Source: an uncultured Alistipes sp.
GTDB lineage: Bacteria > Bacteroidota > Bacteroidia > Bacteroidales > Rikenellaceae
Length of the DNA stretch: 51,347 bases
Direction of reading: 5' to 3'
Assembly (NCBI GenBank): GCA_949296635.1
Contig: CASFQF010000001.1
Span: forward strand, 1 to 51,347
A program made the translations under genes and the position numbers. The notes under the pieces were generated by a model that searched no databases, had not been told where the DNA came from, and was given only the letters and a program-made list of their open reading frames with translations. Positions 1 to 51,347 of this stretch are shown here, one piece after another. Each line of letters begins with the position of its first letter. The stretch's first letter is position 1.

Positions 1-1
1 G

Positions 2-1540
2 ACGAACCTCAAGTCGTTCTGCGGCGGCTTCGTCAACATGGTCTTCATCGTCTCGAGCATGTTGAGCGGCGCGTGCGCCACGCCCGAGTTCCTGATGTAC
101 ATGAACTATTTTATCGAGAAGGAGTACGGCGAGGACTATTACCGGCGTGCCGACGAGGTGGTCGACCTGTCGAAGAAGCGCCGCACCATAGACAAGGTCA
201 TCACCGACTGCTTCGAGCAGATCGTCTACTCGATCAACCAGCCTACGGGGGCGCGCAACTTCCAAGCCGTCTTCTGGAACGTGGCCTACTACGACCGCTA
301 CTATTTCGAGAGCCTCTTCGGCGAGTTTGTCTTCCCCGACGGGTCGCGCCCGCATTGGGAGTCGCTCAGCTGGCTGCAAAAGCGTTTCATGAAGTGGTTC
401 AACCGCGAGCGCACGCGCACCGTGCTTACATTCCCCGTCGAGACTATGGCCCTGCTGACCAAGGACGGCGATGTGATGGACGCCGAGTGGGGCGACTTCA
501 CGGCCGAGATGTATGCCGAGGGCCACTCGTTCTTCACCTACATAAGCGACAATGCCGACTCGCTGTCGAGCTGCTGCCGCCTGCGCAACGAGATTCAGGA
601 CAACGGTTTCAGCTATACGCTCGGCGCGGGCGGCGTCTCTACCGGCTCGAAGAGCGTGCTCACGATAAACCTCAACCGCTGCATCCAGTACGCCGTGAAG
701 AACAACATGCACTACATGACCTATCTGGCCGATGTGGTGGATCTGGTGCACAAGGTGCAGACGGCATATAATGAAAACCTTAAAAACCTGCAGGCGAAGG
801 GTATGCTGCCGCTGTTCGATGCGGGCTACATAAACCTCTCGCGCCAATACCTCACCGTGGGCGTGAACGGCCTTGTCGAGGCGGCGGAGTTCCTCGGCAT
901 ACGCATCGACGACAACGACGAGTATGCCTCGTTCGTGCAGGAGGTGCTGGGCCTCGTCGAGAAATACAACCGCAAGTACCGCACGAAGGAGCTGATGTTC
1001 AACTGCGAGATGATCCCCGCCGAGAATGTGGGCGTCAAGCACGCCAAGTGGGACCGCGAGGACGGCTACGCGGTGCCGCGCGACTGTTACAACTCGTATT
1101 TCTATGTCGTGGAGGACGAGTCTCTCAACGTGCTGGACAAGTTCCGTCTGCACGGCCACCGTTATATCGAGCACCTGACGGGCGGCTCGGCGCTGCACAT
1201 GAACCTCGAAGACCACCTCTCGCGCGAGCAGTACCGCCAGCTGCTGCGCGTGGCGGCGAAGGAGGGGTGCAACTACTTTACGTTCAATATCCCGAATACG
1301 GTATGCAACGAGTGCGGCCATATCGACAAGCGCTACCTTCAGGAGTGCCCCGAGTGCCACTCGCGCAATGTGGACTACCTGACCCGTGTGATCGGTTACA
1401 TGAAGCGTATCTCCAACTTCTCGGCCGCACGCCAGAAGGAGGCCGCACGCCGTTACTATGCGAAGATGAAGCCTGCGGGCAATGCCGTCTACCTGACGTG
1501 CGAGCAGGGTATAGCCGCCGCAAATGGTCCGGTATTATAA
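2..1540 (+). CDS. nrdD: Anaerobic (class III) ribonucleoside-triphosphate reductase, 5'-truncated by window edge
   Basis: Frame is open from base 2 (TNLKSFCGGFVNM...). Has SSCCRL thiyl-Cys motif, C-terminal CxxC...CxxC zinc ribbon and YLTRVIGY glycyl-radical loop. Followed by the activase. Confidence 0.95.
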   Translation, partial: TNLKSFCGGFVNMVFIVSSMLSGACATPEFLMYMNYFIEKEYGEDYYRRADEVVDLSKKRRTIDKVITDCFEQIVYSINQPTGARNFQAVFWNVAYYDRYYFESLFGEFVFPDGSRPHWESLSWLQKRFMKWFNRERTRTVLTFPVETMALLTKDGDVMDAEWGDFTAEMYAEGHSFFTYISDNADSLSSCCRLRNEIQDNGFSYTLGAGGVSTGSKSVLTINLNRCIQYAVKNNMHYMTYLADVVDLVHKVQTAYNENLKNLQAKGMLPLFDAGYINLSRQYLTVGVNGLVEAAEFLGIRIDDNDEYASFVQEVLGLVEKYNRKYRTKELMFNCEMIPAENVGVKHAKWDREDGYAVPRDCYNSYFYVVEDESLNVLDKFRLHGHRYIEHLTGGSALHMNLEDHLSREQYRQLLRVAAKEGCNYFTFNIPNTVCNECGHIDKRYLQECPECHSRNVDYLTRVIGYMKRISNFSAARQKEAARRYYAKMKPAGNAVYLTCEQGIAAANGPVL

Positions 1541-1991
1541 TTTCGACATCGTCTTCGCCGAGATCCCCGACGAGGTAACCCTTGCGGTGAACATCACGGG
1601 GTGCCCGAACCGCTGCGAGGGATGCCACAGCCCCCACCTGCGGGAGGATGTGGGCGAGAGGCTCGACCGCGACGCTCTGGCGGCGCTGCTGGAGCGTTAC
1701 GGCGCGGGCGTCACATGCCTCTGCTTCATGGGCGGCGACGGCGACCCGCAGGGTATTGCGCGCCTTGCGGCGGAGGTGCGGCAGCTGGCGCCGCAGCTGC
1801 GCGTAGGGTGGTATTCGGGCCGTCAGGCGCTGCCTGCGGGCGTGGCCCCAGAGACGTTCGATTACATCAAGCTGGGGCCGTATGTCGCCTCGCGCGGGCC
1901 CCTGTCGTCGCCGGAGACGAACCAGCGCATGTACCGCGTTGGGCGTGACGGCGCAATGGAGGATATAACATACCGCTTCCGCCGCCGTTGA
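1524..1991 (+). CDS. nrdG: Anaerobic RNR activating radical-SAM protein
   Basis: CPNRCEGCHS radical-SAM motif, FDYIKLGPY and TNQR motifs. Overlaps the nrdD 3' end. Confidence 0.93.
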   Translation: MVRYYNFDIVFAEIPDEVTLAVNITGCPNRCEGCHSPHLREDVGERLDRDALAALLERYGAGVTCLCFMGGDGDPQGIARLAAEVRQLAPQLRVGWYSGRQALPAGVAPETFDYIKLGPYVASRGPLSSPETNQRMYRVGRDGAMEDITYRFRRR

Positions 1992-2021
1992 GGCTGCAGG
2001 CTTCGGGCGGGGCGGGAGATA

Positions 2022-2061
2022 CGGTGCGGCGGATTGCGGTTCCGCCGCACCGCCTTTTTTT
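2022..2061 (+). terminator. Intrinsic terminator after nrdDG
   Basis: 12-bp stem CGGTGCGGCGGA/TCCGCCGCACCG followed by CC and T7. Confidence 0.85.
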
Positions 2062-2094
2062 GCGGGGGCGCATGCCAATCCGGACAAATGTGAG

Positions 2095-2102
2095 TATCTT
2101 TG
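2095..2102 (+). promoter_or_regulatory. Bacteroidota -7 promoter element (TATCTTTG)
   Basis: Matches TAnnTTTG, 20 nt upstream of the ATG at 2123. Confidence 0.65.
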
Positions 2103-2122
2103 CCACGTAAAAACCGCATGTC

Positions 2123-3949
2123 ATGCGAAGGATCGAACTGTTGGCCCCTGCGAAGGATCTCGAGGCCGCTATCGCGGCCGTCGACCACGGCGCCGATGCC
2201 GTCTATATGGGCGGCGCGCGCTTCGGGGCGCGCCGTGCCGCCGCCAACAGCGTAGAGGATGTAGCCCGTGCCGCAGAATATGCCCACCGCTATGGGGCGC
2301 GGCTCTATGCCGCCCTTAATACCGTTATCTTCGACGACGAGCTGGCTGCGGCGGAAGCCGCGGCACGGGAGTTGATTGCCGCCGATGTCGATGCCCTGAT
2401 CGTACAGGATATGGCCCTGCGGGCTATGGCGCTGCCCGTCGAGCTGCATGCCTCGACGCAGGCGGGGTGTATGACGGCGGAGGATGCCGTTTTTCTGGAG
2501 GGGTGCGGTTTCGCGCGCATCATCCTCGAGCGTGCCCTTTCGATCGACGACATACGCGGCATACGCCGCGCGGCGCCCGATGTCGAGTTGGAGTGTTTCG
2601 TACATGGGGCGATATGTGTGGGGTACAGCGGCCGCTGTTTCCTGTCGCGGTCGATGTCCGCGCGCAGCGGCAACCGCGGCGAGTGCTCGCAGCCGTGCCG
2701 CCTGCCCTATGACCTGACCGACGCTGCGGGCCGGACCGTAATCGCGGGCAGGCATCTGTTGTCGGTGCGCGACATGGACCTCTCGCGGCGGCTGGAGGAG
2801 CTGATGGATGCGGGCGTCACGTCGTTCAAGATCGAGGGGCGCCTGAAGGATGTGCGGTACATAAAGAATGTGGTCTCGTACTACCGCGACCGTCTGGACG
2901 AAATACTGTCGCGCCGTTGGAATGATTACGCGCGTTCGTCTTACGGCCGTTCGGAGCGGGAGTTCGCGCCCGATCCCTCGAAGAGCTTTACACGCGGGGC
3001 GACGGAGTACATGTTCGACGGCAAGTGCCGCGGCGTGGCGTCGTTCGACACGCCGAAGGCTGTGGGCGAGTATGTGGGCCGTGTCACGGGGCTTGTGCGC
3101 GGGGGTTTCCGTATGGAGGGGGCGGCGGAGCTGGCCGCGGGCGACGGCATCTGCGCCGTCTCGGCGGCGGGAGCCGCGGGCTCGAACGTGAACCGTGTCG
3201 ACGGGGCCATCGTGGAGCCGAACCGTATGGCGGGGATCACGGTCGGGGCGGAGATATACCGCAACTACGACCACCGTTTCGCGCAGGCGGTGGACCGCAG
3301 CCGCACGCGCCGTACGATAGGCGTACGGGCCCGTGTGGCGGTGTCGGCCGCGGGTGTGGAGCTGTGCCTGACCGACGAGGAGGGTGTCGGGGTGCGTGTG
3401 CGGCACCCCGGGTCGCTGCCGGCGGCGACGGGATCGGTTGATATGGCGGAGACGGTGCGGCGTGTGATGCGCAAGTGCGGGGGTACGATATTCCGTATGG
3501 ACGAGGTGCATGTCGACGGCGCACGAATCTTCGCTCCGGCGTCGCTGCTGGCGGAGGTGCGGCGCGAGGGCCTCGATGCTTTGTTGCAGGCGCGCATGTC
3601 GCGGCCGCGGCAGCATATGGTTGTTGCGGACGACGGTGCGGCGCGCTATCCTCGGGAACGTGTCAGCCGCTATGAGAACGTTACAAACCGTATGGCGGCG
3701 GAGTTCTACCGCCGGCACGGCGCCGTAGAGATAGAGCCGGCGCTGGAGTGTGCCGACACGACGGCGGGGGAGCGCGTCATGGCGTCGAGCTACTGCATCC
3801 GCCGCGAGATAGGCGAGTGCCTGCGCGAGAGGCCCACGCTGCGGGGCGACCTCTACCTGCGGCACGGGGCGTCGCGTTACCGCCTGCAGTTCGATTGCGA
3901 GCGGTGCGTCATGTCGCTTGTGGATTGCGGCGCGGCGCGTAAAAGATGA
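2123..3949 (+). CDS. Peptidase U32 family protein (RlhA-like RNA hydroxylase) with C-terminal DUF3656-like region
   Basis: ELLAPA...GADAVYMG, HASTQ, FVHGAICVGYSGRC, NRGECSQPCR and SFKIEGRLK motifs. Confidence 0.88.
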   Translation: MRRIELLAPAKDLEAAIAAVDHGADAVYMGGARFGARRAAANSVEDVARAAEYAHRYGARLYAALNTVIFDDELAAAEAAARELIAADVDALIVQDMALRAMALPVELHASTQAGCMTAEDAVFLEGCGFARIILERALSIDDIRGIRRAAPDVELECFVHGAICVGYSGRCFLSRSMSARSGNRGECSQPCRLPYDLTDAAGRTVIAGRHLLSVRDMDLSRRLEELMDAGVTSFKIEGRLKDVRYIKNVVSYYRDRLDEILSRRWNDYARSSYGRSEREFAPDPSKSFTRGATEYMFDGKCRGVASFDTPKAVGEYVGRVTGLVRGGFRMEGAAELAAGDGICAVSAAGAAGSNVNRVDGAIVEPNRMAGITVGAEIYRNYDHRFAQAVDRSRTRRTIGVRARVAVSAAGVELCLTDEEGVGVRVRHPGSLPAATGSVDMAETVRRVMRKCGGTIFRMDEVHVDGARIFAPASLLAEVRREGLDALLQARMSRPRQHMVVADDGAARYPRERVSRYENVTNRMAAEFYRRHGAVEIEPALECADTTAGERVMASSYCIRREIGECLRERPTLRGDLYLRHGASRYRLQFDCERCVMSLVDCGAARKR

Positions 3950-3966
3950 TATTGCAAGAATAAGAT

Positions 3967-4851
3967 ATGGATATTCTGACACCCGATTTTGCCGCATACG
4001 AACTGCTCGATTCTGGCGGCTCGGAGAAACTCGAACGTTTCGGCCGTTATGTGCTGCGGCGTCCCGAACCGCAGGCCGTATGGGGTAAGTCGCTCGGCGA
4101 GGCTGAGTGGGAGCGCCTTGCCGACGGGACCTTCACGCGCCTCTCGGGCGCGGGCGGCGACGAGCGCGGCCGCTGGTCGTTCCGCGACGCCCGCATGGCG
4201 CAGGGATGGCCGATAGAGTACAGCCGCGGCGGGCTGCATCTGCGCCTGCGCCTTGTGCCCACGTCGTTCAAGCATGTGGGGCTCTTCCCCGAACAGGCGG
4301 CAAACTGGGATTACATATACGACCGCACGGCGCGCATCACGGCGCGCGGTACGGCGGCCGAGGTGCTGAACCTCTTTGCCTATACGGGCGGGGCGTCGCT
4401 GGCGGCGTGTGCCGCGGGGGCGCGCGTGACGCATGTCGACTCGGTGCGGCAGGTGGTGTCGTGGGCCCGCGGGAACATGGAGGCGAGCGGCCTGAAGGAT
4501 ATACGCTGGGTTGTGGAGGACGCATTGAAATATGTGCGCCGCGAGGTGCGCCGCGGCCGCCGCTACGACGGCATAATACTTGACCCTCCGGCCTACGGGC
4601 GCGGCGCTGCGGGTGAGAAGTGGGTGCTCGAGGAGAATATCCGCGAGATGCTGGAGTGCTGCTCGGCGCTGCTCGACAGCCGCGGGTTCGTGGTGCTGAA
4701 CCTCTACTCTATGGGTTTGTCGCCCGTGGTGGCGCACACGGCCCTGACGCAATGCTTCGGCGCGGGGGAGTACGAGTACGGCGAGCTGTGCTTCGCCGAC
4801 GCGGCGGGCAAGCGGCTTCCCCTTGGGACTTTCTGCCGCATGCAGCGGTAA
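3967..4851 (+). CDS. Class I SAM-dependent methyltransferase (RlmI/RlmK-like)
   Basis: YELLDSG..EKLERFG, FKHVGLFPEQAANW, VLNLFAYTGGAS and ILDPPAYGRG motifs. Confidence 0.88.
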   Translation: MDILTPDFAAYELLDSGGSEKLERFGRYVLRRPEPQAVWGKSLGEAEWERLADGTFTRLSGAGGDERGRWSFRDARMAQGWPIEYSRGGLHLRLRLVPTSFKHVGLFPEQAANWDYIYDRTARITARGTAAEVLNLFAYTGGASLAACAAGARVTHVDSVRQVVSWARGNMEASGLKDIRWVVEDALKYVRREVRRGRRYDGIILDPPAYGRGAAGEKWVLEENIREMLECCSALLDSRGFVVLNLYSMGLSPVVAHTALTQCFGAGEYEYGELCFADAAGKRLPLGTFCRMQR

Positions 4852-4875
4852 CGCACGTTATAAATCACGCATGAG

Positions 4876-5418
4876 ATGAACAGATATTTGGAACTTTTCT
4901 GGTCATTCTTCAAGATCGGACTATTCACTTTCGGGGGCGGCTATGCCATGATCCCCATCATCCAGAACGAGGTGATACGCAACCGCGGCTGGATCGAGGA
5001 GCGCGATTTCCTCGACCTGCTGACGCTGGCGCAGTCGGCCCCCGGGCCCATATCGCTCAATACGTCGGTATTCGTGGGGTACAAGCTCTACGGCTACCGC
5101 GGTGCCGTCACGGCATTGGCGGGGGTTGTGCTGCCGGCATTCACGGTGATACTCCTTGTGGCGGTGTTCTTCGCCTCGATACGCCATAACGCCGTCGTCG
5201 ACGCGGCGTTCAAGGGCATGCGCCCCGCCGTGGTGGCGCTGATAATAGCCCCCATTGCCGGCTTCGTCAAGGGCATGCATTGGACACTGATGGGAGTGGC
5301 GGCGGCCGTAGCCGTCGTGGTGTGGTATTTCGGCATCTCGCCCGTCTGCCTGCTCGTGGCGGGGGCCGCGGCGGGGGCCCTGTGGGCGGCCCTGCGCAGA
5401 AAGGAGGTGCGCCGATGA
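4876..5418 (+). CDS. Short-chain chromate transporter (CHR family), first subunit
   Basis: FFKIGLFTFGGGYAMIP and AQSAPGP motifs; hydrophobic. Confidence 0.9.
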   Translation: MNRYLELFWSFFKIGLFTFGGGYAMIPIIQNEVIRNRGWIEERDFLDLLTLAQSAPGPISLNTSVFVGYKLYGYRGAVTALAGVVLPAFTVILLVAVFFASIRHNAVVDAAFKGMRPAVVALIIAPIAGFVKGMHWTLMGVAAAVAVVVWYFGISPVCLLVAGAAAGALWAALRRKEVRR

Positions 5419-5972
5419 TCTACCTGCAACTGTTTTACAGCTATCTGAAGATCGGGTTCTTCGGCTTCGGCGGCGGCTATGCCATGCTCTCGCTCATACA
5501 GAACGAGGTGGTGGTGCAGAACGCATGGATGACGAATGCCGAGTTCGCCGACATAGTGGCCGTGTCGCAGATGACGCCCGGCCCCATAGCCATCAACTCG
5601 GCCACCTATGTCGGGTATACGGTCGCGGGATTCTGGGGTGCCGTGGTGGCGACGGTGTCGGTATGCCTGCCGGCGCTGACACTAATGATCCTCATTACGC
5701 GCTTCTTCCTCTCGCTGCGGCGCAACCGTTATGTGAAGGGCATAATCGCAGGCATGCGCCCCGTCGTTATAGGCATGATCGGGTCGGCGGCGCTGCTGCT
5801 CATATTCCCTTCGTCGGAGGACGGCCACAGCTTCATCGACGCATGGAGCTGGGTGCTCTTCGCCGCGGTTATGGTCGGCTCGGTGCGCAAGGTCAACCCG
5901 ATACTTCTTATCGTGCTCTCGGCCGTGGCCGGCATAGCAATCTACTACGTCCCGACGCTATTCGTCGTATAG
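5415..5972 (+). CDS. Short-chain chromate transporter (CHR family), second subunit
   Basis: ATG at 5415 overlaps the upstream stop (ATGA). KIGFFGFGGGYAML and SQMTPGPIAINSAT motifs. Start corrected from the ORF track (5280). Confidence 0.9.
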   Translation: MIYLQLFYSYLKIGFFGFGGGYAMLSLIQNEVVVQNAWMTNAEFADIVAVSQMTPGPIAINSATYVGYTVAGFWGAVVATVSVCLPALTLMILITRFFLSLRRNRYVKGIIAGMRPVVIGMIGSAALLLIFPSSEDGHSFIDAWSWVLFAAVMVGSVRKVNPILLIVLSAVAGIAIYYVPTLFVV

Positions 5973-7148
5973 CAGGTATTTCCGGCGCTGCTCGCGGAAC
6001 CGCTCCACGTCCGGCTGCCATACGGCGCGTATCTCGTCGGCCGTGCGTCCCTCGATTATCATGCGGCGCACGTAATCCACACCCACAAGCTTTTCGAACA
6101 TGGGGGTGAAGAACTTTTCGCCCAGCCCGAGGTTCCCGTATGCGTCGATGACGTAGCTCAGGTCGAAGCCGCGGGCTATGATCTCTTCGTCGTCCAAGCC
6201 GCGCAGGTCACGGCCGCGGCAGGTTTGGTCCTTGAGCGGCGGGTTCTTCGCACCGGCTACCGAGCGGGGCGTGAAGGTGAAGTCGCTGCCGCGGTAATCG
6301 GGATGGCCGTAGCACTCGAAGGGATGTTCGGTGCCGCGCCCCAGCGAGCAGACCGTGCCCTCGAAGGGACATATCGCCGGATAGAGATATATCGAGTGCT
6401 GTGTCGGGAGGTTTGGCGAGGGCGCTATGGGCAGCGTGTATCGCGTGCGGTGGGTATATCCCTCGCACGGCACAACCTCCAGATCACACTGCTTGCACCA
6501 GCCCTCGCCGCGCGCCATGAGGGCGATCTCGGCCATCGTAAGGCCGTGCACGACGGGTATCGGGAGTGCGCCCACGCCCGACTTGTATTTCATGTCGAGG
6601 ATCGGGCCGTCGACATACATGCCGTTGGGGTTGGGGCGGTCGAGGACGATCACCTTGCGGCCGGCATCGGCGCAGGCGTCCATCATGCGCAGCATCGTGA
6701 TGTAGTATGTGTAGAAGCGCAGCCCCACGTCCTGCATGTCCACGAGCAGCACGTCGAAGGCCTGCATCGTCTGCTCGGAGGGGCGTTGCGAGCCGCCGTC
6801 GTAGAGCGACCAGATGGGTATGCCGGTCTTCTCGTCGACCGAACTCGAGACATGCTCGCCGGCGTCGGCACCGCCGCGGAAACCGTGTTCGGGAGAAAAT
6901 ATCCCCGCCACGTCGATCCCCTCGTCGCAGAGCATGTCGACCAGATGGCGGTCGCCCGCCATGGCCGTGTGGTTGGCCAGCACGGCCACGCGGCGGCCCT
7001 CGATCTTGGGAAGGTATATCTCAGTGCGTTCGGCACCCACCTTGACAGGTGTCTGTGCCGCCTCTTTTGCCGGACCGGTTCCTTTGGCCTGTACGGCACA
7101 TGTTGCCGCGGCGAGCCACAGCATCGTGAAAAATATCGTTCGTCTCAT
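5958..7148 (-). CDS. DUF1343 exo-beta-N-acetylmuramidase (NamZ family), secreted
   Basis: Signal peptide; FSPEHGFRG, DMQDVGLRFYTY, LDRPNP and PSPNLP motifs. Confidence 0.88.
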   Translation of the reverse strand: MRRTIFFTMLWLAAATCAVQAKGTGPAKEAAQTPVKVGAERTEIYLPKIEGRRVAVLANHTAMAGDRHLVDMLCDEGIDVAGIFSPEHGFRGGADAGEHVSSSVDEKTGIPIWSLYDGGSQRPSEQTMQAFDVLLVDMQDVGLRFYTYYITMLRMMDACADAGRKVIVLDRPNPNGMYVDGPILDMKYKSGVGALPIPVVHGLTMAEIALMARGEGWCKQCDLEVVPCEGYTHRTRYTLPIAPSPNLPTQHSIYLYPAICPFEGTVCSLGRGTEHPFECYGHPDYRGSDFTFTPRSVAGAKNPPLKDQTCRGRDLRGLDDEEIIARGFDLSYVIDAYGNLGLGEKFFTPMFEKLVGVDYVRRMIIEGRTADEIRAVWQPDVERFREQRRKYLLYDE

Positions 7149-7192
7149 CTTTCGCGGGATGTTTGTATGCGAAGATACTCTTTCTTCGGCGT

Positions 7193-7231
7193 AAAAACAA
7201 TCGGCAGGCGGATTTTTTGTCCGTCTGCCGA
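7193..7231 (-). terminator. Probable terminator after the MFS gene
   Basis: TCGGCAGGCGGA/TCCGTCTGCCGA stem, followed on the minus strand by TTGTTTTT. Confidence 0.6.
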
Positions 7232-7251
7232 TGACGTGTTCCCGAGAGCGT

Positions 7252-8433
7252 TTAAGAGAGGTGCCCGTTGGTGCGTATCTCGGCGTGCGAGTGGCCGGTG
7301 CCGCGTGCGAGCAGCAGGGTGAAGAGGGCGCAGACGGCTATCACTGCCGCCGTCGAGACGGCCATGTCTCCCATTCCCACCAGCGGCGAGCATATGCCGC
7401 CCACGAGGAACGAGAGGAACCCGAGTGCGGCGGATGCGCTGCCCGAGTATTCGCGCAGGGGTTCGAGGGCGAGGGCTGTAGAGGTGGGCATTATGGTGCC
7501 GAGCATGACCAGAAGTACGAAGAACGACGCCTCGAGAAGCCATACCGAGCCGCCCTGCGTCAGTACGATGGCCGTAGCCAAGGCTATGACGAAGAAGCCG
7601 CGTGTACCTATGGCCAGCCCCCGTTCGCTCGAGCGGCTGCGCAGGACCAGAAGGCTGCCGGCCATGATGCCGAAGGCGTTGAGCCCGAAACAGAGGCTGT
7701 ATGCCACGGGTGAGAGCCCGTATTGCTGTTGGAATATGAATGGCGAGGCCGATATGTAGCTGAACATGACGCCCATGGCCATGGCCTGCACGCCCATGTA
7801 ACGCACGCTGCGGCGGTTGCGCAGCACGGGGGCGTAACCCTTGAACGAGGCGGCGACGCTGCGGCTGCGTTGTGCGAGCGACTCGCGGAAAGCGAGCGTC
7901 ATCACCAGCAGCACGATGCCTATGCCGAGCAGTACGGCGAAGATGCCTTTCCAGTCGGTGACGGCGAGCAGCAGCCCGCCGATGACGGGTGCGGCGACGG
8001 GGACGATGCCCTGCACGCTGCCCAGAACCGAGAAGAAGCGCGCCAGCTCGCGCCCTGCGTATAGGTCTGTGGCTATCGAGCGCGAAATTACCACGCCGCC
8101 GGCGCCGGCGAGACCCTGTACGAAGCGGTAGAGGAGGAAGCGGCCGATCGAGTCGGTCATGATGCATCCGGCCGTGGCGGCAACGAAGGCCGCGAGCGAC
8201 ACGAGCAGCGGCAGGCGCCGTCCGTAGCGGTCCGACAGGGGCCCCACGATGAGCTGTCCCGTACCGAGGCCGATCATGCCCACCGTAAGCGACAATTGTA
8301 TCATCGAGGCGGGGGTGCCGAAGTAGTCGCTCAGGGCGGGCAGCGCCGGCAGGTAGAAGTCGGTGACGAAGGGGCCGAAGGCGGCGATCATGCCCACGAA
8401 GGTGAGAGTAAAGATATACGAATTGCGTTTCAT
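7252..8433 (-). CDS. Bcr/CflA-type multidrug MFS transporter
   Basis: TDFYLPALP, GQLIVGPLSDRYGRR motif A, about 12 hydrophobic segments. TACCTTTG promoter element at 8456-8463 (minus). Confidence 0.9.
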   Translation of the reverse strand: MKRNSYIFTLTFVGMIAAFGPFVTDFYLPALPALSDYFGTPASMIQLSLTVGMIGLGTGQLIVGPLSDRYGRRLPLLVSLAAFVAATAGCIMTDSIGRFLLYRFVQGLAGAGGVVISRSIATDLYAGRELARFFSVLGSVQGIVPVAAPVIGGLLLAVTDWKGIFAVLLGIGIVLLVMTLAFRESLAQRSRSVAASFKGYAPVLRNRRSVRYMGVQAMAMGVMFSYISASPFIFQQQYGLSPVAYSLCFGLNAFGIMAGSLLVLRSRSSERGLAIGTRGFFVIALATAIVLTQGGSVWLLEASFFVLLVMLGTIMPTSTALALEPLREYSGSASAALGFLSFLVGGICSPLVGMGDMAVSTAAVIAVCALFTLLLARGTGHSHAEIRTNGHLS

Positions 8434-8570
8434 GAAAATTCCTTTTTTTGACGTGCAAAGGTACTCAATTTTACCGGTGCGGAGTACCTCGTGTTCAAAA
8501 TTCCGGCATGCACAATGCGGAAGTTTGCATGGTATATACGTCTTATTCTGCCGTCTGCGCTCCCTGCCTG

Positions 8571-8614
8571 TGAAAAATGTGCCGCGGGGATAGCTCCCTG
8601 CGGCACATTTTTCA
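8571..8614 (-). terminator. Intrinsic terminator after prfB (potentially bidirectional)
   Basis: 20-bp inverted repeat TGAAAAATGTGCCGCGGGGA/TCCCTGCGGCACATTTTTCA with one mismatch, including A/T tracts. Confidence 0.8.
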
Positions 8615-8669
8615 AATATGCATGTTTATGCATCGGCGGTACTCTCGCCCTCCCCCTCCTCCGGATGGG

Positions 8670-9780
<1,111 letters not shown>

Positions 9781-9801
9781 GACTTGTGTATTGATGTGTT
9801 T

Positions 9802-10116
9802 TCAACTCTCTTTGTTCTCGGTTCCCGCAGCATTGCTATTTACGGCTTCGCTATTCACGTCCCCGGGTTCCGCGGCCTCCTTTTTCGCGGCGGCCTTTTC
9901 CGCCCGCTCCCTTTTGAGTTCGTGGCGGCGCCTGCGGCGCTCCTTGCGGAAGGCCGAAGCCTCGATACCGCCGCCGAGGATCACCCCGAAGAGGATTCCT
10001 GCCGCGGGGTTTTCGAGTGCGGCGCCGAATACCAGACATACGAGCAGTCCCAACGCCACACCGCGGCCCTGCCCCGGGTAGCGTATCCACTGGAACTTCT
10101 TCTTTGTCTCTGTCAT
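9802..10116 (-). CDS. Small hypothetical membrane protein
   Basis: Two Gly-rich hydrophobic segments and a charged tail. Fills the gap between cysS and prfB on the same strand. Confidence 0.65.
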   Translation of the reverse strand: MTETKKKFQWIRYPGQGRGVALGLLVCLVFGAALENPAAGILFGVILGGGIEASAFRKERRRRRHELKRERAEKAAAKKEAAEPGDVNSEAVNSNAAGTENKES

Positions 10117-10159
10117 CTCGGTATGCGATTGTCGGGGGGCTTGTCCGCCGCCCGCCGTG

Positions 10160-11632
10160 TTATTCTATCTCCCAGTCGACACCGTCCTTGCGGTCCTTGA
10201 CGCGGATGCCGATCTCGGTCAGACGGTCGCGTATGGCGTCCGACGCGGCCCAGTCCTTGGCGGCCTTGGCCTTCTGCCGTATGTCGAGCAGCGTGTCGAC
10301 AAGCTGCGGCACCATGTCGCTGCCCGAAGCCCCTGCGGCCTTCTCGTCGCGCAGGCCGAGGATGTCGAAGGCGTAGCGGCTGACCGTGGCGCGCAGGCGC
10401 TGGAGATCCTCCGCCGTGATGCTCTGCTGGCCTTCGGCTATCTGGTTTATCGTGCGCACCCAGTCGAAGAGCGCCGAGATCACCATCGGCGAGTTGAGGT
10501 CGTCGTCCATGGCGGCGCGGCAGCGCTCTTCGAGGTCCGTCACGTCCACCGTAGAGGAGGCCGAGGGCTTCAGCTTGCCCAGCGTCTCGATGCCCTTCAT
10601 CAGGCGGTCGAGACCCTTTTCGGCGGCCTGCAGCGCCTCGTTCGAGAAGTCGAGCGTCGAGCGGTAGTGAGCCTGCAGTACGAAGAAACGTATCGTCATG
10701 GGCGAGTAGGCGCGCTCCAGCAGGCGGTGCGTGCCGGTGAAGAGCTCCTCGAGGGTGATGAAGTTGCCCAGCGACTTGCCCATCTTCTGCCCGTTGATGG
10801 TAATCATGTTGTTGTGTATCCAGTACCGTGCCGAGTCGTGGCCGAGGGCCGCGGTCGACTGTGCGATCTCGCACTCGTGGTGGGGGAACATGAGGTCCAT
10901 GCCGCCGCCGTGTATGTCGAACGTCTCGCCCAGATATTTGGTGCTCATGGCCGAGCACTCCATGTGCCAACCCGGGAAGCCGTCGCCCCACGGCGAGGGC
11001 CACCGCATGATATGTTCGGGCGAGGCCTTCTTCCAGAGGGCGAAGTCGACCGAGCGGTGCTTGTCCTCCTGCCCGTCGAGCGAACGGGTGTTCTCGATGA
11101 TGTCGTCGAGGTTGCGGCCCGAGAGACGCCCGTAGTGGTATTCGCGGTTGTATTTCTCGACGTCGAAATAGACCGAGCCGTTCGAGACGTAGGCGTAGCC
11201 CGCGTCGAGGATGCGCTTGACGAACTCGATCTGCTCGATGATGTGGCCCGAGGCGCACGGCTCGATCGAGGGCGAGAGTACGTTCAGGGCCTCCATGGCG
11301 TGGCGGTAGCGCTCGGTGTAGTAGTGTGCCACCTCCATCGGTTCGAGCTGCTTGAGGCGCGCCTTCTTGGCGATCTTGTCCTCGCCCTCGTCGGCGTCGT
11401 GCTCGAGGTGGCCGACGTCGGTTATGTTGCGCACGTAACGCACCTTGTATCCCGAGGCCTTGAGGTAGCGGAACAGCAGGTCGAATGTCACGGCCGGACG
11501 GGCGTGTCCCAGATGGGGGTCGCCGTAGACCGTGGGACCGCAGACGTACATCCCGACGTGCTCGGGGTTGATGGGCTCGAACGTCTCCTTGCGGCGCGTG
11601 AGCGTATTGTACAGAATGAGTTTGCTCTCCAT
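10160..11632 (-). CDS. cysS: Cysteine--tRNA ligase
   Basis: [15 protein letters not shown] (HIGH), [19 protein letters not shown] and KMGKS motifs. Start set at MESKL (11632). TATTTTTG element at 11707-11714. Confidence 0.97.
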
Positions 11633-11770
11633 AATTCTTGCGTGTTTCGGTGTGCGGCCGTCGCTGCGGCAGGGTGTCATGTCTGCGCGGGTCGGGCTGT
11701 ACCCTGCAAAAATAGCGATTTTTCGCATACGAACGTCTCCCGCGTGCGGCTATTTTGCGGCCGCAGGCGG

Positions 11771-11794
11771 AAAGAGCCCCGAAACGGGGCTCTT
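11771..11794 (-). terminator. Hairpin/terminator after the TlpA-family gene
   Basis: AAGAGCCCCG-AAA-CGGGGCTCTT perfect inverted repeat. Confidence 0.65.
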
Positions 11795-11832
11795 GCGCGT
11801 ATCGTAAGGCGGCGTATATTGCCGCGCGGGCG

Positions 11833-13497
11833 TCATTCCGCGCCGCAGTAGCGTGCGACCGTCCGCTCGATCTGCGCGGCCGAGGGGTCGCGCGCGAGGA
11901 TCTCGCCCGTGGCGGGGTCGATGAGTACCAGCAGGCCGCCGCCGTCGCCCGCGTTGTAGCTCTGCCATAGCGATATGCGGTCGTCGAGCTCCACAAGCAC
12001 GGGCCACTCGTATCCGTCTTTGGCGACGGCGGCGTCGAGGTCGTCGGTGTTGTCGAACTCGCGGGCGACGCTTACTACGGTGAAACCTCGGTCGCGGTAA
12101 CGCTCATAGATCGGTTTGTTGCGTATGGCCGCGCGGCGGCAGGGGCCGCACCACGAGGCCCACAGGTCGAGCAGCACGATGCGGCTGCCCTCGATCATCT
12201 CCGAGAAGCGGTGCATTGTCCCCTCGCGGTCGGGAGCCTCGAAATCGACATAGCGGCCTCCGACCTCGGTGCTCAGGGCGCGGATATATTCTGCGAGGCG
12301 CTGCCCGAGCGGGCGGTCGGCGAAACGCTCGGCATAGATGCCTGCCACACGCATTATGTCGTCGCGGTTATCCCATCTGTCGATGGTCTGGACGAGCGTT
12401 ATGACCCATGGCAGATAACCCTGCCGAACATTGCTCTCGGCGTGTTGCAGCGTGGCCTCTGCGGCCTCTCGGGTCTTCGTCTTGTATTCGCTCATCAGGG
12501 CGTAGAATTCGGGCGAGTAACGCTCCTCGTCGGTGAAACCATTGAGCGCCTTGAGAAGTGAATCCCTGCTGTCGGGATTGGACTCGGCCCTGAAGAGGGC
12601 CAGAGTCTCGCGGGCGCGGTCACTCATGTAGGCATCCCCGGGCATATCATAGTATGCGTCGAGTTTCGGGCCGTAGATGTCGCTCACGTCGCGTGACGGT
12701 TTGGCGATGGCATCCTTTTCGGCATTCATGCGTCCGCCTTTGATGGCGGTGGGAGCCTCCGCTCCCCATTCTATGCGTACCTTGCCCTTCTCGGCGAAGA
12801 ATTCGCACTGGTACCACGCCGAGACGGCAAATTCGTTCCACGGGATGAGGACGTAGAGGTCGTCGTCGGCGGGGATGTCGAACCCGAAACGGCCGTCGGT
12901 GACGGGTATGGCACGCGATTTAGACACCATGTCCCGTGCGTTGCCGTCGTAGTCGGTCCAGCGGCACAACATCAGCAGGGTGGTTGCGGGGCGGTCGTGC
13001 AGTGTGCCCTCGACGCGGCATACGGGCCCCTTGCGGAGCGAGTCGGGCGGCGTGAGGAATATCCCCTCCACGTTGAACGAGGCGCTCACGTCGGCCGTAA
13101 GGTCTATCTGCCGGTCGGCGGGGTCGAGAGGTTCGAAGCGCATGGTGAAACGCTTTATTCCCGTGCTGTCGTGCGTGTAGCGGTGGCGGACGGTCAGGTC
13201 GTCCGAGCCGAGGTAGCGGTAGCGGCGGCCGCTCTGACGGCCCGTGAGGCAGGGCTCGCCGCTCTGCCTGTCTCTTTCGATCATGAACCAGTTGTCGACA
13301 TAGCCTATGACGGCAATGTCAATGACGGTGGCCGTGTCGAGGGTCTCGATGCGCAGTACGCGGAGCATTTCAGCCTGCTCGCAATACGGGTTTTCGATCG
13401 TTCGGCTGCGGCCGCATGATATGGCCGCGAAGAGGATCAGCGCGGCGGCAATAGCGCGGAGAAGGGTGAATTTGGGCTTGCTTTCCATATGGTTCAT
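11833..13497 (-). CDS. TlpA-family thiol-disulfide oxidoreductase lipoprotein
   Basis: Lipobox-like AISC after a hydrophobic leader. C-terminal thioredoxin fold with LDLWASWCGPCR. Confidence 0.85.
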   Translation of the reverse strand: MNHMESKPKFTLLRAIAAALILFAAISCGRSRTIENPYCEQAEMLRVLRIETLDTATVIDIAVIGYVDNWFMIERDRQSGEPCLTGRQSGRRYRYLGSDDLTVRHRYTHDSTGIKRFTMRFEPLDPADRQIDLTADVSASFNVEGIFLTPPDSLRKGPVCRVEGTLHDRPATTLLMLCRWTDYDGNARDMVSKSRAIPVTDGRFGFDIPADDDLYVLIPWNEFAVSAWYQCEFFAEKGKVRIEWGAEAPTAIKGGRMNAEKDAIAKPSRDVSDIYGPKLDAYYDMPGDAYMSDRARETLALFRAESNPDSRDSLLKALNGFTDEERYSPEFYALMSEYKTKTREAAEATLQHAESNVRQGYLPWVITLVQTIDRWDNRDDIMRVAGIYAERFADRPLGQRLAEYIRALSTEVGGRYVDFEAPDREGTMHRFSEMIEGSRIVLLDLWASWCGPCRRAAIRNKPIYERYRDRGFTVVSVAREFDNTDDLDAAVAKDGYEWPVLVELDDRISLWQSYNAGDGGGLLVLIDPATGEILARDPSAAQIERTVARYCGAE

Positions 13498-13518
13498 TGT
13501 TGCGTTGGCGTTTGGTCT

Positions 13519-15054
13519 TTATCTATGAGGTTGTTTACGCGGTTGCAGCGCCCCGATGGCGACGGTGCCACGGTCGGTACGCGGATTGCCTGCAAAATCT
13601 TTCTCTCCGTTGAGACCTCCGTCAAGGAGGATGCCCTCGGCGGCGGCTTCGCCTGCGGGGGTGAAGTCGGAATCAAGCTGCGGTTCGGAGCCGAAGACAG
13701 GGCGGGCGATATATACCGCATCGGCGTCGCCGCCCGAGGCCTCGCGCCATGCCTCCAGAGAGCGCAGGGATTCGCCGTCGCGCTGCTGCCAGAGCCACCC
13801 TGCGGGCCCGCTGTAGAGGTTGCGCTCGAAGCGGTTGCTGCTGCCCGTGGCGGTGTATTTGTGTACGAAGAGATCGTCGGCAGAGGATGTGCAGACGATG
13901 TTGTTGGCTACGGTGTTGTCGCGGCAGTTCTCCGTGAGGCGCAGTTCGCCCTCCGTCTCGCCGAAGGCGCCGCGTACAAGGTTGTTGTCGGCGAGCGTGT
14001 TGTTGACGATGGCGCAGCGCTCGGTGCCGCCGCCCGTGTAGTCGAGGTAGCCGCCCATGTAGATGCCCGTGCGGCGGCAGGCGGTGACGATGTTGTTGCG
14101 CACGATGCAGCCGACGGTGGGGTAGGCGTCGGTCTCGCTCACGATGCCTATGCCGCGGTCGCAGCGGTGGATACGGTTGCGCTCGATGACGATGTCGCGC
14201 GCCCCGTCGGCATAGATCGCTATGGCGCCGCAGTTCCCTTTCAACTGTCCCAGCTCGTTGTCGATGTCGTAGATGGTGTTGCATCGGATGACGCCGTTGC
14301 GGGCGTAGTTGAGCTCGGGTTTGCGGTTGGCGGCATAGCCTCCCGCCGCGTCGATGGCGATGTTCGAGCAGCGGAATATCTCGTTGTTTTCGATGCGGAA
14401 GCCGTCGACATGTCCGTTTACGGTGACGGCCTCCGAGGTACCCGTGACGCAGTCGTGGATGCGGTTGTCCACGACGGCGATGCGCCCGACGGCCTGCTCC
14501 GTGTTGCCTATGACGAGTATGGCGTGGGCGCTGGGGTATGTGTAGCGCGGCGCCGTGTTGCGTATCGAATGGATGTGGTTGCCGCGCAGGGTGATGTCGG
14601 TGGAGCCGGCCTCGACGACGATGCCGTTGGCCTCGCGCCCCGCCTCCGAAGTCTGGAGCCCCGTTATCTCGAACCCTTCGACGGTGATGTGGCTGCGGCC
14701 GCGGATGAGGAGCATGTCGGTGCGCCCCTCGACGTCGAGGCCCTCGCCGCTGATGACAACGCGCTCGCCGCGGCATGCCATGAGGACGATACGGGCGTCG
14801 GCGCGTCCCGACGCGGGAAATGCCACCTGCTCGCGGTAGGTGCCGCCGCGTACGAATACCGTATCTCCGGCACCGGCCTGCTGCAGGGCGCGGGTAATGG
14901 TGCGGAAGGGGCGGCGCAGCGAGCCTTTGGCTGCGTCGTCGCCGTCTTCGGCGACGTAGTAGCGGTCGGGGCGGCCGGTTCGGGCCTGTAGCGCCGCTGC
15001 GCAGGATATGGTTGCTGCGGCAAGGGCGAATGACAGTATGGCGGTTAATTTCAT
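13519..15054 (-). CDS. Secreted right-handed parallel beta-helix protein (pectate-lyase-like, DUF1565 N-terminus)
   Basis: YYVAEDGDDAAKGS..RPFRTI..A.AGDTVFVRGGTY start, repeated xxNxI beta-helix rungs, and C-terminal DFAGNPR...IGA motif. Confidence 0.8.
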   Translation of the reverse strand: MKLTAILSFALAAATISCAAALQARTGRPDRYYVAEDGDDAAKGSLRRPFRTITRALQQAGAGDTVFVRGGTYREQVAFPASGRADARIVLMACRGERVVISGEGLDVEGRTDMLLIRGRSHITVEGFEITGLQTSEAGREANGIVVEAGSTDITLRGNHIHSIRNTAPRYTYPSAHAILVIGNTEQAVGRIAVVDNRIHDCVTGTSEAVTVNGHVDGFRIENNEIFRCSNIAIDAAGGYAANRKPELNYARNGVIRCNTIYDIDNELGQLKGNCGAIAIYADGARDIVIERNRIHRCDRGIGIVSETDAYPTVGCIVRNNIVTACRRTGIYMGGYLDYTGGGTERCAIVNNTLADNNLVRGAFGETEGELRLTENCRDNTVANNIVCTSSADDLFVHKYTATGSSNRFERNLYSGPAGWLWQQRDGESLRSLEAWREASGGDADAVYIARPVFGSEPQLDSDFTPAGEAAAEGILLDGGLNGEKDFAGNPRTDRGTVAIGALQPRKQPHR

Positions 15055-15352
15055 TGTGTCGTTTTGTTCGAGTCTGCGGCCCGAAGCGTCTGTCGCGGGA
15101 TGTGGGCGGCACTGGCCGTATATCGTTGCGGATGCATACGTTTAGACGCATTTGCGGCGAAAAGGTTACGCTGCGGCGGCCTTCCTGTATTTGGTTGCTG
15201 TCTCGGGCGCCGTGCATGCGGCACGGACAGGCGGGGCAAAGCACTCCTGAAAGAGGCGCCTTCAGCCCGCGGCCCTTTATCGCAAATGTACGAATATATT
15301 TGTAAAAAGGCCCCATGTCGGAAATAATGACGGGATTTTGGCGTTATTTTAT

Positions 15353-15360
15353 TACCTTTG
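15353..15360 (+). promoter_or_regulatory. -7 promoter element (TACCTTTG) for the DUF2723 gene
   Basis: TAnnTTTG consensus in an AT-rich intergenic stretch. A divergent TACATTTG lies at 15283-15290 on the minus strand. Confidence 0.6.
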
Positions 15361-15446
15361 CCCGAAATATGCCGACAGGGCCGCACGGCGGCGGCATGCC
15401 GCAAGACCGTGTCGGATTTGGAGATAGATTTTTTACCGGAAAAAAT

Positions 15447-18400
15447 ATGGATTTCAAACGTTGGAACAGAATCGTGGGGTGGGCGGTCTTCGCCGTGGCC
15501 GCCGCGACCTATCTGCTTACGATGGAGCCCTCGTCGAGCCTGTGGGACTGCGCCGAGTTCATCGCCACATCATACAAACTCGAGGTGGGGCACCCGCCCG
15601 GAGCCCCGCTCTTCATGCTCATGGCCCGCATAGCCACCATGTTCGCACCCTCGACGCATTACGTGCCGCACATGGTCAACGCCATGAACTGTCTGGCCAG
15701 CGCATTCTGCATACTCTTCCTCTTCTGGTCGATCACGCATATCGCCCGCCGCATATACGGCGCCGGCGGCCGCGCGCTTACCGACAACGACAAGATCGCC
15801 ATCCTCGGTGCGGGCGCCGTGGGCGCGCTGGCCTACACCTTCACCGACACCTTCTGGTTCTCGGCCGTCGAGGGCGAGGTATACTCCCTCTCGTCGATGT
15901 TCACGGCGCTGGTGCTGTGGCTCATGCTCAAGTGGGAGGAGCAGGCCGACCAGCCCCATTCGGCCCGCTGGATCGTGCTCATAGCCTACCTTATGGGCCT
16001 GTCGATAGGCGTGCATATCCTTAACCTGCTGACCATACCGGCGCTGGTGTTCATCTACTACTTCCGCAAGTACGACCGTATCACGCTGCGCGGCGTGGCC
16101 ATCGCCACGCTCGTGTCGCTCGCCATACTCGGGTTCATAAACGGCATAATAATACCCTACACGGTATATGTCGGGGCGATGGTCGACGTCTTCTTCGTCA
16201 ATACGCTCCACCTGCCCGTCAACTCGGGTATCGTGGTCTTCGCACTGGCGCTCTTCGCGGCGCTCTTCTACGGCGTCTACCGCACCCACCGCGCGGGCCG
16301 CAAGCTGTGGAACCTGCTGCTGCTCTCGACGACGATGATCCTCATCGGCTTCTCGTCGTACGCCACCATGACGATCCGCGCCGTGGCCAACCCGCCCATG
16401 AACAGCAACAACCCCAACAACCCCCATGCGCTGCTCTCGGTGCTCAACCGCGACCAGTACGGCAACCGCCCGCTGCTCTACGGCCCCTATTACTCGTCGC
16501 CCATAGACGACTACGTGCAGGAGACCACGTACTATTTCGACAAGGAGAGCGGCCGCTACCAGCGTGCCACCGAGCTGACGGGGTATACATATCCGTCGCA
16601 GTTCAAGCATATTTTCCCCCGCGTGTGGAACTCCATGAAGGGTGAGGCGGAATACAAGCCGTGGGCGGCATACCGCACCAAGACCGACGTCATGCGCGAC
16701 GAGAACGGCGAGCCGATACGCGACGAGCAGGGCCGCGTGGTGACGGGTGAGGTGGTCGACTTCGGCCGTACGGTATACGACCCCCTGACGGGCGAGAGTT
16801 TCGTCGAGCCTACATTCGGCGAGAATCTCTACTACTTCTTCACCTACCAGCTCAACTACATGTACTGGCGCTATTTCCTGTGGAACTTCGTGGGGCGTCA
16901 GGACGACATACAGGCCGGCAAGGAGACCATCGCCCACGGCAACTGGCTCTCGGGCATCGACGCCGTGGACAAGATATACCTCGGGCCGCAGACGATGCTG
17001 CCGCGCGAGATGGCCGACAACCCCGCGCGTAACACCTATTTCTTCCTGCCCTTCCTGCTGGGCATTCTCGGTCTCATTTACCAGCTCAACCGCGACCAGC
17101 GCAACTTCACGGTGGTGATGTGGCTCTTCGTGATGATGGGTGTGGCGCTGGTGGTCTACTTCAACACCTGCCCCTCGGAGCCGCGCGAGCGAGACTACGT
17201 ATATGCCGGTTCGTTCTACGCTTTCTCGATGTGGATAGGGTTGGGCGTGCTGGCCCTGCGCGACTTCTTGGCCTATGTCATGGGGCGCGACTCGCGTGCC
17301 GCGGCCGTCATGGCCACGGTGGTATGCCTCGGCGTGCCGGCGCTGCTTGCGGCGCAGAACTGGGACGACCATGACCGTTCGGGCCGTACCTTCGCCCGCG
17401 ACATCGGTTGGAACTACCTGCAGTCGGTGCCCGAGAACGCCATCGTCATCAACTACGGCGACAACGATACCTTCCCCCTGTGGTTCAATCAGGAGGTTGA
17501 CGGCGTGCGTACCGACGTGCGCGTCATGAACTCGAGCTATCTGGGCGGCGACTGGTATATCGACGAGATGCGCGTCCGCTCGAACGAGTCGGACCCTGTG
17601 CCGTTCTCGCTGCCGAGCAGCAAATATACCCGTGTGAACGATATGCTGCCCGTACGTGAGAAGGTGGACCGCGTGGTGGAGATCCGTGAACTGATGAATT
17701 TCATCGCCAGCGAGGAGGAGGGTACGAAACTCCAGCTCGTGGACGGATCGCTTATCGACTACGTGCCGGCAAGACGCATAGCCATCCCCGTGAACAAGGA
17801 CAACGCCATCGCCGCGGGTATCGTCAAGGAGGAGGACCGCGATTTGATGGTCGACACGGTATACCTGAACATATCGGATCGCAAACGCTCGATCGACAAG
17901 AGCGAGATGATGCTTCTGGACCTGCTCGCGACGTTCGACTGGAGCCGCCCGATATGCTTTACGCAGGTCTACATACTGCAGGACTTCGGCCTGCTCGACT
18001 ACCTGCAGTTTGACGGTTACTCGTACCGCCTTGTGCCGATCCTTACGCCCTACCGTTCGGCTTGGGACATCGGCCGCATCGACACCGAGGTGGCATACCC
18101 GCTGCTGAAGGAGACGATGCGCTACGGCAACCTGTCGGATCCCGACGTGCATGCCGACTACTTCGTTCAGTACAACCTGAGCGCGTCGCGCGCCCGCGAG
18201 GCCTTTGCCCGCGTGGCCCGCAAGCTGCTGCAGGAGAACCAGCCCGAGAAGGCGCGCGAGATGCTGGACCGCGGCCTCGAGGTACTGCCCTCGCTAAAGA
18301 TACACTACACGGATGCCAACACTTATCCCTTCATCGAGTGTTACTACCTGCTGGAGGATTACGAGAAGGGCGATGCCCTGCTGAAGGATTACGCCGAGAC

Positions 18401-18650
18401 GCTGAAGGAGTATATCGAGTACTACCTGCAGTTCGACGGGGCAAAGGCGGCCATTGTGTCGGACCTCATCACCGAGAAGCTCGACAGCCTCTACGAGTTG
18501 TACTATCTTGCGGCCTACGCCCGACGCGACGATCTGGTGCGGTATTTCAACGAGTATTTCCGCACGTTCGGCTATACCGAGGAAGAACTCATACAGCCCG
18601 GCACTGATTCGGGCGAGTTGATGGACGCCCCCGTGGTGGACATGAAATAG
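15447..18650 (+). CDS. DUF2723 polytopic membrane protein (TMEM260/GT117-like GT-C glycosyltransferase)
   Basis: SLWDCAEFIATSYKLEVGHPPGAPLF, FWFSAVEGEVYS, PRERDYVY and GDNDTFPLW motifs. Start corrected to MDFKRW. Confidence 0.88.
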   Translation: MDFKRWNRIVGWAVFAVAAATYLLTMEPSSSLWDCAEFIATSYKLEVGHPPGAPLFMLMARIATMFAPSTHYVPHMVNAMNCLASAFCILFLFWSITHIARRIYGAGGRALTDNDKIAILGAGAVGALAYTFTDTFWFSAVEGEVYSLSSMFTALVLWLMLKWEEQADQPHSARWIVLIAYLMGLSIGVHILNLLTIPALVFIYYFRKYDRITLRGVAIATLVSLAILGFINGIIIPYTVYVGAMVDVFFVNTLHLPVNSGIVVFALALFAALFYGVYRTHRAGRKLWNLLLLSTTMILIGFSSYATMTIRAVANPPMNSNNPNNPHALLSVLNRDQYGNRPLLYGPYYSSPIDDYVQETTYYFDKESGRYQRATELTGYTYPSQFKHIFPRVWNSMKGEAEYKPWAAYRTKTDVMRDENGEPIRDEQGRVVTGEVVDFGRTVYDPLTGESFVEPTFGENLYYFFTYQLNYMYWRYFLWNFVGRQDDIQAGKETIAHGNWLSGIDAVDKIYLGPQTMLPREMADNPARNTYFFLPFLLGILGLIYQLNRDQRNFTVVMWLFVMMGVALVVYFNTCPSEPRERDYVYAGSFYAFSMWIGLGVLALRDFLAYVMGRDSRAAAVMATVVCLGVPALLAAQNWDDHDRSGRTFARDIGWNYLQSVPENAIVINYGDNDTFPLWFNQEVDGVRTDVRVMNSSYLGGDWYIDEMRVRSNESDPVPFSLPSSKYTRVNDMLPVREKVDRVVEIRELMNFIASEEEGTKLQLVDGSLIDYVPARRIAIPVNKDNAIAAGIVKEEDRDLMVDTVYLNISDRKRSIDKSEMMLLDLLATFDWSRPICFTQVYILQDFGLLDYLQFDGYSYRLVPILTPYRSAWDIGRIDTEVAYPLLKETMRYGNLSDPDVHADYFVQYNLSASRAREAFARVARKLLQENQPEKAREMLDRGLEVLPSLKIHYTDANTYPFIECYYLLEDYEKGDALLKDYAETLKEYIEYYLQFDGAKAAIVSDLITEKLDSLYELYYLAAYARRDDLVRYFNEYFRTFGYTEEELIQPGTDSGELMDAPVVDMK

Positions 18651-18673
18651 CGCGCGGCCGGCAGCGGCATGGA

Positions 18674-18712
18674 AGGCAGACGGGCCCGAATTGCATTCGG
18701 GCCCGTCTGCCT
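18674..18712. terminator. Hairpin between convergent DUF2723 and queG genes
   Basis: Perfect 18-bp inverted repeat AGGCAGACGGGCCCGAAT/ATTCGGGCCCGTCTGCCT. Confidence 0.75.
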
Positions 18713-18732
18713 GTTCTTGGGGATGGTTGTTG

Positions 18733-19668
18733 TCACGGCCGTGTCTTCCTTCCCGATGCCGCATTGCGGGCGGCATTGCGGCGCAGGCGTTCGAGGCCGC
18801 TGCGTTTGAGGGGTGTCGTGCCGAAGCGTTCTGCGAACTCCCCGTCGCCCATCTCGGCCCACTGTGCGGCGCCGATGGCCGCAGGGTCGAAGAGCGGGTC
18901 GAATGCGGGGTTGGCATGCAGGGGAGCACGGCGGTTGTAGGGACAGCAGTTCTGGCATTCGTCGCAGCCGAAGATCCAGCCGTGCAGGTCGATGCCGCGG
19001 TCGGGCGCGGCCTCTATGGTGTGGCACGATATGCAGCGCGAGGCGTCCACCGTCATGGGCTCCGTTACGGCACCCGTGGGGCAGGCATCCATACAGCGGC
19101 GGCAGCCGCCGCACCCGCTGCCGGCGTACGGCGTATCGTATTCGTCGGCCTCGTCGCACAACACAAGTTCTCCCAGCAGTACGAACGACCCGAAGCGGGG
19201 CGTTATGAGCAGCGACTGCCGGCCGATCCACCCGAGACCCGCCTCGACGGCATACTGCTTTTCGAGCAGCGGCGCCGAGTCGACGAAGGCGCGTCCCGTG
19301 AGAGCGGGATGTTCGGCCTGCAGCGTACGCAGCATTTGCATCAGCATCTTGCGTATCGTTTTGTGGTAGTCGCGGCTGCAGGCATAGGAGGCGATGCGGG
19401 TACGGCACTCCGTACCGTAGCCCTCGCTGATGCCGGAGCGGTAGCTTACGGCACATACGATTACCGTGCGGGCCCCTTCGACCAGCCGCCGCGTGTCGAA
19501 GCGCAGGTCGAGGTGGTTGCGCATGTATGTGAGGGAGGCGTCGTATCCGCGCTCCAGCCAGCGGCGGAAGGCCGCTTCGTTGAGGTCGAAGCGGCGTGCG
19601 CGGGCTATGCCGCAGAGATCGAAACCCGCATCGCGGGCGAGGCTTTTTATGCGCTGCGACTCCAACAT
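18733..19668 (-). CDS. queG: tRNA epoxyqueuosine(34) reductase
   Basis: RDYH, FVDSAPLLEK, AGLGWIG, CGGCRRCMDACPTGA and IFGCDECQNCCPYN motifs. Confidence 0.93.
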   Translation of the reverse strand: MLESQRIKSLARDAGFDLCGIARARRFDLNEAAFRRWLERGYDASLTYMRNHLDLRFDTRRLVEGARTVIVCAVSYRSGISEGYGTECRTRIASYACSRDYHKTIRKMLMQMLRTLQAEHPALTGRAFVDSAPLLEKQYAVEAGLGWIGRQSLLITPRFGSFVLLGELVLCDEADEYDTPYAGSGCGGCRRCMDACPTGAVTEPMTVDASRCISCHTIEAAPDRGIDLHGWIFGCDECQNCCPYNRRAPLHANPAFDPLFDPAAIGAAQWAEMGDGEFAERFGTTPLKRSGLERLRRNAARNAASGRKTRP

Positions 19669-19749
19669 AGGCTATTTCGTCTCAAATATACCTATAATTT
19701 CATATTTTTTTTATACCTTAGGTGCGAATTTCACAAAGACAATTGCTTA

Positions 19750-21531
19750 ATGAGGGCTTCCAATACACTTTATGAACTTCTTGAAAACAGCATAAAAGAG
19801 TATAGGGACAATGTCGCCTATTCGATGTTCGGAGGCGAGGATGTGACGTATGCCGAGGTGGGGCGGCGTGTGGCGATGGTACAGCAGATGCTCCTCGACG
19901 CTGGCCTCAACGCCGGCGACAAGGTGGCAATACTCAGCAGCAACATGCCCAATTGGGGTGTCTGCTACTTCGCCGTGGTCACGGCCGGCATGGTTGCGGT
20001 GCCTATACTGCCCGATTTTACGGAGAAGGAACTCGACATGCTCATAAGCCACTCCGAGGCCAAGGCGCTCTTCGTGTCGGACAAACTCTTCACCAAACTG
20101 TCGAAGGAGACGGTGGCGATGCTCGACATAGTCATCCGTACGAAAAACCTCGGCATCATATCGCAGCGTACGACGGGCAAGGGCGTACGCCGTGTGCCGC
20201 AGCCCGACGATCTGGCTGTCATAATATATACCTCGGGCACCATGTCGCGCCCCAAGGGAGTGATGCTCACGCACTACAATCTGGCGTCGAACGTCAACAT
20301 GATGTACGGGCTGTTCCCTATCGACGAGCATGACTCGATGCTCTCGGTGCTGCCGTTGTCGCATACGTACGAGTGTACGGTGGGCATGCTCTATCCCTTT
20401 GCGGCGGGAGGCCGGGTCACGTATCTCGAGAAGCCCCCTACGGCGTCGATACTGATGCCGGCGCTGCGGGCGGTGCGCCCCACGTGCTTCCTGATCGTGC
20501 CGCTCATAATAGAGAAGATATACCGCAGCCAGATATACGCAAAGTTCTCATCCAACGCCTTTTTGCGCAAGGTCTACGGCAACGACTTCCTGCGCCGCCA
20601 GATACACAGGCTTGCGGGCCGGCGCCTGATGAAGGTCTTCGGCGGGCGCCTGCGTTTCCTCGGCATCGGTGGCGCGAAGCTCAATACGCAGGTGGAGCAG
20701 TTCCTCGTCGAGTCTCGTTTGCCGTATGCCATAGGTTACGGCCTCACGGAGACGGCACCCATGGTGGCCGGAGCCGTGCCGGCGATGCCGCGCAAGGTCG
20801 GTTCTACGGGGCGGGCGATGGACGGGCTTCAGGTGCGGCTGGACAATGTCAACCCCGAGACGCATCAGGGAGAGATCGTCATAAACTCACCGTCTATGAT
20901 GCGGGGCTACTATAAGAACGAGGCCGCAACAGCCGAGGCTTTCACCGCCGACGGCTGGTTCCGTACGGGCGATCTGGGATATATCGACGGGGATGGTATC
21001 ATCTATATCAAGGGCCGTCTGAAGAACATGATCGTAGGCCCGAGCGGCGAGAACATATATCCCGAGGAGATCGAGTCTGTACTCAATTCCAATGCCTATG
21101 TTTCGGAGTCGATAGTGACGCAGCAGGACGGTCATCTTGTGGCGCTGGTGCACTTCGACAAGGATGCCATCGAGAAGCTCAAGGGCGAATTGATGGAGAA
21201 GTGGGAGATCACGCGCGACGACTGGCACCGCAAGGTGGGCGAGTGGAACGCGAAGAAGGAGGAGATCAAGCAGGAGATCATGCGTTATGTCAACTCGAAG
21301 GTCAACAAGTTCTCGCGCATCACCGAGGTGGTGGAGGAGGATGCGGGATTCGAGAAGACCCCCACGCAGAAGATACGCCGTTTCAAGTACAACGGGAATG
21401 CCTCCAACAGCGGGGATACAGCGGCGCCGGAGGCGCAGCACGACGGGCCTGACGGCAGTGCGGTGCCGGAGCCTGCCCCGGACCATGCCGCCGCGACCGG
21501 GGATTCCGCCGCGCCGGAGAAGGCGGAATGA
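19750..21531 (+). CDS. Long-chain fatty acid--CoA ligase (AMP-binding family)
   Basis: IIYTSGT..PKGVMLTH, GYGLTET, GWFRTGDLG and GENIYPEEIE motifs. Start set at MRASNTL; the upstream 353 codons of the ORF track are a queG antisense shadow. Confidence 0.92.
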   Translation: MRASNTLYELLENSIKEYRDNVAYSMFGGEDVTYAEVGRRVAMVQQMLLDAGLNAGDKVAILSSNMPNWGVCYFAVVTAGMVAVPILPDFTEKELDMLISHSEAKALFVSDKLFTKLSKETVAMLDIVIRTKNLGIISQRTTGKGVRRVPQPDDLAVIIYTSGTMSRPKGVMLTHYNLASNVNMMYGLFPIDEHDSMLSVLPLSHTYECTVGMLYPFAAGGRVTYLEKPPTASILMPALRAVRPTCFLIVPLIIEKIYRSQIYAKFSSNAFLRKVYGNDFLRRQIHRLAGRRLMKVFGGRLRFLGIGGAKLNTQVEQFLVESRLPYAIGYGLTETAPMVAGAVPAMPRKVGSTGRAMDGLQVRLDNVNPETHQGEIVINSPSMMRGYYKNEAATAEAFTADGWFRTGDLGYIDGDGIIYIKGRLKNMIVGPSGENIYPEEIESVLNSNAYVSESIVTQQDGHLVALVHFDKDAIEKLKGELMEKWEITRDDWHRKVGEWNAKKEEIKQEIMRYVNSKVNKFSRITEVVEEDAGFEKTPTQKIRRFKYNGNASNSGDTAAPEAQHDGPDGSAVPEPAPDHAAATGDSAAPEKAE

Positions 21532-21573
21532 CGCGCGGCAGAGGGTATCGAGGCGTATTCCGTATAATGGGAG

Positions 21574-21608
21574 AGAGGGGAGGGTTCCATCATGGAGCCC
21601 TCCCCTCT
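21574..21608. terminator. Hairpin between convergent genes
   Basis: AGAGGGGAGGGTTCCA/TGGAGCCCTCCCCTCT 16-bp stem with one G-U. Confidence 0.7.
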
Positions 21609-21640
21609 GGGTTGTGCGCGCCAAGCACCGCGGCGGCGCG

Positions 21641-22258
21641 TTATTTGGCATCGAACGTGGCGCCGATCTTTATTCCCGGGTATTTGTCCACGACGGCCTT
21701 TATTATGAGCAGCGAGGAGTTGTCCTTGAGCTCGGGGGCCATTTGCAGCAACGACGCTATCGAGGTGTCGGCGTCGAAGAGTACGGTGAGCACTCCGTCT
21801 CGGGCCGTAGCCGTGGCGGGAAATGCCGCCGAGGTGCCGTTGCGGGTTACGGTAAACGAGACATACCCCGTAGCGGGGTCGTACATATAAGGTACCGAGG
21901 CTTTGTTTTCGCCGTTGGTCATGGCGGCGGTGCCGTCGCCGAGGAATATGACCGAGTCGCTGCCGGCATTCAGGCCCATCGCCTTCGCTATGTCGGGCAT
22001 CTGTGTGCGGAGGGTGGCGATGGCTACCGTCGCCATCGAGCTGTTGCCCGAGTATACTATCTGCGGTGCGGAGTATACCCATGTCGAGGCCGTGAGTTGT
22101 TCCGCCGTGAGCAGTTCGCCCGCGGCGTGGGCGTCGGCCTTGGCGGCCTTGGCGTTGGCGAAGAGGTTGAGCAGCCCCTGCAGCCCTTGTGCGCAGGCGT
22201 TCTCCGCCGCAGTGGCGGCGGCAAATACGAGCAGGAGCGATATGACTATCCGTTTCAT
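21641..22258 (-). CDS. Secreted DUF4923-like (lipocalin-like) protein
   Basis: Signal peptide; TWVYSAP, LFDAD and KIGATF motifs. Paralogous to the upstream gene. Confidence 0.7.
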   Translation of the reverse strand: MKRIVISLLLVFAAATAAENACAQGLQGLLNLFANAKAAKADAHAAGELLTAEQLTASTWVYSAPQIVYSGNSSMATVAIATLRTQMPDIAKAMGLNAGSDSVIFLGDGTAAMTNGENKASVPYMYDPATGYVSFTVTRNGTSAAFPATATARDGVLTVLFDADTSIASLLQMAPELKDNSSLLIIKAVVDKYPGIKIGATFDAK

Positions 22259-22269
22259 GATTTTTACTG

Positions 22270-22889
22270 TTATTGTTGCGGTGCGAATTCGAACCCTACC
22301 ATCATTCCGTCGAAGTTCTCCAGCAGCGATGCCGCTGCCTGCAGGGAGTCGGTCATGCTGCCCAGAAACCTTATCACGTCGAGCAGTTTGTCGGCCGCGA
22401 AGAGTATCTGCAGGTTGCTGCCGTTCATATATGCCGAGGCGTTTACGCCGCCGAGGCCGGGCATCTTTGCCGTGAGGCTCTCGCCGGAGCCGAAGGTGAA
22501 GGTGACCGTATTGGAGGCGCCGTCCATAGTGTAGCGGCCGTGTAATGTCCTGCCGCCTACGGTCGCGGTGAAGGTGCCGTCGTCGTTGAAAGCGAATGTG
22601 CAGGCCCCGCGCGGATACCTGCCATCTCGTAATATTTCGAAATCTTCTCTTCGGCCGCGGTGACGGCGGCTGCCGCGGCTATCTCCGAGAGGGCGTTGTC
22701 GGAGGTGAGCCGCAGGCCGGGTTTGGCGTAGCTCCATGTGCCGACGATACGTTGTGCTGTGAAGGCCCCGCCGGTAGCTTTGTCGACGGCGGCCGTGGCC
22801 GCGCCCTTCAGCATGTCGAGCAGGTTGTTCTGCGCCGCGGCCGCGACGGGCGGGAGCATGAACAGGAGTAGAATGATAATTCGTTTCAT
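22270..22889 (-). pseudogene. DUF4923-like secreted protein interrupted by a 1-nt deletion (pseudogene or assembly error)
   Basis: The N-terminal frame (MKRIIILL...GTWSYAKP...EMAGIRA) switches to GACTFAFNDDGTF...LFAADKLL...GFEF at the G4 run (C4 at 22605-22608). Adding one G gives a 206-aa ORF. Confidence 0.8.
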
Positions 22890-22974
22890 GGCAATGCTTT
22901 TCTCTCAATTTCTTACACACGGTTAAAGTACCTCCCGCATACGTCTCGCAGTATCTGCACTGCGCGGTGCGGGG

Positions 22975-24900
22975 TTATTGCAGGGTGTCGCACTCGCGCA
23001 GCCACTCTGCGGCCGAGGCGTCGGAGGGCATGCGCCAGTCTCCGCGGGGCGAGAGCGAGACGCTGCCCACCTTGGGGCCGTCGGGCAGGGCCGAGCGCTT
23101 GAACTGCTGGGCGAAGAAGCGGCGGAAGAACACGCGAAGCCACTTGATCACGGTGGCGCGGTCATATCTCCCGTCGAAGGCGTGCATGGCGAGGAAGAGT
23201 ATCTTCGCGGGGCCGAAACCCTGACGTACGAAGTTGTAGAGGAAGAAGTCGTGCAGCTCGTATGGGCCGACTATGTCTTCGGTCTTCTGCGCTATGTCGC
23301 CGCTCTCGTCCGCGGGCAGCAGTTCGGGGCTTACGGGGGTTGCGGCCACATCCTCCAGCGCGCGGCGCATGGCGCCGTTCTGCTCGACAGAGGCGGCCCA
23401 CTCGACCATATGCCGTACCAGCGTCTTGGGCACCGAGCAGTTGACGCCGTACATCGACATGTGGTCGCCGTTGTATGTGGCCCAGCCGAGGGCCAGCTCG
23501 CTCAGGTCGCCCGTGCCGATGACGATGCCGCCGTGCATGTTGGCCACGTCCATCAATATCTGGGTACGTTCGCGAGCCTGTGCGTTCTCGTATGTCACCG
23601 AGCGGTCCTCCTCCGCGAGACCTATGTCGGCGAAGTGGCGGCGGCACGCCTCGGCGATGGATATTTCGCGCAGCGAGGCGCCCGACTCCTCGACCAGCGT
23701 GACGGCATTGCGGTAAGTGCGGCCCGTGGTGCCGAAGCCCGGCATGGTGACACCTATGACACCCTTGCGGTCGAGCCCGAGGAGGTCGAAGGCGCGCAGC
23801 GTCACGAGCAGCGCCAGCGCCGAGTCGAGACCGCCAGATATGCCCACCACGGCACAGCGGCAGCCCGTATGTGCGAGCCGCTTGGCCAGACCGACGCTCT
23901 GTATCGAAAAGATCTCTTCACAGCGGTTGTGGCGGTCGCCGCGCTCGTGCGGCACGAACGGCATGGGGTCGATGCGGCGTTCGAACACGCCGCCCGCGGT
24001 GGCTGGGAGGGCTGCGGCAGCGGTGCGCAGCGGCATTGCGGAGGCATAGTCGGCGTAGGTATTGCGGCGCAGGCGTTCGCTCCGCAGGAACTCGATGTCT
24101 ATGTCGGCCGTGACGAGCTGCTCGCCCGCAGAGAATCGTTCGCCCGCGGCGAGCATGGCGCCGTTTTCGGCGATGAGGCCGTTGCCGGCGAAAACGAGGT
24201 CTGTCGATGACTCGCCGAAGCCCGACGATGCGTATACGTAGGCTGCGACGGTGCGTGCCGACTGCTGGCGCACGAGCGAGACGAGGTATTCGTGCTTGCC
24301 TATGGTCTCGGGCGAGGCCGACATGTTGAATATCACCTCGGCGCCGGCCGTGGCCGTGTGCGACGACGGCGGTACGGGCACCCATAGGTCCTCGCATATC
24401 TCCACGCCGCAGCGTGCGCCGTCGATGTCGAACGTGATGTCGGTGCCGAAGGGTACGTCGCGCCCGCCGAGGGTGATGCTCCCGTCCCTGACTGCGGCGC
24501 CCGAGGCGAACCAGCGACCCTCGTAGAACTCCGCATAGTTGGGTATGTAGCTCTTGGGCACCGCGCCGAGACAGTTGCCGCAGGCGACGACAACGGCGCA
24601 GTTATATATGGCGTTGCCATGGCGCAGGGGCATCCCGACGATGGCGGCGAGGGGTATCTCGCGCGATGCCGCGATGATGGTGTCGAGCGCCTCCTGCGCG
24701 GCGTCGAGCAGTTTGGGCTGCAGGAAAAGGTCGCCGCAGGTGTACGCCGTGACGCACAACTCGGGAAAGACCACGGCGCGTACGCCGCGTTCGGCCGCGA
24801 GCCGCATCATGGCGATGATGTGTTCGGCGTTGGCGCGGCAGTCCGCCACCTTGACGGCGGGCACCGCCGCCGCTGCCTTGATATATCCGTATCTGTCCAT
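22975..24900 (-). CDS. nadE: Glutamine-dependent NAD(+) synthetase
   Basis: Nitrilase domain (FPEL, EICEDLW) plus GISGGLDS, ENAQARER, GTGDLSE and QQFKRSALPDGPKV. Start at MDRYGY. Confidence 0.95.
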   Translation of the reverse strand: MDRYGYIKAAAAVPAVKVADCRANAEHIIAMMRLAAERGVRAVVFPELCVTAYTCGDLFLQPKLLDAAQEALDTIIAASREIPLAAIVGMPLRHGNAIYNCAVVVACGNCLGAVPKSYIPNYAEFYEGRWFASGAAVRDGSITLGGRDVPFGTDITFDIDGARCGVEICEDLWVPVPPSSHTATAGAEVIFNMSASPETIGKHEYLVSLVRQQSARTVAAYVYASSGFGESSTDLVFAGNGLIAENGAMLAAGERFSAGEQLVTADIDIEFLRSERLRRNTYADYASAMPLRTAAAALPATAGGVFERRIDPMPFVPHERGDRHNRCEEIFSIQSVGLAKRLAHTGCRCAVVGISGGLDSALALLVTLRAFDLLGLDRKGVIGVTMPGFGTTGRTYRNAVTLVEESGASLREISIAEACRRHFADIGLAEEDRSVTYENAQARERTQILMDVANMHGGIVIGTGDLSELALGWATYNGDHMSMYGVNCSVPKTLVRHMVEWAASVEQNGAMRRALEDVAATPVSPELLPADESGDIAQKTEDIVGPYELHDFFLYNFVRQGFGPAKILFLAMHAFDGRYDRATVIKWLRVFFRRFFAQQFKRSALPDGPKVGSVSLSPRGDWRMPSDASAAEWLRECDTLQ

Positions 24901-24914
24901 ATCTTTCGTCTTGA

Positions 24915-25427
24915 TCAATCCTTCACGTATGCCTTGGCTATGCGCAGCACGTACGCCTTGTGGAAGTCGCCCGACGGGTACCAGCGGTCTATGATGCTGC
25001 GGTCGACGAAGTTCTCGGCCTTGATCATGTCGGCATATATCTTGCGGCACTCCAGCACCAGCCGCGCTTGCGCTATGGCGGGCACATCGCCGTCGGTGAA
25101 CTCCACCGCAAGTCCCGCATTGCGTATCTTGTCCTCGTCGCGGCCCGAGTGCGAACCGCAGTAGTTCAGCGCCTTGCGGTACTCTTCGGGCAGGAACGAC
25201 AGGGTGAGCGCATCGCCCTGCTCGACGAGGCCGAAGGTGTACCTTTGCGGCCGTATGACGGCCACGGCCACGGGGCTGCCCCACATGACGCCCACACCGC
25301 CCCACGAGGCGGTCATGGTGTTGTGTCTTACGTGGTCGCCCGCCGTGATGAGCATCCAGTCGGTGCCTACGGCCTTTATGAAGTTGTCGTCGATCCGCGC
25401 GGGGTCGACCTCGTGAAATCCTTTCAT
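24915..25427 (-). CDS. Flavin reductase-like FMN-binding protein
   Basis: WMLITAG..NTMTASWGG, IRPQRYT and GSHSGRDEDK motifs. Start at MKGFHEV. Confidence 0.88.
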   Translation of the reverse strand: MKGFHEVDPARIDDNFIKAVGTDWMLITAGDHVRHNTMTASWGGVGVMWGSPVAVAVIRPQRYTFGLVEQGDALTLSFLPEEYRKALNYCGSHSGRDEDKIRNAGLAVEFTDGDVPAIAQARLVLECRKIYADMIKAENFVDRSIIDRWYPSGDFHKAYVLRIAKAYVKD

Positions 25428-25581
25428 CGCAGTCGTTTTTGCGTGATAAATGTTTTTCCGTTCCTCCTTTCTGCGGTGGAACACCTTATGTGCCGTACAG
25501 CGGCCACCCTTGTTCAGCCATGATACGGACTCCTTTGTTCGGTCCGGAGCGGAACTCCTTATGGCTCTGCGGCGTGGCCCC

Positions 25582-26799
25582 CTATTCGGCCCAGAGGCGG
25601 GCAAGGTTGACGATGACCTGCGTAGCGCGGCGCATGGTGTCCAGAGAGCAGTATTCGAACTTGCCGTGGAAGTTCATGCCGCCGGTGAAGAGGTTGGGGC
25701 ACGGAAGGCCCATGAACGAGAGGCGTGCGCCGTCGGTGCCGCCGCGTATGGGCCGTACGATGGGCTGCACGCCCGCCTGCCGCATAGCCTCCATCGCCTT
25801 GTCGATCACCTGCGGGTGCGGCTCGACCATCTTGCGCATGTTGAAGTATTGGTCCTTGAGAGTGAGTTTAAGCACCTCCTTGCCGTAACGCTTCTGCAGC
25901 AGGTCGACACAGCTCCACATCCACACCTTCTTCTGCTCGAAGCGGTCGCTGTCATGGTCGCGGATGATATAGCTTATGCGGGCGTTCTCAACAGTGCCGT
26001 TCAGGGCTACGCAGTGGAAGAATCCCTCATAGCCGTCCGTATGCTCGGGACGCTGCACGGCGGGGATCAGCGCGTTGAGTTCGCACGCAACCTGTATGGC
26101 GTTTATCATCTTGTCCTTGGCGTAGCCCGGGTGTACGTTGCGGCCCTGTATCTCGATCACGGCCGAGGCGGCGTTGAAGTTCTCGTACTCCAGCTCGCCT
26201 TCATATCCGCCGTCCATTGTGTAGGCGAAGTCGGCGCCGAAGGCCTGCACGTCGAAGTAGTCGACGCCGCGGCCGATCTCCTCGTCGGGTGTGAAGCCTA
26301 TGCGTATCTTGCCGTGCCTGACTTCCCGATGCGTCATCAGGTACTCCGCCGCAGTCATGATTTCGGCGCAGCCCGCCTTGTCGTCGGCGCCGAGCAGTGT
26401 CGTGCCGTCGGTGTGGATGATGGTATGGCCCTTGAACGATGCCAGCTCCGGAAAATCCTCCACGCGCATCGTCAGCGCGGCGTTGAGGCGTATGTCTCCG
26501 CCGTCGTAATCCTCGATGACATGCGGCCGTACGTCCTTGCCGCTCATGTCGGGCGAGGTGTCGACGTGCGAGATGAAGCCTATGACGGGGGCGTTCTCCA
26601 GCCCTGCCGTGGCGGGTATGGTCCCCATGGCATAGCCGTGTTCATCTACCGTGACCTCCGTCATGCCGAGCGAGCGCATCTCGTCGGCGAGGTAGTTGAG
26701 CAGCACGAGCTGCTTTTCGGTCGAGGGGAATGTCTCGCTGTTCTCGTCCGACTGCGTGTCGAACGATACGTATTTCAGAAATCTCTCCTTCAGTTCCAT
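25582..26799 (-). CDS. pepT: Peptidase T (tripeptidase)
   Basis: SHVDTSPD, TLLGADDKAG, FTPDEEIGRG, GRNVHPGYAK and IRGGTDGA motifs. Confidence 0.96.
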   Translation of the reverse strand: MELKERFLKYVSFDTQSDENSETFPSTEKQLVLLNYLADEMRSLGMTEVTVDEHGYAMGTIPATAGLENAPVIGFISHVDTSPDMSGKDVRPHVIEDYDGGDIRLNAALTMRVEDFPELASFKGHTIIHTDGTTLLGADDKAGCAEIMTAAEYLMTHREVRHGKIRIGFTPDEEIGRGVDYFDVQAFGADFAYTMDGGYEGELEYENFNAASAVIEIQGRNVHPGYAKDKMINAIQVACELNALIPAVQRPEHTDGYEGFFHCVALNGTVENARISYIIRDHDSDRFEQKKVWMWSCVDLLQKRYGKEVLKLTLKDQYFNMRKMVEPHPQVIDKAMEAMRQAGVQPIVRPIRGGTDGARLSFMGLPCPNLFTGGMNFHGKFEYCSLDTMRRATQVIVNLARLWAE

Positions 26800-26862
26800 A
26801 TTTTTCTGTGTTTTATGCTTTGATGTTAATACCGTTGTCGTGCCGGCCGTTTCGCGGTGTCT

Positions 26863-28806
26863 CTACTCTTCCTTCTTTGCCCGCAGCGTATGCAGCACGA
26901 AGTATACCATCAGCACGATATACATCGCCAGCCCGAGCCATTCGGCACCCTTCGACTCCGCCCATGAGGTCATGTACCAGTCGCAGTCGAAGTATTTGAG
27001 TACGGCGCTCACCACGCCCATCAGCGCGCCGCCGGCGATGAAGCCCGAGGCGATGAGCGTACCGCGGTCGAAGCGCGCCTTGTTGAGCGCCTCGTCCTTC
27101 GAGCGGTTGGCGACGAACCATGCGATGAGGCCGCCTACGACAAGCGGGGCGTTCAGGTACATCGGGATGAACATTCCGAGCGAGAAGGCGAGCGCGGGGA
27201 TGCCTATGGCCGTGAGCACCAGCGCCAGCACAGCCCCCATGAAGTAGAGGATCCACGGCGTCGAGCCTCCCGTCATGAGGGGCTGTATCACGGCGGCCAT
27301 GGCATTTGCCTGCGGCGCCACGAGGGCATCCTCGCCCACGAAGCCGAACGAGTCGTTGAGCACGATCATCACACCGGCGACGGTCGCGGCCGAGACGGCC
27401 GTGCCGAGGAACTTCCATGCCTCCTGCTTGCGTGGCGTGGTGCCGATCCAGTATCCGATCTTGAGGTCGGTGACGAAGCCTCCGGCCATCGAGAGGGCCG
27501 TGCATACCACGCCGCCGATGATCAGTGCGGCGGTCATGCCGGCCGTGCCGCTCAGTCCGATGCTTGCCAGCACGAGCGAGCTGAGGATAAGCGTCATGAG
27601 GGTCATGCCCGAGACGGGGTTGGTGCCCACGATGGCGATGGCGTTGGCCGCCACGGTGGTGAAGAGGAAGGCTATGACGAAGACTATGAGCAGTGCCACG
27701 ACGCTCTGCATGCCGTCCCCGAGCAGCCCGAAACGGAAGAAGACGAAGGTCGCCGCGAGTGCTGCGATGAGTACCGACAGTATAAGGCGCATGGGCAGGT
27801 CGCGCTGCGTGCGTTCGGCGGCGGGGGCTGCCGGGCCCTTCTTCGAGGCGAGCTCGCCTACGGCCAGCCCGACGGCCTGCCGTATGATGCCCGCCTGCCG
27901 CACGATGCCTATGAGACCGGCCATGGCTATGCCGCCGATGCCTATCGGGCGTCCGTATGCCGTGAATATATCCTCGGGCGAGAGGGCGGCCGAGGCGGGG
28001 TCCACAGACCCGATGAGGGGTACTATCAGGAACCATACGAGGCACGAGCCCGCCGTGATGATGACGGCATATTTAAGACCTATGATATATCCGAGGCCGA
28101 GCACCGCGGCGCCCGTATTGAGCGAGAACACCACCTTGAACTTGTCGGCACACATCGAGCCGAATTCGCAGATGCGTGTCGAGACCACCTCGGTCCAAGC
28201 CCCGAAGGTGCTGACGACGAAGTCATAGACGCCGCCCACAAGGCCCGCCACGGCCAGCAGCTTGGCTTGGTCGCCGCCCTTCTCGCCCGAGACGAGCACC
28301 TCGGTTGTGGCCGTAGCCTCGGGGAAGGGGTACTTGCCGTGCATCTCCTTGACGAAATATTTGCGGAAGGGTATCAACAGCACTATGCCCAGCACGCCGC
28401 CCAGAAGCGACGATAGGAATATCTGGTAGAAGTGCGCCTCGAGCCCCAGAATGTACAATGCCGGCAGGGTGAAGATGGCGCCGGCGACGATGACGCCCGA
28501 GCTGGCGCCTATGGATTGTATTATGACGTTCTGCCCCAGCATGTTCTTCTTGCCGAGGGCCGTGCCGGCGCCTACGGCGATGATGGCGATGGGTATTGCC
28601 GCCTCGAACACCTGTCCCACCTTGAGGCCGAGGAATGCCGCCGCGGCCGAGAATATCACGGCCATGACGATGCCCATCGTGACCGAATAGGGCGTAACCT
28701 CGGCCGGCGCAGCCGTGGCCGGCATCAGCGGTTGGTACTCTTCTCCGGCCTTTAGTTCGCGGTATGCGTTTTCGGGCAGGGATACGTCGTGTCTGTTTTC
28801 TTCCAT
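26863..28806 (-). CDS. OPT-family oligopeptide transporter
   Basis: LGLKVGQVFEAAIP, YPFPEATAT, NPVSGMTL, DLKIGYW and APQANAM motifs. TATCTTTG at 28887-28894 (minus). Confidence 0.92.
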   Translation of the reverse strand: MEENRHDVSLPENAYRELKAGEEYQPLMPATAAPAEVTPYSVTMGIVMAVIFSAAAAFLGLKVGQVFEAAIPIAIIAVGAGTALGKKNMLGQNVIIQSIGASSGVIVAGAIFTLPALYILGLEAHFYQIFLSSLLGGVLGIVLLIPFRKYFVKEMHGKYPFPEATATTEVLVSGEKGGDQAKLLAVAGLVGGVYDFVVSTFGAWTEVVSTRICEFGSMCADKFKVVFSLNTGAAVLGLGYIIGLKYAVIITAGSCLVWFLIVPLIGSVDPASAALSPEDIFTAYGRPIGIGGIAMAGLIGIVRQAGIIRQAVGLAVGELASKKGPAAPAAERTQRDLPMRLILSVLIAALAATFVFFRFGLLGDGMQSVVALLIVFVIAFLFTTVAANAIAIVGTNPVSGMTLMTLILSSLVLASIGLSGTAGMTAALIIGGVVCTALSMAGGFVTDLKIGYWIGTTPRKQEAWKFLGTAVSAATVAGVMIVLNDSFGFVGEDALVAPQANAMAAVIQPLMTGGSTPWILYFMGAVLALVLTAIGIPALAFSLGMFIPMYLNAPLVVGGLIAWFVANRSKDEALNKARFDRGTLIASGFIAGGALMGVVSAVLKYFDCDWYMTSWAESKGAEWLGLAMYIVLMVYFVLHTLRAKKEE

Positions 28807-28929
28807 ATGAGTGCAAGTTTAGGATTTTCGCGCTTGCGGCCTGCGGCTGCCTTTACGTGCGGTACTTGGCCCGGCCGCTCATCTTACAAAGATACGGATT
28901 TTTCCGAAACAAGGGGCGATGGCGGGCGT

Positions 28930-28956
28930 AAAAAAGCCCCGGCCGGCAGTCGGGGC
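28930..28956 (-). terminator. Intrinsic terminator after manC
   Basis: Minus strand reads GCCCCGAC-TGCCG-GCCGGGGC followed by T6. Confidence 0.7.
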
Positions 28957-29004
28957 ATAGCGGATCCCGGCAGGCGGCTGCCCGCGGGTGCGGCTGCCGG
29001 AGCG

Positions 29005-30078
29005 TCAGATGTATTTGTCGCCCTTGTCGAACTTCACGTCGTCGATATATTTCTTGATGCTCTGTTCGTCGCTGCGCGGGCATATCATCAGCACGTCGTC
29101 GGTGTCGACCACGATATAGTCCTTCAGCCCCTTGATGACGGAGATCTTGCCGGCGGGCAGCGAGATGATCGAATTGCGCGTGTCGTAGGTGTAGCAGCCG
29201 TCGTGCGACTTGGCGTTGGCGTAGGCATCCTTGCGCGAGAGCTGGTAGACCGAGCCCCACGTCCCCACGTCGCTCCAGCCGAAGTCGCCGCAGCGGACGT
29301 AGACGTTGTCGGCCTTCTCCATGATGCCGTAGTCGATCGAGATTGCGCGGCACTCCGAGAATACCTGCTCTATGGCGGCCTCCTCGCGTTCGGTGCCCAG
29401 ATCCTCCATGATGGCGGAGAAGAGGGCGTGGTGTTCGGGCAGGTGGCGGCAGAAAGCCTCGATTATGCTGCTCACCTTCCAGATGAAGATGCCGGCGTTC
29501 CAGAAGAACTCGCCGCACTGCACGAAGGTCTGCGCCAGCTCGAGGTCGGGCTTCTCGGTGAAGCACTTTACACGGCTGATGACGTCGTTGTTCGACTTCT
29601 GTATGTATCCGTATCCCGTGTCGGGGCGGCTGGGCTTGATGCCTACGGTCATCAGGGCGTCGTGGCGGTCGGCGAACTCGAGGCACTCGCGGATAATGGC
29701 ATGGAAGTCTGTTTCGTTGAGGATCAGGTGGTCGGCCGGCGTGACGATCATCTCGGCGTCGGGGTTGGCCTTGCGCAGCGTATATGCGGCGTAGGCGATG
29801 CAGGGGGCGGTGTTGCGCCCGATGGGTTCGCACAGCACCTGCTGCGGCCCCAGCTCGGGGATATGCTCCAGCACGAGGTCGCGGTACCGGCGGTTGGTGA
29901 CCACGAGGAAGTTCTCGGCCGGAACGATCGCGGCGAAACGCTCGAAGGTCGAGCGGATGAACGATTTTCCCGTGCCGAGGATGTCGAGGAACTGTTTCGG
30001 CTTGGCCTGTCGGCTCATGGGCCAGAAGCGCGTCCCGATGCCTCCGGCCATGATTACGCAGTATGTGTTGCTGCTCAT
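29005..30078 (-). CDS. manC: Mannose-1-phosphate guanylyltransferase
   Basis: VIMAGGIGTRFWPMSR..PKQFL, EPIGRNTAPC, FTEKPD and WSDVGTW motifs. Start at MSSNTYC. Confidence 0.92.
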   Translation of the reverse strand: MSSNTYCVIMAGGIGTRFWPMSRQAKPKQFLDILGTGKSFIRSTFERFAAIVPAENFLVVTNRRYRDLVLEHIPELGPQQVLCEPIGRNTAPCIAYAAYTLRKANPDAEMIVTPADHLILNETDFHAIIRECLEFADRHDALMTVGIKPSRPDTGYGYIQKSNNDVISRVKCFTEKPDLELAQTFVQCGEFFWNAGIFIWKVSSIIEAFCRHLPEHHALFSAIMEDLGTEREEAAIEQVFSECRAISIDYGIMEKADNVYVRCGDFGWSDVGTWGSVYQLSRKDAYANAKSHDGCYTYDTRNSIISLPAGKISVIKGLKDYIVVDTDDVLMICPRSDEQSIKKYIDDVKFDKGDKYI

Positions 30079-30449
30079 GTCTTTAATGGTTGTAAGCTTT
30101 CGTTTTGTCGTTTCAGGTCGTCTTTCGGTGCCGGCGCATGGCGTGCCAACATCTCTACAAAGATGGCAAATAAAAACCGAATATCCAAACTTACGGCGGC
30201 TTCCGTGCGGTGAAAAGGGCCGCCGCGGCGACATATCGGCATGTTCGGACTATCCTCCGGACAGGCCGTCGGGCAGGTGTGCCGCAGGGTGCCGGCATCC
30301 GGGCGGCACACCTGCGCCGGCAATGCGGGAAAGGGCCTGTCGCCCGTTTGCAATATCTTCTCAATCAAACGAATATCGGCGGAATGCGTCAAAATGAAAA
30401 ATAATTCGTACCTTTGCCGATCATTACGGTGCTTAATTGAGATAGAAGG

Positions 30450-31166
30450 ATGAAGGTAAGGTTCTTTACTGTGCCGAATCTGCTGACGCTGGGCAACCTG
30501 CTCTGCGGATCGTATGCGGCGGTTGTGCTCATCGCCGGCCACGACCTCAAAACGGCGATGCTGCTCATCGTGGCGTCGGCCCTGTTCGACTTCTGCGACG
30601 GCTTCGCCGCACGTCTTCTCCACTGCGCCTCGCCCATAGGCGTGCAGCTCGACTCGCTGGCCGACATGGTGTCGTTCGGTCTGGTACCCTCGCTGGCATT
30701 ATACGCGCTGTACGATGCGGCGCCCGCCCTGTTCGCTTGGGAGGGCGGCGTGATGTCGGCGGCGCAATTCCTGACGCTCATCGTGGCGGCCTTCTCGGCC
30801 CTGCGCCTTGCCAAATTCAATATCGACGACACGCAGCATACGGAGTTCTGCGGCCTGCCGACCCCCGCCAACGCCCTGCTCTGCCTCTCGCTCGGGGTCC
30901 TTGCGCAGAACGGCACGCTGGTACTGCACAAGGAGACCATCCTGCTGCTGGCCGTGGTCACGGCGCTGCTGCTCATAAGCCCCATAAGGATGTTCGCCCT
31001 CAAGTTCAAGAGTTTCGGGTGGCGCGGCAACGAACTGCGCTATTCGTTCATCGCCGTGAGTGCGGCGCTGGCCGCCGTGTTCGGTTTCGCGGCCGTGCCG
31101 GCGATAATATCCCTGTATATAGTGGTATCGACGCTGCGTTGGGCAATAAAACGCCGCGAAAATTAG
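30450..31166 (+). CDS. pssA: CDP-diacylglycerol--serine O-phosphatidyltransferase
   Basis: PNLLTLGNL, DFCDGFAAR...G.QLDSLADMVSFG, LRLAKFN and GLPTPA motifs. TACCTTTG at 30409-30416. Confidence 0.9.
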   Translation: MKVRFFTVPNLLTLGNLLCGSYAAVVLIAGHDLKTAMLLIVASALFDFCDGFAARLLHCASPIGVQLDSLADMVSFGLVPSLALYALYDAAPALFAWEGGVMSAAQFLTLIVAAFSALRLAKFNIDDTQHTEFCGLPTPANALLCLSLGVLAQNGTLVLHKETILLLAVVTALLLISPIRMFALKFKSFGWRGNELRYSFIAVSAALAAVFGFAAVPAIISLYIVVSTLRWAIKRREN

Positions 31167-31230
31167 TTTTAGGAGTGGCCTCCGCGGCATCGGGCAGTAC
31201 CGGTGCGCGGGGCGGGAGTGTCAGATAGAG

Positions 31231-33363
31231 ATGCGTAGCGCGTACATATGGATCGTATCGGCCGTTGCGGCAGCGGTGCTGTCGCTGCTGCCGTATTCGG
31301 CGTCCGCACAGTTGGACGCCGCGGCGCTGGCACGCGCGCAACGCAACGGCGAGAATGTCGCTCTGGGCGGCGCCAACCCCTACGATACGGGCACCGGCGA
31401 ACAGACGCAGGAGAAGGGGGACTCGACACGTACGCGCCGTATAAAGCGGCCGCTCGAGTCGTACCTGTTCAACGACTCGATCCGCGCGCTGCCCAACTTC
31501 ATGTGGACGGTCGACCGCGACCTGAACGGCGTGGAGATCATGCCTATTGACACGCTGATAGACAATTGGCGCATCGACTACCCTTACTATATGAACGGTG
31601 TGGGCGATATGACTCTCGGCGGGCTGGGGCAGTCGACGCTGCCGTTCAACTACTTCGACCGCAGGCAGGACCCCGACTTCAAGTTCGCGCGTTCGTACGA
31701 CGCCTACACATACCGCATGGACAACGTGCCGTTCTACAATACGAAGACGCCGTACCTTAACCTCACGTATCTCGAGTCGGGGCAGAAGCGCTACCGTGAG
31801 GAGCACTTCGAGATAACGACGGCTCACAACATATCGCCCACGACGGGATTCAACGTGAGCTACAAGGCGCGCGGCACGAAGGGACTGTACGAGTGGCAGC
31901 GGACGATAGACCACAACCTCTCGGTGGCCTTCTCGCATACGGGCAAGCGCTACTCGGTGCATGCAGCCTACATAAACAACCGCATACGGCAGCGTGAGAA
32001 CGGCGGTGTCGTTGGGACGTGGGCCGTCGTCGACACGGTCTTCGAGCACCCGTCGGGCGTGCCGATGAAGCTGGCCGAGGCCGAGGCGGAGAACTCGTAC
32101 CGCAACAACTCCTTCTTCCTGAAGCAGTCGTACGCCATACCGTTGCAGCGGGTGACCGACTACGACTTCTCGATAGCTGGGCTTTCGGCGGTATACATAG
32201 GCCACGTGTTCGAATACAACACATGGAGCAAACTCTACACCGACAAGTACGCCACCTACACGAATGAGCGCGGGGACCGCAACGACAAGGGGGAGTTTAT
32301 ACCCACGACGGAGGCATATTACAAGGATTGGTACATCTCGCCCGCCGAGTCGCGGGACTCGATCCGCGAGCGGGTGTTGTCCAACCGCTTCTTCGTCGAG
32401 GCGCAGCCGTGGGACCGCAACGGTGTTGTGGGCGTGCTCGACGGCGGCATAGGCATCGACATGTATGCCTACTCGCAGTTCGCCCTGCAGGACTATGCTG
32501 CGGGCAAGTACGGTGTTGACAAGCGCACGGCGTGGTATGCCTACGGCGCCGTGAGCGGCAAGATAAAGAAATTCGCCGACTGGGGTGCGGACGTCAAGTT
32601 CTACCCGTCGGGTTACAGGAGCGGAGACCTCGCCCTGAACGCCCATGTGGCGCTTACGGCGAAGTTCCGGGGTCATCCGGTTATCCTCTCGGGCCGATTC
32701 TTGCAGACGAGCCTTTCGGCCGGATATTGGGAGGAAAACCTATTCTCGAACCACTATGTGTGGTCCAACTCTTTCGATAAAGAGAATGAAACCCGTTTCG
32801 AAGTGTCGTTGAAGATTCCCGATTGGGCGCTCGAGTTGAGCGCATGGCAGGGCGTGGTGTCGAACAAGATATACTACGGCGCCGACAGCCGCGTGGCACA
32901 GTCGGGGGCGACGATAAGTCTGACGAGTTTGTATGCCCGCAAGGATTTCCGCCTCGGCGGATTCCATTTCGACCACAGGGTATTGTTGCAGTGGAGCACG
33001 GATCAGGATGTCATCCCCGTTCCGTTGTGCAGCGCCTACTTATCGTATTTCTACGAGATGTGGGTGGTGCGCGATGTATTGCGCCTTCAGGTGGGCTTCG
33101 ACGGACGTTACAACACCAAGTATTACGCCCCGTCGTACAATCCCGCTCTGGCGGCGTTCTACAACCAACACGATGTGCGGTTGGGAAATTATCCCTACCT
33201 CGACGCATTCGTGTCGGCAAAATGGAAGAGAATGCGCATATTCTTGAAGTACCAGCACGTGAATGCCGGTCTGTTCGGAAACAACCAGTATTTCACCGTT
33301 GCCGGTTACCCGCTCAATCCGGGTATGTTCAAGATGGGCATCTCGTGGGGATTCTATGATTAG
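31231..33363 (+). CDS. Bacteroidota putative porin (outer-membrane beta-barrel)
   Basis: Signal peptide; FYNTKTPY, ENGG, YYAPSYNPAL..FYNQ and GNYPYLDAF motifs; C-terminal GISWGFYD. Confidence 0.85.
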   Translation: MRSAYIWIVSAVAAAVLSLLPYSASAQLDAAALARAQRNGENVALGGANPYDTGTGEQTQEKGDSTRTRRIKRPLESYLFNDSIRALPNFMWTVDRDLNGVEIMPIDTLIDNWRIDYPYYMNGVGDMTLGGLGQSTLPFNYFDRRQDPDFKFARSYDAYTYRMDNVPFYNTKTPYLNLTYLESGQKRYREEHFEITTAHNISPTTGFNVSYKARGTKGLYEWQRTIDHNLSVAFSHTGKRYSVHAAYINNRIRQRENGGVVGTWAVVDTVFEHPSGVPMKLAEAEAENSYRNNSFFLKQSYAIPLQRVTDYDFSIAGLSAVYIGHVFEYNTWSKLYTDKYATYTNERGDRNDKGEFIPTTEAYYKDWYISPAESRDSIRERVLSNRFFVEAQPWDRNGVVGVLDGGIGIDMYAYSQFALQDYAAGKYGVDKRTAWYAYGAVSGKIKKFADWGADVKFYPSGYRSGDLALNAHVALTAKFRGHPVILSGRFLQTSLSAGYWEENLFSNHYVWSNSFDKENETRFEVSLKIPDWALELSAWQGVVSNKIYYGADSRVAQSGATISLTSLYARKDFRLGGFHFDHRVLLQWSTDQDVIPVPLCSAYLSYFYEMWVVRDVLRLQVGFDGRYNTKYYAPSYNPALAAFYNQHDVRLGNYPYLDAFVSAKWKRMRIFLKYQHVNAGLFGNNQYFTVAGYPLNPGMFKMGISWGFYD

Positions 33364-33407
33364 CGTGCTGTATTGCGCGGTATGAGCTGCCCGCAAAACA
33401 GTTTTTT

Positions 33408-34115
33408 ATGTCAAAAAAGGCAGTAGTTTTTTCGATCGTTCTTTTCGTATTGATCACATTCATCTGGTCCGACGCCTGCAAGCAGGATATGGCGCTGAGC
33501 GCCGTCGCAGCGAATCGGGCCGTTACGGCTGCAAAGGTGGCCGACAGTCCGGCGGCACCGGAGTATCTCATCTCGGCCTATGACGATGTGATGCGCCGTG
33601 TCGGCGAGGAGGAGGGGCAGGACTGGCTCCTGATGAGCGCCATAGCGTACAGCGAGTCGCGCTTCGAGTCGGATCTGGTCTCCAAACAGGGGGCGATAGG
33701 GCTCATGCAGGTGATGCCCATCGTCGGCAAGCAGTTCAATGTCGCCAAGGAGCGTATCATGGACCCCGAGACCAACATACGTCTTGCAGGCAAGCTCCTG
33801 AACGAGATAGACGACATGTTGAATCTCTCGCCCTCGACCCCCGCGAACGATCGTTTAAGCATTATTCTTGCCTGCTACAACGGCGGTATCGGCCATGTGT
33901 CGGACGCGCGCCGTTTGGCACGGAGCAACGGTGAGGATCCCAACTCGTGGGAGGTGGTGGCGCGTTATCTCGACATGAAGGCCGACCCCGCCGTTTACGA
34001 GAGCGAGTTGGTTCGCTACGGCAAATTTACCGGAAGCCGTCAGACGAAGAGCTACGTCAGGGAGGTCATGCAGCGCTATGACACCTATCGTAAGATGGTA
34101 GCCGGCAGATCCTGA
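33408..34115 (+). CDS. SLT-domain lytic transglycosylase (MltF-like catalytic domain)
   Basis: AIAYSESRF, GAIGLMQVMP and LACYNGGIGHV motifs. Confidence 0.9.
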   Translation: MSKKAVVFSIVLFVLITFIWSDACKQDMALSAVAANRAVTAAKVADSPAAPEYLISAYDDVMRRVGEEEGQDWLLMSAIAYSESRFESDLVSKQGAIGLMQVMPIVGKQFNVAKERIMDPETNIRLAGKLLNEIDDMLNLSPSTPANDRLSIILACYNGGIGHVSDARRLARSNGEDPNSWEVVARYLDMKADPAVYESELVRYGKFTGSRQTKSYVREVMQRYDTYRKMVAGRS

Positions 34116-34137
34116 CCGCTGGGCAAGCAAGACTGAC

Positions 34138-34176
34138 AAAAGAGCCGTTCCCAGAATGGGTGCGGCTCCTTTTTTT
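34138..34176 (+). terminator. Intrinsic terminator after the SLT gene
   Basis: GAGCCGTTCCCA-GAA-TGGGTGCGGCTC imperfect stem followed by C and T7. Confidence 0.8.
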
Positions 34177-34315
34177 GTTGATTTATTTCTGCAATGTTCG
34201 ATAGATTATAGAACTTGCATGGCGTTGGATAAATAGCTGAGACCGAATGATTATGAAACGATGTGCCGTGTGCTAAATTTTAACACTTTAAAATAGTACG
34301 GATTCAATTTATTAC

Positions 34316-34323
34316 TATATTTG
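34316..34323 (+). promoter_or_regulatory. -7 promoter element (TATATTTG) of the islet operon
   Basis: Exact TAnnTTTG, ~360 nt upstream of the first gene, which implies a long 5' leader. Confidence 0.7.
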
Positions 34324-34382
34324 TAACAAACAGCATAAAAGCAAGGTATGTAAAGAAGGAGAATAAGGACATAAATATATAA

Positions 34383-34556
34383 GCGTTAGCTTTTTTCGTG
34401 CCTTTTGAAACTTGGTCGTTTTATGTAGCACATGAATGAAGTTGACGCCTGCGTTGCTGCTTTCTGCAGTACACGTGGGCTTCATTCAATTATTTGTGCT
34501 ACGGGTAGACCAAGACCTCAAAAGGCAAGTAAGAGAATACGAGCCCGCGTTTTTTA
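34383..34556 (+). ncRNA. Candidate cis-regulatory leader RNA with alternative terminator/antiterminator folds
   Basis: Four nested perfect helices (10, 7, 8 and 9 bp) between 34399 and 34527. A competing hairpin at 34473-34550 is followed by a U tract. Confidence 0.7.
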
Positions 34557-34683
34557 TTGTACTACCCCAAATACAGCAACGCCATGAAAACGATCTATCA
34601 AAACAAATCTCCGTAAAGAGGAGCGGCTATTTACTGAACGCATACCTAATGCTAACATTATAAACAATATAACGATTATAAAT

Positions 34684-35298
34684 ATGTCAGAAGAATTAAA
34701 AAAATGCGCAGTTTGTGGAATGAAAATTCCTGTTGATGCGCAAATGTGTCCTTATTGCAGATCAATACAACCACAACAAGAAAAGAGGTCATTATCGGGG
34801 TGTTTAAACATAATCGGAGGCATTGTCCTAATTTTGGTCATATTGGCAGCCATTGGCAGTATATGTTCATCCCCTGAATCCGATGAAACGCCGTCAGTGC
34901 AGCAACCTACTGAAACAGAGGTAGAACTACAACAGCCGTCAACGACAAAACCTACAACTTCTGCAACGCAACTGCCTGAATCTTCAAGTCATAGTGCGAA
35001 TAGTCCAAGTGGGCAAAACACACCCTCTGCACCAAGCAGCGGCTCGGCCGCTACCGAGGTGAATACTGGAACGAACGACGAAATAATCCCACAAGAAAGA
35101 GATGGCAACAGTAGTGCAGCGTCAACATCCGGAGGGGCTTTGGATCATGGAGAACAGGCGCTTGAACAGCAAAGGGCTAAAGATAGAGCTGATAGACAAG
35201 CCAAGAGACAGGAACGGAAACAGGAGCGTCAAGCGAAAAAGAACAATAAACAGGCCGAACAGGATAAAAAGGAGAAACAAACTTTAATGGTATTGTAA
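34684..35298 (+). CDS. Zinc-ribbon, single-TM hypothetical protein with Ser/Thr/Pro-rich linker and charged tail
   Basis: CAVCG...CPYCR, hydrophobic IIGGIVLILVILAAIG, low-complexity S/T/P region and K/Q/R/E-rich C-terminus. Confidence 0.8.
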   Translation: MSEELKKCAVCGMKIPVDAQMCPYCRSIQPQQEKRSLSGCLNIIGGIVLILVILAAIGSICSSPESDETPSVQQPTETEVELQQPSTTKPTTSATQLPESSSHSANSPSGQNTPSAPSSGSAATEVNTGTNDEIIPQERDGNSSAASTSGGALDHGEQALEQQRAKDRADRQAKRQERKQERQAKKNNKQAEQDKKEKQTLMVL

Positions 35299-35300
35299 CG

Positions 35301-35897
35301 ATGAAAAAGCAAAATAACTGTACTGTGGGCAAAAAACATGGATATGTCTATGTAATGTCGAATCCTTCGATGCCCAAAATGGTGAAAATAGGTGTTACGC
35401 AGCAAACCGTAGAGAAACGGTTGAAAGCGTTGTCGAAACCGACCGGAGTGCCGACTCCGTTTCAAATAGAGTACGAATGCGAAGTGGATGATTGCTACAA
35501 AATAGAAACCGCACTCAAGGCGATATTCGGGCCGTACAGAGTGAGTGAGAACCGTGAATTCTTCCAAGTGTCGGTATCGCAGATCATAGCGGTACTGCAG
35601 CTTGTGGAATGCAGGAATACGACGAAAGAGGCTACGGCGGATGAAACGGCATCGAAAAGGAATCCGAGGTTTAACTTCGATGTGATGAATATTCCCGTAG
35701 GGGCGCAACTCACATTCGTTCAAAACGACAGTATCGTCGCCGATGTAACAGCAAACAACAAGGTTATGTGTAACGGCAAGGAACAATCGTTGTCGGCATT
35801 GACGTGTGAACTGCTCGGATACATCGTCCGTCCGCTTCAATATTGGTCATACAATGGAATGAATCTTCTCGATATTTATCGCGCTGCGTATAGGTAG
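35301..35897 (+). CDS. GIY-YIG (T5orf172/MUG113-type) nuclease-domain protein with extra C-terminal domain
   Basis: GYVYVMSN...VKIGVT...RL..L..PTGVPTPF...E...REFF, then a distinct ~70-aa C-terminal domain. Confidence 0.85.
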   Translation: MKKQNNCTVGKKHGYVYVMSNPSMPKMVKIGVTQQTVEKRLKALSKPTGVPTPFQIEYECEVDDCYKIETALKAIFGPYRVSENREFFQVSVSQIIAVLQLVECRNTTKEATADETASKRNPRFNFDVMNIPVGAQLTFVQNDSIVADVTANNKVMCNGKEQSLSALTCELLGYIVRPLQYWSYNGMNLLDIYRAAYR

Positions 35898-35925
35898 CCG
35901 GCGGCGAGGCAAAGTAGGCTGGTAG

Positions 35926-35959
35926 AAATAGCCGTTCCGCAGGGAGGAACGGCTATTTT
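35926..35959 (+). terminator. Intrinsic terminator closing the islet operon
   Basis: 13-bp perfect stem AAATAGCCGTTCC/GGAACGGCTATTT. Confidence 0.8.
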
Positions 35960-36044
35960 GTGCGCTTGCGGTAAGGCATGGGAGTGACACCCGTTATTGC
36001 ATGCAGGCTTAGCGGGGTGTCGGCGGCGCTGCATATATGGAATA

Positions 36045-36077
36045 GAAAATCCCCGCGGCCTGCACAGGCCGCGGGGA
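36045..36077 (-). terminator. Terminator after the GGGtGRT gene
   Basis: TCCCCGCGGCCT/AGGCCGCGGGGA stem followed by TTTTC on the minus strand. Confidence 0.75.
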
Positions 36078-36098
36078 CGATAGCCGGATATCTCCGGA

Positions 36099-37103
36099 TT
36101 ATTTGTTCATAGCCTGCTGTACGGCCACGGCCACGGCCACGGTAGCGCCGACCATCGGGTTGTTGCCCATGCCGAGGAAGCCCATCATCTCAACGTGTGC
36201 GGGTACCGATGACGAACCTGCGAACTGTGCGTCCGAGTGCATGCGGCCCATCGTGTCGGTCATACCGTACGAGGCGGGGCCTGCGGCCATGTTGTCGGGG
36301 TGGAGGGTACGGCCCGTGCCGCCGCCCGAGGCTACCGAGAAGTAGTTTTTGCCGGCAAGGATACGCTCCTTCTTGTATGTGCCGGCCACGGGGTGCTGGA
36401 AGCGGGTGGGGTTGGTCGAGTTACCCGTGATCGAGACGTCGACATCCTCCTTCCACATGATAGCTACGCCCTCGCGCACGTCGTCGGCGCCGTAGCAGCG
36501 CACCTTCGAGCGCAGGCCGTCAGAATATGCTATGGTGTCGACAACCTTCACCTCGCCGGTGTAGTAGTCGAACTGCGTCTGTACATATGTGAAGCCGTTG
36601 ATGCGCGAGATGATCTTGGCAGCATCCTTGCCCAGACCGTTGAGGATCACGCGCAGGGGGTTCTTGCGCACGCGGTTTGCCATCTCGGCGATCTTGATGG
36701 CGCCCTCGGCTGCGGCGAACGACTCGTGGCCGGCGAGGAAGGCGAAGCACTGCGTCTCCTCGCGGAGCAGGCGTGCGGCCAGATTGCCGTGGCCGAGACC
36801 CACCTTGCGGTCGTCGGCTACCGAGCCGGCGATGCAGAAGGCCTGCAGGCCCTCGCCGATAGCCTCGGCGGCGTCGGCAGCGTTGGTGCAGCCCTTCTTG
36901 ATGGCGATGGCGGCGCCCACGACGTAAGCCCACTTGGCGTTCTCGAAGCAGATGGGCTGCGTCTCCTCACACATCTTGTAGGGGTCGATGCCCTTGGCGT
37001 CGCAGATGGCCTTGGCCTCCTCGATGCCGTTGATTCCGTATTGTGCGAGCACCTCGTTGATGTGGTCGATTCGGCGCTCGTAGCTCTCAAATAAAGTTGC
37101 CAT
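36099..37103 (-). CDS. GGGtGRT family protein
   Basis: Eponymous SVASGGGTGRTLHPDNM motif; also FLAGHESFAAAEGAI. Confidence 0.93.
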   Translation of the reverse strand: MATLFESYERRIDHINEVLAQYGINGIEEAKAICDAKGIDPYKMCEETQPICFENAKWAYVVGAAIAIKKGCTNAADAAEAIGEGLQAFCIAGSVADDRKVGLGHGNLAARLLREETQCFAFLAGHESFAAAEGAIKIAEMANRVRKNPLRVILNGLGKDAAKIISRINGFTYVQTQFDYYTGEVKVVDTIAYSDGLRSKVRCYGADDVREGVAIMWKEDVDVSITGNSTNPTRFQHPVAGTYKKERILAGKNYFSVASGGGTGRTLHPDNMAAGPASYGMTDTMGRMHSDAQFAGSSSVPAHVEMMGFLGMGNNPMVGATVAVAVAVQQAMNK

Positions 37104-37139
37104 ATTGATTTTTTCTCTTTTTTCGGTTACACAATGGGT

Positions 37140-37832
37140 TTACTCTTGACGCGGGTCGATGTACTTCACTGCATCCTTGAAGCGGCCGTAAGAGCCCTTG
37201 GCCTTCTCGAGAGCCTCGGCGGGAGCGATGCCCTTCTTGATGAAGTCCATCATCTTGCCCAGATGAACGAACTCGTAACCTATCACCTCGTCGTTCTCGT
37301 CGAGGGCCATGCGGGTGCAGTAGCCTTCGGCCATTTCGAGGTAGCGGGTACCCTTGGCCAGCGTGCCGAACATGGTTCCCACCTGTGAGCGCAGGCCCTT
37401 GCCCAGATCCTCGAGCGAGGCGCCGATGGTGAGGCCGCCTTCAGAGAAAGCCGACTGCGTACGTCCGTATACGATCTGCTTGAAGAGTTCGCGCATGGCT
37501 GTATTGATGGCGTCGCAGACGAGGTCGGTGTTCAGTGCCTCGAGGATGGTCTTGCCCGGGAGTATCTCCGACGCCATGGCGGCCGAGTGGGTCATGCCCG
37601 AGCAGCCGATGGTCTCCACCAGAGCCTCCTGAATGATGCCCTCTTTTACATTGAGCGTGAGCTTGCACGCGCCCTGCTCCGGAGCGCACCAGCCCACACC
37701 GTGCGTGAGGCCGGAAATGTCCTTGATCTCTTTAGCGACAACCCATTTGCCCTCCTGCGGAATGGGAGCCGATGCGTGGTTGGCACCCTTTTTTACGCAG
37801 CACATCTGCTGCACTTCATGTGAATAAATCAT
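37140..37832 (-). CDS. NifU/IscU-like Fe-S scaffold family protein (GGGtGRT-associated)
   Basis: GVGWCAPEQGACKLTL, ETIGCSGMTHSAAMA and LNTDLVCDAIN motifs. TAAATTTG at 37904-37911 (minus). Confidence 0.85.
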   Translation of the reverse strand: MIYSHEVQQMCCVKKGANHASAPIPQEGKWVVAKEIKDISGLTHGVGWCAPEQGACKLTLNVKEGIIQEALVETIGCSGMTHSAAMASEILPGKTILEALNTDLVCDAINTAMRELFKQIVYGRTQSAFSEGGLTIGASLEDLGKGLRSQVGTMFGTLAKGTRYLEMAEGYCTRMALDENDEVIGYEFVHLGKMMDFIKKGIAPAEALEKAKGSYGRFKDAVKYIDPRQE

Positions 37833-37991
37833 AGTTAGAAGAGTTTATTTGTTCGTATAACAGTCTGTTTGCCACCTGTTGTGGTTCCTGTAAAAAGCCG
37901 TTGCAAATTTAGTTATAAATTCCCGCAATAGCAATCAAAGGTTGTTTTTTGTTGACGAATATTCTACCTTTGTGACAAATAAGGTTTTGCT

Positions 37992-38593
37992 ATGAAAGAC
38001 GGCTCTCTTTGCGGCGGCCGCGTCCTGCTTCTGGCCGCCGTCGAGGATGAATTGGGCGATGCGGCCGCCGCTCTGGCGCGCCGCTGCGATGTGGTATTCA
38101 CGGGAGTGGGCAAGCTGCGGGCATTCGAGGCGGCGCTGGCGGCGCTGGCGGGGCACGACTATGCTGCCGTGGTCAACGTGGGTACGTGCGGCTCGCTGGT
38201 GCACCCTGCGGGCGCTGCCTGTGTCCGTCCGAGGTGTGGCAGGGCGGCCTCTATCTCGATTCGGTCTTCGCCACGGAGCCCGAATATGCCGCATCGGGCG
38301 ACGCGGGCGTCTCGCTGGTCTCGGTCGACAGTTTCATCTCGCCTGCGACGCCGCGCGCCGAGCTCGATGTGCTGGCGCGTTACGACTGTTTCGAGATGGA
38401 GGGTTATGCCATCCTGCGCGCCGTGCGTTTCCATGCCGCGATGCGGGGTACGGAAGCGCCTCCGGTGATGATGCTGAAGGGTGTGAGCGACAACGTCGAC
38501 GGCACGATCGAGGATTGGTTTGTCAAGCTCGGGCGGGTCCGTCCGGCGTTGCTGGAGCGGACCTGCAGCCTGCTGTCGTCGCTCGGCGTATGA
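37992..38593 (+). pseudogene. MTA/SAH nucleosidase-like (phosphorylase family) gene with 1-nt frameshift
   Basis: N-half (AAVEDE, FTGVGK, VNVGTCGS) and C-half (FEMEGYA, KGVSDNVD) lie in different frames, with the switch at ~38205-38235. The span is 602 nt, one base short of 201 codons. Confidence 0.75.
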
Positions 38594-38634
38594 TGCGACG
38601 GATATTTGTATCTTAACACGAAACTCCCGAAAAG

Positions 38635-39447
38635 ATGAGAATAGAAGCCAATTGCAAGATAAATCTGGGCCTTGACGTGCTTCGCCGCCGCGAGGACGGC
38701 TATCACGACATCGAGACCGTAATGTATCCCCTGCGCGGGCTGTACGACGTGCTGGAGATCGAGCCTGCGGAGACGGCGGGGGCGGAGCTGGTGACGCTCG
38801 GCATCCGTGTCGACTGCCCGCCCGAGAAGAACATATGCATGAAGGCGTACGAGTTGCTGCGCCGGCGTTACGGTGTCGGGGGCGTGCGCATCACGCTCGA
38901 CAAACGTGTCCCCTTCGGTGCGGGGCTCGGCGGCGGGTCGTCGGACGGCACGGCGGTGCTGGTGGCGCTGAACGAGATGTTCTCGCTGGGGATGGATGAG
39001 GCGGCGCTGATAGCCGCGGCTGCCGAGCTGGGCAGCGATACGCCGTTCTTCGTGCGCAATACGCCGCAGTTGTGCGGGGGGCGGGGCGAGCGTATGACCC
39101 CCGTGGATGTCGACCTCGCGGGGTGGTGGATTGCCGTTGTGAAGCCCGACGAAGGGGTGTCGACGCGCGAGGCGTATGCCGGCGTGACGCCGCATGTACC
39201 GTCGCGGCCGCTGGCGGAGCGTATTGCCGTGCCTGTCGAGCGGTGGCAGGGGAGCGTGACCAACGACTTCGAGCGGTCGGTCTTTGCGGCGCATCCCGCC
39301 ATCGGGCGGGTCAAGCGGTCGCTTCTGGAAGCGGGGGCCGTATATGCCTCCATGTCGGGGAGCGGGTCGGCCGTATTCGGTCTCTTCGACGACGGCGATA
39401 AGGCCGAGGCGATGCGCGGCGCGACACGGTATATCTACCGACTGTAG
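38635..39447 (+). CDS. ispE: 4-diphosphocytidyl-2-C-methyl-D-erythritol kinase
   Basis: KINLGL..RREDGYHDIET, PFGAGLGGGSSD, LGSDTPFF and MSGSGSAVFG motifs. Confidence 0.96.
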   Translation: MRIEANCKINLGLDVLRRREDGYHDIETVMYPLRGLYDVLEIEPAETAGAELVTLGIRVDCPPEKNICMKAYELLRRRYGVGGVRITLDKRVPFGAGLGGGSSDGTAVLVALNEMFSLGMDEAALIAAAAELGSDTPFFVRNTPQLCGGRGERMTPVDVDLAGWWIAVVKPDEGVSTREAYAGVTPHVPSRPLAERIAVPVERWQGSVTNDFERSVFAAHPAIGRVKRSLLEAGAVYASMSGSGSAVFGLFDDGDKAEAMRGATRYIYRL

Positions 39448-39474
39448 GGTGCAGGGGCGCGGCGGCGCAAAACG

Positions 39475-39509
39475 TACGGGGACGGCCTTCCGAGAGTGCC
39501 GTCCCCGTA
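39475..39509. terminator. Hairpin between convergent ispE and rpiB
   Basis: 12-bp perfect stem TACGGGGACGGC/GCCGTCCCCGTA. Confidence 0.65.
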
Positions 39510-39529
39510 TTCCGTATTATTCCTGTTTA

Positions 39530-39973
39530 TTATTCCTGCGCCGGCAGGTCTATCTTGGCGATGCGGCGCTCGTGGCGGCCGCCTTCGAACTGTGTCGACA
39601 GGTATTTGTCGACGATGGCCAAAGCCTCGTCGTTCGAAATGAAGCGTGCGGGCAGTACGAGTATGTTGGCGTTGTTGTGCTGCCGTATGAGCTCGGCTAT
39701 TTCGGGCTTCCAGCAGAGGCCCGCGCGGATGCCGCGGTGTTTGTTGAGTGTCATCGACATGCCCTCGCCCGATCCGCAGATGCCTATGCCCTGCGGCAGT
39801 CGGCCGCTCTGTACGGCCTCCGCCAGCGGGTGGGCGAAGTCGGGGTAGTCGACGCTTGCGTCGGAGTCGGTGCCGAAGTCGGTCACCTCGTATCCTTTCG
39901 ACGAGAGGTATCCGACCAGAAACTCTTTCAGATCGTAGCCCGCGTGGTCGCAGGCGATGCCTATGCTTTTCAT
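39530..39973 (-). CDS. rpiB: Ribose-5-phosphate isomerase B
   Basis: IACDHAGY, SVDYPDFA, ICGSG.G, HNNANIL and FEGGRHERR motifs. Start at MKSIG. TACCTTTG at 40025-40032 (minus). Confidence 0.95.
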   Translation of the reverse strand: MKSIGIACDHAGYDLKEFLVGYLSSKGYEVTDFGTDSDASVDYPDFAHPLAEAVQSGRLPQGIGICGSGEGMSMTLNKHRGIRAGLCWKPEIAELIRQHNNANILVLPARFISNDEALAIVDKYLSTQFEGGRHERRIAKIDLPAQE

Positions 39974-40098
39974 CTTTATCGGTATTGGTAGCGCTCTCCG
40001 CCGTGCCGGCGGGGCTGACGGTCGCAAAGGTAGCAAAATTTCGCGGTTTTGGCGCCCGGCGTGCGGCTATTTGGCTGCGAATGGCTAATTTTGCGGCC

Positions 40099-40464
40099 AT
40101 GAAGTCTCTGTTGGCCTTTTTGGGGGTAGTGTCTCTGGCGCTGGGCGTGGCGGGCATATTCCTGCCGCTGCTGCCCACGACGCCTTTCCTGCTGCTTGCG
40201 GCATGGCTCTTCGTGCGCTCGTCGCCGCGACTCTATGCTTGGCTTATGAGCCACCCGCGGTTGGGCGAGTATATCCGCAACTTCCGTGAAAACCGAGCCA
40301 TACCGCTGCGCGTGAAGGTTGTCTCCGTGGCGATGGTGTGGCTCACGATAGGTTTCTGCATCGTGGCCGTAGTCGGGCAGTGGTGGTGGGCACAGGCGGC
40401 GCTGGCGTTGACGGCAGCGGCGATAACGTGGCACATACTCTCCTATGCGACGTTGAAAAAATAG
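40099..40464 (+). CDS. YbaN/DUF454 family inner-membrane protein
   Basis: GIFLPLLPTTPFLLLAA..F.RSSPRL..WL..HP..G motif. Start at 40099 (alternative 40081). Confidence 0.9.
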   Translation: MKSLLAFLGVVSLALGVAGIFLPLLPTTPFLLLAAWLFVRSSPRLYAWLMSHPRLGEYIRNFRENRAIPLRVKVVSVAMVWLTIGFCIVAVVGQWWWAQAALALTAAAITWHILSYATLKK

Positions 40465-40527
40465 GCGGGAACGGATCAGCTCCGTCCCCGCCGTATCCCG
40501 ATGCGCTCTTGCGCCCCTGTCCGGCCT

Positions 40528-40845
40528 TTATCCAAGAAAATGTTTCGATACCGAGATGAGGAATCCCAGAATCACCGCGTTCATGAACATCACGGGTGCA
40601 TAGCGGTTGCCCTTGCCGGCGGAGCAGAGCATGGCGGGGACTGTTATCATCAGCGCCACGGCCGGGCCGTCGGCCCACCACGGCAGGTAGGGGACGTCGC
40701 CGTAGAAGACGAGGATGGCGGCGAAGATGTAGGTGCACAGCGCCGCAAGGCACCAGCGGAACGATACCCCCTTGGTGAACATGGGGATCATGTCCAGAAG
40801 CCCTGCCACCAGACCCGTAACCAGCGTGAGCGTGATGTAGTTCAT
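40528..40845 (-). CDS. Small hypothetical membrane protein
   Basis: Four hydrophobic segments, GLVAGLLDMIPM; directly downstream of typA. Confidence 0.75.
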   Translation of the reverse strand: MNYITLTLVTGLVAGLLDMIPMFTKGVSFRWCLAALCTYIFAAILVFYGDVPYLPWWADGPAVALMITVPAMLCSAGKGNRYAPVMFMNAVILGFLISVSKHFLG

Positions 40846-40866
40846 CGTTCGTGAGATTTTTGTCCG

Positions 40867-42666
40867 TTACTTCGCCGCGCGCTTGCGGTCCACCTCGTTG
40901 AGGAGGATCTTGCGCAGGCGCATAGCCTTGGGTGTGACCTCGACGTACTCGTCGGCCTTGATGTACTCGAGCGCCTCCTCGAGCGAGAAGACCTTGGGCG
41001 GCACGATCACGGCCTTGTCGTCCGAACCCGAGGCGCGCATGTTGGTCAGCTGCTTGGCTTTGGTGACGTTGATGGTGATGTCGCCGGCGCGGGTGCTCTC
41101 ACCCACGACCTGCCCGCAGTATACCTCGTCCATGGGCGAGATGAAGAAGCGGCCGCGGTCCTGCAGCTTGTCTATGGCATAGGCGTAGGCGGTACCCGTC
41201 TCCGAGGCTATGAGCGAGCCGTTGGTGCGCATCTCTATCTCGCCCATCCACGGCTCGAAATCCTTGAGGCGGTGTGTCATGATGGCTTCGCCCGCCGTGG
41301 CGGTGAGCATTATCGAGCGCAGGCCGATGATGCCGCGTGACGGTATTAGGAATTCCATGCGGGTGCGTTCGCCGTCGGACTGCATGTCGGTCATGTTGCC
41401 CTTGCGTTTTGTGACCATCTCGATGACGGTGCCGGCATACTCGTCGGGGCAGTCGACCGTCATCTCCTCGACCGGTTCGCACTTGACGCCGTCGATCTCC
41501 TTGATTATGACCTTGGGCTGTCCCACCTGAAGCTCGTATCCTTCGCGGCGCATGGTCTCGATGAGGACCGAGAGGTGCAGCACGCCGCGGCCGTATACGA
41601 TGAACGAGTCGGCGTTCTGCCCGGGCTCCACGCGCAGGGCGAGGTTTTTCTCCAGCTCGCGGTCGAGGCGCTCCTTAATGTGGCGCGAAGTGACGTACTT
41701 GCCGTCGCGGCCGAAGAAGGGCGAGTTGTTTATGGTGAAGAGCATCGACATGGTCGGCTCGTCGATGGCGATTGGCGGCAGCGGCTCGGGATTCTCGTAG
41801 TCGCAGACCGTGTCGCCGATCTCGAAGCCTTCGAGTCCCACGATGGCGCATATTTCGCCGCACTCCACCTTGTCGACCTTCGTCTTGCCCAGACCCTCGA
41901 ATACCATCAGCTCCTTGATGCGCTGCTTGAGCATGGTGGTGCCGTCGCGCTTGGCGAGGGTTATGTTCTCGCCGGCGTGCAGCTCGCCGCGCGTGATCTT
42001 GCCCACGGCGATACGTCCCACATAGGGCGAATACTCGAGCGACGTGATGAGCATCTGGGGTGTACCCTCGATCTCGGCCGGTGCGGGGATCTCGTCTATG
42101 ATGGTATCGAGCAGCGGTGTGATCGAATCGGTCGGCTGGTTCCACACGTGCGACATCCAGCCCTGTTTGGCAGAGCCGTAAATGGTTTTGTAGTCCAGCT
42201 GCTCCTCCGTGGCGCCGAGCGAGAACATCAGGTCGAAGACCTGTTCGTTCACCGCTTCGGGCCGGCAGTTGGGCTTGTCGACCTTGTTTATCACCACGAC
42301 GGGTTTCTTGCCCAGCGAGAGGGCCTTCTGCAGTACGAAGCGTGTCTGCGGCATTGTGCCCTCGAAGGCATCGACCAGCAGCAGCACGCCGTCGCACATG
42401 TTGAGCACGCGCTCCACCTCGCCGCCGAAGTCGGCGTGACCCGGGGTGTCTATGATGTTGATCTTGTAATCCTTGTATTTCACCGACACGTTCTTCGACA
42501 GGATGGTGATGCCGCGCTCACGCTCCAGATCGTTGTTGTCCATGATCAGGTCGCCGGTGTTGTTGTCCGTACGCAACAGGTGTCCCGCCACGATCATTTT
42601 GTCCACGAGCGTGGTCTTTCCGTGGTCTACGTGCGCTATGATAGCTATGTTGCGAAGTTTTTGCAT
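40867..42666 (-). CDS. typA: Translational GTPase TypA/BipA
   Basis: [50 protein letters not shown] and [10 protein letters not shown] motifs. TAACTTTG at 42687-42694. Confidence 0.97.
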
Positions 42667-42749
42667 AGTAATTGAAATTAACGCCGCAAAGTTAATAATT
42701 AATCATAAAAATGCGTTATTTTTGTTCTCCTATTCAACGGGTGACCAAT

Positions 42750-43766
42750 ATGGATTACAGCATAAAAATCAAGGATCGCAGCGAGGTTGTCATAGGCAGC
42801 GCGGGCGATCTGCTTCCGCGCCTGCTGCCCGACAAGAGGGTCGTGGTGGTATCCGACACGAACATCGACCGCCACTACCATTCGCTCGTGAACCGTTACG
42901 ACCATGTGCTCATAGGCCTTGGCGAGGCGAGCAAGACGCTGGTTACGGCGGACGCCATATACAAGAAGTTCATCGCGATGGGGGTCGACCGCTCGACCTT
43001 TGTGCTGGCCATAGGCGGCGGCATCGTCACCGACGTGGCGGGTTTCGTCGCCTCGACATACATGCGGGGCGTAGAGTTCGGCTTCGTCTCGACGTCGCTG
43101 CTCGGGCAGGTCGACGCCAGCGTCGGCGGCAAGAACGGCGTCAATGTCGACGGCTACAAGAACATGGTCGGGACCTTCACACAGCCGCGCTTCGTGGTCT
43201 GCGACGTTAACATGCTGCGCACGCTGCCCGAGCGCGAACTGCGTACGGGTATGGCCGAGATGATCAAGGCGGGCATAATCGCCGACGGGGAGCTCTTCTC
43301 GATATTGGAGCGCACGCCGCTGGCGGAGCTGGCGAAAAATCCGGAAATGTTGGGCGAGGTGGTATATCGCGCAATCAAGGTGAAGGCCGACATCGTCGAG
43401 CGCGACGAGCGCGAGCATGGCGACCGCCGCAAGCTCAACCTCGGCCACACGCTGGCGCATGCCATCGAGAAATCGTCGTCGAAGATGAACCACGGCGAGG
43501 CCGTGGCCGCAGGGCTGGCATTGATAGCCGATGCGGCCGTGCGCAAGGGGCTGCTTCAGGCCGCCGACAAGGACCGCATATGCAGCCTGCTGCAGCGTAC
43601 GGGCTTCGACCTGACGCCGCCGGCAGCGATGCGCGTGCTGCTCAAGGCCGTATCCAAGGACAAGAAGAGCGAAGGAGACATGCTGCACGTGGTATTCCCC
43701 ACGGCGATAGGCGCCTGCGAGGTCGTCCCCATGCCGCTGGAGGAGTTCCGCGCGCTGTTCTCGTGA
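42750..43766 (+). CDS. aroB: 3-dehydroquinate synthase
   Basis: GGGIVTDVAGFVASTYMRG, QVDASVGGKNG, LNLGHTLAHAIE and HGEAVA motifs. Start at MDYSI. TATTTTTG at 42717-42724. Confidence 0.95.
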   Translation: MDYSIKIKDRSEVVIGSAGDLLPRLLPDKRVVVVSDTNIDRHYHSLVNRYDHVLIGLGEASKTLVTADAIYKKFIAMGVDRSTFVLAIGGGIVTDVAGFVASTYMRGVEFGFVSTSLLGQVDASVGGKNGVNVDGYKNMVGTFTQPRFVVCDVNMLRTLPERELRTGMAEMIKAGIIADGELFSILERTPLAELAKNPEMLGEVVYRAIKVKADIVERDEREHGDRRKLNLGHTLAHAIEKSSSKMNHGEAVAAGLALIADAAVRKGLLQAADKDRICSLLQRTGFDLTPPAAMRVLLKAVSKDKKSEGDMLHVVFPTAIGACEVVPMPLEEFRALFS

Positions 43767-43797
43767 CGCGGGGCGGTATAACGGAATGCATGTAAGG

Positions 43798-43835
43798 GAG
43801 AGAGGCGATCCGGAACAATCCGGATCGCCTCTCTC
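43798..43835. terminator. Hairpin between convergent aroB and metallophosphoesterase
   Basis: 17-bp perfect inverted repeat GAGAGAGGCGATCCGGA/TCCGGATCGCCTCTCTC. Confidence 0.75.
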
Positions 43836-43856
43836 GTGTGCGGTATTGCCGCCGCG

Positions 43857-44990
43857 CTATCTCTTTATTGAGTCTATCGTGATGTCGAATCTGTCGCAGT
43901 CGTCCGTACGCCATGCCATGTGGGCCGTGCGCTTCGAGATGGCGAACAGCGGAGAGAAGGTGCGCACCGAGATGGTCTTGCCGTCGGGCATGAACTCCAG
44001 AATTCGGAGCCAGCAGTCGCCGCCGTTGCCGTTCCAGTCGCCGTCGCCGTTCTGCGAGTTGAACATCATCTGCGGGATGTCGCGGCCGTCGGCGGCCTTG
44101 TCCACGCGCAGCGCCGAGGTCGAACTGTAACCTATCGTGCCGTCTGCGGCGAATTTCGGGGGTGCCCCCGTGTGGCCGCACAGCACGAGGCATATGTTCT
44201 TCGACGGGTATATGAGTTTGTCCCACACGGCCTGCGCCCAGTTGCGGGGCGTGAGCTTGTAGCCCTCCTTCTCGATACGGCTGCCGTCGGTGGCGAGGAA
44301 CGAGTGGGTGAGGATTATGACGCGGTGGTTGCGGTACGGCTCCGATTCTATGAGCTGCCGTGCCCACTCGAGGGCCTCGTCGCGCGGGGCGAACTCGAAG
44401 GCTATGACGAGCAGGTCGCCCCACGCCTCGTCGTGGAACTCGTAGGCGGCGTTCTCCATCGTGTGCAGCCCCTGATTGTTGGCCGCTGTCGAGACGAGCG
44501 TCGCGGCGAAGGCGGGGTTGCGTTCGGGGTATATGTAGTCGGGCATATTCGAAAGCCGGTGCTCGGCGGCGATATACCCTGTGTCGTGGTTGCCTTGGCA
44601 TACGATATACGGCAGTTTGCCGTCGAGGCGCGCAAGGGCGTTCGACACCGCCTGCCACTGCTGGCGCGAGGTGCGGTCACCGTTGTTCGGGTTGGGTATG
44701 CCTGCGGCGATGAGCTTGTTGTTCTGCTCGACCATGTCGCCCGTGAAGAGGGCGGCGCGTATGTTCAAACGGTCGATGTTCTGTGCGATCCATGCCGTCT
44801 GCAGCTCGAAGAGCGGCTGGTTGGCCGCGAACTTCACATAGCTCTGCGGGTCGGGCACCATGATCATCGTGAAGGAACTCCCGTCCTGCAGCGCGGGATA
44901 GACGGGTATCTGTGGCGCACCCGTGGGGGCCTGAGCCGCGGCCGTCGCGGCCGCCGCCAGCAGCAGGAGAATGGTTGCAATGCGTTTCAT
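43857..44990 (-). CDS. Secreted calcineurin-like metallophosphoesterase
   Basis: Signal peptide; PDPQ, TGDMV, GNHD, ILTH and LCGH metal-binding motifs. Confidence 0.87.
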   Translation of the reverse strand: MKRIATILLLLAAAATAAAQAPTGAPQIPVYPALQDGSSFTMIMVPDPQSYVKFAANQPLFELQTAWIAQNIDRLNIRAALFTGDMVEQNNKLIAAGIPNPNNGDRTSRQQWQAVSNALARLDGKLPYIVCQGNHDTGYIAAEHRLSNMPDYIYPERNPAFAATLVSTAANNQGLHTMENAAYEFHDEAWGDLLVIAFEFAPRDEALEWARQLIESEPYRNHRVIILTHSFLATDGSRIEKEGYKLTPRNWAQAVWDKLIYPSKNICLVLCGHTGAPPKFAADGTIGYSSTSALRVDKAADGRDIPQMMFNSQNGDGDWNGNGGDCWLRILEFMPDGKTISVRTFSPLFAISKRTAHMAWRTDDCDRFDITIDSIKR

Positions 44991-45068
44991 CGGTTCGGGT
45001 ATTTTTGAGGTTTCGGTTTTGTTGGCAGTCGTTCCGTCGTTCCGGCGGCATCCGCACGTATTAAAACT

Positions 45069-46082
45069 TTAAAAAAGCGTGTTTTCGCCGCTGTCGGGCA
45101 TGAGGCCCATATGGCGGTATGCGAGTTCGGTGGCTTCGCGCCCGCGGGGCGTACGCTTGATGAAGCCCTCCTTTATAAGGAACGGCTCGTATACATCCTC
45201 TATGGTGCCGGCCTCCTCGCCTACGGCCGTGGCTATGGTGTTCAGTCCTACGGGGCCGCCCTTGAACTTCTCGATTATGGTGCTCAGGATGCGGTTGTCC
45301 ATGCGGTCGAGGCCGCGCGAGTCGATATTCAGTGCCGTGAGGGCTATGCGTGTGATCTCAAGGTCGATATGGCCCTCGCCCTTGACCATGGCGAAGTCGC
45401 GCACGCGCCGCAGCAGGGCGTTTGCGATACGTGGCGTGCCGCGCGAGCGCAGCGCCACCTCCGTGGCGGCATCGTCGTCGATCGAGATGTCGAGGATTCG
45501 GGCCGAGCGTTTCACTATGCGTGCGAGCACCGCGGCGTCGTAATACTCCAGATGGCACTGTATGCCGAAACGCGCGCGCAGGGGCGACGTAAGCAGGCCG
45601 CTGCGGGTTGTGGCGCCGACAAGGGTGAAGGGTGCCAGCTCGATCTGTATCGAGCGGGCCGAGGGGCCCTTGTCGAGGACGATGTCTATCTTGTAGTCCT
45701 CCATGGCCGAGTACAGGTACTCCTCGACGATTGGGCTCAGACGGTGGATCTCGTCGATGAAGAGCACGTCGCCGGCGTTGAGGTTCGTGAGCAGGCCGGC
45801 CAGATCGCCCGGTTTGTCGAGTACGGGGCCCGAGGTGACCTTGAGCTGCGCCCCCATCTCGTGTGCAATGATGTTGGCGAGGGTTGTCTTGCCCAGACCC
45901 GGGGGGCCGTGCAGCAGTACGTGGTCGAGGGAGTCGCCGCGCATGAGCGCCGCCTTGATGAAGACCTTGAGGTTGTCGACGATCTTGTCCTGCCCCGAGA
46001 ATGCCGCCAGATCCTGCGGCCGGATACGGTTTTCGAACTCCAGATCGCTCTCTATGTTTCGCATGTTTCTGTCTGTACCCAT
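45069..46082 (-). CDS. ruvB: Holliday junction branch migration helicase
   Basis: [36 protein letters not shown] and EPFLI..RTPRGR motifs. Confidence 0.97.
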
Positions 46083-46149
46083 GGTAGTAACGGTGGAAGC
46101 CGCCTCCCGCCGCGGCAGTTATACCGTGCCGTGTGGGATGGCTCGGGTA

Positions 46150-46288
46150 CAAATATACGAAAAGGCGAGGGCATAATCAAATCGGAAACTTTGTTTTCGG
46201 ATTTGATTATGCCGTATATTATCCAAGTATAGCGAAAGGCGAGGGCGGAAGCGAATCGAAAACTTTGTTTTCGGATTTGATTATGACG
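46150..46288. repeat. Two direct copies (74-nt period) of a ~65-nt palindromic REP-like element
   Basis: Copies at 46150-46214 and 46224-46288 share AAAGGCGAGGGC and AAACTTTGTTTTCGGATTTGATTATG. Copy 1 has a 14-bp internal inverted repeat. Confidence 0.85.
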
Positions 46289-46461
46289 GGCCGCATCCTG
46301 ATATTATTCAAATACGGGAGAAACAGGGCGCAGTTACGGGTGGAAGAATTACGGGTTTCGTGCCGGCCTGTGCCGGGACCTTATGTCCGTGCGGTGCCGG
46401 CACGGATGTATGGGTTGTGCAGGGGAATGCGGCGCGCGCCGAAAAGAAATATTTTTCACAC

Positions 46462-46499
46462 CGATTTTGTCATTCGTAATGATAAAATCGTTATCTTTG
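46462..46499 (+). promoter_or_regulatory. Promoter (-33 TTTG / -7 TATCTTTG) overlapped by a 13-3-13 palindrome
   Basis: CGATTTTGTCATT-CGT-AATGATAAAATCG (1 mismatch). TTTG at 46466-46469 and TATCTTTG at 46492-46499. Confidence 0.55.
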
Positions 46500-46653
46500 A
46501 AAAATTAAAGGTGTGGGCAGATATATGCTCGGAGGGGTGTTGCGGGCGCCTTGCGCACGGCATCCGGCCGTATTGCGGCATGATGGCGGCGGGGTGCCGC
46601 TGCTGCCGGCATCTTTGGATGCATAAGTGGAACCTGCCCCCCCCCGAATAACG

Positions 46654-46676
46654 AAAAAAGAGGGCATAAAGCCCTC
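46654..46676 (-). terminator. Terminator after tRNA-Arg
   Basis: Minus strand reads GAGGGC-TTTAT-GCCCTC-TTTTTT. Confidence 0.8.
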
Positions 46677-46683
46677 CGCCGTG

Positions 46684-46755
46684 TAGCCTCGAAAGGATTC
46701 GAACCTTCATCGTAAGAACCGGAATCTTAAATTCTATCCATTGAACTACGAGGCC
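46684..46755 (-). tRNA. tRNA-Arg (anticodon CCG)
   Basis: Cloverleaf: acceptor GGCCTCG/CGAGGCT, D arm GTTC..GAAT, anticodon arm TAAGA-TTCCGGT-TCTTA, T arm GAAGG-TTCGAAT-CCTTT. CCA is not encoded. Confidence 0.96.
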
Positions 46756-46786
46756 GCAGGTGCAAAGATGCGAAAAAAAAATTTAT

Positions 46787-47416
46787 ATGACAAATAAAAA
46801 TGAAAATTGGGAGCGTTTGGAGTGCGTGATACGCTGGGCGAACATGACCATAAACTATTTCGGTCGTTACATCGGGCTGTCGCGTTCGGAGAACCTCTAC
46901 CAGATAAAGGCCGGCAAGAACGGCATATCGCAGAATCTTGCACGCCGCATCACGGGCAAGTTCCCCGAGATCAGCCTCGCGTGGCTGCTCACGGGCGAGG
47001 GCGAGATGCTGGTGAGTGACGTATCGTCGGGACAGATCCCCTTTTTCGATGTTGACGTGCAGGGGCGGTCGGTGCGGCGCCTGTCGGAGATGACGCCCGA
47101 GTGCGGTATGGTGATACCCATGATGGAGGATTGCGACTGCGCCATGCGCAGCTACGATACGGCCATGAGCGCCGAGATTATGCCGGGAACGATCGTATTC
47201 TTGAAAAAAACGGCTGTCGGGGCGATTATTCCCGGGGGGACATATGTCATCGGCAGTCAAAATTATATACTTTTGCGTAAGGTGCGTATCGCCGACGACG
47301 CGGGGCGGCAGGTACTGATGCTCGAGGCGGCGAACGCCGGTTTCGACAGCGTGCGCATCGCCGTCGAGGATGTGGAGTGCGTATACCGTGTGGTAGGGCA
47401 GCTGCGCATCTGCTGA
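46787..47416 (+). CDS. CI/LexA-like transcriptional regulator (HTH plus S24-like C-terminal domain)
   Basis: N-terminal HTH ending ISLAWLLTGEGEM, IPFFDVD linker, and S24-like beta domain (M.AEIMPG.IVFLK...L.A.N..FD). Start at MTNKN. Confidence 0.8.
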   Translation: MTNKNENWERLECVIRWANMTINYFGRYIGLSRSENLYQIKAGKNGISQNLARRITGKFPEISLAWLLTGEGEMLVSDVSSGQIPFFDVDVQGRSVRRLSEMTPECGMVIPMMEDCDCAMRSYDTAMSAEIMPGTIVFLKKTAVGAIIPGGTYVIGSQNYILLRKVRIADDAGRQVLMLEAANAGFDSVRIAVEDVECVYRVVGQLRIC

Positions 47417-47453
47417 CGCCGTACGTGCGGGCCGGAGAGGCCGCTGTGGACGA

Positions 47454-47652
47454 CAGCCCGTAAAAGAATGGTTGCTGGGCGTGTACAGGCCGGCAGCCCG
47501 GAAAAGGAGGCGCGGGGTATGTACAGGCCGGCAATCCGGAAAAGGAGGCGCGGGGTATGTGCAGGCCGGCAGTCCGGAAAAGGAGGCGCGGGGTATGTGC
47601 AGGCCGGCAGTCCGGAAAAGGATGGTTACGGGGCGTACAGGCCGGCAGCCCG
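47454..47652. repeat. 38-bp tandem repeat (4 full copies plus partial copies at both ends)
   Basis: Units start at 47483, 47521, 47559, 47597 and 47635 (partial). Consensus GTRCAGGCCGGCAGYCCGGAAAAGGAGGCGCGGGGTAT. No unique spacers. Confidence 0.92.
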
Positions 47653-47706
47653 AGAGGAAACGGCGGACGGAAGAAGAAAAGATTTGAAAACATAAAAGTT
47701 GCAGTT

Positions 47707-48756
47707 ATGATGACTATAAAAACAAAGGAGAGCGCATCGTTGCTGCTGGCGCTGGCGGCTACGGTTATCGTGGCGGCAGTGATGGCATGGTGCGGTATTG
47801 TATGGTGGATGGTCGTGTGCGTATCGGTTGTGGTGTTCGCGCTGCTGGCCCTCTTTTCGCTCTATACGATACGGTCGTATGTGGCATACAAGCTCAAGCC
47901 GATATATTCGATCGTCTTTTCGCGTGACGTGCACACCACCGAGATAGCCGACGAACTCAAGGACAAGCATGTGGAGAAGATCTCGGAGGAGCTCACGGCA
48001 TGGGCCGACGACAACGACAAGGAGATTGCCCGCCTGAAGCAGACGGAGAAGTTCCGCAAGCAGTATCTGGGCAATGTGGCGCACGAACTGAAAACCCCGA
48101 TCTTCAATATCCAAGGTTATATCTCGACGCTGCTCGACGGCGGTCTGGAGGACGAGCTCATCAACCGCAAGTACCTCGAACGCGCCGAGAAGAGCATCGA
48201 CCGCCTGATCAACATAGTGAACGATCTGGATACCATCTCGAAACTCGAGAGCGACATGAACCGCCTGAAGAACGACAAGTTCGACATCGTGGCCCTTGCG
48301 AAGGAGATCGCCGACCAGCTGGAGATCGAGGCGGCCAAGCGCAAGATACGCATCTCGGTCAAGGGTGCGGATTACCTGCCTTCGCCCTTCTGGGTGACGG
48401 CCGACAAGCACTATGTGGGACAGGTGCTGGTGAACCTTATCATCAACTCGATACACTACGGCAAGGAGGGCGGATCGACACGTATCAAGTTCCGCGACAT
48501 GATGGACAAGATTCTGGTCGAGGTGGAGGATACGGGCGTGGGTATCGGCAAGGATGACATACCCCGCATCTTCGAGCGTTTCTACCGTGTCGACAAGGGC
48601 CGTTCGCGCGAGCAGGGCGGCACGGGTCTGGGCCTTGCCATTGTAAAGCACATAATCGAGGCGCACGGCGAACGCATCAACGTGCGCAGCGAGCTGGGCG
48701 TGGGCACGACCTTCGCCTTCACACTCAAGAAGGCGCAGTCGCCCGCGGAGAAGTGA
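47707..48756 (+). CDS. Two-component sensor histidine kinase (PhoR-like)
   Basis: Two N-terminal TM helices; H-box [10 protein letters not shown]-box [30 protein letters not shown] and [12 protein letters not shown]. Confidence 0.93.
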
Positions 48757-48821
48757 TGCGCGCGCATAAACGCAGCCTCTGCGGCAAATGGTGGCGCAGA
48801 GCTAACCCCGACAGCCGATAA

Positions 48822-49748
48822 ATGCTCAACGACCTGTTACATATCGTGTGGGACTTCGATCCGGTGATGTTCTCCATCGGATCGTTCGACATACGCTATT
48901 ACGGCCTCACGTGGGCCCTGACCATACTTCTCGGCGAGAGGTTTTTCTCGTACTTTGCAAGACGCGAGGGTTTCGGCCCCCAGATCGTAGAGACGGGATT
49001 TATATGGATCACCCTCGGTGCCATCCTCGGCGCCCGCATAGGGCACTGCCTCTTTTACGAGTTCAGTTATTACATCGCCAAGCCGTGGGCCATCCTCACC
49101 GAGATCCGCAACGGCGGTATGGCGAGCCACGGCGCCGCCATAGGTATGCTTATCGGCATGTGGATCACCGCCCGCAAGTGCCGTATGCCGTATGTGTGGT
49201 GGCTCGACCGTATCATGATCCCCGTCTCCATAGGCGGGGCGCTGGTGCGTCTGGGCAACTTGTGCAATTCGGAGATCGTGGGTTCGGCGACCGACCTGCC
49301 GTGGGGGTTCAAGTTCGTACGGCTCTATCCCTCGCTGCCGGTGGAGCAGATCCCCGTACTGCACCCCGCGCAGTTGTATGAGGCGATATGTTACGTTGTG
49401 ACCTTTGCGGTGCTGTTGTGGCTCTACCGCCGCCGCGACGAGGGCCGGCGCCATGCCGGCATGCTGTTCGGGGTGGGATTGATAGGCATTTTCCTCACGC
49501 GGTTCCTCATCGAGTTCATAAAGGCCGATCAGGAGGCTTTCGAGCAGGGTATGGCACTCAATATGGGACAATTGCTCAGCATACCCTTCATCCTGCTGGG
49601 CGTGTGGATGATATGGCGCAGCCGTCAGGGGATGTTCGCCGTGGCGGTGCCTCCGACTGAAAGGGCCCGTGTGCCGCACGGCGCGGCTGCGGCGGGTGCA
49701 GGCGGCGAAGGTGTGTCGAAAAAGAAAAAAAGCAAGAAAAAATGGTAG
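48822..49748 (+). CDS. lgt: Prolipoprotein diacylglyceryl transferase
   Basis: [35 protein letters not shown] and HPAQLYEA motifs. Confidence 0.95.
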
Positions 49749-50722
49749 AAGAGGTTAACAAGATCATCTATAACATGCTCATCGGCGGCAAGGGTGTCGT
49801 CCTGCCGGGGGTGGGCACGCTCTTCATCGAGCGGCAGGGTGCCAAGCGCATATCGAAGGACCGTCTTTTGAGCCCGCGCAACGCGGTGAACTTCTCTTCG
49901 CAGGCCGAAGGGCGCTCGATCGTGGACGAGATCGTCGCCATCGCTGGCTGCGGCGAGGAGCAGGCACGCGACATATATGACCGCTGGCTGGCGAAGACGT
50001 GCGACGGCAAACGTATAACCATCGGCGGCGTGGGCGTGCTCAACGACAAGAGTTTCTCGCCCGAGCCGGAGTTCAATGCCGCGATCAACCCCGGCGGCGT
50101 GAAGACGCTGGTTGTGCGGCGCCGTTCGAACGCATGGCTTTATACCGTGAGCGGCGTATGCGTTGCGGTCGCTGTCTGCGTGGGCGTATACATGATGTGG
50201 GGCGATGCGCTGTTCGGCGGTGTGAGCATCGTGGGCGGCGACGGTACCAAAATAAGGCTGAAGACCTCCTCCGTTGTCGAGGAGGATGTGGAGCCGACAA
50301 CGGATTCGCTGCCGTCGGCACTCTCTGACGGGGCTGCAGGGACTCTCTCTGCACAGAATTCCGGCGTGGCGGCGACGCAGCCCGCGGCGGAACCCTCTGC
50401 AACGGCACAGCCTGCGGCGGCACAGCCTGCGGCGACACCTGCGGGGAGCACAGCGGCACAACCGCAACCTTCTGCGGCGCAGGCGGGGACGGATTATGCG
50501 TTTTGGGTCGTGTCGGGTGTCTTCTCGACGGAACAGAATGCCGCACGCGCATTGGAGATGGCGGGTAAGAATATCAAGGATATGGAGGGCCGCATTATCC
50601 CGTTCAAGGATAAATACATCGCGGCGCTCTTCGGCAGCGACAACCGTGCCGACTGCAACGCCTTCGCCCGATCGTACAAGGACATATATCCCGATCTGTG
50701 GATATACGAGGTCAAGCGATGA
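49742..50722 (+). CDS. SPOR-domain membrane protein with N-terminal HU-like (CCDC81-type) region
   Basis: V.LPGVGTL and I.GVGVL..F.P HU-like motifs, one TM helix, A/Q/P-rich linker with AQPAA repeats, and C-terminal VVSGVFS..NA...DLWIY. Confidence 0.75.
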   Translation: MVEEVNKIIYNMLIGGKGVVLPGVGTLFIERQGAKRISKDRLLSPRNAVNFSSQAEGRSIVDEIVAIAGCGEEQARDIYDRWLAKTCDGKRITIGGVGVLNDKSFSPEPEFNAAINPGGVKTLVVRRRSNAWLYTVSGVCVAVAVCVGVYMMWGDALFGGVSIVGGDGTKIRLKTSSVVEEDVEPTTDSLPSALSDGAAGTLSAQNSGVAATQPAAEPSATAQPAAAQPAATPAGSTAAQPQPSAAQAGTDYAFWVVSGVFSTEQNAARALEMAGKNIKDMEGRIIPFKDKYIAALFGSDNRADCNAFARSYKDIYPDLWIYEVKR

Positions 50723-51204
50723 GGCCCGCCGACGCGATCATACGTGCGATAGACTTCTTTTATGTCCGGCCGCTGACGCACCTCGTCTCGCGCCGCATGT
50801 TCCGCTATGCCGTGTGCGGCGGTGCGAACATGGCGCTCGACCTCGTGTGGTATTTCCTGATCTACCATTTTATCGTGGCGGGGCGCTATATCGACCTCGG
50901 TGTCGTTGTCGTTTCGCCCCATGTGGCGGCTCTGGCCGTGGTCTTCCCGATAACGTTTTTCACGGGTTTCTGGTTGAACCGCAACGTGGCCTTCTGTGTC
51001 ACGGGGCCGCGCGCGTCGCGTCAGGTGACGCGCTATGCCCTCACGGTGGCGGGGTCGCTGCTGCTGAACTATGTGTGCATAAAACTCTTCGTCGAGGTGT
51101 GCGGCGTATGGCCTACGCCCGCCAAGGCGATGACTACGGCCGTGTGCGTCGCCTACAGCTATCTTGCGGGACGCTATTTCACCTTTGCCGAGCGCAAGGA
51201 CTGA
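50719..51204 (+). CDS. GtrA family (putative lipid-sugar flippase) protein
   Basis: FRYAVCGG, GFWLNRNVAF and SYL..RYFTF motifs. ATGA overlap with the upstream stop. Confidence 0.88.
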   Translation: MRPADAIIRAIDFFYVRPLTHLVSRRMFRYAVCGGANMALDLVWYFLIYHFIVAGRYIDLGVVVVSPHVAALAVVFPITFFTGFWLNRNVAFCVTGPRASRQVTRYALTVAGSLLLNYVCIKLFVEVCGVWPTPAKAMTTAVCVAYSYLAGRYFTFAERKD

Positions 51205-51285
51205 CCTTCCGAAACGTGCGGGGCTTGCTGGCCGCCGCCATGAAAAAGGGTAATGATGCCAAAATTGGTTGGTGGCATATTAGCT

Positions 51286-51327
51286 CAAATGACCAGAATA
51301 GTACAATTCTGGTCATTTGCTTTTCTT
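51286..51327 (+). terminator. Probable terminator after gtrA
   Basis: 14-bp perfect stem CAAATGACCAGAAT/ATTCTGGTCATTTG followed by CTTTTCTT. Confidence 0.65.
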
Positions 51328-51347
51328 AATAATACCATCATTGCTAT

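What the first reader, a model, noticed from the sequence alone, without database searches (positions are those of the whole stretch)
34383..34556. Bistable RNA leader (terminator vs antiterminator) gating a foreign nuclease operon
Seen: between a consensus promoter (TATATTTG, 34316-34323) and the first islet gene (34684) lies a segment with two mutually exclusive folds. Fold A is a long rod: TGCCTTTTGA 34399-34408 / TCAAAAGGCA 34518-34527; CTTGGTC 34411-34417 / GACCAAG 34508-34514; GTAGCACA 34425-34432 / TGTGCTAC 34495-34502; TGAATGAAG 34433-34441 / CTTCATTCA 34480-34488; plus an apical hairpin at 34447-34479. Fold B has two hairpins. The first pairs GCGTTAGC 34383-34390 / GTTGACGC 34441-34448 and TTCGTG/CATGAA. 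The second pairs ACGTGGGCTT 34473-34482 / GAGCCCGCGT 34541-34550 (inner ATTC/GAAT and TTATTTG/CAAGTAA) and runs straight into a U tract (34550-34555). Fold A sequesters the 5' strand of the fold-B terminator. Inference: a transcription attenuator that keeps the operon off until a signal (protein, phage product, antisense RNA or ligand) flips it. It matches no riboswitch or T-box consensus I recognise. The only upstream ORF is a start-stop ATGTAA (34348-34353). I have an unverified recollection of similar leaders ahead of unrelated accessory genes in Bacteroidales.
Basis: partly seen in the sequence, partly recalled or inferred. Interest (0 to 1): 0.85.

Follow-up and report, generated by a model that had tools for sequence, protein, structure and literature searches.

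The report
Kissing-hairpin transcription switch of Bacteroidota
This stretch is one copy of a widespread roughly 180-base leader sequence of Bacteroidota bacteria that matches no Rfam family; its RNA is predicted to fold either as two hairpins with matching tips ending in a stop signal or as one long rod, so it likely decides whether the surface-protein or defence genes behind it are transcribed.

Summary
The element is real. All helices are at the stated coordinates, folding z = -5.95, and Rfam has no hit. It belongs to a multicopy family: 178 non-redundant copies, found in 64 of 151 Bacteroidales genomes. Compensatory changes support both folds.

This loop-loop kiss likely starts the conversion to the read-through rod, in a race with termination. 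A 1-5-codon mini-ORF often follows the promoter (77 of 92 first ATGs).

Cargo is mostly exported proteins (99 of 147 vs 44 of 220). Here gene 2 matches PADLOC candidate PDC-S57.

The default state and input are unknown, and no transcript data were obtained. The scan noted similar Bacteroidales two-state or kissing leaders on other DNA (e.g. e1-7018322, e1-2978093); I could not confirm they are this family.

The parts
34316..34323 (+). Bacteroidota-type -7 promoter box (TAnnTTTG; consensus recalled, not from a call)
   Evidence: Sequence; same box 22-170 nt upstream of 92 of 110 copies vs 5 of 110 control windows
34348..34353 (+). Start-stop mini-ORF; in homologues mostly GCCT-ATG plus 1-4 more codons and a stop
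   Evidence: In-frame stop within codons 2-6 in 49 of 50 YTATG starts vs 11 and 15 in the other frames; stops TAA 30, TAG 17, TGA 2; 77 of 92 first ATGs give 5 codons or fewer, 40 of 132 promoter-bearing copies have no ATG
34382..34401 (+). Segment 1 (anti-antiterminator 5' strand); pairs with segment 2 in fold B
   Evidence: col 20-99: GC 72, GU 32, AU 8; CG 13, UA 4; 1:2 pairing in the partial-transcript fold of 173 of 178 copies
34406..34423 (+). Cap hairpin 1 of fold B; loop 34412-34417 (TTGGTC) is kissing loop 1 and the 5' strand of rod helix P2
   Evidence: fold of 34368-34450; predicted in 137 of 163 copies
34399..34527 (+). Fold A rod (P1 34399-34408/34518-34527, P2 34411-34417/34508-34514, P3 34425-34432/34495-34502, 2:3 helix and apical hairpin); predicted read-through state
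   Evidence: 497 cells with two-sided change vs 130 in shuffles; rod is the minimum-energy fold at the decision point in 172 of 178 copies
34432..34454 (+). Segment 2; pairs with segment 1 (fold B) or segment 3 (fold A)
34473..34497 (+). Segment 3; 5' strand of the terminator (fold B) or partner of segment 2 (fold A)
   Evidence: Alignment column 133 covaries with column 107 (fold A) and column 223 (fold B)
34503..34518 (+). Cap hairpin 2 of fold B; loop 34507-34514 (AGACCAAG) is kissing loop 2 and the 3' strand of rod helix P2
   Evidence: predicted in 162 of 163 copies; inner pair 34506:34515 is UA 15, CG 7, AU 1, UG 1 in 24 of 24 rows of alignment A2, 23 of them divergent copies
34526..34558 (+). 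Segment 4 and U tract; 3' strand of the predicted intrinsic terminator (stem 34473-34482/34541-34550)
   Evidence: 3:4 hairpin in 158 of 178 isolated 3' halves; 5 or more U in the next 9 nt in 143 of 178; native beats nearest-neighbour chimeras 107 to 60
34684..35298 (+). Gene 1, 204 aa: N-terminal CxxC zinc ribbon, one hydrophobic segment, low-complexity tail
   Evidence: Weak Pfam zinc-ribbon hits below cut-off; homologue behind the same leader subtype in L105, 48% identity over 58 aa
35301..35897 (+). Gene 2, 198 aa: T5orf172 domain protein (GIY-YIG-like nuclease fold, recalled), candidate anti-phage gene
   Evidence: Pfam PF10544 E 1.3e-19; PADLOC PDC-S57 E 3.5e-58; nuclease activity not tested
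35926..35959 (+). Hairpin plus short T run closing the two-gene islet (likely operon terminator)
   Evidence: Read from the sequence; not called by the scan

Best explanation
It is a conserved, multicopy leader whose two covarying folds likely act as a transcription attenuator, in which a predicted loop-loop kiss would trigger the switch from a terminator fold to a read-through rod. Shown: the sequence family, its position between a promoter box and a same-strand gene, compensatory changes in both folds, and complementary, variable cap loops. Predicted by folding: as the RNA is made, segment 1 pairs with segment 2 first and displays loop 1; later cap hairpin 2 displays loop 2, about 25 nt before polymerase reaches the U tract. 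Inferred: if the loops kiss in that interval, pairing spreads through P2, P1 and P3, segment 2 captures segment 3, the rod forms and transcription continues. If they do not, segment 4 displaces segment 2 from segment 3 (the two are near-copies) and transcription stops near 34555. The outcome is most likely a folding race, set per copy by the kiss and stem sequences and shifted by whatever changes polymerase dwell time or blocks or helps the kiss. Of an attenuator I am about 85% sure, of the kiss as the deciding step about 65%; the input is not identified.
For: Fold A: 95.3% of cells paired, 497 two-sided changes vs 130 +/- 14 in shuffles, on a sequence-only alignment of 115 copies. Fold B: 50 two-sided changes vs 21 +/- 6. 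Fold-B pairs on an alignment of 24 copies (23 divergent) fitted only to fold A: 22 vs 6.4 +/- 2.0. One column serves both folds. Cap hairpin 2 keeps its inner pair through three two-sided types, a pair the rod does not contain. Both caps predicted in 136 of 163 copies; loops unpaired with probability 0.81 and 0.85; at least 7 contiguous complementary pairs in 157 of 163. Hairpin 1:2 is the best fold of the partial transcript in 173 of 178 copies. In the window it stays best to about 34498, and leaving it without pseudoknots costs 15-31 kcal/mol. The plus strand folds better in 168 of 178. Same-strand ORF within 420 nt in 147 of 178; none in 6; too little DNA in 25. Tandem copies, the second without its own promoter box, in L378.
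Against: No transcript end, probing or reporter data. P2 is also simply a rod helix, so its covariation does not by itself show a kiss. Covariation of 1:2 is weak once relatedness is allowed for: native beats nearest-neighbour chimeras only 94 to 72. Cap hairpin 1 is weak on its own (0 to -2.6 kcal/mol) and only 77% paired in A2. Fold B lies a median 17 kcal/mol above the rod. The terminator has a large loop, and 35 of 178 copies have fewer than 5 U after the stem (some may be mis-parsed). Related sequences inflate shuffle comparisons, and segment 1 of most A1 rows was fixed by the search pattern.
Confidence: 0.6

Rival explanations
1. RNA-addressed attenuator: released leader RNA, or a processed half of it, binds in trans through the matching loop to a nascent leader and sets termination or read-through, as P4 CI RNA or Gifsy-1 IsrK do. 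The loop codes keep paralogues from cross-talking.
For: Among 10 paralogues in genome G212 the paired P1-P3 strands are only 0.49-0.58 identical, while the unpaired spacer is 0.81 and the switch segments 0.85-0.96. About 12 loop codes among 16 copies by eye; the three copies in the window's own genome have three different codes. Precedent in PMC4825925 (passages).
Against: Four pairs of G212 paralogues share a loop code. A released full-length RNA should collapse into the rod and hide its loops unless cut. Fast stem change could also come from template-switch mutation in quasi-palindromes (recalled) or from gene conversion of the flanks. No antisense promoter enrichment (9, 13 and 13 of 124).
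Confidence: 0.2
2. Ribosome-controlled attenuator: a ribosome on the mini-ORF senses translation state and decides the fold.
For: The mini-ORF is conserved as a short frame with free codons and varied stops; 60 of 69 first ATGs give 5 codons or fewer vs 34% (maximum 55%) in 500 shuffles. Short-uORF attenuators exist (PMC5314783, PMC5418344; passages).
Against: 40 of 132 promoter-bearing copies have no ATG. The ATG lies mostly 31-92 nt before segment 1 with no kept frame (27/26/24), so it does not overlap the switch. Its region does not pair with segment 1 more than shuffles (mean z 0.09).
Confidence: 0.1
3. Riboswitch or dedicated RNA-binding protein stabilises the kiss or the rod, as guanidine does for the two-hairpin guanidine-IV riboswitch.
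For: Same overall logic of two hairpins joined loop to loop with a 3' terminator (PMC9788692, passages). Short motifs next to P2 are nearly invariant (GAAA in 59 of 70 unconditioned copies).
Against: Those motifs are explained as cap-hairpin stems and do change in pairs in divergent copies. The loops themselves vary freely (35 codes), unlike the conserved guanidine-IV loops. Downstream genes share no pathway.
Confidence: 0.12
4. Not a gate: the stable rod is a stand-alone small RNA or a DNA-level element, and fold B is a by-product of internal repeats.
For: The rod is much more stable and carries most of the covariation. Segments 1/3 and 2/4 are near-copies, which makes some alternative pairing automatic.
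Against: Fold-B-only pairs covary (3:4 chimeras 107 to 60), whereas the 1:4 extension of the rod does not (85 to 82). Consistent same-strand gene a median 70 nt downstream, tandem copies, and G-U-rich one-strand folding.
Confidence: 0.07

Closest known systems
Four-strand transcription attenuators (1:2 anti-antiterminator, 2:3 antiterminator, 3:4 terminator; PMC5314783, passages read)
   Same: Same strand logic, U tract after the 3:4 stem, position in the leader.
   Different: No sensing leader peptide over strand 1, no aptamer, T-box or known protein site. Strand 2:3 is part of a 130-nt rod, and both closed-state hairpins carry complementary cap loops.
Guanidine-IV riboswitch and Gd4v motif (PMC9788692, passages read)
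   Same: Two hairpins joined by a loop-loop pseudoknot, the 3' one a terminator; ON-switch logic.
   Different: There the loops are highly conserved and form a ligand pocket. Here the loops are variable and covary, the RNA is longer with a full rod alternative, and Rfam gave no match.
Phage P4 CI/seqA/seqC and Gifsy-1 IsrK leaders (PMC4825925, passages read)
   Same: A leader with two alternative structures and internal complementary segments, able in principle to act on itself in trans.
   Different: No Rfam match; mainly chromosomal and multicopy (4 real viral contigs in two scans); cargo is mostly exported proteins; trans action not tested here.
ops/opsX NusG-paralogue recruitment sites (PMC11685472, passages read)
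   Same: The commonest segment 1 reads GCGTTAGC, one base from E. coli ops GCGGTAGC as given in that paper.
   Different: Only 25 of 78 copies found without fixing segment 1 keep GCGnnAGC; the window's genome (84% complete) shows one NusG only.
FopS paralogous sRNAs of Bacteroides thetaiotaomicron (PMC11697453, section 8 read)
   Same: Multicopy RNA family of Bacteroidales with a terminator.
   Different: FopS is a single-stranded 5' stretch plus terminator acting in trans on translation; none of four core motifs of this element occurs in its six readable supplements.
DUF805b motif (Rfam RF02914)
   Same: Sub-threshold matches lie just downstream of the leader in 4 of 40 loci scanned.
   Different: 35 nt, outside the switch, below the gathering score; absent at the window's copy.

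Membership tests
Transcription attenuator (terminator/antiterminator leader) | Mutually exclusive 1:2 + 3:4 and 2:3 folds conserved by compensatory change | tested here: met
   1:2 support is the weakest (94 to 72 against nearest neighbours)
Transcription attenuator (terminator/antiterminator leader) | GC-rich stem followed by a U tract, between a promoter and a same-strand gene | tested here: met
Transcription attenuator (terminator/antiterminator leader) | Conditional premature 3' end in vivo | not testable with these tools
   No RNA holder listed; contigs cannot show ends
Ribosome-mediated attenuator | uORF overlapping the anti-antiterminator, with sensing codons | tested here: not met
   Mini-ORF mostly 31-92 nt upstream, free codons, absent in 40 of 132
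Riboswitch (guanidine-IV type or any Rfam class) | Match to an Rfam aptamer model | tested here: not met
   (window plus 40 loci, 39 distinct)
Riboswitch (guanidine-IV type or any Rfam class) | Conserved loop nucleotides forming a ligand pocket | tested here: not met
   35 different loop codes in 163 copies
Riboswitch (guanidine-IV type or any Rfam class) | Ligand-dependent structure change | not testable with these tools
   Needs probing
P4 CI / IsrK-type self-acting leader | Processed or terminated leader RNA acts in trans on the nascent leader | not testable with these tools
   Only indirect: paralogue-specific stems
Plasmid-type antisense attenuator (recalled: pT181, pIP501) | Opposite-strand promoter making a countertranscript | tested here: not met
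   Reverse -7 box in 9 and 13 of 124 vs 13 of 124 control
ops/opsX | Fixed GCG..AGC non-template hairpin | tested here: not met
   25 of 78
ops/opsX | Cognate NusG paralogue | tested here: inconclusive
   One NusG hit in an 84% complete genome; other genomes not searched
FopS | Single-stranded 5' seed plus terminator only | tested here: not met

The most novel reading that the evidence does not exclude
A new class of riboregulator: a phylum-wide, multicopy, protein- and ligand-free switch addressed by a 7-base loop code, in which each copy's own released leader RNA feeds back on its transcription. This would give gene-by-gene dosage control, delayed expression after horizontal transfer or ON/OFF heterogeneity of surface and defence genes in Bacteroidota.
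Probability: 0.22. Interest if true: 0.92.

Novelty: new variant of a known kind. Interest (0 to 1): 0.74.

Why it matters
Bacteroidota dominate many gut communities, and few leader-based regulators are described for them (my own knowledge, not from a call). This family occurs in 64 of 151 sampled Bacteroidales genomes, up to the 17 scored per genome. It sits in front of variable surface, secreted and some defence genes, so it may be a general control layer for acquired genes. Its design is unusually testable, because one loop change and its compensating change predict loss and rescue. Cultured hosts carry it: Alistipes putredinis DSM 17216, Alistipes muris DSM 112343 and Capnocytophaga sputigena NCTC11653. 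A portable, code-addressed attenuator would also be a useful expression tool for Bacteroidota.

Tried and rejected
Rfam: nothing over the element.

ops-like site: looked invariant only because my first pattern fixed it; 25 of 78 in the 3'-anchored metagenome set.

Ligand pocket in the rod's internal loops: better explained as cap stems.

Pairing of the mini-ORF region with segment 1: mean z 0.09, 6 of 77 below -1.5. Read-through frame from the mini-ORF: none kept. Selected 1:4 pairing: 85 to 82 and 83 to 84. Antisense promoter: no enrichment.

Phage origin: 2 of 28 and 4 of 10 viral pattern hits real, 4 contigs in all. Flanking inverted repeat 34161-34227 / 34577-34627: 29 of 1000 shuffles score as well, not family-wide (mean z 0.19 in 137).

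Expression: no RNA holder listed; laying two runs of contigs was uninformative. In one search the 'loopGAAA' identity figure came from a wrong position and is not used.

Literature: ten searches found no description of this family. No Bacteroidota terms in the main text of PMC8632094 or PMC11109978. The supplement of PMC5737381 could not be read, and the cluster tables of preprint 10.64898/2026.10.21.760802 were not seen; either, or Bacteroides sRNA catalogues I did not read, may hold part of it.

Full report
Observation. The helices, promoter box, start-stop and U tract are at the stated coordinates. The stretch 34330-34570 folds at -79.9 kcal/mol with z = -5.95, and the rod is its best fold. 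The two fold-B hairpins are the best folds of the separate halves (-25.2 and -30.7); enforced together they give -65.2 against -74.8 for the rod. Other ATG frames exist in the leader, so ATGTAA is not the only upstream ORF. Rfam gives no hit over the element in the window or in 40 homologous loci, 39 of them distinct.

Setting. The leader heads a two-gene, low-GC islet behind the slt gene. Gene 1 is a zinc-ribbon membrane protein and gene 2 a T5orf172 protein matching PADLOC candidate PDC-S57. None of 29 relatives' slt loci shows the leader or either gene within the up to 1.5 kb fetched. The own genome holds a second full copy (C123) and a divergent third (C95). The host looks like an Alistipes relative, judged from the named records with the closest copies; this is inference.

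Family. BLAST hit 47 of 201 relatives. Of the 29 non-self loci fetched, 26 held a full copy, 1 a truncated copy and 2 none. A 5'-anchored pattern gave 120 genome loci, 90 real, with about 650 stretches estimated in all. A 3'-anchored pattern gave 119 metagenome loci, 99 real, about 2300 estimated. Of 240 profile hits, 218 could be parsed and 178 are non-redundant. A covariance model matched 64 of 151 genomes of the order, up to the 17 scored per genome; the weaker matches I inspected share the architecture (23 divergent copies). Named hosts include Bacteroidales and Flavobacteriales. Viral contigs rarely carry it.

Both folds. Alignment A1 is sequence-only and holds 115 of 118 non-redundant copies; I left out three with long insertions. 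On it fold A has 95.3% of cells paired and 497 two-sided changes against 130 in shuffles. Fold B has 50 against 21. Column 133 covaries with its fold-A partner (107) and its terminator partner (223). On 24 copies aligned to a fold-A model (the window and 23 divergent ones), fold-B pairs show 22 two-sided changes against 6.4. Native strands beat random chimeras for 1:2 (137 to 30) and 3:4 (131 to 36). Against the three nearest neighbours 3:4 holds (107 to 60) but 1:2 is weak (94 to 72), and 1:4 shows nothing. These counts are inflated by relatedness, and segment 1 was fixed by the pattern in most A1 rows.

The kiss. The nearly invariant bases beside rod helix P2 first looked like a binding pocket. 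In the separate halves they form the stems of two small cap hairpins, predicted in 137 and 162 of 163 copies, both in 136. Their loops are the two P2 strands, unpaired with probability 0.81 and 0.85, complementary over at least 7 bp in 157 of 163 copies, with 35 codes. In the window they are 34412-34417 and 34508-34513. The inner pair of cap 2 is kept as UA 15, CG 7, AU 1 and UG 1 in all 24 rows of A2; the rod lacks this pair. Cap 1 is weaker. The kiss itself is inferred: no tool here folds pseudoknots.

Order of folding. Hairpin 1:2 is the best fold of the partial transcript in 173 of 178 copies, the terminator the best fold of the 3' half in 158, and the rod the best fold of the whole in 172, by a median 17 kcal/mol. 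In the window 1:2 stays best to about 34498, and pseudoknot-free paths out of it cost 15-31 kcal/mol. Fold B is therefore a predicted kinetic trap, and the kiss offers a way out about 25 nt before the U tract. How fast that route is cannot be computed here, so the default state is open.

Flanks and cargo. A -7 promoter box lies upstream in 92 of 110 copies against 5 of 110 controls. A mini-ORF follows in many: 49 of 50 YTATG starts stop in frame within codons 2-6, against 11 and 15 in other frames. It is absent in 40 of 132, does not overlap the switch and does not pair with it, so I treat it as an accessory. Segment 4 often has a downstream complement (73 of 174 with z below -2), which could lock read-through. 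A same-strand ORF follows in 147 of 178 copies, and 99 of 147 begin with a signal-peptide-like sequence by my simple rule, against 44 of 220 other ORFs. Of 86 first proteins scanned (86 of 96 picks of 60 aa or more), 31 had Pfam hits and 3 were nuclease or restriction-modification families. Tandem leaders occur (L378; L404). Among 10 paralogues of genome G212 the paired P1-P3 strands are 0.49-0.58 identical, the unpaired spacer 0.81 and the switch segments 0.85-0.96. This is the main hint that the codes matter in trans.

Mechanism. Best reading (0.6): a transcription attenuator decided by a race between the loop-loop kiss (rod, read-through) and segment 4 (terminator). Shown: family, position, both folds, complementary loops. 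Predicted: folding order and trap. Inferred: termination, the kiss as trigger, any input. Rivals are trans-acting leader RNA (0.2), ligand or protein (0.12), ribosome on the mini-ORF (0.1) and no gating (0.07).

Comparison. It works like a four-strand attenuator (PMC5314783, passages) and shares a loop-loop plus terminator design with guanidine-IV riboswitches (PMC9788692, passages), but fails their membership features. P4 CI and IsrK (PMC4825925, passages) are the precedent for trans action. The ops likeness (PMC11685472, passages) failed on unbiased copies. FopS differs (PMC11697453, outline, section 8 and supplement search). PMC5418344 was seen as passages, the 2026 preprint as passages, PMC8632094 and PMC11109978 as term searches with no hits, and PMC5737381 as a listing only. 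Ten literature searches found no description. Unseen supplements and unread Bacteroides sRNA catalogues may hold part of it.

Earlier scan notes. A sequence look-up found nothing. Word look-ups found several two-state Bacteroidales leaders on other DNA and, after I had noted the kiss, kissing or barcoded ones. They are unchecked notes and not independent support; whether they are the same family I could not test.

Verdict. Real, uncatalogued in the sources searched, well supported as a two-fold leader, untested as a regulator. New variant of a known kind; interest 0.74.

Noticed in passing
G000:C123:3705-3893 (L031) and G000:C95:7181-7400 (L437): Two more copies in the window's own genome with different loop codes: one before an 874-aa lipoprotein, and a divergent one that appears to lack segment 1.
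   Followed up: partly
L378:2991-3384; L404:424-1142; L098:1773-2146: Tandem leaders; in L378 two copies about 50 nt apart with no promoter box before the second; the second L098 match is weak.
   Followed up: partly
L379:2434-3345; L380:1526-2609: Divergent pairs of leaders pointing away from each other.
   Followed up: no
L010:1616-1650; L011:1403-1436; L133:2195-2226; L117:2202-2239: Sub-threshold DUF805b (RF02914) matches just downstream of the leader, where the complement of segment 4 often lies.
   Followed up: no
L382-L396, L344 (genome G212): At least 16 paralogues, most with a purine-rich spacer carrying repeated GGAG instead of a mini-ORF; the window's spacer 34355-34367 is also purine-rich.
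   Followed up: partly
window 34161-34227 and 34577-34627: Patchy inverted similarity flanking promoter and leader; borderline against shuffles (29 of 1000) and not family-wide.
   Followed up: yes
window 34451-34459 and 34574-34582: Perfect 9-nt complement between the apical hairpin and a stretch just past the terminator.
   Followed up: no
window 34269-34300: AT-rich imperfect palindrome just upstream of the promoter box, possibly an operator; seen by eye.
   Followed up: no
L002:1719-3197; L003:1704-3179; L105:1118-1933: The leader subtype closest to the window's heads radical SAM/SPASM genes in two relatives and two zinc-ribbon genes in another, so cargo is swapped behind one leader type.
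   Followed up: partly
L005, L006, L104, L122: Several leader-headed islets lie next to rRNA or tRNA genes, typical insertion sites.
   Followed up: no
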